A DNA stretch of 64,000 nt. It comes from Lama guanicoe (taxonomy: Eukaryota). The notes under the pieces are model-generated. The model saw nothing but the letters and a program-made list of their open reading frames with translations, searched no databases and was not told the origin of the DNA. The translations under genes and the position numbers were made by a program. Positions 1 to 64,000 of the stretch are shown here, piece after piece; the first letter of the stretch is position 1; every line of letters begins with the position of its first letter. The DNA is taken from positions 13,816,373 to 13,880,372 of the forward strand of contig MU053881.1 in assembly GCA_013239625.1 (NCBI GenBank). Reading direction: 5' to 3'.

Positions 1-1554
1 CCTCTGCTTCTTCATTTTGTGTATATCTCTCTGGCACTATGGATTATGTAGTATCAGCTACGTACTGTGGTCCTGAAGGGGTTTGCTTGTTTGTTTATCT
101 ATCTATCTAAAGTGGATGCAGAAATAAAACAAAAAATTTTAAAAGAAAAAGAGATTTGAAAACAGTATAAGTAACAGAAGAACAAGACAAAGAGAAATAA
201 AAATCAAATTGAGACAAATTTTTTAAAATTAATTTAAAAAATTTTAAAGAAAAATTTAAAAGGGTTAAAAAAAATTAAAAAAGAAAAAAAGGGAAAAAAA
301 GGTGGATGTGTTCCCGTGGAGACTATGCACTCTTAATAATTTTGTTGAGATATCCTCCATAAGTATGGGTGATGACCAAGTCTTCCTTCTGTGCCTTTTG
401 TCTGTTATTCCGTTGGTCAAGGGTGTGGCCGGTGTGGTGGTGGCCAGAGCCTGGCCTGGCTATTGAGCGGGGCCTCCTTTCTGTTCTGTGGTTGCCGCCG
501 CGCCTGCCCTCACCCTGCTGCGCGCACTCCGCTGCTGGTGCTAGAGGCCCCTCCGGTCAGTGCCGCTCCCGGTGCTGGCGGGGGGGGGGGGGGGGAGGGC
601 CGCGCCCGCTCCCGCTCCCCGCGCTGCGTCCTGGCGCCACGCGCTCGCCCGCTAGGTGGGCGGGTCACGCCCCCGTTCAGTGTTGCGCAGGGTCCACGCT
701 CGGTAGGCTGGCTCAGGGGTGATGGCGGGCAAGCCCTCGCCCCTGCTGTGTGTCAGAACTCCGCTCCCTGTTCGTTTGTCTCAGAGGCTTGAGTTCACAG
801 AGGCACCGGGGGAGGACGGTCTCCTCAGCCTGGAGACCTGTCTCAGTCCTGTCTGTGAGGTGGCGGAGCCCCCGCCCCCGCCCCCGCCTGGGAGCGGCGC
901 ACCGGGCAATATGGTAAATATGGCGGCGGCGGCTGCGCGCCGTCTTTCCACTCCTGAGAACACGCGCGCCGCCGGTCTGAGGAGACCAAGGCTACGGCGC
1001 CCCTCTCCACAGGGCACACCGGTAGTGTTGCTTTGCTTTTTCTTTTGTATTTTATGGGGTACCCAGGCTGTTCTGCTCTGTGTCCCCTCCCAGCCACGGG
1101 GCTGCCTCAGTGCAGCCACGCCCGCCCCGGGCAGCCCGCCCGGCCCCCAGCTGCCAGGCCGCGTCTCGGGCTGGGAGTTGCAGGCACCCTGTGTGCCCGT
1201 TTAACTTAGTTCTGTAGGTCAAGGGCTGCTCCATACAGATCCCCGCCTCGGAGGCTCCCCCTCTGTCCTGCTGGCCTCTCCGTGGGAGAGGGGAGACCCA
1301 GCAAATGAGCGCCAGTCCTCTGCCGCTCCCTCCCCGCGGGACCGGTCTTGCGCGATTTTCCTGTTTCTTCCTTCTTTTTTTTCCTTTTCTCCTACCAGAT
1401 CTGTGGCAAATTTGTCTTTTGAAGAAGGCGAGGTACTGTCCAAGTTCAGCAGGTGTTGAGTGGCTGGGTGGGTCCCTGGATGTCAGTCTTGGTGTATTTG
1501 TGGGAGAGGGCGAGCTCCGAGCGTCCTTCCCCTGCGCCATCTTGGCCCTTCCTC
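1..1554 (-). mobile_element. Young LINE-1, 5'UTR/promoter portion (continues off the left edge)
   Basis: Minus strand reads GGGCCAAGATGGCG from 1548 (L1 5' terminus with YY1 site), then about 1.1 kb with intact CpGs and a T-rich tract (A-rich on +, 120-300) as in laurasiatherian L1 5'UTRs. Confidence 0.88.
400..1548. promoter_or_regulatory. CpG island formed by the L1 internal promoter
   Basis: Very high GC and CpG density versus AT-rich flanks; GC boxes (e.g. 870-888); YY1 motifs at 1536-1543 (-) and 916-927 (+). Confidence 0.8.
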
Positions 1555-2054
1555 AGATAGGTTTTATATTTCAGTTATTTTTAAATTGTTTATTATGGAA
1601 ATTTCTAAACATACCCCAAAATAAAAGACATAAACCGCCTCATCAACCAGTTACCCAACTCTAATAACCATTAATATTTTTGCGTTCTTTTTCATCTAAT
1701 TCTCTTGAGTTTTTCCTGGAATATTTTATAGCAAATGTCCAACATACTATGGTTTAACTCCAGGATATTTTAACATGCATCTTTAAGACATTTTCTTACA
1801 GACAACAATGCCATCATCAACACAGAAAAACATCAACTCCCACTCTTTTGGTCTAATACCAGATCTGTATTCAAATATCTCTAATGAAATTTGTTTGCAC
1901 TTGGTTTGTTCAAATTAATATTTAAGCAGTGTCCATTCACCATATTAAGTTGCTAATACTTAAGTATTAATACTTAGGTTGTTAATAATGAAGTTGTTGT
2001 TTAAGTCTTTTTTAAGATAGACTAGTGCCCCCACTCCACTCAATTTTTAAAATT

Positions 2055-2135
2055 GGGGGGGGGGTTATTATTTATTTGTGTTTAGAGGAGGTACTGGGGA
2101 TTGAACCTATGGCCTCCTGCTTGGTAAGCCCACTC
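2055..2135 (-). mobile_element. Camelid tRNA-derived SINE (Vic-1-like), partial
   Basis: gaggaggtactggggattgaacc is the reverse complement of the B-box region GGTTCAATCCCCAGTACCTCC; similar to copies at 25.0 and 25.8 kb. Confidence 0.7.
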
Positions 2136-2709
2136 CCACTTTTTTATGCCGCTGGTTTGTTAACGAATCCAGATAAAATGGGCTGATCTTCATTTTGAAT
2201 TTGGAGGATTGTTTCTTTATGGTGTCATTGAACTTGCTTATCATGACTATTTTCTGTAGACTGGAATGTGGAGCAAAAACTCTTATCAAGTTCGGGAAGA
2301 ATTTGCATTTTTAAGAATTTATTGTGTTATATAAGGAGACGCATGTCTCACTTTTAGTGATACTACAATTTATCAGTGATTATAGGTAATGAGAGTCTGA
2401 TTCTCTCATATAAAGTCCCTCACTGAATTTCACCTAGTAGTTTACCATTATTTGATGGCCATTTACTTGAATCAGCTCTTTTATTATGGACTGCAAAATG
2501 GTAGCTTATCTAATTCTGCCATCTCTTGCATGTATTAGCTGAAATTCTTTATAAAAGAAATTTCTCTTATTTACCAGGGCTATTTAATTCCTCTGAGGTA
2601 GGGTTCAATAAACAAAAGCAAGATAAATATTTATTTCCTTTTAATTATCATTGTTCAGAGTAATGGTTAGTATCCTAGCATCTTTAGTGGGGCCCAGTGT
2701 CTTATATTT

Positions 2710-2732
2710 TGTGTGTGTGTGTGTGTGTGTGT
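2710..2732. repeat. (TG)n microsatellite
   Basis: Direct read. Confidence 0.95.
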
Positions 2733-3299
2733 CTATCTCCACATTTTGGGTGTATATATCCATGTCCCTTCCACCCCAAAAGATGGATAGATAGATATAA
2801 AATTATTAGATAACTGTCAGTATTTACATTTCTCCAATTCTCTCATAAATGATATTATGTTATGTGTGTTTACATTTTGTTTGAGTCAAGATCTAAATAA
2901 GTCCAATGCATTGAATTGCTTGATGTGTCTCCTCCTTTAATTTTGAGATTCCCTCTTCATCTCTTTCCTTTCTTTGCTATTTTTTAATTGCAGAAATTAG
3001 CTTTTACGTCCTATAGACTTTACCACAGCTTGGAGTTTGCTGTCTTGATTACTGTTAATCCGTTACAAAACAGAATTTCAACCATCATTCTTTCTAATGC
3101 TCAAGTTATTCCATCTTTAGCTAGTGGGAGAAAGAAATGGTGAAATTAATTCATTGCATTATTCCTTAGAATAGAAAAGTAAATAAAGTATTAAAATTAA
3201 AGGGAAACTAAGGGAATAAAGAGAATAAAAACACCAACTTATCAAACTATTAAAATAGAAAGAAAAATAGACCATACTAAAAGACTATATATTCTGATA

Positions 3300-3630
3300 A
3301 ATTATAACAAAAATTAAAAACCAAGAACAAATATTATATCACCTGTGTATAGTAAACGGGTTCACTATTTCATTAAAATAAAAACATTGGCCAACAAAGC
3401 GAAATACAATTCAATATTGGGTTGAAGATGCATAATTTAAAGGGAATCCCAAAGGCTAAAAACAAAAGGACAGCAAAGATACATGAAAGGAAAAGAGGAG
3501 TCGTTGTCTTGCTACAGAACAAGAACTAAAGCAGGCCAAAAATAAAATCAGGCAGAAAGAGTATCTTATAATCATGAAAGTCACAATATGCAGAAGATAC
3601 AGCAATTATTTAACAGTCCCATGAATACTT
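3300..3630 (+). mobile_element. Old L1 (L1M/L1ME) ORF2 endonuclease-region fragment
   Basis: A-rich degenerate sequence resembling the start of L1 ORF2; no open frame. Confidence 0.5.
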
Positions 3631-6089
3631 GAGTACAGGTGTCTTTGTAAACATAATCTTCATTTCTCTTCAGTTAGCACCTTGGGTAAAAAAACATTGT
3701 AAGAGTCTTTATCATCTTCTGTGGCTTAATGCCCATCCATTTTCAGCCATTACCTTTACAAATATTGTTGTTGTCTCTTCTCTCCTGGGCTGGTCACAGC
3801 ACATAAATGACCTTCTCTTAACCTCTTTTTAATTTTACTAATCTTTTGTTTCTGTGTTTCATTCTTCTTAATTCATTTATTTATTTTTACATCTCTTCTT
3901 GTGTATACTCATTTCTTTTTTGGTTGTCTTAATTCTGATTTTGACCTACCCTTTGAATCCTGCACTTCACATAATTTATTTTTTTAGTTCTTGAATTTTT
4001 ATGCTTTACAATTTCTAGTTCTCTGCAGAAGCTCAGTTTCCTTCTTTTTTGTTTTTTGTCTTTTTGTTTAGAAAGTATTATTACTTAAATGTCTGTATGA
4101 CAAGACTCCCATAAGCAGGCACTCTGTGCATCTCAGTTTTTCTGTCATGTCATTAATGTATGAAACACTAGTGTGCCTTGTTGTTTTATAATGCATGCTA
4201 GGCATTGTATTTGAGAAAGTACACGTACAAAAGGGTTGAGCTCTAGAAATATATATCTTCTTCTAGGAAGGACTTACATTTAGCCTATGAGAATGAATAC
4301 TCCCAAGATGCTGGGGGCATTGGCACCCTGGCCTCACCTCAATCTAATTTCAGGAGTTGAGATCATTCTGTTTTGAGCTACAGTATCAATCAAGGCTTTG
4401 TAATTCTTGAGTCTTCCGGACACCCCTACCCAAAGTGAGGGCTTCGTCATAGCTGTGTTGACACTTCGGAGGCTTTGGACTCCAAATCCTGTTCTCCTGA
4501 CCTGTTAGGCTATCAGGAAGCGTTTTTTTCAGGATCTCAGTGGCATCTCTGGAATCAGAAAAACAAACCAAACCAAATTTAAAAACAGCCTTTTTTTTTT
4601 AAAGCCTAATAATCAATAAACAAAAAAAAAAAGAGGAAGAACAGCTCAATACTAGACTGATTAATAGAAGAAACATGTTGGTAGCCAAAGGGTAACATGG
4701 TTAAAATAACACATTTGAAGTTCTTTTAATTGCTTAGCCCACGTGTATTTGGAGGTGTGCAAAGTATATCTGTTTGATTTTAGAATATTTTTTGTAAATG
4801 TGGCTTGATTTTGTCTTTCTCTTTCTAGACAAGTAAAATATTTACAGAATATTAGGGTTTGTTTTTTTTTGTTGTTTTTGTTTTTGTTTTTTTGTTTCCT
4901 GAGTGACATACTTTGCTGCTTACTCATTTGGAAACAAAGAGGCCCCCAAGGCCACCTGTGAAGGGTAATGATGAGTTACCCACTGTGTCCTGCTCCTCTA
5001 GGAGCTGCAAATTGGAGGCTGGGGAATACTGTAGGCAGCCACTAAAGGAGTTTTTATGTCTTAAGAGCCGGAGGAAAGTTCTGCAGGGAAATGTAACAGT
5101 TTACTCAAAATTTCAAAAATTCTTACTACAGATTATACTAAAGCACTATCAGTTTAAGAGTGCTCTTTTAACGTTTTCAGTAATTGATTGGAAGTCATTT
5201 CCTAGCAATGTGAGCGATGCAAAGGTCTGCTGTTGGATCTGCTGTCCCTGAATTCTGTCAAATGATAATACTCCTCATAAACTGTGATTTATGGCAAGGA
5301 GCCCCTTCCATGCCATCTGCTGCCACAAGAAAATAGCACAGGGTTCACAGAGCATCCAAAAGCCTCTCTGCTGAATATTTACGACATGATCCTGTGGGAA
5401 GCAGGGCGCAAAAAGCATCAGCCAGGCAGTGGCAGAGACAATAGCAAAGCAGGGTTCAAACAAGTGAGTCACTTTTGCTGTCATCAGGATCATCTCCAAA
5501 TGTCACAAGGATGTGCCATCTTCACTATTTCAGATCCTCATCATTTTAGGGGACCTGTTCTTTTTTTGGCTGTCCAATATTGGAAACTCCTTCCTGTGTT
5601 GTGGAAAATTTTCCATCTTACGAGCCTTTGTGGGCAAAGCAAGGCCTAGGTGAGGACTTCCCTAGGCCCTTGAAGCTTAGGCACAAGCACGATGTAGGTT
5701 TTGTTTGTCAACAGCAGTAAGCTGAAACAGAAACCAGTGACTCAAAGAAAGAGGGACAAGGGAGCAGGAGCAGTTATGGGTTTCCAGGGTCACCGGGGCA
5801 AAATTTACCGTCATCTCTGCTTTGTGGCTGCAGTGCAAGGCGTGATATCGCATGTCCACTGTGGTCCCCACCACCTGCTTCTGTAGCATTGCCTGTGATG
5901 TTAGTCACCTGGACTCAGGTGGTTCTTACCTGCTTTCAGAATCTGATTTTCTAGTCTTTCACCCTATGCCTTTATGAGCTACTAATAGTTTCAGTAAGTT
6001 CCTTTTCAGCTTAAATCAGCTGAAAGTATATTTTGTTTCTAATTGTGGCTCATGAGCAGTGCAGTCACCATCATCATTATCACCTTCCT

Positions 6090-6319
6090 CATCCTCAAAG
6101 GCTAAAGGTTACTGTTCACTTAAGATGTGCCAGGCCCTCTGCTATACTTCACGGGCATTATCTCAAACCCGTTTCTCAGCAAAAATGGCCTTTCAGCAGT
6201 TCTGAGATGTAGATACCATAATTCTCCTCATTTTACTTTTGACAAAACTGAAGCTCGAAGAAGTTAAGGAATTTGGCCAAAGTTAATCGTCATGAAAACT
6301 GAGATCTCAACTCAAGTCC
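6090..6319 (-). mobile_element. MIR SINE
   Basis: MIR core-like text ctcattttac...aaactgaagctc...gaagttaagg. Confidence 0.7.
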
Positions 6320-6924
6320 TTTTTTAAATTGAAGTACTGTCAGTTACAATGTGTCAATTTCTGGTGCACAGCATAATGTCCCAGTGATGCATATACATAC
6401 ATGTATTCATTTTCATATTCTTTTTCATTAAAGGTTATTACAACATATTGAATATAGTTCCGTGTGCTATACAACAGAAATTTGTTTTCTGTAATGTATT
6501 TTTATATGTAGTGGCTAATATTTGCAAGTTTCAAACTCCCAAATGTACCCCTTCCCCCCCAACCCCCCGTAACCATAAGATTGTTTACTTGTCTGTGAGT
6601 CTGTTTCTGCTTTGTAGATGAGTTCATGGTGTCTTTTTTTTTTTCTTTTTCTTTTTAGATTCTACATATGAGTGGTATCACATGGTATCTTTCTTTCTGT
6701 TTCTGGCTTACTTCACTTAGAATGATGATGTCTAGGTCCATCCACGTTGCTGCAAATGGCATTATTTTATTCTTTTTTATGGTAGACTAGTATTCCATTG
6801 TATAAATATACCACATCTTCTTTATCCAGTCATCTGTCAACTGACATTCAGGTTGCTTCCATGTCTTGGCTATTGTGTATAGTGCTGCTATGAACACTGA
6901 GGTGCATGTATCTTTTTAAATTAG
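6320..6924 (-). mobile_element. 5'-truncated camelid-type L1 3' end
   Basis: Poly-T then L1 3'UTR and ORF2 tail; probable TSD tcaactcaagtcc (6307-6319) / tcaactgaagtac (6925-6937). Confidence 0.88.
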
Positions 6925-7084
6925 TCAACTGAAGTACTGTTACTTCATATACTGTTTCTGTTAGTAGCAGTAGTACCACTCATGTTATTACTCTACTTCC
7001 TCACTCCTGAACAAACTTGATTCTTTCTAATCATTTTACCTTGTGCTGCCCTACTGCTGTCACAATGGTTCCAGTCCCTGTGAA

Positions 7085-7220
7085 ATAATCATGGAAGGTA
7101 TTATTAGCCTCATTTTACAGATGAGAAAACTTAAAAGATACCTGAATTGCTCAGGGTCACATGCAGTTATTAGGTGATGAAGGCTGAGAGGGAACCCAGA
7201 TCTTTGGACTCTAATGGGAT
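7085..7220 (-). mobile_element. MIR SINE
   Basis: ctcattttacagatgagaaaact core. Confidence 0.75.
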
Positions 7221-7779
7221 TCAATATTGATTACACTAGTAAAATCTGAAAATAATTTTGCTCCCATTTCTAGTCAGAAATCACTTTAATAATGGTAACT
7301 ACCATGTAAAACACAGAGAAATTAGGAGTCCTCTGTTTTTCAGTCATGTCTGTATCCCCAAAGGATCTGTGAGCCTAATAGGCTTTCATTAAATACTTTT
7401 TGGGGTAAAAAATTCAATCAAGTGATACCACATTCCTCAAGTTCAAAGACAGCATACTGTTGAAATTTGTAGATGTTTTTTCTTTTCAATATATGGAAGC
7501 TTGGCTTCCCTGAAAGTACCTCCTTTATTTTGTCCCCATTAGAAAGTAAAACTTAAGGCTAAAATGTAAACTCCTACAAAAGAAAATATAAAATATTAAG
7601 TTGTTAACAGAAAAAAAGAGAATGTATCCACAGGGCTAGGCTCATGCAAGCATTAATTTGTAATAGTGAAAGATTACAAATAACTTAAAATGTCTACATG
7701 AACCAGAATAATCTTGATTTTAATGCATTTTTAATATTCTGCATTTGCTATTGTTTATTAAAAGTATTACTTTGTTTAA

Positions 7780-9420
7780 ATAGCATTTAGAAGTCTTGCA
7801 TCCAAATCCATGTAATTACAGGCTCAGACCCTTAGAATAAGATTACATCCTCTCTGCATTGCCTCTCCTATCTTATTTCCTACAACTCTCCACCTAGTTC
7901 ACCTCATTCCAACCACACTGGCTTTCTCCATGTTCCTTGAATATGTCAGTCTGGCTTCTGCCTCAGGGTCTTTGCACTTTCTCTTTGCTCTGCTTAGACA
8001 GTATTTCCCCTAATATCCATATGACTAGTTCCCTCACTTCACTGATGCTTCCATTCAAATGGTTTTTTATTTCTTATTGAAATATAGTTGATACGTTAGT
8101 TTCAGCTATACTACATAATAATTTGATATTTGCATATATTACAAAATAATCACCATAAGTCAAGTAAATGTTATTACAATATTATTGACCATATTTTCAT
8201 GTTGTATATTACAGCCCCATGACTTATTTATCTTATTTCTTTATATAACTAGAAATTTTACCTCTTAATCACCTTCACCTATTTCACACCCAGCCAGCTC
8301 CCTCCCATCTGGCAACCACCCGTTTCTTCTCTGCATCTGAGTCTGTTTTCATTTGGTTTTATTAGTGTATTTTGTATTTTAGATTGCATATATAAGTGAG
8401 ATTGTGTGCCATTTGTCTTTCTGTCTGACTTATTTCACTTAGTGTGATACTCTGTAGATCCATCCATGCTGTCACAAATGCAAGATTTGATTTTTATGGC
8501 TAAGTGATATGCTTTAGTCTTTATCCATTCATCTATTGATGCTTCCATATCTTGACTGTTATAAATAATGCTGTGTTGAACATTGGAGTGCATGTATCTT
8601 TTCGAATTGGCATTTTTGTTTTCTTTGGGTAAATGCCCAAATGTGAAATTACTGGATCATACGGTAGTTCTGTTTTTAAGTTTTCGAGGACCCACCATTC
8701 TGTTTCCCGTAGTGGCTGCACCACTCTGCAGTCCCACCAACAGTACACGAGGGTTCCCTTTTCTCCACATCCTCACTGACACTTGTTATTTTTTGCCTTT
8801 TTGATGACAGCCATCCTGAAGGGTATGAGGTGTCTCATGGTGGTTCTGATTTGTGTTTCCCTAATAATTAGTGATGTTGAGCAGCTTTTCATTTGTCTGT
8901 TGGCCATTTGCATGTCTTCTTTGGAAAAAAAGTCTCTTTAAGTCCTAAGCCCATTTTTTAATTAGATTGTTTTGTTTTGTTTTGTTTTGATATTGAGTTG
9001 TATGAGTTCTTTCTGTATTTTGGATATTAACCTTTTATTCAGTATATCATTAGCAAATCTTGTCCCCCGTTCAGTAGGCCACCTTTTTGTTTTGTTAGTA
9101 GTTGCCTTTGCTGTGCAAAAACTTTCCAAGGTATATCCGAGAAGCATTCACTGATCTTCATTAGTTAGCATCCTTCTGTGTTCACTCTCTACCCTTCACC
9201 CTGCTTTCTTCTTCTTCATTGAACTTATGTTTGATATCATGTATATGTATATATAGAGATATATGTGCACACTGTGTTTAAAAGTGTATTGTTTTACTTT
9301 CCCACTAAAATACTAGCTTCAAAATCAAATTGTTTTGTTTGGGTCACTGCCAAATTCCCAATGACTAAATCAGTGCCAGACAAATAGTTATTGTCAACAA
9401 GTATTTGTTGAGTGAAAGAA
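7780..9420 (+). mobile_element. L2 LINE 3' part, interrupted by an L1
   Basis: L2-type text (cctcagggtctttgcact) at 7.8-8.06 kb, resuming at about 9150 and ending tatttgttgagtgaa. Confidence 0.7.
8062..9130 (-). mobile_element. L1 3' end (3'UTR plus ORF2 C-terminal region)
   Basis: Minus ORFs 8533-8748 (ELPYDPVISHLGIYPK...CTPMF) and 8962-9147 (LISKIQKELIQLN) match the L1 ORF2 C-terminus. Confidence 0.92.
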
Positions 9421-10349
9421 ATTTGTTTGCTCTCATGTGAGTGCACTGTTGAATTCCTGATTGAGTGTTTACTCTTGCCTTTTTGAAAAATCACCCTCTT
9501 TTCTTTGAATGGACGAGTCGAGCCCTGTTGGTCACTTTTAGCCTTTGTTTGCTCCACAGCAGGCATTGGTTCTATCCCTCATCTGTATTATGTTTGGATT
9601 CAGTGCTTCTTTTTAACACACCTGACACTAGGCTGGGATTTTTGGTCTTCTCCATAAATCACTTTGAATGTTAGCAAGTAGAATGCTGTGTATTTTTTAA
9701 ATGGACACTTTGTGAACCGTAGATGAAAATAGGTAGAAAGAAATCCAAAAAAAAAAAAAAAAAAAAGAAGGAAAGAGAGAGAGGAGAAAGAGAGAAAATC
9801 TGTAATCTGTAATACTGTTGGGTCATTTAGCCTGAAAGTGAAAGAAAAACAGTTAAATCTGTTGATTTCTTGTCCTCATTCCTATACTAGCAAGAAGGAA
9901 CCAGAGTAAGATTAGTGCTTCTCCTGGTTGTCTTCTCTAGAGATGACTCTCTTTATCCAAGAACTGGAAAAACCTGAAAGCTGAACCAAAACTAGTGCAA
10001 AACTAATCTTGAATAGGACTCATGTATAAGCCTATATATATTGTCTGAAAATGTGAAATTTCAAATTCCAAAACACAAGTTAATTTCACAAATTCAAATG
10101 AATTTCACTTAATTTCCTAATCTAAAATAAACATATGGGCCATCATTGCATATTAATGAGGTGAATAGATTTAAACAACAGCAAGAACAAAAAATAAGAA
10201 TATTGGATTTATAAGAAGACAAACCTGTTTGAGATACAGCTGCCATCCATATATTAGTTGTGTGACTTTGGGCAAGATTCCTGGCCTCAGTTCTCATAAA
10301 CGGCAGACTGCAAGCAAGAGACATGAAGTCACTATGGGAGAATCGGGTT

Positions 10350-11270
10350 ATGTTATTGTGATCTATAATAAATATATATTTGGTCTTTGTCCACTGTTTC
10401 TGACAGAGCTCAAAATAAATCTTGACATTTCCTAAGTGAGGAGAGCTAGCAAGGCGTCTTTCATTATGTTAATAAGGTGAGTTTTGGACCTCACCTACTG
10501 ATGGAGGCTGGTTGCCAGGAGAACCAGCCATGTGACTAGAGGATTAGAACCTTTAAACCTATCTGCTAACACACATACCTTTTAGGAGAAAAGAGAGACT
10601 AGAGTTTGAATCAATTGCCAATGACCAGTGATTATTCAACTGTGTCTGTGTAGCAAAGCCTCCGTAAAACCCCAAGAGGACAGGGTTTGGAGAGCTTCCA
10701 GGTTAGTAAGCATGTGGAGGTCTGGGGAGCGGGGCTCACAGAGCCCCGAGAGGACATGGAAGCTCTGTACGCCCTCCCACGTACCTTGCCGTCTGCCTCA
10801 GTTCCTTCTGGCTGTTCCTGATACATATCCTTTTGTAAGACACCAGTAATCTAGTAAGTAAAATGTTTCTCTGAGCTCTGTGAGCCACTCTAGCCAATTA
10901 ATCAAACCCAAGGTGGGGTCATGGGTGGCTCTGATCTATAGGCAATTAATTGGTCAGAAATACATGTTACAGTGGCATTGTGAGTTGGAGGGAATTACTA
11001 GAACCTCCAGTCTGTAGCCAGTTTGTCAGAAGCACAGGTAACAACCTGGGCTGTGACTGGTGTCTGAAGGGGTGGAGGGAAGGGGGATATTGGGGGAGGG
11101 GTCCAGTCTTATGGGACTGACCCCTTAAGCTGTGGTATCTGATGCTGTCTCTGGTAGTTACAGTCAGAACTGAGTTAAATTGTAGGATACCTAGCTGGTG
11201 TCCAGAGAATCACTTGTTGGTGGTTTTGCAGTGGGAACCCTCCCCACCCCAGGAGAATTGGATCAGAACC
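10350..11270 (+). mobile_element. MER21-like LTR
   Basis: Characteristic gggactgaccccttaagctgtggtatctgatgctgtctctggtag...agctggtgtccagagaat segment; inserted next to a MIR (10210-10340). Confidence 0.7.
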
Positions 11271-11639
11271 CTCATTAGTTATTTAGTGCCATGTGGTACC
11301 TCTTATGTGGTCCAAAGCATCTTTCTACTCAGTCATTTGACCTTCTTGCATGTAAACATGATACCTCAAATACTGAAGTCCTATGTAGCACCATATGTTT
11401 TTGTCTGCCTCATAAAAATGCTCATTATAAATTGTTTTTATGGCATAGATGTCAGTGACCTCCAGTCTTTTAAAAGCACTCTCCCTTTGGATTAGGAAAA
11501 GAATGTCATGCCCTCTACCATTGTTAGTGTTTTCAAAGTATGTTAAATATGGTGACTACTTCAATAATGAGGCATAACTTACTAGATAGATTACCGGCCT
11601 GTCTTCCTTCCCCACATTCATGCCATTTTTTTTCTTGTA

Positions 11640-12475
11640 TCAGTTTTAGTAAATTAGGATTTTTCTAAGAATGCCCTTTCATCTAAGTTTTCAAGTTCTT
11701 TATAATATCTCCTTTGGTTTCTTTTAATTTTCATATAATCTGCAGTGAGGTCCTCTTTTTTATTCTTGATGGTTATTGTGTGGTATGTATGCACCTAAAG
11801 GCTTACCAGTTTTATAACCTTTTCAAAGAACTAGTTTTTGGCTTTTTGACTCTTAATGTGGTTGTTTTCTGTTGAATTTCTGCTAATATTTATACATTGC
11901 CCTTATGATGGCCTTTGGGTTTAATTTTGATGTTATTTTTCTAAATTCGTAAGATGAATGCTTGGCTCAATAATTTCCAGTCTTTCTCTTTTGTCCAATA
12001 CACATTTAAAACTCTAATTTCTCTTTAAATGCTACATTAGTTGCATCCCACACACGTAATATATATTTTTATTAACACTCAGTTGAAAGCACTTTTCAAT
12101 TTCTACTAAAATTGAATATTTTACTCATAGATTATTTAGAAATTTATTTCTTGAGTTCTAAAAATATATGTATATTTTAAACTCATTTTCTAGTTATCAG
12201 CATATTGCATTGTATCCACTGCAATAATTTTAATCCTTTAAAGTGTTTTGTGACTTTTTATTTTGCCCACTACAGCAATATAATTTTTGTAAATGCCCCA
12301 TGTGTGCCTGAGAAGAATTATGTTCTGCATATTGGATGCAGTTTTATATATAAATACAGATATTTGCATATATATGAGGTCTATTTATATGTATAGATAG
12401 AGTGAGAATCAGATGTGTTGGTGTTCAGCTGTGCTGTATTTATTACTCATTTTTGTGTGGTTGTTCTCATAAATA
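11640..12475 (-). mobile_element. Old L1 ORF2 fragment
   Basis: T-rich degenerate antisense L1 sequence. Confidence 0.65.
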
Positions 12476-12479
12476 CAGA

Positions 12480-12740
12480 CCATTTAGTAAATATTTATTG
12501 AGTCTTACTATTAGGCACAATGTTAAGTATTTTGCGTGTGTCATTTGATTCAAAACTTACAATAACTCTATGAAATTAAAGGAAAGAAGCCAAGACTCTA
12601 AGAGGTTAAGTAATTGTCCGCAGCCCCACAGTTTAGGGAGTGAGATAGGGCGGGATGAGAGGGAAAGGGTGGGATAGGATGGGGTGGGTGATGCAAAACC
12701 AGTACTGGAATCCAGTTCTATTTTGCTCCAAACTCATACA
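12480..12740 (-). mobile_element. MIR SINE
   Basis: tatttattgag...ggcacaatgttaag...agaggttaagtaattgtcc. Confidence 0.7.
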
Positions 12741-14409
12741 CCCATGACATTGCCTAAAATCTCGCGGGTAACATTCTTTATCACGTATGTGGCAAATATT
12801 TTTGTTTGTTTTTCCCTATCTGTCTGTTCTGCAAAACCTTATGTATTAATTCCTTTCCCAGGAATGACTCCTGGTCAGTGTTGCAACTTTTAAATCCTGT
12901 ATTTATCTGAAGAACTAGTGACTGTGATGTGATTGTCATGGGGAAGGTTGGTTTCCACTATTTATTAAAGAAAAAAAATAGCATCCGATTGGGAATGTGA
13001 ACTCAGAAGAGATTTCTATTTATCTGGAAGAGAAGGAAGGAAAGAGGAGGGAAGGAAGAATGGTTGGATGGATAGACAGATATTAAAAATCATACTATGT
13101 AACACTTTCAGTCGTTCTCCAAGACAGAAATACCTGAGTAATCTTATTCTGGTGACTCCGTGACAGGTGCCTTATCTCATTTGTCCATTGCTTTATCTCT
13201 AGCGCTTACTACAATGTAGGTTCTTTGTAGATATTTGATAAATGAACTAATGAATACATATCCTGAAAATTGTCCTAGTAAAGAAATTACTGACTTGTTT
13301 TTATTTGCATCATATAAAGGTACAAAGAGTAGATTAAACCTTGAACTGTAAGACTGGTATAACTACAAAATGAATTTCTTTTGCTCTGTTTCAAACTTAT
13401 TTTCAGTCCTTGTTTTGAAGTCACAATGGATTAGGGGACGTTATGGTGTGAAAACAAGGCAATCTCACCCACATCTGAAATGTCCAATTGGGAACTTACC
13501 TTCAGGGTTTCCTCCATGACTTGCAACCCACAAATCACTTAAGTTATCTAGGTATTATGAATTTTAAATGTTCTCCAGAGAGAATTATTTTAATACTCTT
13601 TTTGTTAGTGCAACTGAAGGAATTACACTCAGTCCCTTATTGAAAAATCTATGAGACAAGATAATAAGTAGTGGGTCTTGTACAATAAATCATTTTAACC
13701 AGATATGGAAGTAATAAACATAGATCAGATAAAAGGCTGGTATGTTGACTAATGTCACCATCATGGTCATTTCTAGGGGGAAAAACCAGTTCATCTTTCT
13801 ACTGAACATGTGCCATTATAGCAAATAGAATCATTCCGGCTTATTTTGTTCTTGTTGCTTTATTGCTATTGTTTTTTAAAATCACAGAAGTTTGAGACTG
13901 ACTTTGTAATATGAGAAGCCCAAGTTTGAAATATATATAAATACAAATCTAGTGCAGTGACACTGCGATAACTTTTTCCATTATTTTAATGGTATTTGTA
14001 ATGCTCCAGTAATTTGAATAATAGCATATGAGAAATTAATAGGCATTTTGCAGAATTCAATGTTGAAAGCTTTGGGATTTAAATGTAAATTGGGAAAAAA
14101 CTTCACATAGTCATGAAGACTGAAAATGGAGTGGCAGGAATATGTTTAACATCTTTTCAAATCCTTGCCAGGTATTACTCATTATTTCAGTAAAGAAAAG
14201 GGAAACTCATTTAACTGAAAACAAAAACAAAAACTTCTAAAAGGAGCTGCCTTATTAGCTTCTGTGGGCAGCAAGTATGGGACATCGTGAACATTTTGAG
14301 CTCTTCTGTTCCCTCAGTGTCAGTCCTAATGCTGATTTAGAAGTTTTGTGTCTGAATCAAATGATAGAATCATTCAAAATTTGTGGTATCTGGAAGAATG
14401 AAACTCATC

Positions 14410-16930
14410 CTTAAAAAAAAAAAGAAACATTTACTGAGGGATAGTTGTTATACAATACACTACACATACTTAAAAGTGTATAATTTCATAAACTTTGACA
14501 TATCTACATACCCAGGAAACCATCACCACAATCAGATAATGGATATTTTCATCACCCACAAAAGTTTCCTCATGCTCCCTTGCAATCCTTTATTCCTACC
14601 TCTCCCTTTACTCCTCACCCAGGCAATAACTAATCTGTTTTCTGTCACTATATATTGACCTAGATTTCCCAGTGGAATCAGAGAATCATACAGTATGTAT
14701 TCTTTTTTGCCTATTTTCTTTCGTTCAGCATAACTGAGATTCATTCACGGTACATGTATTAATAATTCATTCCCTTTTATTGCTGAGTTGAATTCATTGT
14801 ATGGATATTCTTTGGTTCTCAGCTTTTGGTGGATATTTAAATGTTTGCCATTTTTGGCTTTTATAAATTAAGCTTATTCAAGTCTTTATAGGCACATACA
14901 CTTTCATTTCTCTTGGGTGCCCACCTAGGAATTGGAATGGCTAGATCATATGTTAGCAGTGTGCTTAACTTTTTAAGAAACTGGACACTGTTTTCCAAAA
15001 TGACTATACCATTTTACTATCTCATCAGTATCTTATTTTACTGTCTCATCAGCAGATTCTCCACATCTTTGTCAACACTTGCAGTGGTCAGTCTTTTCCA
15101 TGTTAGCCATTCTGAAAGACGTGTGGTAGTTTCTCATTGTGCTTTTAATTTTCATTTCCTTCATGGCTACTGATACTGAGCCTCTTTTCATGTTGATTCA
15201 AATTTTCTGCCCAGTTTAAAAGATCTGGATTTTTTTTTTCTTACTGAGTTTTAAGAGTTCTACATATATTCTGGATACAAGTTCTTTATATACTTCACCG
15301 TTTTTTTTTCTCTCAGTGGCATTTCTTATCATTCTCTTAACATATTCTTTTGAAGATCATTTTTAAAAAAAAACTTCAATAAAGTTCAACTTAAAAATTT
15401 AGGTTTTTTTATGGATTGTGCTTTTGACATTTGTTGTTTTGTAAAATTATCTTTGCCTTACTCATGGTTCCCAAAACTTTCTCCCATGTTTGTTTCTAAA
15501 GTTTTGTAATTCTTGGTTTTATATTTAGTACTGTAACCCATTTTGAAATTGCTGTATATGGTGTCAGGTATGGATCAAAGGTGGCTTTTTTGCATATGGA
15601 TATCCAATTGTTCACAGTTTGTCAAGGAAACTATCTTTTCTCCAATAAATTGGCTTCTTATCATCACCAAAAATCAGTTACTCATTTATGTGTGGATTTC
15701 CTTATGTGTCTTTATTTTGTTCATTGATTTATCTTTGTGCCAAAATCACACTGTTTTGACTGTTGTTGCTTTATAAGAAGTCTTGAAATCAGATATTGTT
15801 ATTTCTCTAAAATTGTTCTCATTTTCAGTTACTTTGCTTATTCTAGCTCTTTTTTATTTCAATAAGTGATAGTAGAATCAGTTTGTTAATTTCTAGAAAA
15901 AAGTTTGCTTCTAGTTTATTGACTCTCTAGATCAATTTGGAGAGAACTAATATCTGAATAGTATTGTGTCTTCTGACTGGTAAACAAAGTGTATAAATAG
16001 AGATGATAGATAGATAGATAGATATAGATATATCTTTATTCCTTCAAGTCTTTTAAAATTTCTCCCAGAAAGCTTAATAGTTTTCAGTATAACAGGAATT
16101 TGACATAATCAGTCAAATTCATTCCTCAGTGTTTCATATTTTTGTACTGTAAATAGAAATTGTTTTAAAATTTCAACTTCTGATTGTTAACTGATTATGT
16201 ATAGAAGTTTACTTGATTTTTGAATGTTGATCTTTTATCCTGCAGACTTATCAAACTCAATTATTAGTTCTAGTAACTTTTTTGTACATCAGATTTTCTA
16301 CATAGACTCTCGGGTTAGTTGCAAATAAAGGCAGTTTTACTTTTTTCTTTTGTATCTGGATGTCTTTTATTTCTTTTTCTTTTTTTCTTTTATTTATTTT
16401 TTAACCTGATGGCACTGGGTAGAACCTGCTGTACACTGTCTAATAGCAGTGGTGAGATCAAGCATCTTGTTTTGTTGCTCATCTTAGTGGCAAAACATCG
16501 TCTTGCCCTTTGCATAAAATGTTCATTAAAAGTTTGAGAAAATTCTCTTCTGCTTCCACTTTAGTGAGAGTTTCTATCAGGAATAGATCTTGGATTCTTT
16601 TCAGTCCCTCTCAGTCTGTTGAGATGATTGTATAATTTTTTTTCTTTTATAGTTTATATGGTGAATTAGATTGATTGATTTTTATATGTTAAACCAACCT
16701 TGCACTCCTGGAATAAACCCCAATTGTTACAATGTTTTAAGCTTTAATAATAATCAATTTAATTTGCTAAAATTTGTTTAATTTTTGTTTGTATTTATGT
16801 TTATGAGGGCTATTAGTCTATAGATTTCTTTTTTTAAAATAAGATCTTTGTGTTGATAACTGGTCTCATAAAATGAGTGGGGAAGCATTCCCTCTTCAGT
16901 TTTCTAGATAATTTTGTGTAAAATCTGTTT
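14410..16930 (-). mobile_element. L1M (L1MB/MC-type) 3' end plus ORF2 fragment
   Basis: Poly-T-like end, L1 3'UTR and about 2 kb of degenerate antisense ORF2; internal (GATA)n near 16.0 kb. Confidence 0.85.
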
Positions 16931-17700
16931 AAAAAATGAATAAATGGCATGAATACAGTTAACAGAAAAAATGTAAAATTTCTCTAAGTATTTCAAAAAG
17001 TGTTTACCCTTATTCATCATATGAGAAATGAAATTAATACTATAAGCTACCATTTTCACCAGTTCATATTAACAAAGACCAGAGTTTAATAAATTACTGT
17101 GTTAGTGAAGGTACGGGTCAACAGTAACATTCTTCTTTGACTGGTGAGATGCTAAATTAGCCCAATCTACACGTAGGACAATCTCATAATATTTTCTAAC
17201 TTAAATGGGCATACACCTTCATCAGCAATTCCACTCCTAGAAATTTATCCAAACCGTTTACTCACAGGCATATTACATTTAATGATTTCATCAAGGCCTC
17301 CTATTGATAACAGAAGACCGGAAACCACAGAAATGTCCATTAACCGGCACCTGGAGAACGAATAATACACATTAATACAACATAAAATAAAGCAATAGAT
17401 GAAAAGAATTGGGCAGTTTTCATGTATTGACATATAACCTCCATGATAAATGAGGAAAGCAAAGAACGATGTTTATAGTACGTCAGTGTTCATGTTCAGT
17501 ATTAAAGATCACGTATTTATATGTTTTCTTTACGCATAGACAACTTCACCAGTAACAATGATGATCATTAGGTAGGTGTACTAAATGCCAGCTGCCAGGC
17601 CGAGGAGGAAGACAGTTTTACTCGATGCCTCTTGGAAACTTTTAATTTATGTGCTATGTTTATCAAAAACTTATTCAAGAAAATGAATAATGAAAAAGAG
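16930..17700 (+). mobile_element. Old L1ME-type 3' fragment
   Basis: cagcaattccactcctagaaatttatcc, the ORF2 PAIPLLGIYP motif region. Confidence 0.7.
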
Positions 17701-17920
17701 CTAATAAGTAATAAGTGTATATATTAGTCATCCATGATCATACAGGACTTAGAGCAAAATGTCAGGAAATTTATTCTTTTTTTCCCCTCCTATTTACAAA
17801 AATATTGATCTCCAAATTCACTACTCAGTGTGTGTATGCATGCATGTATGTGTAAGTTTATTTTTCTGCTTAAATAAAGCAGAAAGTATCATATTTATTC
17901 AGATTTATTCAAAATTTCTT

Positions 17921-18152
17921 TTTTTAACATTTTTTATTGATTTATAATCATTTTACAATGTTGTGTCAAATTCCAGTGTTCAGCACAATTTTTCAGTCAT
18001 TCATGGACATATACACACTCATTGTCACATTCTCTGTGATTTATCATAACATTTTGTGTATATTTCCCTGTGCTATACAGTGTAATCTTGTTTATTTATT
18101 CTACAATTTTGAAATCCCAGTCTATCCCTTCCCACCCTCTACCCCCCTGGTA
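17921..18152 (-). mobile_element. Very short young L1 3' tip with perfect TSD
   Basis: agatttattcaaaatttctt duplicated exactly at 17901-17920 and 18153-18172 around 232 bp of camelid L1 3'UTR. Confidence 0.92.
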
Positions 18153-18329
18153 AGATTTATTCAAAATTTCTTAATCATTGATTTATCTCAATAAGTAATT
18201 CAGACATTTAAAATCAATTATCATCAAATCATTTAAAATATTAGCTTTTGAAAACATCAAATTGCACTGTTTATATATTTGTCATTTTATACTGTTTAAT
18301 TTATATTTGTTTTTTATTAAAATAAAAAA

Positions 18330-20780
18330 TATGTATAAAATTTATCATCAGTAAATAATTGACCTATAATAAATTACACATAAAGTATGCAGTGTAATAA
18401 AATTTGACATACGTATACACCCATGAAGCCATTATGATAATTAAGAAATGATCACTGTATCTCCTCGTTCCCTAGCAATGCTTCACACAGACTTTCTATC
18501 ACTATGGATCAGTTTGTATTTTCTAGATTTCTATATAAATAGAATTCTACTGTATGAAAATTTTTGTCTGGATTCTCTAACTCAGCATAAGTATTTTGAA
18601 GAGTCATTTGATATATACAACAATAATTCTTTTCTCTTTATTGTGGAATTGTCTTCCATTGTATGGCTAACCACAATTGTTTATCTCTTCCCTCATTGAT
18701 GAACATCTGGTTTGGGTTCAGTTTGGGGCTATTGAAAGCAAAGATGCTGTGAGCATTCATATACAAATCTTTACATGGATATATATATTCTTTCCTCTTG
18801 AGTTCATATCTTGTAGTTAAATGGTCATATAATATGGCACATGTGTGTTTCACACTTTGAGACACTGTCAAACTGTTTTCCCAGGTGTGTGCATGATATT
18901 ACAATCCCAGTAGCAATGTATGAGAGTTTCAGTGCCTACACATTTTCCCCTACAATTGGTACAGTCAAGTCTTTTCTAATTTTAGCCATTCCAATAGGTG
19001 TGGAGAGATGTATTATTATGGTTTTCATTTGCAATTCCCTAATGCCTAGTATGTTGACATCTTTTCATGTGCCTTTTTGTCATCAGTATATCTTGGTAAA
19101 GTATCTGTTCAAGTCTATTCACCATTTTTTTAATTTGAGTTGTTTGTTTTCTTATTGAGCTTTGCACGTTCTAGGTATACTGAATGCAAGTCCTCTATCA
19201 GACATATGTTAAGCAAATGTTTTTTTCTGGCTTTTTTTTTTCATTTATCTTGCTTTTCTCATACATTGTGAAGGTAATATATCAATCCATGAAAACCTTC
19301 CTGTTTTTTATTGACCTTGTAATGTCATTGTCTACTCTTTGGTATCAGGATAGAATTTTCATTAGGGAATGAGGTGGGAAAGATGTTTCCTACTCCTGTT
19401 TTTTTGGATAAATCTGTGAAAGACTAGTGTTAATTCACTTTTCGATATTTGGCAGAATTTACCATTGAAGCCATCTGTTCATAAGCTTTTTTTTTCTAGA
19501 AAAATTTTTGATTACTAATTCAATCTCTTTTCTTATTATATTGACTCTTTTTTTTTTTAGCATATTTGAGTAGTTTGTGTCTTTCTTTGTCCATTTTCTC
19601 TGTTGCATAATCTGTTGATATACAGTCATTCTTAGCATTCCCTTATAACCCTTTTTATTTCTCCTTCATTTTTGAAAGATAGTTTCATTGGGCATAGATT
19701 TATCAGCCGACACTTTCTACTTCCAGTACTTCAGAGATGTTTTCACTCACACAGTTGTGTTGTTCCTGGTGAGAATTCTACCATTATCTTCAATTTCGCT
19801 ACCTGTGACGTAAGATTTTTTCTATTACTAACTTTGAGCAATTTGACTGTAATGTGCCTCAGCATAATTTTCCCTATGTTTCTTGTAATTGAGATCTCTT
19901 TTTAGTTTCTTTGGATCCATGCGTTTATAGCTTCCATCAAATTTGAAAAGTTTTTAGTCATTCATTGATAAAGTTTTTCTGTGCCTTCTGTCCTTTGGAT
20001 TCTCTCATTTCAGATACATTAGGCTACTTGAAGTGTTCCTGCTGCTCACTGATAATCTTTTTTTTTTTTTAATTCTCACTGTGTTTCATTGTGGATAGGT
20101 TTTATTGATACATCTTCAAGTTCTCTACCCAGTACTGATCTGCTTAATCTTCCATTAAATCACTTCACTGTGTTTTTCATCTTAGTCATTTTTTTTCTAG
20201 AAGTTGAGTTTGATTGATTTTTATATCTTCTGCATCTCTCCTTAGCCTTTTGGAAGTATACATTATAATCATTGTTTTAAAGTCCTTGTCTGCTAATGAT
20301 AAAATCTGTGTCACTTCTGGGTCACTACTTCCAGCCCTGTTTGAGTGCCAGGCACTTTAACCTTTAATCTTTCTGGATGGTTCTTTCTCCTATCTCGGGA
20401 AATCTTCTCATGTTCATGGTCTCATCAGCCCTCTGCTCTAGCCTCTGTGAAGACCCTCTGCAGATCCCTGTGATTCTGTCTCTGTAGGTGTTCTCCTCTC
20501 CAGTACTCCACCCTGTGAACTCAAATTGTCTTGGTTTTTTTGGACTCTAAGACTCTTGGCACCTGCTGGGTTCTGCCTGTGTCTTCCCGCACCACGCCAT
20601 GGCCTGGAAACTCTCTCAAGGCAATAAACAGAGGCAATCATAGGGTTCACCTCATTTGTTTCTTGTTTCTCAAGGATCACTGGTCCTCATTGCCTGTTGT
20701 TCAGTGTCTTGAACACTATTGTTTCACATATTTCTGTGGCTATTTTTAAATGTATCAGGGAGGAGGGTCAGTATGATCTC
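18330..20780 (-). mobile_element. L1MC/MD-type fragments
   Basis: Antisense L1 3' and ORF2 text (minus ORF 18638-18871 resembles the ORF2 tail), then more 5' L1 sequence. Confidence 0.75.
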
Positions 20781-22254
20781 TGCTGTACCAAATTGGCTGG
20801 ATTCAGTTCACATCTGAAAAGAGTTCTTTGGAGATTTTTTTTTCAAACATCCTATGGGCCACATTTCAGAAACCTGACAAAACCAAATATATTTTTATTC
20901 CTATACTTCTATTGCCTTTTATTCATCCATGCATTCATTCCTTTATCCTTCAGTCAATAGGAGGGTCTATTAAGTTTGAAAGTCTTCTGCTGGTCACTGA
21001 ATACAGTGACAGGCAAAATCAAGTGCGTCTTCCGCCTTACTGAGGCTCCTTGCCTAATGAAAAAGAACTATATTTCCAAGTTCTAAGATAAAGACTCTGA
21101 AAAAAAGTAATTCTGTTGTATGAGCCTGTTTTAAAAAAGAAACCCACTGGGATGTCTTTGCAGTGTGTCCACTCGAGTGGACTGGACCGTGTTTGCAGCC
21201 CTCGCTTTCTCGTGTGTTTCTAGTCAGGGTTGCTCCAGGGAAGATGCCTGGGAGATGTGCAGGCTGCAAGAGAAGCCATGGCCATGATTTAGCTCAGGAA
21301 CATATTTGCTGAGCCGCTGACTCCTTTTGTTTTCCCGACGCAGGAGCTAGATCTGAAATTGTTCTACCCTCTCCTGGATCCTTTTTAGCTTCTGGGCAAG
21401 ATAATGTATGTGTACTTTTGTGATGAGGGACTCTGGCTTCTACAGGACACTCTTATCATCAGGGTCAGCGATCGGAAGTGGCAGGGCTTCAGTGGGGCTC
21501 CGGTCTGAGCTTGGGGTTTCCAGCACGCTCTTGATCCCCTCCTTTACAGCTGCCTTCCCTTCCCATGAAACACCAAGGCAGCAGTCTCACAGAGACTGCT
21601 TCACCAGCTTCCACAATTGCTTCAGTCCAATTCCCTATTAAAGAAAACCGTTTTTTCTGTCTATATCATATTAAGCTCTCCTAGAAGCTATTTGAGTTTA
21701 GGATGTAGGAAACTTAGTGCCTTTTATCTTCCACTTTGGACCTCCCTATAATTTCAGAATAACAGGAAAAATCACTCTGAGGATCCTGTTAAATTTTGTC
21801 CTGAGGGAAACAGGAAACCATGACAGGATTTTAGGATGGGTCATGACATAGGATTTGCATTTTAGAAAAACAGCTGTCTCCTATATGAAAAGCCATACTG
21901 GAGATAAGAGACAAGGTATCTAAGATGTCTGATTAAGATGCTCTTGGTGCAATCCGGGGGTGGAGGGGTGATGATGCAGGCACAAAAAAGGGCACAGAAC
22001 ATTAGGAGAGTGTGATAAAGATATTAGGAAGTAGGTTCAGAATTTGTTGAACTTTGATGTGTCTCAGCTCATAAGTTATTCTCATTTTGAAAGAAAAAAA
22101 AAAAGGTGAAAACACACAGGAGGAAACCAGTCATCATGGACATTCAGGGCTCCAAGACTCCTAAGTAGGAAGACAGATGTAGGACAAAGTTGTCTCACCA
22201 ATATCTCTCATTAGCTTTGCATCATCCTAATTCTATTTAGATTACATAGCTCCC

Positions 22255-22410
22255 TGCCAACTTTGGCCCATGGACCAAAGCCTCCTACATCCCCTGGAGC
22301 TTGTGAAAAATGCAGTATGTCGGCTCCGCTTGTAACTTCCATGGAGCAAAAGCTACATCTTAACAAGATCCCCAGATGAGTTACATGCACGTTAAAGTTG
22401 AAGAAGTTCT
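22255..22410. mobile_element. MER5-type hAT-Charlie MITE fragment
   Basis: ctggagcttgtgaaaaatgcag...ttaacaagatccccagatg...gcacgttaaagttga. Confidence 0.65.
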
Positions 22411-22429
22411 GCAGAGATTCTAGCAGGCT

Positions 22430-22906
22430 GCCCGTGGAGACAACATGAACCTTGAGGGCATTCTGCTACATTACATAAGTTAGACACAGAAAGGCAAATA
22501 CTGTGTGATCACACTTATATGTGGACTCTAAAAATAAATAAATAAATAACACAAAAATGAAAATACTGAGCTCACAGAGGCAGGGGTTGGGGCGTGAGGG
22601 GTGGGCAAAATGGGTAATGGACATCAATAGGTACAAATTTCCAGTTATAAGATAAATAAGTTATGAGAATATAATGTACAACCTGTGACTATAGTTAATA
22701 ATACTGTACTGCATATTTGAAAGTTGCTAAAAATAGCCTCATGTTCTTATCACCAGAAAAATATTCTAACTGTGTGCAGTGACAGATGTCAACTAGAAGT
22801 ATTGGGGTGATCATTTCACAATATATACAGGTATCAAATCATTACATTGTATAGCTGAAACTAATATTATGTTCTATGTCAATTATACCTCAATTTAAAA
22901 AAAAAG
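22430..22906 (+). mobile_element. L1MA/L1MB 3' end with poly-A
   Basis: acatgaaccttgagggcattctgcta...tgtcaattatacctcaattt followed by a poly-A run. Confidence 0.88.
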
Positions 22907-25004
22907 TGACATCACAAAAAGATTAAAGATCCTAGCAGGTTAGAGAAATCTAAATCATATTTTGCTTTCCCAATCCTTTAAAATAGGCCATCCCAGACTG
23001 AATAGGCAATGGCTGGCTAGAGAAAGGTTCAGAATTTTCCCTCCCACTCTCAGGGCATCAGAGAGAGACTGCATGTTCTTCTTCACACTTATCATCCTCC
23101 AAGTACTATTTTAGCCTCTTCCGACTCGTTGGAGCAGGTGGGACTCCTGACATCTTATCACTGCTTGTAATTTCCAAACAGCACAACAGCCATGGCTGTC
23201 AGTGGGATTTTCCAATACATCTGGCATGCAGCCGACTTAGCACAACGCTGGCAATGCTAATTAATAAAAGGCCTCCCTTTGGGATGCCTCCAAAGCAGAT
23301 GTAAAACATTATCTGGTTATAACTAGATTAAAGAAGTTTCTTCTGATGAAGGCATTTTTCCCTTTTGTGATTTCCTCTTACTAATAATGAGCAGAAAATA
23401 GATAAGGCTATGAAAATCTCTGAATGCTCATGACGAGACCAAGGGTGAGGCCGGGGTTTAGGAGTGAGGACATTGTGTTCTCAGCCAATCCCTGGGTCTC
23501 ATCAACATGTAGCAGTAACTGCGCCGTACACCAGACACTAACACATTGTAACTGACTGTACTTCAATAAGAAACAAAGTTTTTAAAATGCAATTTAAGGA
23601 TTGGAATATTTCTAATTTTGTCTTGATCTAATTAGTATTTTATTCTAATCTGGTGTGATAACACTATATCCTTTATATTTGCACTCACACCTTTAAAAGT
23701 AGTGCTTTTCCTATGACTGGATTGATTCTACATGTCTTTTTCCTTTAGTTTGGTATGTCTATGCCACTGGACTATTTTATTTCATTCCTAGGCGTATGTA
23801 TATAACAGGGTAAGAAAGTAAAACCCTAATGGCAGAACAAGTACCTCCATTTAAAAAAACAGACGAATAAATAAATAAACCAATGGCAGAACATGGCAAA
23901 TAGCATATTCTCACCTTTCCTGATCTTTCCATCATGCCCCTGCTTTTACAGGACTAGCTGAGATCTTTATCTGCATAGCTCAGTCCTCACCTGCAGTTTT
24001 GTGAATGGCCTAAGTCATTTCCAGTGGCAATTTCCTGGTGACTGTTTATCTCCAGTAAAATGCTGCTTTCAAAGTAACATTTCCAATAAAATAAGGGTAC
24101 AAAAAAAAAATGGGTAGCAATAGTCCATTTCCGGAGCACTCATCTGAGGTCTACTCAGCTCACCTTGCCGTGAAGCAGTGCCTAGCACTGTGCCTAGTCA
24201 GCAATTATTAATTGATTGAGATCTAAATAAAAAAAAGAAGCTGTGATATGCCTATAGGTAATTTGGAAGGAAGGAAAGAGAAAAGATGGGAGGGGGCAAA
24301 AACAGATGTGTGAGAGAGAGTCATTCCTGCTTAGAAGTGAGGAAGTAGAATTCAGGTCACCAGAAGACTCACACCTCACGCTCCTGGTTTAAAACTCAAC
24401 ATAATGCATTTGTTATCCAAGTACACATTACATAATTTAGAGTTAAACAGTCTAATGTTAAGGAAACATTTTCCACACTGAGTCTAATTGTATCTTTCTA
24501 ATGATACACCACTGTACAGAAGGGCATAATTTAATTGTTGCTCCTTTGTTGATACATTGGTTTAATATCCTCTTACTATTTAGACATTTTAGTGTATGCC
24601 TTTCTATATATGTGCCCAGGCGGTGAGGGTAATTAAATGCTATTAAACAACTTAACCACTTTTCCCCCCACCCCCTTGTGTTTTCCACGTAATACCCAAC
24701 CCCGCAGAGTCGTCGTGGTGTTTCCTGATCTATAATTGTAACATGGACCTGTGTTGTCCTTCCTTAGATTATCTCTCCTAAGTGTGAAATACCTCCAGCT
24801 GCCTCCCTTTTTTACTTCGGTGGAATCTCTGCTCTCATCAAAGAGGGAGCAACAAGAAATTTTCGATGCTAACAGGAAGAGAAATAAAAGTCTATACAAT
24901 TTTCAAGGCTTAACCTCATAGGAAAAATGGGTGCAGCAGTCAGGAACTCATCCAGTTAACAGAATAGGGAGATACCCGAATGTGGCTTTCTTCTCGACAT
25001 TCAC

Positions 25005-25140
25005 TCTATTTATTTATTTATTTTGGTGGGGAGAGGTAGTTAAGTTTACTTGTCTATTTTTGGAGGAGGTGCCAGGGATTGAACCTAGGACCTCGTGCAT
25101 GCTAAGCATGCATTCTACTGCTTGAGATACACCCTCCCCC
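25005..25140 (-). mobile_element. Camelid tRNA-derived SINE (Vic-1-like)
   Basis: Minus strand GGGGGAGGGTGTATCTCAAGCAGTAGAATGCATGCTTAGCATGCACGAGGTCCTAGGTTCAATCC; A/B boxes and A-rich tail. Confidence 0.88.
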
Positions 25141-25690
25141 AACACTGGTTTAATAAATGTAATGCATACTTGAGTACATAATAACAGTTTACATGTAAGA
25201 ATAGGGAACATCAAATTCTGTGCTGGGTGCTGAGAACAGGCTAGAGAGATTCTCAATGTGCTGACAGTGTCTTTTCAGACCTTTTGGCTTTTAAATTATT
25301 ATTCAGTAACAAGTGAATCAATACGATTTTAAGAATGATAATGGTATATAATATTTAGCGAGCATCTGTCAGTTACTTGCTGAGCATTGTGCTTACAAAC
25401 TTTATATACATCTTCACATTTGAACCTCACAATAAGCCTACAGGTGGCTACTTTTGGAGAGTTGAACAGTTCTGGAAGGAAACATTGCTGGATTCTTTGT
25501 CACTCTACTTGGTCTGGCAAACACACCTTTGACGTGGTCTCACTGAGCATCTACACCCCCAGGCTGAAAACTACTGCGGATAACTGATCGATTACAGGTA
25601 CTCCAGCCGATGCAATGTGCCAGCTGTCCATTATCACACAGGAGAAAACTGAATGTTAACCTCAAAGACAGAGGTTAGCAGGCATCTCCA

Positions 25691-25703
25691 ATGATGCAGC
25701 GAA
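25691..25703 (+). other. Possible first coding exon end (ATG ATG CAG CGA A | GTGAGT) of the plus-strand candidate
   Basis: Consensus donor at 25704; phase 1 fits the exon at 44138; TGACGT at 25530-25535. Linkage over 18 kb is unproven. Confidence 0.2.
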
Positions 25704-25797
25704 GTGAGTTCTTCCTTTCTCCAGAACTCAGTTCTCAGTCATAGAGCTCTTCCCCTGTCAAAAGAAAATTCCCACTTTTCTAATTTTTTAAAGTATT

Positions 25798-25880
25798 TGG
25801 GAGGGGTGGGTATAGCTCAGTGGTAGAAAGCCTACACGATGTCCTGGGTTCAATCCCCCCTCCATTTAAAAAAAAATTTA
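25798..25880 (+). mobile_element. Camelid tRNA-derived SINE (Vic-1-like), internally deleted
   Basis: ggtatagctcagtggtaga (A box) ...tcctgggttcaatccc (B box) plus A tail. Confidence 0.85.
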
Positions 25881-26829
25881 AAGATTAAGAAGTAAAACTA
25901 TTTTCTTTAGAAAGGCCTTTGAGCCAGTTAAAATACTATTTTTTAGTTTTATTGCCATTTTTTCCACATTGTCTCAGAAACCAGTCACTCATGAGATGAA
26001 GGGTCAGAGATTAAGTATGTTTTTTATTATAACTAATCTTAACAAGTGTCTATTATTTTTAATCATATCCTCACGCCTGGGTTCCACTTCCAGAGACTCT
26101 GATTCCATTAGTCTGGGTGTAGGCTGAATGTTGGAATTTTTCTAAAGTTCCTCAGCAGACTCTTAGATTTAAGATTTAGCCTTTTAGATTGAGAACCGTT
26201 GCCTCAGAAGTCTTTTTGAGAAAAAAATAAAGTCAAGACTGTCCTCGAGGCTCACTTACCTCAGTTCCCTGATTTGTAAAATGAGGCCCTTTCAACTGAT
26301 ACATGTATTTTTTTCAAACATTATTTAAGGAGCAGATTCCTTTGTATTTAAAAAAAAAAATCTGAGGCATAGAATTTAACCAGCAACTTCACTTTAGAAG
26401 GCCAGTACTGTTCCGGCTGCTCTCATCCTCAGGTTGAAGCTGGGGACGAGGCAGCAGTTGGAGGGGAAGAGGCTTATTCCAGCCCCAAACCAGGCTACTC
26501 ACCCACCCTCCCCGATGGTCCGCTGAAGCCAGATTTAAGGCAGCCTTTCCACATCCGAGCACAGACAGGAGTCGATAACACTTGTGCAGCTCACTGAGGC
26601 AAGTGGATAAGCCCCTGGCAGAAGCTAGTGGCTTAGAGCTTTCAGCTGTCCGGGGCCACTCTATGGCTGGAGGGGAGGGCCTGATAGTTTGGGCACATTT
26701 GAGGCCAATTAATGGCACCCTGGTTAGAAATCAGCCCTGCCTTAAGACACAGATCCTGAACCAAGGACTCCTAACAGCATAGCTTGAAAACCACCTTGGG
26801 GCCTGAAAATGTGTGGCCCTATAAACAAC

Positions 26830-27580
26830 AGGTGGCTATTGATTGATTCATGCAATATATATGTTTTGATGATCTACAGCAAAGTTACGGTTGTAGGTGC
26901 TGGAGAGACACGGATGAGCAAAACAGGTCTGATCTCGCTTTCAAGGCATTTTCAGGCTAATGGGGGAGCCATGGCAGCAAATAATGAGCACAAATAGAAT
27001 GTGGTCAATCCCGATCAGTGTCAAGGAAGCCATGTGAGAGAATAACCCTGTGATGCGTGCTTCAGTCAGGGAGGTCAAAGACAGTCCCGCCAAGAAGGGG
27101 GCATTTATGCCCAAGTTGAAAGGTTGAGAAGAACCAGCCACATCAGTGTGGGTGTGCAGGGGGTGCTGGGAGAATGTGAACTTGAGGCGAGGGAGTAGCA
27201 TTTGCAAAGACCCTGAGGTGGAAGACACCTTGCTCATATCGGGAAAGCTCAAGTCAACCAAGTGGCTGGAGCTAGATGAGCATCGTGCGATGAGAGGAGG
27301 GACATCCAGGGACCAGCTCGTGCTGGGCCTACCAGGGCACGCTGAGAATGTGTGACCCTGTCTTAAGAGCATGGGGAGTCATTGGAGGATGGAGACGCGA
27401 TGTGATGTAACTTTAAAGATGGTCACCTGTATGCAGCATGACAGACCGATTAGAGGGGGGACAAGCGTGTAAACAGGGAGTCCATGGAGGTGGTTATCGC
27501 AGGAGCCCACGGGGAGGACCGTGGCTTGGTCCTGGGTCCTGGCCTGGAGGAAGGGAGAGGGATGGATTTGAAATTTTCTT
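26830..27580 (-). mobile_element. L2 LINE
   Basis: Antisense L2 text (gggagtagcatttgcaaagaccctgaggtgg...ggggagtcattggagg). Confidence 0.75.
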
Positions 27581-28039
27581 CAAAAAGAGACCCCAAAATA
27601 CTTACCTGCAGGGGAGGGAAAGGGAAGGGAAAGTGGGTCCATTCAATCTCAATCTCAAGTACGAAGCGGCCCTTGGGAAGAGGCTCCGTCCAGTCCCATT
27701 GCTGAGCCACTGACAGTGCCATTGACTGATGGGTGTGCATTTTAATTTTCAGATCTGTCTGTAAAGTTGGTATACACTCTATCCTGATTACACAGGACTA
27801 TTGTGAAGGAAAAAGTAGAATCATTCCTAGAACGCATTTATAAAGATGTCAAGCTCAGTGGGAGCGGAAGGTCCCGGCCACAGCGCTGCCCTCGTAGTGG
27901 AAGGCACCCACATCAATGTCAAAAAGTTGTGAAGGGTAAATGAACAGATAACAGTGTACTGAGTTTCACTCTCTAAACCATTTACTTCTCAATAAGGATT
28001 GATGTCTTGGGCCTGGCTCTGTGATTTATTAGCTTAGTA

Positions 28040-28280
28040 ACCTTGAAAATGTCAACAATATCAGATCAGGTACCATGTGCCAGACATTATGCTTAGTGAG
28101 CGCTTTGCACACTTCACCTCATTGACTCCTCACGGCCATCGGGTGTGCAGGACTTGTCCTTGTTTAGTAGGTAAAGAGGTTTCTGCCCCTGAGATTAGCT
28201 CACTTGACCTCACTTACTAACTAGAAAAGGTCTCTGGCAGAGCCAGGACTCAAACCAAGTTCTCAACACCCCGCTCAGCT
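28040..28280 (-). mobile_element. MIR SINE
   Basis: taccatgtgccagacatt...ggcagagccaggactcaaacc. Confidence 0.7.
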
Positions 28281-28441
28281 CTCCACGCGTCCATTTCTAT
28301 GTCTTGACACTGATATAATCCTGCCTGCCTTACATGTTAGTTGGGAAGATCAGATTAAATGGCATGTGTAAAATATATCTATAAACTGTAGTGTATTTTG
28401 GCAAATATGTGGAGTCTAAGACAGGTACAAGCTCTATGTAA

Positions 28442-28736
28442 TTTATTCTGCCAATTTACGGCCATGAATTAGATGCTTAGAAATCTGAGCGTTCATGTCC
28501 TTCTGCTGAGTCCTGAAGAGGTGATTTTTCTTTTGCATCTTTGTGTACTTTTGCATTTGTCATTTAGTTTTAATCTGTGTTTCTTCTCCTGGGACCTGGC
28601 TGAGGTGGTATGCTTGGGAGAACACACTTTTTTTTTTTTTGGTCTGCCTTTAATCGGCTATTTTGGATCTGTCACTGATGAACTGGCAGCTTTTCAGGAT
28701 GTCTTGAGATGATGCAATTTGAGATTAAGGTCTGTG
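28442..28736 (-). other. Putative terminal exon (E) of unidentified minus-strand gene/pseudogene
   Basis: Acceptor ttcttggctgccag at 28737; AATAAA at 28447-28442; stop at 28672 (phase-1 frame) or 28493 (phase-2 frame, interrupted by two stops). Confidence 0.45.
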
Positions 28737-28887
28737 CTGGCAGCCAAGAATTATAACTTTAAAATGTCTTAATAGATACAAAGTCCCGGTTAAGGTCACA
28801 TCCTGTAGAAATGTGGGGGAATAGCTTTTCCTCATTTTGACTGTGTTCAAAACTGGCAACAATTTAGAAAAATGGAAACTTACTCAC

Positions 28888-29054
28888 GTAACCCAGGACC
28901 CAAGAACTCCATACTCTTACTGAAAATATGCAAGGGCGAACAGACTGATTTAAATGAAGCAGATAATTGATACGAAGAATTAACAGATAATACCTTTCTT
29001 TTCAGATTTAGACATGCAGGTGACATTTCAGACATGCTACTGATTGAAAAAAGT
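28888..29054 (-). other. Putative internal exon D (may be two exons, 29054-28994 and 28919-28884)
   Basis: Acceptor tgtgcatttctatag; tandem donors TAC|GTGAGT and TGA|GTAAGT; one frame open throughout; internal 74-nt GT...tattttcAG segment. Confidence 0.5.
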
Positions 29055-29436
29055 CTATAGAAATGCACAGATAGTCTAATTTATGTCTAGCCCAATCAAA
29101 GATAAAAAAAATTCAGCAACACATGTAGACACAACACATTCCATTCTAGCTTTCACTTGGCGTGTGGGTCCCTGGTAGAAGGCTTAGGTGTCGATGGCAG
29201 TTCTTGAAGGATAAGATGACAATGAACTTGAGAAAGACCTAATTTGTGGTGTGTTATGTCACCATTCTGGAAGAACTTAAATGAGCTGTATGTGAACTTC
29301 CATTTCAGGGAATATTGACACATTCTAGACTCTTGAGTCATGATTAGCTAAGCAAGGCCAGATCCTCACCCAGGGAAGAAAACAGTGTCTAGATTTCTCT
29401 GGATAAAATCTCTTCCTATGTATCTTCTCTTGTTCC

Positions 29437-29504
29437 TTTGTCTGATGTGCTTGTGGAAGGGGGTGAGTTCAGGGTCTTTCTGCTCCCCTATCTTGGCCAA
29501 CCTC
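29437..29504 (-). mobile_element. Isolated L1 5'-terminal fragment (~70 bp)
   Basis: Aligns by eye to 1485-1554 (ttgtgg.ag.ggg.gag.tc...atcttggcc..cctc). Confidence 0.7.
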
Positions 29505-29625
29505 CTTTGCATATTTTTTCTACTCCAGAAAGCCTAACCACATTCCCTAGAAGGGAGCCAGAACAAGTGGAGAAAACACGGTGCTTTTTTTCTGTGATAA
29601 GTGACCAAACTTGTTCACAAGTCAC

Positions 29626-29679
29626 CTGTGTGGATGTGGAATCTGTAAGAAAGAGACTATCTCTCCAGGACTGGAAGTC
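29626..29679 (-). other. Putative 54-nt internal exon C
   Basis: Strong acceptor ctttcttctccctgctttgcag and donor CAG|GTGACT; frame-preserving length. Confidence 0.55.
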
Positions 29680-30339
29680 CTGCAAAGCAGGGAGAAGAAA
29701 GCGTCGGTGAACAATGCCTGTCCTGGTTCCTGCATAAAACTGCTGAAGACGTGGTAATGTGTGCTACCTCCATGCATCATTGTACGATAAGTAGGATAAA
29801 TGTTCAGACAGTGTTAATACACTGGCTATCATGTTTGCAAATAAATATGCTGAGAAGAGATCGTCATCAGAAGAAATGGCAATTTCGATAGTAAAAATTA
29901 CCGAATGCATTCACATGGGTGTGTATGGAGCAACAGCCTAAAGAAATGAATAATAAAATTGATCACAATGAATATAGAGGTCAATGCCTGGCCCTAAATG
30001 AATATCTAGTAAATAGTAAATGCCCAAAATTAATGGGATCAATTGTGGAGAAAAATCAATATGGCTGGTCTGTGTGAGAGCATTAACTTTAATGGTTCTC
30101 ATTTTTATGTATTAAGTCTACTTGAAAAAGAGCAAATGAGCAATAAAATAACTTAGGTTGGTACCTTGCTATTTTTCTTACGTGACAGTTGTGTTTTCTA
30201 TGGCTCAACCTAATTCCTGGCCATGTAAAACCAGAGGGACAACAGTTTCACCTCATGATTCCAAACAACCGGTTTGACTTCTTTTTATGGTGAATTGACT
30301 GTTTTAAAATCAGATTGTTTACAGTCACCTTTGGCTTGT

Positions 30340-31010
30340 TTGTTAGGATTAAATTCATTTGTTCATCAAACATTTACTTAATTCTTTCTATGTACCCAGT
30401 GAGTACTTTTATAGGAACTGAAAATACAGGAGTGAACAAGGCAGATAAGTTCCCTGCTCCCATGGAGATTATGTTTTGATGTGAGACAGACCATTAAGAA
30501 GAACATAAATAAGATTACTTCATAAACTAGTAATGTTATCAATCATAAAGAATAAAGTAAGTCACTAAACTGTTTATGTTTTGTGGGAAAGTACTCATGC
30601 ACATGGACTAGATGAGACATGGGGATCTGGGAAAAGTTCTCTGAAAAGATTAGCTTTTGGTCTCTGAATAATGAGGAACCGGCTATGGGACAAGTTGTGG
30701 GAAGAACATTCTAGGCAGGGTGAACAGCAAAAGAAAAAGCTCTGGGTCAGATATAAGCTTAGAGAGAATAAATTCTTGACATACAAGGCCAGTAAGCTGG
30801 AGCATAATGAAAAAGTGGGAGAGTGGTAAGAAATAAATTAGAGAGAAAGGGGCCAGAACTTGGTACATTTTCTAAACCTTGGAAACAAGGTTATATTTTA
30901 TCTTGAGTGCACTGGGAAACTGTTGGATGGTACTTAGTAGTCTGTGAAATGACTTACTTTAATTCTTTAATGGATTGTTTGGCTTCAATGTGGAGGGTGG
31001 GTTGGTCAAT
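30340..31010 (-). mobile_element. L2 LINE 3' part
   Basis: ttcatttgttcatcaaacatttact start; gaagaacattctaggcagggtgaacagc. Confidence 0.8.
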
Positions 31011-31238
31011 AAATCCCTGACCTAATAACTGTTTGGTTAGATGGTAACTTTTGCAATTCAGTTGCCAAATTCAACTGTCAAAATTTATTCACTCAGCCAG
31101 TGTTTGTTGAGCACTTCGTGCTATGCCCTAGGAATACAAAGACAGATAAGACATTGCCTCTGCCATCAAGAATCTCAAAGTCTAGCAAAAAACTGTTACA
31201 GAAAGTAAACAAATCATCATTTACAGTTTTGACTTTAC

Positions 31239-31313
31239 CTAAGTGAAGGTACAGATGTTTCTTCCTAATTTGAATTTGACATGGATTAGAGGACTGGAAT
31301 CTACGGCTCTCCA
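31239..31313 (-). other. Possible 75-nt phase 1-1 exon X
   Basis: ttcttcag acceptor (weak, poly-A upstream) and TAG|GTAAAG donor; open frame VESRRFQSSNPCQIQIRKKHLYLHL. Confidence 0.25.
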
Positions 31314-31509
31314 CTGAAGAATTCCTTTTTTTTTTTTTTTTTTTTTGGCCTGAGGGTCTGCTAATTAGCAATAGCCTTTATATTAGTCAGGCCTTCTTCA
31401 GTTGCAATGGATGAGAAATCAAACTAGCTTAAGACAAAAAAGAAGTATATGGAAGATTTATTACTTCCACGTAAATCTAAAATTAGTTCAAAGTAAAATG
31501 TTTCTAAGT

Positions 31510-31745
31510 TGTAGAATGCATCTAAAGCAGTGTTTAGAGTGAAATGTGTGGTGTAATAGCAATTTACAACTTCAAGTACTTATGTTAGAAAAGAAAAAGA
31601 GTGAAATCAGTGATTGAAATTTCTCCCTTACAAAGTTAGAAAAAGAACACATTCAATTCCAAGTAAATAGAAACAAGGAAAACTTATATAAAGATAGAAA
31701 TTAATAAAATGGAAAACAGACAATACAGAAAATTAACAGAGAGCA
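31510..31745 (+). mobile_element. L1 ORF2 fragment
   Basis: atgcatctaaagcagtgtttagag...aagttagaaaaagaa, the WDAAKAVLRG region. Confidence 0.75.
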
Positions 31746-31863
31746 AACCAACTTTCTAAACTCTACTTTTTGTACGTCTAAATACATATATCTACTTGTT
31801 TCTGCCAAGTAGTTAAGAATAATTTTTTTTTTTAAATTCACAACTCGAAGCTTTTTGGACTAC

Positions 31864-32016
31864 CCAAATAATATTATTTTGTGCTTCAAAACGCCTTCAA
31901 AGGCAGGCATGTTGTTAAACAGTTCAGGGATTCCTGTGTCTTGCTTAGCACCAATGCAGCGTTCACTGTGGTCCCAGGGGTTGGATGAGCCATTTATTTC
32001 TGATTCATAAGTTACA
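31864..32016 (-). other. Putative internal exon B (153 nt; 3' end uncertain)
   Basis: Acceptor catctcttttag; open frame VTYESEINGSSNPWDHSERCIG...; donor weak (TGG|GTAGTC), or a decayed AAG|GC site at 31895. Confidence 0.42.
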
Positions 32017-32206
32017 CTAAAAGAGATGCCCTTTGGTCTGCCAGATTTATAAAGTGAAAATCTCCTGTTAGAACCCCCTTTTTTTTCAGTTTGCCAACAA
32101 AACTCTGAAAACTGGAGCTCAGATTCACTCATTTTGAAATACCCTCAGGTCAGAAGCAGTCTCAAGTGTTCTGCTTACTGCTGCGGATTCTGGGCTTCAC
32201 TTAAAG

Positions 32207-32519
32207 CAGAGGTCAGCAAACAGTTTTCATAAAGAGTTAGATCATGTAGGCACTGATTGCAGTCATAACATCTCATCATGACGACTCAACCCTGCCATTT
32301 AGGGCAAAAGCAGCAGTGAAAAATAAAATAAATGAGGAGGCTATGTTTCAGTAAAACTTCACTTGAACATTGAAATTTGAGTTTCACATAATTTTCATGT
32401 GGCACTTTTTTTTTTTTTGCAGCTATTTAAAACTATGGAAAACATTCTTAGCTTAGGGACCACGCAAAAACAGACAGCTGCCCAGATTTGTCTCACGGGC
32501 TGGAGTTTACCAACCTCTG
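32207..32519 (+). mobile_element. MER58-type hAT-Charlie MITE, complete
   Basis: TIRs cagaggtcagcaaac / gtttaccaacctctg; 8-bp degenerate TSD acttaaag / actcacag. Confidence 0.85.
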
Positions 32520-33179
32520 ACTCACAGATTTGCCTGATATATTTTTGCTTCTTTGTTAGTCTTTGCTGGTATATGTTTATACATGTATTTGTGTGTGTGT
32601 GTGTGTGTGTGAGTCTCCATGTGACAGGAGACTATGATCAGATTAACAAAAATTGAAGTAAATGCAGAAGAACATTTAGGAATACTTACAGATTCCTTAA
32701 TCTTCCTACATTTTTCACAGTTTTTAGACTGTAAGGTCTCATCCATTTAGATTTAGAGCCATTTCTTCACCAGAGTTAGAATTAAAAAGAGAGTCTGTAT
32801 GCAGGCAGGCAGAGAGTGATGTATCTGCAGACCAAGGAGTGCTGGAGGGAACTAGTTACAAAACCTAGGCATAATAGAAAGAGCAACTGCCTGAGGCACT
32901 GAGGATTGGGCAGAAGAAGGCACGGTGGTGGGAGTGCTCTGTTGGGGCTGGGGAGGAGTAGGACTGAACGAAGTAAGTTCTGTTTTCCCAGCCTTTGGTC
33001 TAGGACTAAGTGCATTTGGTATGGCTCAGGTGAGGTGGCAAGAGTGCACTTGGATTTTTTTTTTAATGCACTTTTTTCCTGGCAAGGGGAACTGCAGCTA
33101 CTGAGATAAATTAGGAAATCCTGGAAGGAAAAAAAGGTGGGGTGGGGAATCCTGCAATTCTTTCTACCCACATCTCTGA

Positions 33180-34420
33180 TTAGCCCCTGGACCACATATG
33201 GATGGCCAGACCCAGAACAGCTTGACTAAAGACAGAATATCTGGAAATGACAGAAGTTAAGGTAGATTGGTAGAAGTTATCTAATTTGAAGAAGAGAGAG
33301 AGAAAAAAATAAAAGTAAGAAAATAAGAGAAAGGAAAATAAAATTAAATGGACAGAGCTCTGAGGACCTGTTAAAAAATAACAAATGCCTATAATGAAAA
33401 AATATGAAAACGAATATATGTATGTATATGGATGAATGAAACATGCTGTTTGTACACTAGAAATTGACACAAGATTGTAAACTGACTAGACTTCAATAGG
33501 AAAAATAATAATGACAAATGGTCTGACATATTGGACAACTGGAATCCTGAAAGGGGAAGAAAGAAAAAATTATATGACAGCAAAAATATTTTAAAGTAAT
33601 GGCTCCAAATTCCCCATATGTGATTGAAGAAATTTGCAGATACAAGATGGTTAATAAACACAAAGCAGAAACAAACATGAAGAAGCTCATACTGTCAAAC
33701 TATTAAAAGCTACAATCAACCTATTAAACACCAGAGATGAAAAGCAAATCTTGAGAGAGTAGCCAGGGAAAATATACATTACCAACGGGGAACAGTGATC
33801 CAATGAATGTCTGATTTCCCGTCAGAAACCATGGAGGCCAGAAGAGAGTGGAACAACTCTTTTAAAGTGCTGAAAGAAATAGAAAAATCATGCCAGATTC
33901 TGTAAATTAGAATTTTTTTTTAATCCCGAAGTAGAAAATTCAGAGGAAAAAAAACAACCTTAAAAAATCAAGACCAATTCATCCTAAAGAAAACTAAGAG
34001 AATTCTCTACCAGTTAAAGTCTTTAAGGGAAATCTACAGACTAAAAGAAATGACACCAGATGGAAATTCACATCCTCAAATAACACTTAAGCACATTGTA
34101 AATAATATGCATCTGAATAAATTTTTAAAGCATTTTATTCTTTTTTACTTTTCCTCTTAATTTCTTATCAGTTATGTAACTTTGAAGCAAAATTTAATGT
34201 TGTCTTGTGGGGTTTATAATACACAAAGATAAAATATATATAACAGCGATAACACAAAGGATTGAGTTTATAGAGGTGTATACTACTGCCAGATTCTTAA
34301 ATTTGTGTGAAAAGGTACTAGTTTATCTCTAAGCAGATCATGAAACAATAAGGATGTATTTTGTTTTCCCTAAAACAACAACTTTAAAAGATGCAATGAA
34401 GTATTAAAAAGTATTAGAAG
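33180..34420 (+). mobile_element. Old L1 ORF1-region fragment
   Basis: ORF1-like text (gatttcccgtcagaaaccatggaggccagaagagagtggaac). Confidence 0.8.
33388..33509 (+). mobile_element. Camelid L1 3' tip nested in the older L1
   Basis: TSD aataacaaatg (33377-33387) / aatgacaaatg (33510-33520); same 3'UTR end as the copies at 6.3 and 23.5 kb. Confidence 0.8.
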
Positions 34421-34479
34421 AGGCTGCAGGATGCTCTGTAGGAGATTTGAGGGCTGAACAGTAACAGGTGAGAATGGAA

Positions 34480-34895
34480 TTAGAAGAGCTCTCATGGGCT
34501 ACTGGAGGAGCCCCAGAGCTGCACCACTTGAATCTCCTTTCAAGAAAAAACTTGACTTTTGATTGTGCTAAGCTGACAGCTTCCAGCTGTTAACACCTTC
34601 AGAACCTGCCTCAGCTTTCAAGCTGAAGTCATGGTTTTCCTGGGCACCTCCAGACAGAGACTGAGCGTGGTGGGGCACTGGGGCCCGGACATTTCTGTCC
34701 AGCTCAGGACTTCTCTAGTGGAAAATCTTTGTTCCAGCGATCCTCCACTGGGTTGCCAGGACTTTCTCCCTGTCTACACTGTGGTCAGAAACCTTTCTTC
34801 AACGCTGCTTCCTCTCCTTTCATCTTTCTCCCGTAGTAAACCTCTTGTAGTCCTAATTACATCTCAGCATCCGCTCCCCGAGGACCCAATTAATG
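34480..34895 (+). mobile_element. ERVL LTR (LTR16-like)
   Basis: 3' end agtaaacctcttgtagtcctaattacatctcagcatccgctccccgaggacccaa resembles LTR16. Confidence 0.6.
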
Positions 34896-35904
34896 CTGCT
34901 CCCCTTCCAAAGCTGAGACTGTGCCTGCCTTCTTTAGTTTTCCAGAAAACTGTGATTTATCTGAAGCAAGAGGCGGACAGAGAAGGAAGCATCATTTTTG
35001 CCCGAAGGTTATGAGAAGGGATGTTGTGCCACTTTCCTGTAAACATGCTTCTCCCTCAAGAAGGTCCACAGTGGTGTAGAAATATGCAGCGTCTACATGC
35101 TGGAAGTGCCAAAGTCAAGATCACATTTTTATCCTGGCTTTTCCTGCCCCATAGAGAGGTGACAACAGTATTCAAACATGTTTGCTGAAATAGGCACATG
35201 GGCACATGAAATAAATTCAAGCTATTTATATTTATTGTCACAACACGTCAGTCAAGGTAGAGAAGAGAGTTCTATGCTATTCTTTATTCCTACACTAGAA
35301 GAAATACGGAGCCATTATGGAATGATAAGAGTAATATGAATAAAAATGTAAGAATGAAGCAAGGCTCTTAGGTTTCACTGGTCAAGACAGACTATTAGAA
35401 TCAAGAAATGGCTTTTTTCTTATTTTAATTAAAAAAAAAAGAAGGGTAATTTTGAGACTAGAAACATAAGTAACAAATTTGCACCCATTCAAAATGATGA
35501 TCTTGGGCTCCAAAAAGGAGTCAGTGATCCATTTAACACTTCCTCAATCAGAAGGTTGAAACTTACAGGAGAGTAGGGAGTTGCTGAGTATAAAAGAAAC
35601 AGCACAGGTCTGGCTTGCAGCCTGATTGCACTACATCATAACTGTGATCATGGCTCTGAACTTGATGTTTTCATCTGTAAAACGGACAGAATAACAACAA
35701 AGCAGAAAAATTACTCGGATAAAATAAAAAGATAAAATGATCTGTCAATACCTGGCTGCCAAAGGACTCTCAGATGGTCATATTATCAATTATAGTATAA
35801 TTAGACACATAATTATATTGCAATTATATTAACAAACTGATTATCTATAGATCAGATCAGAGGGCTGCTATTCCCAACCAGGACAATAGAGATGAACAAG
35901 AAAG

Positions 35905-36450
35905 CATATATTCGTTTTCATATTCTTTTTCACCATAGGTTACTGCAAGATATCGAATATATTTCCCTGCGCTATTCAGCGTGAACTTGTTGTTTATCTA
36001 TTTTTTGTATATCAGTATTTGCAAATCTCTAACTCCCAACTTATCCCCTCCTACCATGGTAACTACAAGCTTGTTCTCTATGTCTGAGAATCTGTTTCTG
36101 TTTTGCAAATAAGTTCATTTGTGTTTTGTTTTTTTTTTAGATTCCATCTATAAATGATATCATATGGTATTTTTCTTTCTCTTTCTGGCTTACTTCATGT
36201 GGAATGACAATCTCCAGGTCCATCCATGTTGCTGCAAATGGCATTATTTTATTCTTTTTTATGGCTGGGTGGTATTCCATTGTATTTGTACCACAACTTC
36301 TTTATCCAGTCATCTGTCGATGGACATTTAGGTTGTTTCCATGTTTGGCTATTGTAAATAGTGCTGCTATGAACATTGGGGTGCATGTGTCTCTTTGAAC
36401 TAAGGTTCCCTCTGCACATATGCCCAGGAGTGGGATTGTTGGATCATATA
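35905..36450 (-). mobile_element. Camelid L1 3' fragment
   Basis: Closely similar to 6320-6924. Confidence 0.88.
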
Positions 36451-36609
36451 GGAAAAAAAAAAAACAATTGTTATTAAGGGGGAAAACGAACCCTTTACAG
36501 TTCTCCCTTTATCCCACAATAACCTTGATCTTGCTTCCTTAGTGGTCCTTAGAGGTAAAGTGAAGGAGGGAGAGAGAGAAGGCAGAACAAGGAGAAAGCA
36601 GGGAGACAT

Positions 36610-37040
36610 TAAAGTAAGAGCACACTTGCTGCCTGGCAGAGAACCTCACGTTGTTTTAGCTTTTCTTAAATTCTTGCAACCATATGTGATAAATGCTACA
36701 ATATCCGCTTTACATACTAGGAAACAGGGCCTCAGAAAGTCTCATGAAAACACCCAAGGCCACACAACTGGATGTGTAGAGGGGGAGTTTGACCACCCTA
36801 TGGCTTGACACCAAAGCCTAAGGGAAAGGGGGCAAAAAAGAACACTTGCCCTGTGTGACACTTTACAAAGTGCTTCCCCTACTTGATTTTATTCTACTTC
36901 ACAGAAGATTGGCGAGGAAAGTAAATATGGCAGGTTGGATTTTACAGACGAGGGAGACGGAGTCTCAGAAAGGTTCCATGGCATGCTCAAGGTCACACAA
37001 CAAAGTAGAGAAGGCAGGTTTTGGGGGTCCCATCCCCTCT
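36610..37040 (-). mobile_element. Two adjacent MIR copies
   Basis: Cores tttacatactaggaaacagggcctcaga and ttttacagacgagggagacggagtctcaga. Confidence 0.7.
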
Positions 37041-37403
37041 CTTTTCCCTTGTTCCACTCCCAAGTGAATAGAGGACAGGGAGGAATCTGGAGCAATGTCG
37101 GCCAACTATCCCAGAGAGGAAGAATTTATCTCTATCTTCTGAAAAGGCCCTTGACCATTTCCCTCCCATCATGCAACCTCAGTTCTCATATGAAATTGTA
37201 AGCTCCACAAGAGCAGGAAAAAAAAAAGTTTGTCTTTTACACGGCTGACTAAAGCCCCAATACTTCCTGCAACGCTGGCATGGAGGGAGCAGTTGATGCA
37301 GATTTGTTGAATAAATCAAAGAATTAAGTAGATACAAAGAGAGTGCCAAGCCCTCAAATACCCATTAAGAATGAATTTATAGCTTTGGCAGAGGATGGCT
37401 CAC

Positions 37404-37522
37404 CTGTGAGAGCCTTTAACTACCCCCAAGTAAGCCCTGGTGATGTGCGTGGATGTTTCCTGAGTAAATTTCACTTGTATGTTCACTTTCTTTGTGGTTG
37501 CTGTGGATAACATTTTTCACCT
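37404..37522 (-). other. Putative exon A (ATG at 37513) of the minus-strand candidate
   Basis: Acceptor catttctag and strong donor CAG|GTGAGC; 36 codons + 2 nt open from the ATG, phase fits exon B. Confidence 0.45.
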
Positions 37523-38749
37523 CTAGAAATGTAGATCTCTGGATTTGCAGTAGCTGCCTAACTTTTCCCATTTCTTTCCAGGAGGAAATCAAACATCTCA
37601 TCAAGTATGTGACTCTTTGGCCTTCTGAGTGACCCCAGCCCTGCAGCATCTGGCCTGCATCCAAGGTACCACGGTTTGGAAGTGTGGTGGACATCTTTGA
37701 CCACCTGCCAGGTAGGATGACTTAAGAACAAGGATTTGTTTCTCAGAGTTCAATTACACAAAGAGTTAAGTTATTAGACTTCTTCCATAATCAGCTTAAA
37801 ATCAAGTTAGTGTGACTCCTAAAGCTAGAAGAACAGCATGGCATAACCAAGAAGACCTAATAAATAGTGGAAAAAAAGTACATTTTTTTTATCAGAAAAA
37901 GGTTGTGTGAGAGAATGCAAACCCGTGGCAGACTTGTTCCGTTAGCTTGCCAGATGGGAATCCGAGGTCCCAGGGGTAGGGATGGAGCCGCGGGATGCTC
38001 CTCACACTAATGAGGTTTGCCCTAGAATCCGAGGAGACAGATGGATCTGCAGGTTGGAAGCCCTCAGCAGTCTCCCTGGGACTTGGCGCCATTTCGTTGG
38101 GCCAACTCCCGCCTCTAGCCACTCCCCTTTCTGTGCCCTCCTTCCCCCTCTTCTACCTCCGCTTCTACTTGTTTTGGTAGCTTGTGTAATGTCTGTGCCC
38201 CAGTAAATGTTCCCCCCTGCAAACTTCCTTCTGCATCTCATTGACTGACTCCTTTTCTGACCTCACATAATTCTCTCTCCCTCCTGCCTTTCCCCTCCTC
38301 CCTTCCCCCAGTGTTTTGGTCTGTAACAGCTCCATCTTAATCCTTTCTGACCCCATTAAATTTCTGTTTATTCACAAGTGTTCCAGAAAGAGGTCATGCG
38401 TGAATTAATGAGAAAGAAAGGAAGACACTATTAGAAAATCTCATTTCTGTGTTCCATATTCAATTTAAGGATTTTTTTTTTCTGTTGGGAAAAAAAATGG
38501 GAGAAAATGCTTTCGTCATTTGAGGAAGTGTGGGGGTCTTCCTGCCCACTGCCAGCCTTTAGAACTCTGTGATCTCAGCTAATGTAGATGATCCAATCTC
38601 ACACAGTGAGAAATGAGTAGATTTCCATGAATCATGGCAGATCCACCAAAAAGAGAATAATTCCCAGACACCAAGCTTCATGTCCAAGCATGTGCATGTA
38701 CACTAGCTTGGGAACTCTGGTTCATTGGCTTTTCATGGGGGAATGCTTG

Positions 38750-39395
38750 TGATACAGAAAAAATGAGTGTGGGGTGAGAGGATGATCATGTCCCAGATCT
38801 CAGCTGAGTCCCTGGGACGTGCCCTGCCAAGTATGGGTCCTTGGCTTCATGCAGGAAGGAATTCAAGATCAAGCCATAGTTGAGTAAAAGTAGATTTATT
38901 TAGAGAGATACATAGTCCATAGAGTGCAGGCTGTTTCAGAAGGCAAGAGAAAGGCCGTGAGGTGTGGGGGCTGGTGCTGTAAAAGTACGTACACATTCCA
39001 TAGACGGGGTGTGGTCCATCTCACTCCAAAGGGAAAGCGGCCACCACGAGGTGCAGTGTTGCTAGTTTTTCTGGGTTCAGTAGTTTCATATGCTGACAAG
39101 TGGAGGATTATTCCAACTACTTTTGAGGAAGCAGCTGGGATTCTCAGGAATTGGGCCACCTCCCACTTTTTGACCTTTTATGGTTATCCTTGGAATTGTC
39201 ATGACGCCTGTGGGAGTGTCATTCCCTGTATTAATAGATTACAACGAGCATATAAGGAAGCTCCAGGTCTACTGGAAGTCAAATCTCCCACCATCTTGGG
39301 CTTCAAGGTCTACTGGGAGCTGAATCTTCCACCATTTTTGTGTTAATTGCTGTGTCGTTCTTTGAATGGCTGTGCCCCCCCCACCTCCTGTCTCA
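38750..39395 (-). mobile_element. Solo ERV1 LTR, MER41-like
   Basis: Ends ...cctgtctca; AATAAA on minus at 38900-38895; the segment ggattattcc...ttctcaggaattgggccacctccc...tgtcatgacgcctgtgggagtgt parallels MER41. Confidence 0.7.
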
Positions 39396-39530
39396 CCTAG
39401 GCTGCAAGAACCAATCCCACTGGTGCAATTGGGCATCATAGCCTCCTGTGTTCTGTTTCATCTCCCTCCAAGCTCCAATAGCAGTCAAAGTGCTCTTGCC
39501 GACATAAAGTATACCTTTAAGTGATGTGCG

Positions 39531-39897
39531 ATATATATATATATATATATNNNNNNNNNNNNNNNNNNNNNNNNNNNNNNNNNNNNNNNNNNNNNNNNNN
39601 NNNNNNNNNNNNNNNNNNNNNNNNNNNNNNNNNNNNNNNNNNNNNNNNNNNNNNNNNNNNNNNNNNNNNNNNNNNNNNNNNNNNNNNNNNNNNNNNNNNN
39701 NNNNNNNNNNNNNNNNNNNNNNNNNNNNNNNNNNNNNNNNNNNNNNNNNNNNNNNNNNNNNNNNNNNNNNNNNNNNNNNNNNNNNNNNNNNNNNNNNNNN
39801 NNNNNNNNNNNNNNNNNNNNNNNNNNNNNNNNNNNNNNNNNNNNNNNNNNNNNNNNNNNNNNNNNNNNNNNNNNNNTATATATATATATATATATAT
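39531..39897. repeat. (AT)n microsatellite spanning an assembly gap (326 N, 39551-39876)
   Basis: Direct read; AT repeats on both sides of the Ns. Confidence 0.95.
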
Positions 39898-40278
39898 CTC
39901 AATAGAATGTTATTCAGTCTTAAAAGAAAAAAATTCTATCACATGCTGTAACATGGATAAATCTTGAAAACATTATGCTAAGTGAAATCAGCTAGTCACC
40001 GAGAGACAAACACTGTATGATTCCACCTGTATGAGTATCTAAACAGTTAGAATCCTAGAAACAGAAAGTAGAATGGGGGTTGACTGGGTGGGTTGGGGGG
40101 AAATGGAATGTTAATGTCAGATGGGTATAATTTCAGTTTTGCAAGACAAAATAATTCTGGAGACCTTTTTACAACAGTGTGACTATACTTAACACTACTG
40201 AACCATAGACTTAACAATGGTTAAGATGGTAAATTTTATCTTATTTTTTTTACCACAATTTAAAATATTAAAAAAAGA
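39898..40278 (+). mobile_element. L1MB-type 3' end
   Basis: cattatgctaagtgaaatcagctagtcac...aatggttaagatggtaaatttt plus A tail. Confidence 0.88.
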
Positions 40279-40915
40279 AGAAAATTGGGTTGTGAAACTT
40301 CAAACAGAGAAAGAAAAAAAGAGGAGGGTAAACTTGGAATTTATGGTAAGAGTTACCTTGAATTGGGAAGGATACGGGTAGGGAATGGGGTGGTCGGAGG
40401 AAGCCATATAAATAGATAAGGACTATTGTCAACACCTCATAGCGTTCATAATGGGTGGTGAGTCCAAAGGTGTTATTATATTATTGAAAATAACTAAATA
40501 ATCAACAAAAGAGGACCATACACAGGGGGAATATATATATATATATATATATATACACCATGTAAAGATGTGAGTTACGTGGAGCAAAGCCTGGCAGCCT
40601 GACTGAAAGGGCCTGGTAATGGGTTTTCCCAAAGTTTTATTTATAGATACACTGCAGACCCTTGACATTCAGAAGAGTGTATCTGTAGATATTCAAAAAT
40701 TCCCAATTTGCCAATATTTCCATAGTATATAAATGCTCTCAAAGCAGCAGTAATATTTGAAAAATGTAAGAGTTCTCTTCACATTCTTACTTCTGTATAT
40801 CAGAAAAAATTGCTCCTGACTCACAGTTCCTCGGAGAATCGTGTTTTTTATGCTCAGCCGCTGGGGAGACATTCCACCAGAGTTACTGCATATTTCTGGC
40901 TGAAGCACCACTCAC

Positions 40916-40968
40916 CCATTAAGTGCCTCCCTGCTCGACACCATCCCAAGAGTGCTCGCGAGTGAATG
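40916..40968 (-). other. Possible upstream exon of the minus-strand candidate
   Basis: Donor TGG|GTGAGT at 40915; weak acceptor ttttctggaag; retained CpGs in a repeat-free island. Confidence 0.25.
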
Positions 40969-41309
40969 CTTCCAGAAAATTAAAGTTACTATATATGGGA
41001 CTTCTTAAAATTAATCAAAACATCAATCATTAGGTTTATCAAGGTCCAGGGTTTATGACGTAGCATGATGCAATAAATAAAGCGTTTAAGAACAAAGGCT
41101 TTGGACGGATTTGGATGTTCAGTCCCAGCTCAGCTGCTTAATATTTATGATACTGGGGAAATTCCCTACTGGTCCTTCTTTTATAAAATGCAAAAATAGC
41201 CAGTGTCTCTTTGGGCTCTAAAGGGATCTGGGAGGAATGCAAGTGGAGCACTGGGCACCTAAGAGGAGAGCCAGGCACACACTAAGCCCTGGAACGACAG
41301 TGATGCTTC

Positions 41310-41895
41310 TCCCCAGCTACCTCGCTTGTCTCCTGCCCCACAGTCCACTCTCCACTTAGCAACCAGAGTGGTCTTTTGAAAACTGAAATCATTTCCCATT
41401 ACATGGACCTTCTACTTCCAATGACCTTCCACTGCAGCCAGAAGAAAATTCAAAGAAGGAGTGAATCCTGGACCTCTTTGGAAGCCATCCCCTCCCTCAG
41501 TCTTTGTGCTCTAGCCTCACTGAGCGTCCTCAAATGCACAGGCCTCATTTTCACACCAAGACCTTTGTCCTTCCTGCTTCCTTCTTCCTGGAAGACGCCC
41601 ATCCCTGCATCTCCACTTGGCTGACTCTTAATCTGAGTTTGCCTGTCGCCTCCTCAGAGGCCTTCTCTAAGTACTCAGTTCCTCCTCCATTCTGCAGGCC
41701 ACAAGAACTCAGTAGTTCTCATCAGGATAGTAATTATCTTACTAATTTGTTTCCTCATCTATTGCCTTTCTTTCCCAACTAGTATATAACTAAGCTCTCC
41801 TTCTGTTTGGTTCTATGAATCCCTACTTGTGCTTGACATATAGTGGGCACTCAAATGTTGGTTGGGTGAATGGATGGATGGATGGATGGATGGAT
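41310..41895 (+). mobile_element. L2 LINE 3' part with (TGGA)n tail
   Basis: ctctccacttagcaaccagagtggtctttt...acatatagtgggcactcaaatgttgg. Confidence 0.8.
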
Positions 41896-42789
41896 AAGGA
41901 TTATGTCCAGTTTTACTGTACTGCATATGGTGATGTCATGGTAGGAAAATGAGATACAAATCTTCATGACAAAGAAAATATCAGAAAAGATGAAGACTGC
42001 TCAGAAACAATGGGACATGCGCTAACCATTAAAGGGTACGTGGAATTCAGATAGAGGGAGGAACTTTTAGAAAGTTGTTTAACCTCCAAATATCTGAGAC
42101 TTTCTCCTCATCCCTTGGGGGCAGAGACAGCCCTGCCCCTCATTTATGGGGATGTTCTGGAGCTAGAGATAATGCAGAAAAGCTGCTGAGTGCTAATTAG
42201 CTCTATCTGTCAGGGCACAGGAAGCCAGCAGGTCGGGGTGGCTGATCGCAAGGTCTGTAGCTGAAAATACTTCTTGCCAACTGCCTGGAGGGGCTGATAA
42301 GGGAAATGACTGCATTCTATAAATTAACATATTCTAAGCAGGTCGGAAGGCCCAGTTGCAGAAAACAGTGGTAGAGGTGGAAAGAAAGGTGAAACCACTG
42401 CTATTTTAAGTTACCATACCTAGGTAATGAAGCTGTGAATTCTGTGACAAGGATCATTGGCTTGGAGTCAGCAGTGGTGGCAGCTGAGTTTAATTTTTAG
42501 GGGCAGTACTGGCAAAATTAGGAAAGAAATAGCCTTGTCTTCATTGTACTCACTTCCTAAGAAGAACTAATTCTCTTCATTTTGCCCTTTCCCATTTAAG
42601 TTATAATTCTCCCACTTCCTTTTCCTCTTCCCTTTAAAAACAGTATTTTCAGCTTTGTTACCCGATCTGATCTGCCTTCTCTGGGTGATTTCTCAAGCAC
42701 CAGATGTCACTGGACATCATAGTCTAGGAGAAAGAGCAATGGACTCGACATCAGAAAAGACCAAGATTCTGGTTCGGGTTCCTGTTCTG

Positions 42790-43320
42790 TGGGCGTTTTA
42801 GTCATGACTACTCTGGTTGCAAGTTACAGAAACATAGATCAGACTAGCTTAAGAAAGAAAGTCATTGGCTTATGTAATTGATGTTCGGGGCAGGTGAAGA
42901 CTTCAAGCTTTGCTGGATCCATGTGTTTATCTATAACAGTATCGCCATCTCTCAACCCTCCTCCTTTCAGCCTAATCCAAAATCTAAGTCTAAATTTTTA
43001 ATTAGACATTTTCTCGTATTGACTCTTCCCACGTAGCAACAATCATGACCGTCAGTCGCCCCAAGCTTTTTGCCTTAACTCACTATCCAAAAGGAAGGAG
43101 GATCTCTCCATTTCTCCCTGGTCCATGCATTAAAACTCAAGGAACCAGGGGAATGTGATCATCTGAGACGTCAGGCTGGTAGCATGCTCGACCTTGTGTG
43201 TTGGCAGGATGGCTGAGCAGAGCAGCTGCTCAGAGCACCATGATGGGCATCCCTAAGACCACTGAAATGGGGAAGGAGATACTCACCAAAGGGGAGGATG
43301 CTTAAGAAAGACAACCACTA
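42790..43320 (-). mobile_element. Old MaLR LTR (MLT1J/K-like)
   Basis: ttagtcatgactactctggttgcaagttacagaaac...actagcttaag. Confidence 0.6.
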
Positions 43321-44137
43321 TTCCTATTAGAGTTTTCATCTGTAAAATGATTGTGTTCAGTGAAATTAGGGATGAGGTCTGCAGGCTTCCGAAGTGAAAG
43401 TTGAATGGCCAGAAATGGTCATCAAATGTAAGTCAGTGGACAGTCGTGATTGCTGAGAATTGAGATTTCTGATTTTACCCTCTCTCAGTGTAGACTCTTA
43501 ACTATGGATGTCAGACTAAGGAAGGTCAGCTCCTGCAAAGGTCCTTTCCAGATCCTCAGTATCCCATTCACACTGCTTTATCTCTAGATCATCAATCAGC
43601 TCTTTGGATCTAGAGACTAATAAATACTTGTGAATGAATGGCTATAGTTGATTCTGTTCTCTGAACTCTTTTTAGAAGAATTCTTATGAAACAGAATCAG
43701 TCCAGGCTAGTGTTTCTTAAACTATAATGGATTCAATTTATCTCTAGATTAAAAAAAAAAGATTCCTGCCAGTAACTCTAATAAAGTAGGTAAAGTAGAA
43801 GGGTACCTGGAGTATATGTTTTTAATAAGATCCCTAGGAGGGATGGTGGTCCACAGAGCACACTTAGAAAAAAATAATGAACTGGGAACAAAAGAAGAGA
43901 AACTACCCAAATAGGATCCACAGCAGGACATGTGCAGTTCTTGAATGACACACACTCAGCGTAGGTGCTCAGCAAATATGCATTAGATCAGTAGGTGACT
44001 GGGAAGATGGATGGATGGATAGATGAGTGAATGGAAGGATAAATGAATGGATAGGCGAGCGCATGGGTGATAGAATGGAATGGTGGGTAAGTGTTTGGAT
44101 ACATATATGAAGGAAATTGCTTTCCTTTTCTTTGTAG

Positions 44138-44225
44138 ACAAACTAAACGCTGACCTTGCCAACATTGCCAAAATAGCTCTCCTCAGATGAGACGAAATCC
44201 ATTGCCTGTGTGAAACCATCACGCA
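44138..44225 (+). pseudogene. Putative 88-nt exon with one in-frame TGA (plus-strand candidate)
   Basis: Strong acceptor ctttccttttctttgtag and donor GCA|GTATGT; frame KLNADLANIAKIALLR*DEIHCLCETIT, TGA at 44188-44190. Confidence 0.45.
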
Positions 44226-45182
44226 GTATGTGGATATTTGCTTTTCCAGACTGATTTGTGTTACTGTTGTTGTCACATGTTCAGTAGACCTAATATTACT
44301 TATGCGGTTATTTCTGAGGTGATAATGGGGTAATATCAGGGAGTTATTTTGCTTGACCTGAGTATTTAGTGCCCTGGCTTCTAGAAAATGCATTTTGTTT
44401 CTGTTATTTACAAACCACTATAATACTATAGCTGTTGCCCTTTCTGAATGGGATTACCTAAAAAATAACTTGTTCTGTAAGGCTGCTAATTATGAGGCTA
44501 AAGCATACCCATTAAAGGCATTTACCTTGTAATTTTGTGATGAGAGACTGAGTGAAACAAAGCATGGAATATGATTATTATGGCTGAGGATATAAGGATA
44601 TAAAGCCGCTCATTTATTTTAGAACTGGGAATTAGTTTAGCATGATCTGTTAACTCCAGAAAGAGGACTGTCACAGAGCAGCTATTTCTGCCACCTCTAA
44701 TGAACTAGGGGTCTTTGCCCAGCTCCTTAGCTGCCCTGTCCGACCTCCTTCACCCTCACCCCTATCTTCAGCCTTCGAATTCTAATGCACTGGACCTCTC
44801 TCTTTCACGAAATTCAACCATTCAAAAGGCAGCTTGTTGTAGGAGTTCAGGGCATGGTCTCTGGAGAAAGAATGCCTGTCTTTATATGTGGTTCTGCCAC
44901 TTACCAGTATGTAACCTCTCAGGGATTCAGTTTCCTTATCTGTAAAATAGCAATATAAAATGATAGTATTGAACTCACTAGACTGTTAAAAGGATTATCT
45001 GAGCTAACTATGCATTAAGTATTTAGATCTTAACAGTAAGTTGTTAACATACATTGTTGTAAAATTTCTACTGCAAAGATAATTACAGAAACATTACAGA
45101 AGTTATGAAAAATTTAAAACATACACACTCACAATCCTAACATCCTCCCCACATCTCATATTTTTCATTGTAATGCACTAGC

Positions 45183-45666
45183 TTTTTGTTTTTAATTGAC
45201 GTAGAGTTGATTTACAATGTTGTGTTAGTTCCTGGTGTACAGCACAGTGATTCAGTTATATATATATATATATATATATAACTTGTAATGAAAATGTATA
45301 TATTTTCATTACAAGTTATTACAGCTATTGAATATAGTTCCCTGAGCTCTACAGAAGAAACTGGTTGTCTATTTTATATATAGTAGTTTGTATCTGCTAA
45401 TCCCAAACTCCTAATTTATTCCTCCCTTTTCCCTTTGGTAACCATAAGTTTGTTTTGTGTGTCCGTGAGTCTGTTTCTGTTTTGTAAATAAGTTCATTTG
45501 TGTCATTTTTTTAGATTCTACATATGAGTGCTATCATATTGCATATGGTATTTTTCTTTCTCTGTCTGACTTACTTCACTTAGTATGGTAATCTCTAGAT
45601 CCACCAATATTGCTGCAAATGGCATTACTTCATTCTTTTTTATGGCTGAGTAGTATTCCATTTTAT

Positions 45667-45700
<34 letters not shown>

Positions 45701-45878
45701 ACATATACATATATGTGTGTATATATATATATTGTATATTTATATAACATGTCTTCTTTATCCAGTCATCTGTCAGTGGACATTTAGGTTGCTTTCATGT
45801 CTCAGCTGTTATAAACAGTGCTGCTATGAACATTTGGGATCATATATCTTTTTGAATTAGAGTTTCCTCTGGACATAT
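45183..45878 (-). mobile_element. Cetartiodactyl/camelid L1 3' end with internal (TA)n and (CA)n
   Basis: Same 3'UTR family as the copies at 6.3 and 35.9 kb. Confidence 0.9.
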
Positions 45879-46733
45879 AAGGCTGTTATATTAGCTGTTG
45901 AATTTTGTCTTCTGGACCTTTTCCGTGGTTTGGAGAAACCACAAACATGACCATTAACTTTTAACACATTTGTCCTACAGAAAAGTTTTCTTACACATCT
46001 AACTAATAAAGGCCAAAAACTCACTTCTCAATTTGAGAAGCTCTCTATAGCTAAATGGTGTTTGTTAAGATTTAAGAATATTGCCAGTGAGGAGTACTCT
46101 ACTAAGCCAGTAGCTAATCTTTGAGCCTAGATTTATCAGGTTAGTCTGATATTATGTAAAGTTTCATCCACTCCATAGGACAGTTGGATGAATTTTTTGT
46201 ATTAGAATCACAGGTTTGAGCTTTGAGGTCGGCCAAACCTGTGGGTTCAAATTCTAAATCTGGACCCATGATCTTAAGCAAATGACTGTACTTCTTAGAT
46301 GCCTCATCTGGAAGAATGAGGTTACTAAGCCTACACTGTGTTGGGAGAATTACAATAAAGATAAGAAAGAATCTTTGTTTTAGCTATCATGGTCGATGGA
46401 GAGTGATGAACTATCCTGAGGTAAAAGCAGTACAAGGAAATGGGTTTTCCTGGAGGTGAAAAGCTGGGGGTGGAGATGTTCTTTAGGGATCTGGGGCGTT
46501 GACTCTGCTTGTCTGCTGTCCTCCCGCCTAGACCCACTGCAGTCGAGCATTGCACTGATGCTCGAGAAAGGGAGGGTGGTATGTGTGTAAATCCTTAAAT
46601 CAGAAGTGCTGTTGTTGGAAGCCTAAGTATAGAAGGGCTGTGATGTGGCAGGCTGGTGCTCTCGGATCCAGCAAGACCCCGTATGCAGGGACGGTGGCAT
46701 TGTCAGCGTGGCTCCAGCAGATGTCTTCAGGGC

Positions 46734-47120
46734 TGTCTTAGTTTGCTTGGCTCCTATAACAAAGTACCTCAGACTGGGCGACGTAAACAACAGAAATTTA
46801 TTTCTTACAGTTCTGGAAGCTGGTTAGCCCAAGATTAAGGTGTCAGCTGACTCAGTTTCTAATGAGAGCCCTCTTCCTGTCCTGTAGATGGCCACCTGCT
46901 CCCTGTGTGCTCACGTGACCTCTCATCGGTGTGTGGGCAAGCTCTCTGACGTCTCTTCTTATAAGCACACTAATCCGGTTAGATCGGGGACCCACCCCTG
47001 TGACTTCATTTAACCTTGAATACCTCCTCATAGGCACTGTCTCCAAATACAGCAGGGTCACATGGTGTGGTTAGGGCTTTGACATATGAATTTGGTGGGG
47101 GCACAGTTCAGTCCATAGCA
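46734..47120 (-). mobile_element. MLT1A-type MaLR solo LTR
   Basis: tgtcttagtttg...aacaacagaaatttatttcttacagttctggaagctgg...ttcagtccatagca; TG...CA ends, about 390 bp. Confidence 0.88.
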
Positions 47121-49089
47121 GGGACCAAAGGGAAATGCTGCTGAGTCATGTTGTATCTGCTCTTCCTAATAAGAGTTGTGTCAGGGTCAGTTTAATAGAG
47201 TGTGTGTGTGTGTGTGTGTGTCTCTCTGTCCATCTGTCCGTCCATCCCCATCCTCTTCCTACCAAACTCCAAGCCACAAGAGCTGCAGCAGGTGCCTATT
47301 ATCTCCCCTCCCCACTGATGTTTGAGTCTCGGAAGCCTAAATGAGCTGTCTCATCTCCTTGGAGGCAAGGGCTGGGACTGGGAAATCTGGAATCAAGTGG
47401 TGGAAAGGGAAGTGATAGCCCTTGTTTCTCATTATAACCACCAAGATAATTCTCAAGTGCCACACTCAGGAGGAGGAGGAAGTCATACCTCCTGCTTCTT
47501 TCCTGTTAAATATGCTTCTGAAAAACTATCATAACCCAGGATGCTGGAGTTCATCAAGAGGCACATTATACATTGACATTTCCAATCAATGACTCTTTTC
47601 AAGAGTTTTACAAAGTAGCTTTGCTGCCTCTGTCTCCTTGGCTTGCCTTCTTCACACTCACTCCTTGCTAATGTGTGACACCAGACTTGACTTCCTGGAG
47701 AGACGTGATCAAGGAGCACAGGCCCCTTGCTGGGAAACACATTAGCACAGTGTCTGAAATCTGCCCTTTCGACTCATCTGATCTATGGTATGTGTTAGCA
47801 TTTAATAAATATTGGGCTAGCTGAGGCTCTGTCTATGTGTGCTAGACACATCTGCTGCCTTGCTTCTTTAAGCAAGACAAAATAGATGCTCTGATAATTG
47901 CTTCAAATTTTTTTCCCTTAAAACTAAAGTTGTGATTCAAGAAACTTAAATGACTTAATTACAAAGTGTGCATTGAGAAAGGGTGTATTCCTCCTTAAAA
48001 ATATTAATTAGGCCCTTCTTAATCTCCATTGCAGATCTTATTACGAACTTGTTTTTCTTCCAACTGCCTCTTTTGATTATGCATAAATAGGATGTAATTA
48101 CATATGGGTGGAAGGTTATTATATACAAGTATGTTCAGAAATCATGTGAATAAAATGCACAATAGGCTTCAGCAGTCTTCTCATCAAATGACACAGATTA
48201 GGACCAAAATAAGCAATTTGCTCTCTTTTAGTATCCACCTTGTCTGTTCCTTTTTCCGATTAGCACTATGGAGCATGTTAGAGAATAGAAAGATAATTAG
48301 TCGTTTTGACCTCTAGCTGGAAGGAAATGTGGTTTGTTTGCATTTAACAGGTGAGTTCACTGTTAGTGTTGCTATTATTACCTTCATCTCTTTGGTTTGC
48401 CATCTTTTATGTCAATTTCTCAGCTCAAAATCTAAGGTGGATGTCTAAACCCAAATTCTATTTTTAAGAGTGTGAAAGGTGACAAGGAAAAGAGGATCAT
48501 TCTTAGTAATGCTTGTCCGTAACATACATATTTTGTTTCCCCAGAAGCTTCACAATGAGACAGTTTTCCAAAAATGTAATTTTAAGTACATTCTGCAAAA
48601 TGATTTCCTATCCTTATGCTTATGGGCTGTTGCAACAAAAGGACTCCAGCTTGAAACTGGGTGGGCACACGTGTGTGTATGTGGGACGAACAGCTAATTA
48701 CCTGTCAGTTACCATAGTGATGTTTAGAGGCAGATGAAGAAGCTCACGTAGCCCTGTTACCCGTCTTAAGAGAGGAAAATCTGCATACTTTCTTCCTTTC
48801 AATCCCCACTGGAGATTCTGGCAGCAATTTTAGGATGCTCTTTGCTTGATAAGTTCTTCTGTGACAATTTAGCTTCTTTCCTTTGAACGTAGACCATGTT
48901 GATTTGAGTGAGAAGTGGAAAGAATTAACTTGGAAGAGGCTTTGGGAGCTAACGTAATAGACTCATGACTTAGCTCTGCAGAGTTCTGTTAGCAGTACTT
49001 GATAAAGCACTGGCTCAGCATGAGCCCATCTTCAAAGAGCTTTGCTTAGAAAAACAGTTCTCTGTAGATCACCAAGAAAACACACCACG

Positions 49090-50560
49090 TTCTTCTTTCC
49101 ACAAATGTTTTTGCAAACCTACTAAGAGTCAGCACTGTACTAATCTTAGGGGGTACCTTAGTGAGATGGATGTTAATAAGTCCCTAATTTGGGAGATATA
49201 TCCATTTATTCAACAAATATTTTTTGATCATTTATCAGGTACCATGGTTGGTTATCTGGAGATGATAAGGGAAGCACCCTCAGATTTGGAGGAGAGGTCA
49301 GCAGTAAGGAAAAATGTCTAGGAGAGAGTTAGCTAGGAAAGGTGAGGAGGATGGGAGGGTGTGATAGGAAAGTATTTCAGAGAAAGGGGTAGCCTTGTGA
49401 ACGGAATCAAAAGCAAGTAAATGTGGCAGATTTAGGGGAAAGAGGTTGGTATGTCTAGAGAACAGAGTTCAAGACACATGTGGGCAATGCCATTGAGATG
49501 TAAGCAGGGACTAAATCATAAAAAGCCTTCAGTAAATTGTGGCAGATTATATTCTCAAAAGATGATTACAGCATCTCCCATCCCATATGCTCTTCTAAAA
49601 TGTGACTTTCCCATATTTCTTCCATCAAATGGTGGAGTCTCTGGCCTCTCCCCTTGAATCTTCATGGACATTTTGATTTCTGAGACTATTTTTCATACTG
49701 TCATTACTTCTGTCTTAATCTCTGAGGACATTTGCTTTTGGAACTCAGTTGTCATGCAGTGAGGCAGTCCTAACTAGTCCACACAAAAATAACCAAGAGG
49801 GGCCACATATGAGGATCTGCAATAACAGTTGGCTGTGTCCCTCCAGCAGCTAACATTAGCCACCAGACATGTAAGTGCATTCTCTTCTAGGTGATACCAG
49901 CCCTTAGCTGTCAGGTTAGTCCCCGTCTGCAAGTATTCACAAATGAGATCCCAGATGCTATGGAGCAGAGACAAGCTATCCCCACCACACTCTATCTGAA
50001 ATTCTAGCCTTGAATGGTTTGTTATGCAGCAGTATCAACTAGAACACTTCTTAAGGAGTTTCCCCCTTTTTTCAGAATCACTGGGGAGGCACTGAAAAGT
50101 TCTAAGCAGCTAAGTAACAGGATCAGATTAGCATATTAGAAAGATCATTTTATCTCTGATATGTGGGGAATATTAGTGAGAGTGAACTCTGGAGGCAGGG
50201 AGACTGGCTGGGAAGATATCGCACATGTTGAGACAATATGTCACAGTGGCCTGGACTTAGGTGAGAGTAAGAGAGATGAAAAAATTCAAGAGTTACCTGG
50301 AAGCTAGAATCAACAGGGCTTGGTGCTAGATTGAATGTGTTGGGTGGAGGAGAGGAACGTAGGAAGCAAAGATTATGTGGGGTCTACTGTCTTGATAACA
50401 GAGTAGTTGATGCTGCCTTTTACTTTGAGGAAATATTGAAGGAGGAAGACTTCAGTGGTGGGACAGACTGGGGAGTCATGCAGTGGGAGATGATTATCTC
50501 TTTGAGTACCCTATGGGTCCCTCACATTTATAGCAACAACTGAAGTGTCCAGGCAGGACT
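49090..50560 (-). mobile_element. L2 LINE interrupted by an MLT1 LTR
   Basis: Antisense L2 text on both sides of 49538-50046. Confidence 0.7.
49538..50046 (+). mobile_element. MLT1 (F/H-like) solo LTR
   Basis: tgtggcaga...tggtttgttatgcagcagtatcaactagaaca, typical MLT1 termini. Confidence 0.8.
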
Positions 50561-50749
50561 AGGCTATGCCTGACATTCTCAGATGTCTTGTTCTGTTCTC
50601 ATAAGTCAAATAGCGAAAAGTGGAGTATCCTCACTCAAAATTTCTGAAAATTAGAGGAGATTGAGTGACAAGCTCATGTGTAAAGCCTGTCTAGTTTCAA
50701 GGCCCTGCACTAAGGACTGTGGGGGCCACAGTGATGAGTTAGAATTCCA

Positions 50750-51390
50750 ACAGCAGTTAAGAGATAGATATTGTTAATTGGATAAAAAAGCAAGACCCAA
50801 CTATAGACTGTCTACAAGAAACATGATTTAATTGTAAAGACTTCTGATTAAAAATAAAAGGATGGGAAAAATATACTGTGAAAACACTAATCAAAACAAA
50901 TCTGAAATGACTAGTTTGATATCAAAAAAGTAGACTTCAGAACAAAAAAAAAACATTACCAGGAAAAAAGAAGGCATCGTAAAGATGTAATTACATAAAG
51001 AGGTCAATCCATCAAGAACTCACAACTATCCCAAATGTTATAGGCCTGACAACAGAGCTTCAAAACAAATGAAGTAAAAACTGATAAAACTGAAAGGAGG
51101 AATAGACAAACCACAAGTATAATTGGAGACTTCAGTGATCCTTTCTCAGTAATTGATAGAATCAGTGGACAGAAAAATCAATAAAAGATGGGAGACCTGA
51201 ACAACACCATCAACCAATTTGACTGAATTGACATTTATAGAACACTCTGCCTAATACTCACACACAGTCTTCTCAAGTGCACATAGACCATATTCTGGAC
51301 CATAAAACAAATCTCAACAAATTTTTAAAAATTGAAATCGTACAAAGCATGTCCTCTGACAAGGATGGAATTAAATGGAAATCAACTTGT
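50750..51390 (+). mobile_element. L1 ORF2 endonuclease-domain fragment
   Basis: Degenerate WIKKQDPTI.CLQET, GDF and DHILDHK motifs visible. Confidence 0.88.
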
Positions 51391-52039
51391 TTATAGTAAC
51401 CAAGCACTGCATCTTCAATGAGACGTTATCATTTGGTAATAGCAGAGAAACTGGTCCAAATGGAGACTAAATATAAATCCTTTAGGTCATATTTCACTTA
51501 ACCTAAGTCTTCAACATTTCAGCACTAGATGGCATTTCAGAATTTGGTTTCAGCCATCATGACACAGAAGGGGAGAGTGAAGCTCCAAATGGCTGAATGA
51601 CTTACCTGGGGTGTCCAGGGGCTAGATTCATGATGGTCTTAGGACAGTCTGCTAAATTGTGGTAGCCTTTGGAGGACAGGATGAATGTTTTCCCCTTAGA
51701 ATATATACTAACATTTTTGAAAAGGGAAAGCCATCTTCAAATAATATTGATTCACTAGGCTAGGAATTTGTACTTTTTTTTCTGCTCATACCTTAGAGAG
51801 TAATACGGAAATCTATATCACGTACCATCACTGTTGGAGAATGAGCAGGAGAGTTACATTCCAGAGTCATGGGAGAGGGAAGGAAGAGGACAGGGCAACT
51901 TATTGTTGATCCTATAAACTTGATCATTTGATTAAAAACTATGACACTGTTTATATCTCTATATCCATATACAAATACATACTTTTAAAGGTATTTTTAT
52001 TTAGACACTTCATTTTGTAGATAGGGATAATCTCAACTG

Positions 52040-52633
52040 TTGAAATTGTTGTGGAAAAATGTGTTACAGCTCAGTGTTATAGCTCGGTGTTACAGCTCAG
52101 TTGTGACAGCAACCTGGATCCATGTGAGAGACCAAGCAGCACTCAGAGTTGGAGAACTCAGGTTTATTATGCCAGCAGGCCCAGAAGAGTTGACACTCCA
52201 AGCTCTGGACCCTGTCTGTAGGTTTACACAGGCCTTTATAGCCTGCCAGTTTACACTTTGTAACATCATATGCAAATAAAGTATAACAAAAGTTGACCAA
52301 CTAGGAACAAGCTTTGTAGAAATAGACCAATCAGAAGGGAGAGGAATAACCAATCAGGAGTGAGCTCCATGCAAATAAAGTACTACAAATGGACCAATCA
52401 GAAGTTAGGGAAATGGACCAATCAGAAATGAGAGTAATAACCAATCAGGAGTGAAGGAACTAACCAATCAGAAGTGAGCTCAGGGAACCAATAGAATTTT
52501 AGGGGTAAGTAAGCTTTTTCAGAGGCAAAAAGTGAGATAGAGCCTCTGGGCCAGGGAACTGGATGGTGCTGGAAAGAGAGTAGTTGCCCTACTTGCGGGT
52601 CCTGCCAGTCTTTTTATGGGGCTTCCCACCTCA
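52040..52633 (-). mobile_element. Solo ERV1-type LTR with CCAAT-box array
   Basis: Ends ...cccacctca; minus-strand TATAAA (52240-52235) and AATAAA (52168-52163); 7 CCAAT boxes in U3; 13-bp tandem repeats at 52062-52110. Confidence 0.85.
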
Positions 52634-53458
52634 ATGACAGGCATTATATGAAGGTATTAGGTGAATATCATACATTCACTATATAAAGTTGTTAAAAGCT
52701 TGAGTTCTGGATGGATTTAAATGGTCCTGTGTCCAAATTCCCAATTCTGTTATTTGGAGCCATCTGACCTCACCAGTGTGCTCAGTGGGGATAATAGCAC
52801 TTTCTCATAGCTTTATTGTGTGAGCTCCTGAATAGATGCATGAAAAACATTTAGCATAGCACCTGGCACAAGAGTAAAACTGGGCGTAGATGTATGTCCC
52901 TCCATTCTATTCCCCATCCTGCTTTGATTGGCTTGTCTTTGCTTTCTCTGTGAACATCATCCTGTTACTATCAAATTTCCTGCCCCTCTTATCAACCAGC
53001 AGGTACTTTTTGAATACCTAACATAAAAGTAAATTTTTGCTACGTAGTAGAGAAAATGGAAAAGATAGATTATTCCTTTGGTAAATTAAAAAAAACGTTT
53101 TTATATTAAGTAATCCAGAGAAGAATTTGGAGATTTTCCTGATTTTTTTTTACCAATAAGGAAACTTTTCAATAAAAAGTTTATCCTCCTCTTTGTGCTA
53201 TGTCACATTTTCTCAGCAAGCATCCCTCCTCCTGAAAATAAAAGACAAACATCCTTTTTATAGGAAATATGATGCTGACGTATTTAATTTAAATAATTTA
53301 AAGAAGAGGATAGGGTCAATGAGTATAAGAGCCAAGTGGTCAGAATTCTGAAGCAGTAAGGATAACTCTGGAAACAGAAGATGAACGAATCCAAAATAAA
53401 GTCCCATGACTTGCTAAAAGCTTACTGATCACTCCAATCAGTTGCTTCACATTGACAG

Positions 53459-53522
53459 GTCCCTAGGGGCTTACCTCAGCCAAATGGACCAGTTCATTCT
53501 CAGACAGAAAGAATTAGAGAAG
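53459..53522 (+). pseudogene. Putative 64-nt exon (plus-strand candidate)
   Basis: Branch-like TACTGAT at 53423, acceptor cttcacattgacag, donor AAG|GTTACT (weak); frame SLGAYLSQMDQFILRQKELEK is in phase with exon 44138-44225. Confidence 0.35.
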
Positions 53523-53931
53523 GTTACTTTTCTGCTAAAAGATCCCAGGTTTTGACTCACAGGTGCTTCTGTTCCTGCCACACAGCCCGCCACAGCATAA
53601 TACGCCTGGATTCTGTGCGATGCTCACGTTCCTGCAGGTTCCCGCCCCGTGTGAGCCCTCTATGTCACACTCACCAGTTCAGGCTGTGTCCCTAATCCTG
53701 CCATAAGCACTAGAACACTAGTCTAGAAGGCTACCTACTCTCTGCCCAAGCTAGCTGTCCTGTCGTGACTACCTAGTTCCTCCCTACATTAGATCCCTTT
53801 CCTTGTGATAAATTCCTTTCCGAGGTCCCTTGATAGAAAATCTTTTTTGGAATCGTTTTAATTTATCAGTGAATTTCTGATTACTTCTCTGAAAGGAAGA
53901 AGTTGGTTGGTTTCCATCCCTTTCCTTCCAG

Positions 53932-54152
53932 AAGTCTCATTAGAAGCCAAAGAAATCAACCAGTTTCTGCCCCAGTTCCGCTCATGCCACACAGTTCTCG
54001 TGAAGACTGTGGACCTCTCCACCGAGCCCTCACCTTTAGGAGCCAGTCAGAGTCTTCCCAGGACAAGGAAGACTGCTCCAAGAGGATTTGCCATCTTTAA
54101 GGAAAATAGCCAGAAATTTTTAAATGCCAGGTTTTATTCTAAACCAAATAAA
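53932..54152 (+). other. Putative terminal exon (plus-strand candidate)
   Basis: Strong acceptor tttccatccctttccttccag; AATAAA at 54147-54152. Confidence 0.42.
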
Positions 54153-55769
54153 AACTTTGTAACAATTAAGACCAGAAAGAATATCACGAAGTTGAAAAGC
54201 AGTAGATTCTAAAGAAGTAAACGTTCATTCTGGGTTTCAAACTGGGAATAGAATATATGGAAAATTTTTAAAGATGAGCCTCTAAATAAGTTCAAAACAT
54301 GTTCTAGAAGACAGACTCCAAATGGGAATCAGCTCAGCTTTTGGAAAATAGCTTCATACTTTGACTGAAACTGAGATGGACAGTGCACATCACCAACAGG
54401 CAGAATGTTAGACTAAATGGAATTCAAATTGAGTTAATATTTTTGAGGCCAACTTGGCATAAATTCTTCACCAGGCACTGTGCCCTGGTAAAGACAGCAT
54501 AAAAGCCATGCTAGAGAGCCTTGTGGAGCCCGAGTTGGATGATTCTAGTAATTAAGTAATTGAAACTGTAGAGACTCTGTGATAAAAAAAAAAGAGATTG
54601 TTATAATCTGAGCAAAGTAATTTGAGAAACTTTGAATTCAATAAATGTTCACGGATTTCTTTCCCGTGAGACTTTGTAATATGTTTTGTAAACCCCCAAG
54701 ACAAGTGTAGAGTGTGCGAAGTTCTCTCCATGACCTGACTGAGAAACGCTTATCTTTGGAGCAGCTCTCAATGCTGGGGAGGGGTTTTCAAGACCCTCTT
54801 TGGGTCTGTTTCTTTCTCCCCATCTATAGTACTTTGCAACAGAGAAGGACACGGGTGCAGATCCTGAGTTCTCTAATTCATGCCAGCAAAGAAGAAAGTA
54901 CAGCAGTATGCTAATATCCATTAACTTCTTTGCCTCATTATGCAGTTACTTCAAGGTTTTGATTAATGGAAGCATTATTGAAGACGACACTACTTGGTTC
55001 GTTTTCAGGCAGGCAGCACGTTATTCCTAAAGGTGGGCACATTAATCTTTCTTACTTTGTTTACTCTTACCCTCCTTCTTATTTATAAATGGCTACCTGC
55101 ACCATTGCTGGGATGTCTTTCATTTGGATGCATGTGACCCCAAGAAAAGACTCTTCAGTAGAGAGGGATCTAGGATAAGAAGTAGCCGTGACTCCCTCAT
55201 ATGTGTATACAGACTCCTAACACACCTCTCCAGTTGTGAGCCCCAATTTGGAAAAAAAATGTTTCAAAACACATGTTATTTCAAGTTTGTGTTTTAAAGA
55301 GACGAACTTAAGCAGCTTGAAAAGATATAAAATTAATGCATAAAAGCTGTCTTTTAGTCTGTTAACCAGCAAAGGCAGGAAAATGCAAAATAATTTTGTT
55401 AAAGTGAGGGGACAAGAAATAGAAGACCCAGCTCTGGTATGGGGAACAAGGACTCCTCTTCTTGTGGGAAGGTAGGCCTGTGAGTGTTGGGCTGTGGAGA
55501 AGCAGGTGTTGCTATGAATCAGAGAACAGAAGAGCTGGGAAGAAACTTAGAAACAATGTAGACTACAGCACTCACGTAAGGAATGATAAATTTAAGAATC
55601 TTTTGGAGGGTGTGTGTAAGGAGAATGAACGCCTGGGACCACTCATGTGATTAGCAAGAAACGTAGGGGTGGGAATCTGTCCTTCTTATGCCAAATGAAT
55701 TGCTCTTTTGCCTCGACTACAACTATCTTAAAGGTCTTGCTGTCCCATTTCAATGACACTGCAGACCTT

Positions 55770-56630
55770 TTCCAGTCAGTTCCACCCTGTGCTTTCTCAT
55801 CTTGTTAATTGTCATCACCCTATACCTAGTTGAACAAATCCTTAACTGAGAGCTGATTTTTGACTTCTCTATTTTTCTCAACACTTTCATCCAATCCACC
55901 CTCAAATCCAATTGGCTCAATTTTCAGAATATACCCTCCAAAATATAGCCAGCTCTACTAATGGCGCCATGCTACCTGTCTTTTTTGAACCATTTCCAGT
56001 TGGTCTCCCTTTTTCCATGCTTGATACCAGCAATCTATATTTTACCCAGCAGAGTGATGTATTTTAAATATATATCATATTATGTTACTCTACTACTTAA
56101 AACTACCCAATGACTTCCCATAGCTCTTAGAATACAAATTTATTATTGTTCACCAAGGTCATGATCTGGCTCATGACTTCCTCTCTGACATCCATTTGTA
56201 CCTTAGAACCACATTAAACTTCTTTCTTTTCCTTAGAAAATCCAGTCTCATTCCTGCCGAGGGTCTTCACCATCACTGTCCCCTCTGCTCTAAATGCTCT
56301 CTCCTTGCAGGACTATGCATGCCTGTCTTCTTATCATCACTGAAGCCTCAGTTCAAAAGTCTCCTCTTTAGAGAGATTTTCCATAGCCAATCAGGCACCT
56401 CCCCCATGGAGTGATCCCTACCACATAATCCTGTTTTCTTTTTTTTATAGTCAGCTCATCTCTATCCATAGTTCTGTTTTTTTTTTTTTATTGTCTGCCT
56501 CCTCCCCACTCTTCACTAACATATGAGATCAGAGACTTCTTCATCTTGCTCATCCTTATACCTTCGGAATGCAGAAGATGATCTGTCTAATAAAATAACC
56601 CCAATACGCATTTGTTGATTGAATGAGCAC
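55770..56630 (+). mobile_element. L2 LINE 3' part
   Basis: Long L2 text ending catttgttgattgaatga. Confidence 0.8.
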
Positions 56631-57329
56631 TTAGAAATCACAAAGTAAAAACCAATTTTTTTTTTGGTTAGACATCATAAATCTTAATAGGAAAGTGAGA
56701 AAAAGGTCTTAAATGATGACTAGTCTTTGGGCTGATAGAATAATATTATCTAGGTTTGGCAGTGGAGCAAATAAGACCCAGAGTAGCTCAAGACCCTAAT
56801 TGAGATTATCCATCCAGTGCCTGGGTGAGACCTAACAGATGGTAAATACTAATTAAATAACATAAAGGAACAGACATTCTAAGACAAAAGTGGTATTTCT
56901 TAAGAGACGAGTCTAGGAGTTAATGGTGGGGGGGAATGGCTGGGATTTGAGTTGGGAGATCTTATTTTGCTAATCCCCGTGGTCAGGTCTTCTCACAGCT
57001 CGGCCTCAGTTTCCTTGTGTTATGAAAATATTTGGCATCGCCAACTGTAAGGAGGCATATCATGAGAGATGTCTGCCTTAATCTTTCTGAGATTAAATAC
57101 GGAAGAAACCTATTTTGACCTGAGTACACGTTTACATATAGAAGTTCTGAATATACATCCATAGTGACATTTTAAGAATTTTATAATCAAGGTGATTTGC
57201 CTTCCAGAATTTTTTATAAATTCACATCGAACATCAGTTGAGTTCCTACCATGTGTAAAATGTTTCGGTATATATTAAAACAATAGTGTTTTATTTAAAC
57301 CATAGTGTTGGCCAATAAGAGGGGAAAAG

Positions 57330-57630
57330 GGGAGACTTTTTAGGATATTTAGCCTGGAAATACATGGGGATGAAGAGTAAGCGAGGGGATGTTGTACAGA
57401 GTTTTATTCAAGTACTGGGGGTTAATCACATAGAAGAGTGATTAGACTAGCTCTGTGTTGCTGCAGAAAGCAGAATGAGAACTAGAGAGCAAAATGCCCC
57501 AGGAGGAAGGTTTCAGAAGCTGCGCTATACCTGAGCACTTGCAGTGGTGATGGCTGTCCCACACGGGGCGTTTTGTTTCAGAGGTCAGGGAGAACCCCTT
57601 ACTGAAGCTGTACAAAGTCTAGCTGTAGAC
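57330..57630 (+). mobile_element. L3/CR1 fragment
   Basis: atttagcctggaaa...ttcaagtact...gattagactagctctgtgttgctgcaga resembles the CR1 3' region. Confidence 0.55.
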
Positions 57631-57634
57631 GTGC

Positions 57635-57755
57635 AGCTGTGTGCTGTTAAATGTTTAACTCTCCAGGGAGGGTAAAAAAAAAAAATTTCCTTATTTGTTG
57701 AGTTTGATGATTTCCATAGTATAAATACTCCCGTTATGCCTGGCTTTAGACTAAC
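57635..57755 (+). mobile_element. MER63-like hAT fragment
   Basis: tgtgctgttaaatgtttaac...gatttccatagtataaatactccc. Confidence 0.55.
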
Positions 57756-57889
57756 CTTATTAAAAGTAGAGCTCGAATATGAATGAGACAGAAAGAGGAA
57801 TTTTCGGTTCTCGTACTGAAAAGTTGGACAAGAAGACCATATCCTGCACTGCGGGGTTCTTATGCTCAGAAGTTGTGTCAGGAATTTGG

Positions 57890-58250
57890 CTGCTTTCTTT
57901 CATTCGTGTATTCACTGATTTGTTCAAATATATTTGTTGAATGCCCACTCTGGGTCAGGCACTATGCTGAATGCTGGATATACAGTCACAGAATAGGCAT
58001 GGTTCTGCCTTCATGAAGTTCTAGGGGTAGAGACAGCCAGTCGATCAGTATATAATACCATACAGAGTGATGAGTGCTATGTGGAAAAACAGGCCCACCT
58101 AAACAATAAGGAGTGATGGTGGGGTTTCAAGGAGGGACTAGTACATACTAGTTGGTCAGGGAGGTGATGAGGGTCAGGAGGGGGTGGGGGAGGGTGGCTT
58201 CCCAAAGAAAATCGTAGACCATTTGAAGGAGGAAGAGAAACTAGACAAAA
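57890..58250 (-). mobile_element. L2 LINE 3' end
   Basis: ttcattcgtgtattcactgatttgttcaaatatatttgttgaatgcccactc. Confidence 0.75.
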
Positions 58251-59234
58251 TAGCCTTTATCCATCACTGTATATTATTGGCATATCATTTAGTGGAAAAT
58301 TCGCAAGGGTGAGTCAAACATCATAAATGGCCTCTAAGAAATTTTCCATTTTAATAATCTTTAATTCCCTAGCTTTGCAGCTCCCAGATTAGGCACATTT
58401 GGCTGGAAACAGGAATGATCCTACAGTCATATTATTGATGATTATCATCAATCCTCTGAAATACTCACCAGCTATACCTATTCAGTACATTTTTAACCTG
58501 TTTCTAATGTGCAAATTCTTCCTTCACCCTCTGCCATACATCACTAAGCAAGCACTACTTTCTTCTGGATTTCTTTTTTAACATCTGTCATATTGCACTG
58601 TCATTGCATTCAATTTTCCTAACAGAATTTCTCATATTTAAAAAAATAGAATAAGATTCATTTTTAACAATTTCTGCACCATCACCCCCCAAAACCACAA
58701 TTCTGTTTTCATTTAATTCTAACTGTATATGTGTTTTTAAAAAATTCCTTTGTAACAATTTTGTTGAGGATTTCCATTCTCAGTATCTGCACAATCACAT
58801 AAGTTGCTATGGTAATATTATAAAATTATTCCAAATCACAAGGCCTCCCTGAAACCAGGCACGCTGTATTCGGAAATAACATTGCTGAAAACCCTGCATT
58901 TAAGATAAGAAAGTCCCAGATAAGCAGAGACTCTTAACTAGGTTTACTGCCCCATTTTTTTTTTCTTTAACTTACCATTAAGTTCTTGGTTTTGAGTGAT
59001 AACAGGCAGGAAGAAAAAAAAAAAAAAAGATCTCCTGCTCACCAAAAAATAAATTAGTCTTGAAAGAGAACTACATCAATATTTAGACAGAATCCTGTCA
59101 ACCAAACACAAAATAGGTCTTACTGTCTCTTCTACCATATGCAAACTTATTCAACCCTGGGCAAGTCACCTGCCCTGCTTTAGTTTGCTCATCTATAAAA
59201 GTATTAAATCACCTTTTAGTCTTACTAGAATGTG

Positions 59235-59730
59235 TTTATTTTTTATTGCGGTAAGAAAACACAATGTAAGATCTACCCTCTTAACAAAATTTTAAGTGTA
59301 CAATACAGTTCTGTTAACAACAAACACAGTGCTGTACATCAGATCTCTAGAATTTACTCAGCTAGCATAACTGGAACTTGAACTTGCCTGTTGACCAGCA
59401 ACTCCCATCCCTCACTCCCCTCTGCCCTAGGCAACCACCATTTCTACTTTCTGTTTCTATGAGTTTTAACTGTTTTGGATACATCCCCTAAGTAGAAATA
59501 TGCAATACGTTTCCTTCTCTGATTGGCTTATTTCCCTCAGTGTGATGTACCCCAGGCTCACCCAGCAGTCCTCACAGTAGCCAAGAGGGGAAGACAACGT
59601 GTGTGTCCACCAATGGCTGAATAAGGAGAACGTGGTATGGACACACAGGGGGGTAGTATCAGCCATCAGGAAGCAGGAAATCTTCTCATGTGCAGCAGCA
59701 TGAACGGACCTGGAGGACCCTGCACTAGGC
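59235..59730 (-). mobile_element. L1MA/MB 3' end with 5' inversion, inserted in a MIR
   Basis: 59235-59565 is antisense 3' end; 59566-59730 is the adjacent upstream L1 segment in sense orientation. Confidence 0.75.
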
Positions 59731-59999
59731 TTATCAGCATTTAAATAAGATAACGTATACATTAAACATGGTATCTGAGACTGCATAGTGATTTTTCATC
59801 CCTCCTCCACTATGTCCTTGACCCTCACAGGACTGAGATTTCACAGGTCTGCTACACCAAGCTCACTTCTGTGTTCTCCGCCATCCACTTTCCCATCTGC
59901 CAGCTGAAAGCCAAAACAAATGGTTGACTCTGGACTACCCCTCTAAGCTAAGAGGCGGGACACAAGGAGAGCCTTCCTCCATAAAATTTATCACAAATG

Positions 60000-60400
60000 G
60001 TTGTTATCTCAGGTTAGATTACCTGGGAGCCGAGCCAGACATGGGGATTCTTACACAAGTGAGTTGTAAGAGAGGGCTCTCGAGAGAAATGTGCTGGGGA
60101 GTGAGGAGACAGATCAGGAAGGACCCCATGCAAAGACTCAGCCTCATACCCCCCGGAGCTCTACAGCAGGAAGGGCTTGTCCCACCATGGGGCACGTGAT
60201 ACCCACCTTGGGGTATCAGTCAGTCACTAGCTGGGAGCTGCACAGGTGGTTGGGAAGGGGGCGTGGCACATCCTCCCCGGTGTCTGCGTCCCTGAGCAAG
60301 GTGGCTTCCACTGGCCTAGGGCACATTTCTGCAGAAGAGTATACAGCTATGAGCCATTAGCAGCCTGTACATAGCAGCTGAGCCCAGTAAAAGGGGTTGG
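60000..60400 (-). mobile_element. Old ERVL-type LTR fragment
   Basis: ctcaggttagattacctgggagccgagccagacatggggattc resembles LTR16/LTR33-group termini. Confidence 0.45.
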
Positions 60401-62719
60401 CACTCACCTTTTAACTTTCTTCTCTTTCATATTCTTACTCACTAAACGCTTTGTTGCCCCCTTCCCCGCCCCACACCAAGGACCATTCTCCATGTCCCCT
60501 ACCATACACACATGCACAGTTTTCTTTCTTTTCTTTCTCCACAATGGAAAGGAGACTGTCCTTTGATAAGAATTACTGTTAAACAGCTGGTAACTAAGAG
60601 ATAAAGGATGGTGATATTATTGTGCCCAAGGAAGAACACAAGTGTAGTGAGTTTTTTTTCTAGAAAGAATGCAGTCTAACCTTTATTTGATGGACATGAT
60701 CACTAAGACCACCATTTACTTGTGGGCAACTATTAGGTATCAGAAACTGCTTATTGTATACATTATTGTATGTAAAATGAACAATTTTACATATAATATT
60801 TTACATAAGCCATTATGTCATTTGACGTTCACAGTAGTAGTGTGGGGTGGATATTCCTGAGTAAGTTGTCCGTGGCCACATAGCTCTTGAGAGACAGAAC
60901 CAGAGTCCAAACCCTAGTGCAGATGATGACTCTAGAGCTGAAACTCCCATCTGCTGTACTGTATATGCCTCCCTGCTCCTTGAGAACAGAGGACAGAGTC
61001 CTTTGCATCTGCCCCTCCTGGCACTGTAGCAAGCACGCTTCTGTTCGTGCTTTGGAGAGGAAAATTAAATAAAAATTTTCAGACATTGCCGTACTGAGAC
61101 CAGAGATACCATGAAGTGGTTAAGAGCGTTGGCTTGGAAGTTTGTAAGTGATTGTCACCTGGGACTGGAATGCTTACACTGGATGACCTTCTTCTTCCTG
61201 AACCCTGGCTCAGTGCAGAGAATGTATTTATTAAGTAAAATAAGGCTGCTCCAGGCTGTCCAGCTTTGCCACAGGACGTGGAAGAGAGGAGCTGCCTTTA
61301 CACAAGCTTCTCTATCGAGAAGTAAAGTTCTGAAGTTGACCTCGAGAGCCAGCGTAGACAGACAGAAGCGTTTTGGATCCCAGGGAGACTCTGCTCGAGT
61401 TCCGCATCAAACACCTCCCCACTCTCCTTTTCCCTCCTGAACAGCGCTCGAGACCTAAGCACTCTCCTTGGAAACTCCCCCTCACAGTCACCTCACTTCA
61501 ATCTTATCCCCAGTCCTTTCACAGAACGGGGAGATTCCTTTCAGCTTGAGGATTTAAGAGAAAAATTTGACTGAAAGTTTTCTCCACGGGGGCAGCCAAG
61601 GCAGTGAGTTCTCCTCCCCTCCCCCGTCCTGAAAGTAAAGTTTTAGTCTGATTGCTGGCAGAAATAAGGGGGGGAAAAGCTTCATGGCTGGGTTAGGAGC
61701 CTCTGGTTGGATTTTCAGTTTGACAATATTTGAGAAATGAGTTTTAAATATGGGGCAGTAGGAGGAAAGGATGAGGAAATGTTTCTCTGAAAAAATTTAA
61801 GGATATTTACAAACCATTACCAAAAACTCCAGTAAACTTGACGTGTCTGAGTAGCTCCCAGTCAACCACTCCCTGTTGGTCTTCGGGAGTACGTATCTTG
61901 GAAAGCTTACTCTGATTTACTCTTCCTCTGTTTGCTGGTGGCGAATTATTAATGTGGCTCTGATACACCAGGGAGGTTTCCCGATGTTCTTCCTCCTGTC
62001 CCCTCTCCAGCAGCATCACTGCTGAGATGAGCTTTCCGGATGAAACTTCATGTGATCATTTTTGCATTTATTGAGCACCTACTGTTTGTCAGGCTGTAAG
62101 GGAATCCAGCCATTGGAAACAGTCCCTGCCCTCCAGGAGCAGGAGACAAAGAACCCGTTACAATGTCATGTGTTAAGTGACTTCGTAAGCACAGAGGGCA
62201 AGGCCCTGAGCATCTCACCTAGGCTGACTAGAGACAGGTAACCAGGGATCTGGGCAAAGGCTTTGGAAGAGAGAAGGAAAAATTGAGGTTGGCTGTTAAG
62301 ATTTCAGTAGGTCAAGAGGGTTTTCAAAACCTGAGAAAGAGCTTTGGGGGTGGGAATAAAGGCAGAAAGTGCTGAAAACTGTACAGAGAACCTTTTGGGT
62401 AGAATAATGTTAGGTACAAGTTATTGAACACTTGATAAGTACCAGGTACTAGGCATAGCTCTTTGCACACACTGACTCATTTAATTGGCATGCAAACTTT
62501 ATCAGTTAGGAATAGTTAGGTGGCAAGTAATAGAAAATCCAGCTCCAACAGACTCCGTTTCAGTAGAGGACTTACGGGATTTATATAACTCAAGAGTTTA
62601 AAGGTGTGTCTTGTGTGTGAGAAGGCTGAATCACTTTTGCAAGTGAATGGGGAAGCCAGATATACCCTCCATTTAGAATAATGATACTTTATTTCTTTTG
62701 TCATCTTTAAACATCTTTC

Positions 62720-62940
62720 CTGGTTTCATATCCCGACTCTTCTACTAACTAGCTGTGTGACCTTGAAAAACTTGCTTAACTTGTCTGTGCCTCAGTTTCT
62801 TCACCTGCAAAATGTAAGTGATAAGTAACAGGAGCTACCATAGAGGGTGGCCATGAGGAGTCCATGAGTTATTTCACATAAAGCACTTTGAAAAGGGTTT
62901 GGCACAAAGTAAGTACAAAGTAAATATTATCAGCTATTAA
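62720..62940 (+). mobile_element. MIR SINE
   Basis: agctgtgtgaccttg...tctgtgcctcagtttcttcacctgcaaaatg core. Confidence 0.88.
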
Positions 62941-63180
62941 ATCTATTAACTCAGAGGCCCTGGCTACATGTCAAACCAGACGCATATTTTGAACCCAGGC
63001 ATGGTTTCCCATCGCTCTAGGAAAATAGTCAACAACGTAATGTGACACACACAGCCACGTAGGATATGGGCCCTGTTTTCCTCCTCAACCTTCTCAAGCA
63101 TTTCTTTACCTTCTGTTCCTCACGTACCAGAGGTTTTCTTCACTTCCTAAACTGGGCCATTTCTCTTCACATCTCCCCTA

Positions 63181-63183
<3 letters not shown>

Positions 63184-63214
<31 letters not shown>
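63184..63214. repeat. (CA)n microsatellite
   Basis: Direct read; lies within an L2 remnant (about 63.0-63.5 kb). Confidence 0.95.
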
Positions 63215-63216
<2 letters not shown>

Positions 63217-63514
63217 TTAACCCAATCTGACTTTATATCCTTTACACCTCAACTAAAGTGGTCTTACATTGGGTAAACTTTGATGCCCTAATCCAGATCC
63301 ATTTCCTATTTAATCTCTTTCATAAATCGCTGTAATTTCTCTTCACCACACTGATCACAGTTTGTCACTTATCATTTGTTGATCTGATTAATATTTGGCT
63401 TACTTCATGAAGGGAGACGTTTGTTTTGTTCACCGCTATATTTTGTTCATCACTGTATTCACCCCTGTGTTTACCTGGTAGATACTCAGTAAGTATTTAT
63501 TAAATGAAAAAAAG

Positions 63515-64000
63515 AACTAATCTCTGACTTTAAGACTTACTGTAAAGCTACAGTAACCAAGAAAGTGTGGTATTGGCAAAAGACTAGACAAATAGATCAA
63601 TGGAACAAGACAGAATGCCCAGAAATAGACCCACGTCAATGTATTCAGCTGATCTTTGACAAAGGAGCAAAGGCAGTAGAATGGAGCAAAGAGATAGTCT
63701 TTTCAACAGGTGGTCCTGGAACAAATGGACATCTGCACGCAAAGAAAAAAAGATTGACATGGACATCACATCCTTCACAAAGATTAACTCAAAATGGAAT
63801 ATGTAGACCTAAATGTAAAACTCAAAACTATAAAACTCCTGGAAGATAACACAGGAGAAAACCTAGATGTTCTGGAGCATGGCAGGGCCTTTTTAAACAT
63901 AACACCAAAGACACAGTCCGTGAAAGAAACTGACAAGCTGGTTTTCATAAAAATTGAAAACTTCTTCTCTGGAAAAGATAATGTCTAGAGAATGAGAAGA
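63515..64000 (+). mobile_element. L1 ORF2 fragment (runs off the right edge)
   Basis: ORFs WYWQKTRQIDQWNKTECPEID...LIFDKGAK and DLNVKLKTIKLLEDNTGE match L1 ORF2; frameshifted. Confidence 0.93.

Follow-up and report, generated by a model that had tools for sequence, protein, structure and literature searches.

Within the 64,000 nt of Lama guanicoe DNA analysed here (the window), a minus-strand locus first put forward as an orphan or fast-evolving gene of 182 aa is likely to be a non-coding RNA gene, or a set of chance splice signals beside a short conserved stretch, and not a new protein, because such frames can be stitched from ordinary DNA around half of the time and no related protein was found. 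The best reading, held tentatively, is that of a candidate minus-strand spliced lncRNA, which would start in a conserved block near 38090. A spliced lncRNA had been the second option of the original prediction, and it remains the leading one because the sites of donor A and exon C are strong, the four-exon chain is seldom equalled, and just upstream lies a conserved block that ends in a same-strand donor; the transcript itself is a prediction from these features.

Exon architecture and splice sites

The model consists of five exons, A to E, and a putative polyadenylation signal, with a repeat in its first intron:

37404..37513, minus strand: exon A, from the proposed ATG (donor 12.2 bits, 99.9th percentile)
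35905..36421, strand not given: interspersed repeat that occupies part of intron 1 and recurs elsewhere in the window (self-BLAST)
31864..32016, minus strand: exon B, a questionable exon (4.0 bits at its acceptor, 2.0 bits at its donor)
29626..29679, minus strand: exon C, the most clearly delimited of the five (12.4 + 9.2 bits) and free of stops in two frames
28888..29054, minus strand: exon D (donor 6.5 bits, acceptor 4.9 bits)
28672..28736, minus strand: exon E, the coding part in the proposed model (acceptor 7.2 bits)
28442..28447, minus strand: AATAAA, candidate polyadenylation signal (sequence motif)

The exon coordinates of the original prediction hold (lengths of 110, 153, 54, 167 and 65 nt), AG precedes B, C, D and E, GT follows A, B, C and D, and joining the exons reproduces phases 2,2,2,1 and a frame of 549 nt that begins with ATG, lacks internal stops and ends in a stop after 182 residues, the single-exon translations matching the proposed peptide by eye. 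AATAAA is found at 28447, 225 nt past the stop as described, with ATTAAA additionally at 28654 and 28574. The exons were also said to lie in repeat-free islands, which is borne out in part: self-BLAST of 27000-39400, which detects repeats having a further copy in the window, places no repeat over any of the five. The intron 1 repeat is presumably the 3′ end of an L1 element. A plus-strand gene across the same exons was rejected, as scanning found nothing coherent and Pfam returned no match for the plus frames tried.

Splice sites were scored with generic matrices. Donor A and both exon C sites rank in the top 1 % of scored sites; donor A is one of 21 minus-strand donors of at least 10 bits in 64 kb, and exon C one of five equally strong site pairs (≥21.6 bits) in the window. 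The proposed ATG (37513) has an A at position −3, an in-frame TGA ending 3 nt upstream and a candidate acceptor at 37522. For exon B and for exon D alike, the frame required by the model is the sole open one, and exon C is open also in phase 0. Rival acceptors that outscore those chosen exist for exon D (29171, 5.9 bits; 29039, 5.3 bits) and for exon E (28802, 8.4 bits). The 182-codon frame needs acceptors weaker than their neighbours, with use of 29171 giving 60 codons and that of 32104 giving 42.

Exon B is the weak link of the model. Its donor, already suspected of weakness, indeed scores only 2.0 bits (75th percentile of 6,532 GT sites), and alternative donors give 88 codons. A 94-codon genomic ORF encloses the exon, and ORFs of at least 70 codons listed for the window number 154, this one included. 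Because this 2.0-bit donor sits 2 nt ahead of an in-frame stop, the exon looks to have been picked to keep the frame open.

Chance level of the joined frame

Five-exon open chains of at least 549 nt are present in all 14 non-overlapping tiles when no poly(A) signal is required (in two of which the model is touched on the same strand), and 10 of the 14 score at least 58.4 bits, the score of the model. With AATAAA required, a chain occurs in 36 of 40 overlapping tiles (48 minus the eight touching the model) and reaches the model score in 17, the corresponding figures for Markov simulations being 93/100 and 45/100. Even within its own stretch the model is beaten by another five-exon chain (61.9 bits). 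The 182-codon frame thus lies within chance and is likely a by-product of splice-site choice; when exons are joined by hand, 9 kb of mammalian DNA will yield a five-exon frame of 180 codons about as often as not, and such a frame cannot serve as evidence for a gene.

Rarer is the chain A-C-D-E without B, of 131 codons. No other four-exon chain in its stretch scores better, and it finds a match in 4/40 tiles and 3/100 simulations, at thresholds taken post hoc from the model. This comparison demands an open frame, so that the rarity suits a coding gene equally.

Coding signature and relatives

Codon log-odds are negative in all five exons, falling between the 13.5th (exon D) and 65th percentiles of stop-free stretches, as judged with a generic human codon table and with no known coding exon in the window for calibration. 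Codon use therefore looks like that of stop-free non-coding DNA.

The original prediction proposed a protein search of its peptide, and searches exon by exon reveal no genuine protein relative for exons B and D. For exon B, no candidates occur among proteins of 89-2000 aa, and the one match in 1.84 billion representatives (P0001, E = 4.7e-9) was rejected, being a 52-residue tandem-repeat translation in which weak matches of 24 bits per copy are summed; the one Pfam match of P0001 has no passing stretches. For exon D, none of seven candidates reaches E ≤ 1 among proteins of 98 or more residues, and a spliced product of at least 98 residues containing this exon is absent from the protein collection searched. 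Length floors (89 residues for B, 98 for D) apply to these protein searches, and exons A and C fall below the length for a word search. Exact look-up found none of four single-exon ORFs in the protein collection, none of eight frames matched Pfam, the PDB holds nothing for exons A and D, and the Atlas yields no usable match for exon A and a best value of 0.88 for exon D. One sequence found under exon D, L001, was set aside as chance (24 residues at 67 %, on a contig of 63 % GC, with a DNA match of at most 15-19 nt). The same collection returned counterparts of DNA 500 nt away, and hence does hold sequences related to the locus. With regard to structured RNAs, Rfam gives no match at gathering score in the window, and none at E ≤ 1 in 27500-38600. 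With the frame within chance, codon use at background, and no relative for A, B or D, the proposal of an orphan or fast-evolving 182-aa protein gene is unsupported.

A conserved block upstream of exon A

The original prediction had missed a conserved block, which is new to the present analysis. In and around it lie the following features:

37734..38444, minus strand: region with counterparts elsewhere (tblastn of P0002-P0006 on the window)
37895..38092, minus strand: 66-codon ORF over the core, in strong Kozak context (ORF scan and cluster comparison)
38003..38086, minus strand: gap-free conserved core, a candidate 'exon 0' or enhancer core (cluster alignments and site scores)

All eight relatives of 37734..38444, which likely come from mammals, use three window frames, and on these alignments the region is non-coding, because they switch reading frame. 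The core (38086-38003) lies 500 nt upstream of exon A. Five clusters of unnamed ORFs match it, with 23, 26, 26, 25 and 25 of 28 residues identical across the five representatives; the substitutions visible by eye affect first as well as second codon positions. It stops at a minus-strand donor, on the strand shared with A-E, and its flanks change frame. Four of the five clusters quit the frame of the window directly after the core (3 of the next 12 residues identical), and P0002 holds it beyond the donor (7/12 residues). Conservation of this donor, at 38006, was read off protein translations, not DNA. Acceptors are present at 38075, 38046 and 38021, that of the 38075-38006 stretch scoring 5.8 bits. 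Points against the lncRNA reading include the recurrence of strong sites in the window and the moderate score of donor 38006 (6.1 bits).

The 66-codon ORF was rejected as a conserved protein, its start and downstream frame not being kept: its Met is at the same place in one of the five clusters, one codon later in two, and absent nearby in two. Joining exon 0 to eight acceptors gives ORFs of 30-77 codons; a phase-0 join at 37520 stays open for 63 codons and then meets a stop close to where A ends. There are 10 CpGs in 37901-38200, compared with a mean of 2.8 per 300 nt, at an observed/expected ratio of 0.42, short of a CpG island. A CpG-rich block at 301-1500, which we take to be L1 5′-like, was dismissed as a promoter of this gene, lying 27 kb downstream on the strand of the model. 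RFX-type motifs near 38100 match poorly by eye and were set aside. From its sequence, the block at 38086-38003 fits a conserved non-coding first exon or an enhancer.

Sequencing runs

Among 20 runs listed for 28420-29720, word shares are 0.27-0.34 in four RNA runs from a single study (labelled reproductive system), 0.16-0.20 in four guessed-RNA runs of a second study, and 0.86-0.91 in six unlabelled runs, the remaining six being raw-read runs outside the index. A spliced C+D+E model predicts a share of 0.31. RNA contig sets of 589-937 million letters, set against ~2,040 million in the near-complete sets (taking the letters column as contig totals), lead one to expect 0.25-0.40 for any locus, and all eight RNA runs lie at or below this level. 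The listing does not separate exons from background; as evidence of expression, the runs count neither way and name no tissue.

A candidate lncRNA and its alternatives

For the lncRNA we infer transcription, its strand, every junction and the effect of the upstream ORF as follows. RNA polymerase II would start in the GC- and CpG-enriched stretch at ~38200-38000, the conserved first exon would exit at donor 38006 and be spliced into A, C, D and E with B mostly skipped, and the transcript would end at AATAAA 28447. The targets of selection would be the promoter, the first exon and the first donor, a protein not being among them. With its strong context, the ATG at 38092 would capture most scanning ribosomes, directing them to frames of 30-77 codons and leaving the ATG at 37513 poorly used; the 66-codon ORF would, if transcribed, act as an upstream ORF. 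A coding signature is lacking in protein searches, Pfam, codon use and the chain null, and a short conserved 5′ patch, typical of lncRNAs and not required of them, is seen as the core in 5/5 clusters, its transcription being presumed. Of what one would look for in a conserved protein gene, neither relatives of A, B or D within the lengths searched, nor a better-than-chance ORF, nor coding codon use was found.

Short 5′-biased conserved patches are described for lncRNAs in PMC7536183, and the locus resembles the mammalian intergenic lncRNAs treated there in its short conserved 5′ block, multi-exon layout, AT-rich exons without a coding signature and poly(A) signal, although it is itself a candidate transcript. 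Unannotated spliced non-coding transcripts are, moreover, very common in camelids, 32,259 lncRNAs being predicted for Bactrian camel testis in PMC10718809.

Less likely, though quite possible, is that no stable transcript exists. A-E would then be pseudo-exons that arose by chance in intronic or intergenic sequence, and the block would serve as enhancer or promoter to some gene beyond the window. Five-exon chains are commonplace, strong lone sites are frequent (the five pairs and 21 donors noted above), and the Rfam searches of the window and of 27500-38600 are empty; enhancers, too, present as gap-free conserved cores with frame-switching flanks. With a near-invariant core of ~85 nt amid 700 nt that are moderately conserved, and with flanks that lose the frame, the sequence resembles conserved non-coding elements and enhancers. 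The break in frame (4/5 clusters), however, falls directly after a donor on the strand of A-E, which an enhancer does not need, and the four-exon chain is the best in its own stretch and matched by just 3/100 simulations.

An older mammalian gene, in which 38075-38006 (70 nt) is a coding exon leading into another frame of A and C, is improbable, whether it has decayed into a unitary pseudogene or still specifies a small protein that lacks annotation. The core is gap-free, 23-26/28 identical, and flanked by splice sites of 5.8 bits (acceptor) and 6.1 bits (donor), exon C is open in phase 0 too, the phase-0 join gives 63 codons, and the search with the upstream ORF covered proteins of at least 117 residues; yet the five clusters consist, in the eight members read, of ORF calls without a name, made on contigs of 1.1-3.1 kb, to which neither NCBI nor UniRef contributed, Pfam gives nothing for six frames around the core and exon C, and the core changes at first and second codon positions.

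About as improbable is a camelid-restricted protein gene in the course of de novo birth atop an older non-coding promoter and first exon, with a 131-codon frame (182 with B as an optional in-frame cassette) translated from 37513, past the short upstream ORF. Frame-switching, non-coding counterparts were found for 38444-37734, a span outside exons A-E. In favour of this reading, relatives are not expected of a young gene, the ATG has its A at −3, B and D are open solely in the frame of the model, and the four-exon open chain is uncommon; against this, the frame hinges on the weaker acceptors and the chosen B donor, an ATG in stronger context lies upstream if the transcript begins in the conserved block, and the collection searched holds no spliced product of at least 98 residues with exon D. 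In PMC4697840, de novo ORFs of human and chimpanzee score higher for coding than intronic ORFs, unlike the exons here, which equal the stop-free background. The model shares with those genes a relative-free ORF, a spliced layout and a size within 36-199 aa (rows shown), whilst they were defined from assembled transcripts with raised coding scores, the present model is a prediction from DNA sequence, and its upstream element has older counterparts.

If an lncRNA, the locus would be one of tens of thousands in camelids, with a conserved first block that would make it an above-average candidate for function. If the frame were instead translated, it would represent the birth of a gene over an old promoter that can be dated, in a lineage where such cases have received little study.

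Exons A–E and their splice sites

The original prediction of a five-exon minus-strand gene with a 182-residue product is partly confirmed. Recomputation returns all exons at their proposed positions, with GT–AG boundaries in phases 2, 2, 2 and 1, joining into 549 nt from ATG to stop with no internal stops. An AATAAA is located at 28447, and none of the five exons overlaps a repeat detected by self-BLAST, which registers within-window repeats only.

Exons A–E, with splice-site scores from consensus matrices and percentiles among 6,532 GT and 8,868 AG sites
37513–37404 (−): exon A, 110 nt; donor 12.2 bits (99.9th)
32016–31864 (−): exon B, 153 nt; acceptor 4.0 bits (86th), donor 2.0 bits (75th)
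29679–29626 (−): exon C, 54 nt; acceptor 12.4 bits (99.8th), donor 9.2 bits (99th)
29054–28888 (−): exon D, 167 nt; acceptor 4.9 bits (90th), donor 6.5 bits (96th)
28736–28672 (−): exon E, 65 nt; acceptor 7.2 bits (96th)

Donor A is one of 21 minus-strand donors of at least 10 bits in the window, and exon C one of five equally strong site pairs. The donor of exon B is weak, as had been cautioned, and so is its acceptor; this exon sits within a 94-codon genomic ORF, its donor lying 2 nt ahead of that ORF's stop. Stronger neighbouring sites disrupt the frame (42 codons with acceptor 32104, 60 with 29171), alternative exon B donors give 88 codons, and with acceptors 29039 and 28802 the frame largely survives (126 and 124 codons when exon B is left out). 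Strong minus-strand donors also occur on either side:

13547–13500, 23991, 23915 (−): donors downstream of exon E; 11.9, 12.5 and 10.7 bits
60408, 54034, 51606, 44905 (−): upstream donors with candidate exons; 10.4–12.7 bits

The downstream sites possibly mark further exons; the 48-nt stretch 13547–13500 has an open phase-1 frame, as does the end of exon D, but is preceded by an acceptor of only 1.0 bits. Those upstream may be part of a longer transcript or reflect chance; beside candidate exon 51666–51606, the stretch 51515–51540 closely resembles, by eye, the CTCF motif.

A conserved block upstream of exon A

A GC-richer stretch, absent from the original prediction, lies 400–700 nt upstream of exon A.

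37901–38200: 57 % GC; 10 CpG against a mean of 2.8; CpG observed/expected 0.42
38092–37895 (−): 66-codon ORF
38086–38003 (−): conserved core
38009–38179 (+): 57-codon ORF across the core; no Pfam match and not in the protein collection
39552–39877: assembly gap of 326 N with (AT)n on both sides, 1.4 kb upstream of the block
301–1500: CpG-dense block, the sole one in the window (7 of 421 bins hold at least 10 CpG)
52319–52477: 45-nt unit with a CCAAT, repeated four times with spacing, repeat family D10

The surrounding window is AT-rich, mammal-like DNA (30–50 % GC per 2 kb) with abundant interspersed repeats, presumably L1 and SINE elements; no known gene was recognised anywhere in the 64 kb, and Rfam found nothing in it. 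We take 301–1500 to resemble an antisense L1 5′ end rather than a gene promoter, and the CCAAT-unit array to be LTR-like in arrangement.

In a search of proteins of at least 117 residues, the 66-codon ORF matches five clusters among 17 candidates; every cluster consists of unnamed ORFs called on 1.1–3.1 kb contigs from ENA or Logan. Aligned to the window, these relatives span 38444–37734 (−), each of the eight using all three minus-strand frames and none reaching exon A; the matches are likely to be orthologous DNA from other mammals, rather than a conserved protein. The core aligns without gaps (23, 26, 26, 25 and 25 identities of 28 residues), a comparison of translations in which third positions are hidden. 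The ORF's methionine holds the same position in one cluster, lies one codon later in two and is absent nearby in two, whilst the frame is lost directly after minus-strand donor 38006 (6.1 bits) in four of the five and kept in the fifth (representative P0002). We read the core as a putative conserved first exon or regulatory core. Spliced in silico to eight acceptors before exon A, ATG 38092 opens 30–77 codons, or 52 if A is skipped.

The most likely reading, held tentatively, is a spliced minus-strand lncRNA arising from this block. A polymerase II transcript would begin within it, splice from donor 38006 into exon A and then C, D and E, and end at AATAAA 28447; constraint would fall on the promoter and first exon, the long frame being incidental. 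The sites, the conservation and the chance level of the frame are observed; transcription, the junctions and shielding by the upstream ORF are inferred. A sequencing-run listing was set aside as expression evidence, exonic signal there being inseparable from background.

Alternatively, and at lower probability, A–E may be pseudo-exons adjoining an enhancer. A decayed or small-protein gene with 38075–38006 as coding exon is improbable, the search with that query having covered proteins of at least 117 residues. Third positions of the plus-strand ORF match those of the minus frame, so plus-strand coding is possible.

The open frame and its coding signature

The frame was compared with the highest-scoring open chain of five exons, 549 nt or longer, using site thresholds just under the model's weakest sites. 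Such a chain occurs in all 14 tiles (comparison stretches of the window), and in 10 of them it reaches or exceeds the model's score of 58.4 bits. With AATAAA required and the 8 of 48 tiles touching the model excluded, 36 of the remaining 40 yield a chain and 17 equal the model's score, as do 45 of 100 Markov simulations (93 with a chain). Since these chains are common in both, the five-exon ORF is itself no evidence. Without exon B, A–C–D–E (131 codons, 52.4 bits) is the top chain in its own stretch; only 4 of the 40 tiles and 3 of the 100 simulations contain its equal. This rarity is only a hint because the thresholds derive from the model. It is compatible with a real spliced unit and, as the test requires an open frame, fits a young coding gene too.

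Codon log-odds, from a human codon table in a window offering no positive control, are negative in all five exons (63rd, 60th, 42nd, 13th and 65th percentiles for A–E against equal-length stop-free stretches). The joined product is 15 % serine and lacks a membrane segment, its highest hydropathy over 19 residues being 1.12. Exon B has no candidates among proteins of 89–2000 residues, its single match in 1.84 billion representatives being rejected as a tandem-repeat translation (24 bits per copy). For exon D, none of seven candidates among proteins of at least 98 residues reached E ≤ 1, the best Atlas match was 0.88 and PDB gave none; a match in a GC-rich metagenome contig was put down to chance. 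Exon A found nothing usable in the Atlas and nothing in PDB, and Pfam gave no match for eight frames, then for six more. Because the upstream ORF found relatives in the collection, the lack of matches for B and D carries some weight, within their length limits. Three features expected of a conserved coding gene were looked for in A–E and not found: the ORF is at chance level, codon log-odds are negative, and B and D are without real relatives. The orphan or fast-evolving protein gene first proposed is not supported; least probable is a camelid de novo protein. The de novo genes of PMC4697840 are testis-enriched and similar in size, but had raised coding scores.

Comparison with known loci

The lncRNA interpretation, as a predicted transcript, is plausible. 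The candidate transcript would resemble those mammalian lncRNAs that carry a short conserved patch at the 5′ end (PMC7536183). In camel testis, 32,259 lncRNAs are predicted (PMC10718809), and this locus could be among them. It would at best be another example of an already known kind.
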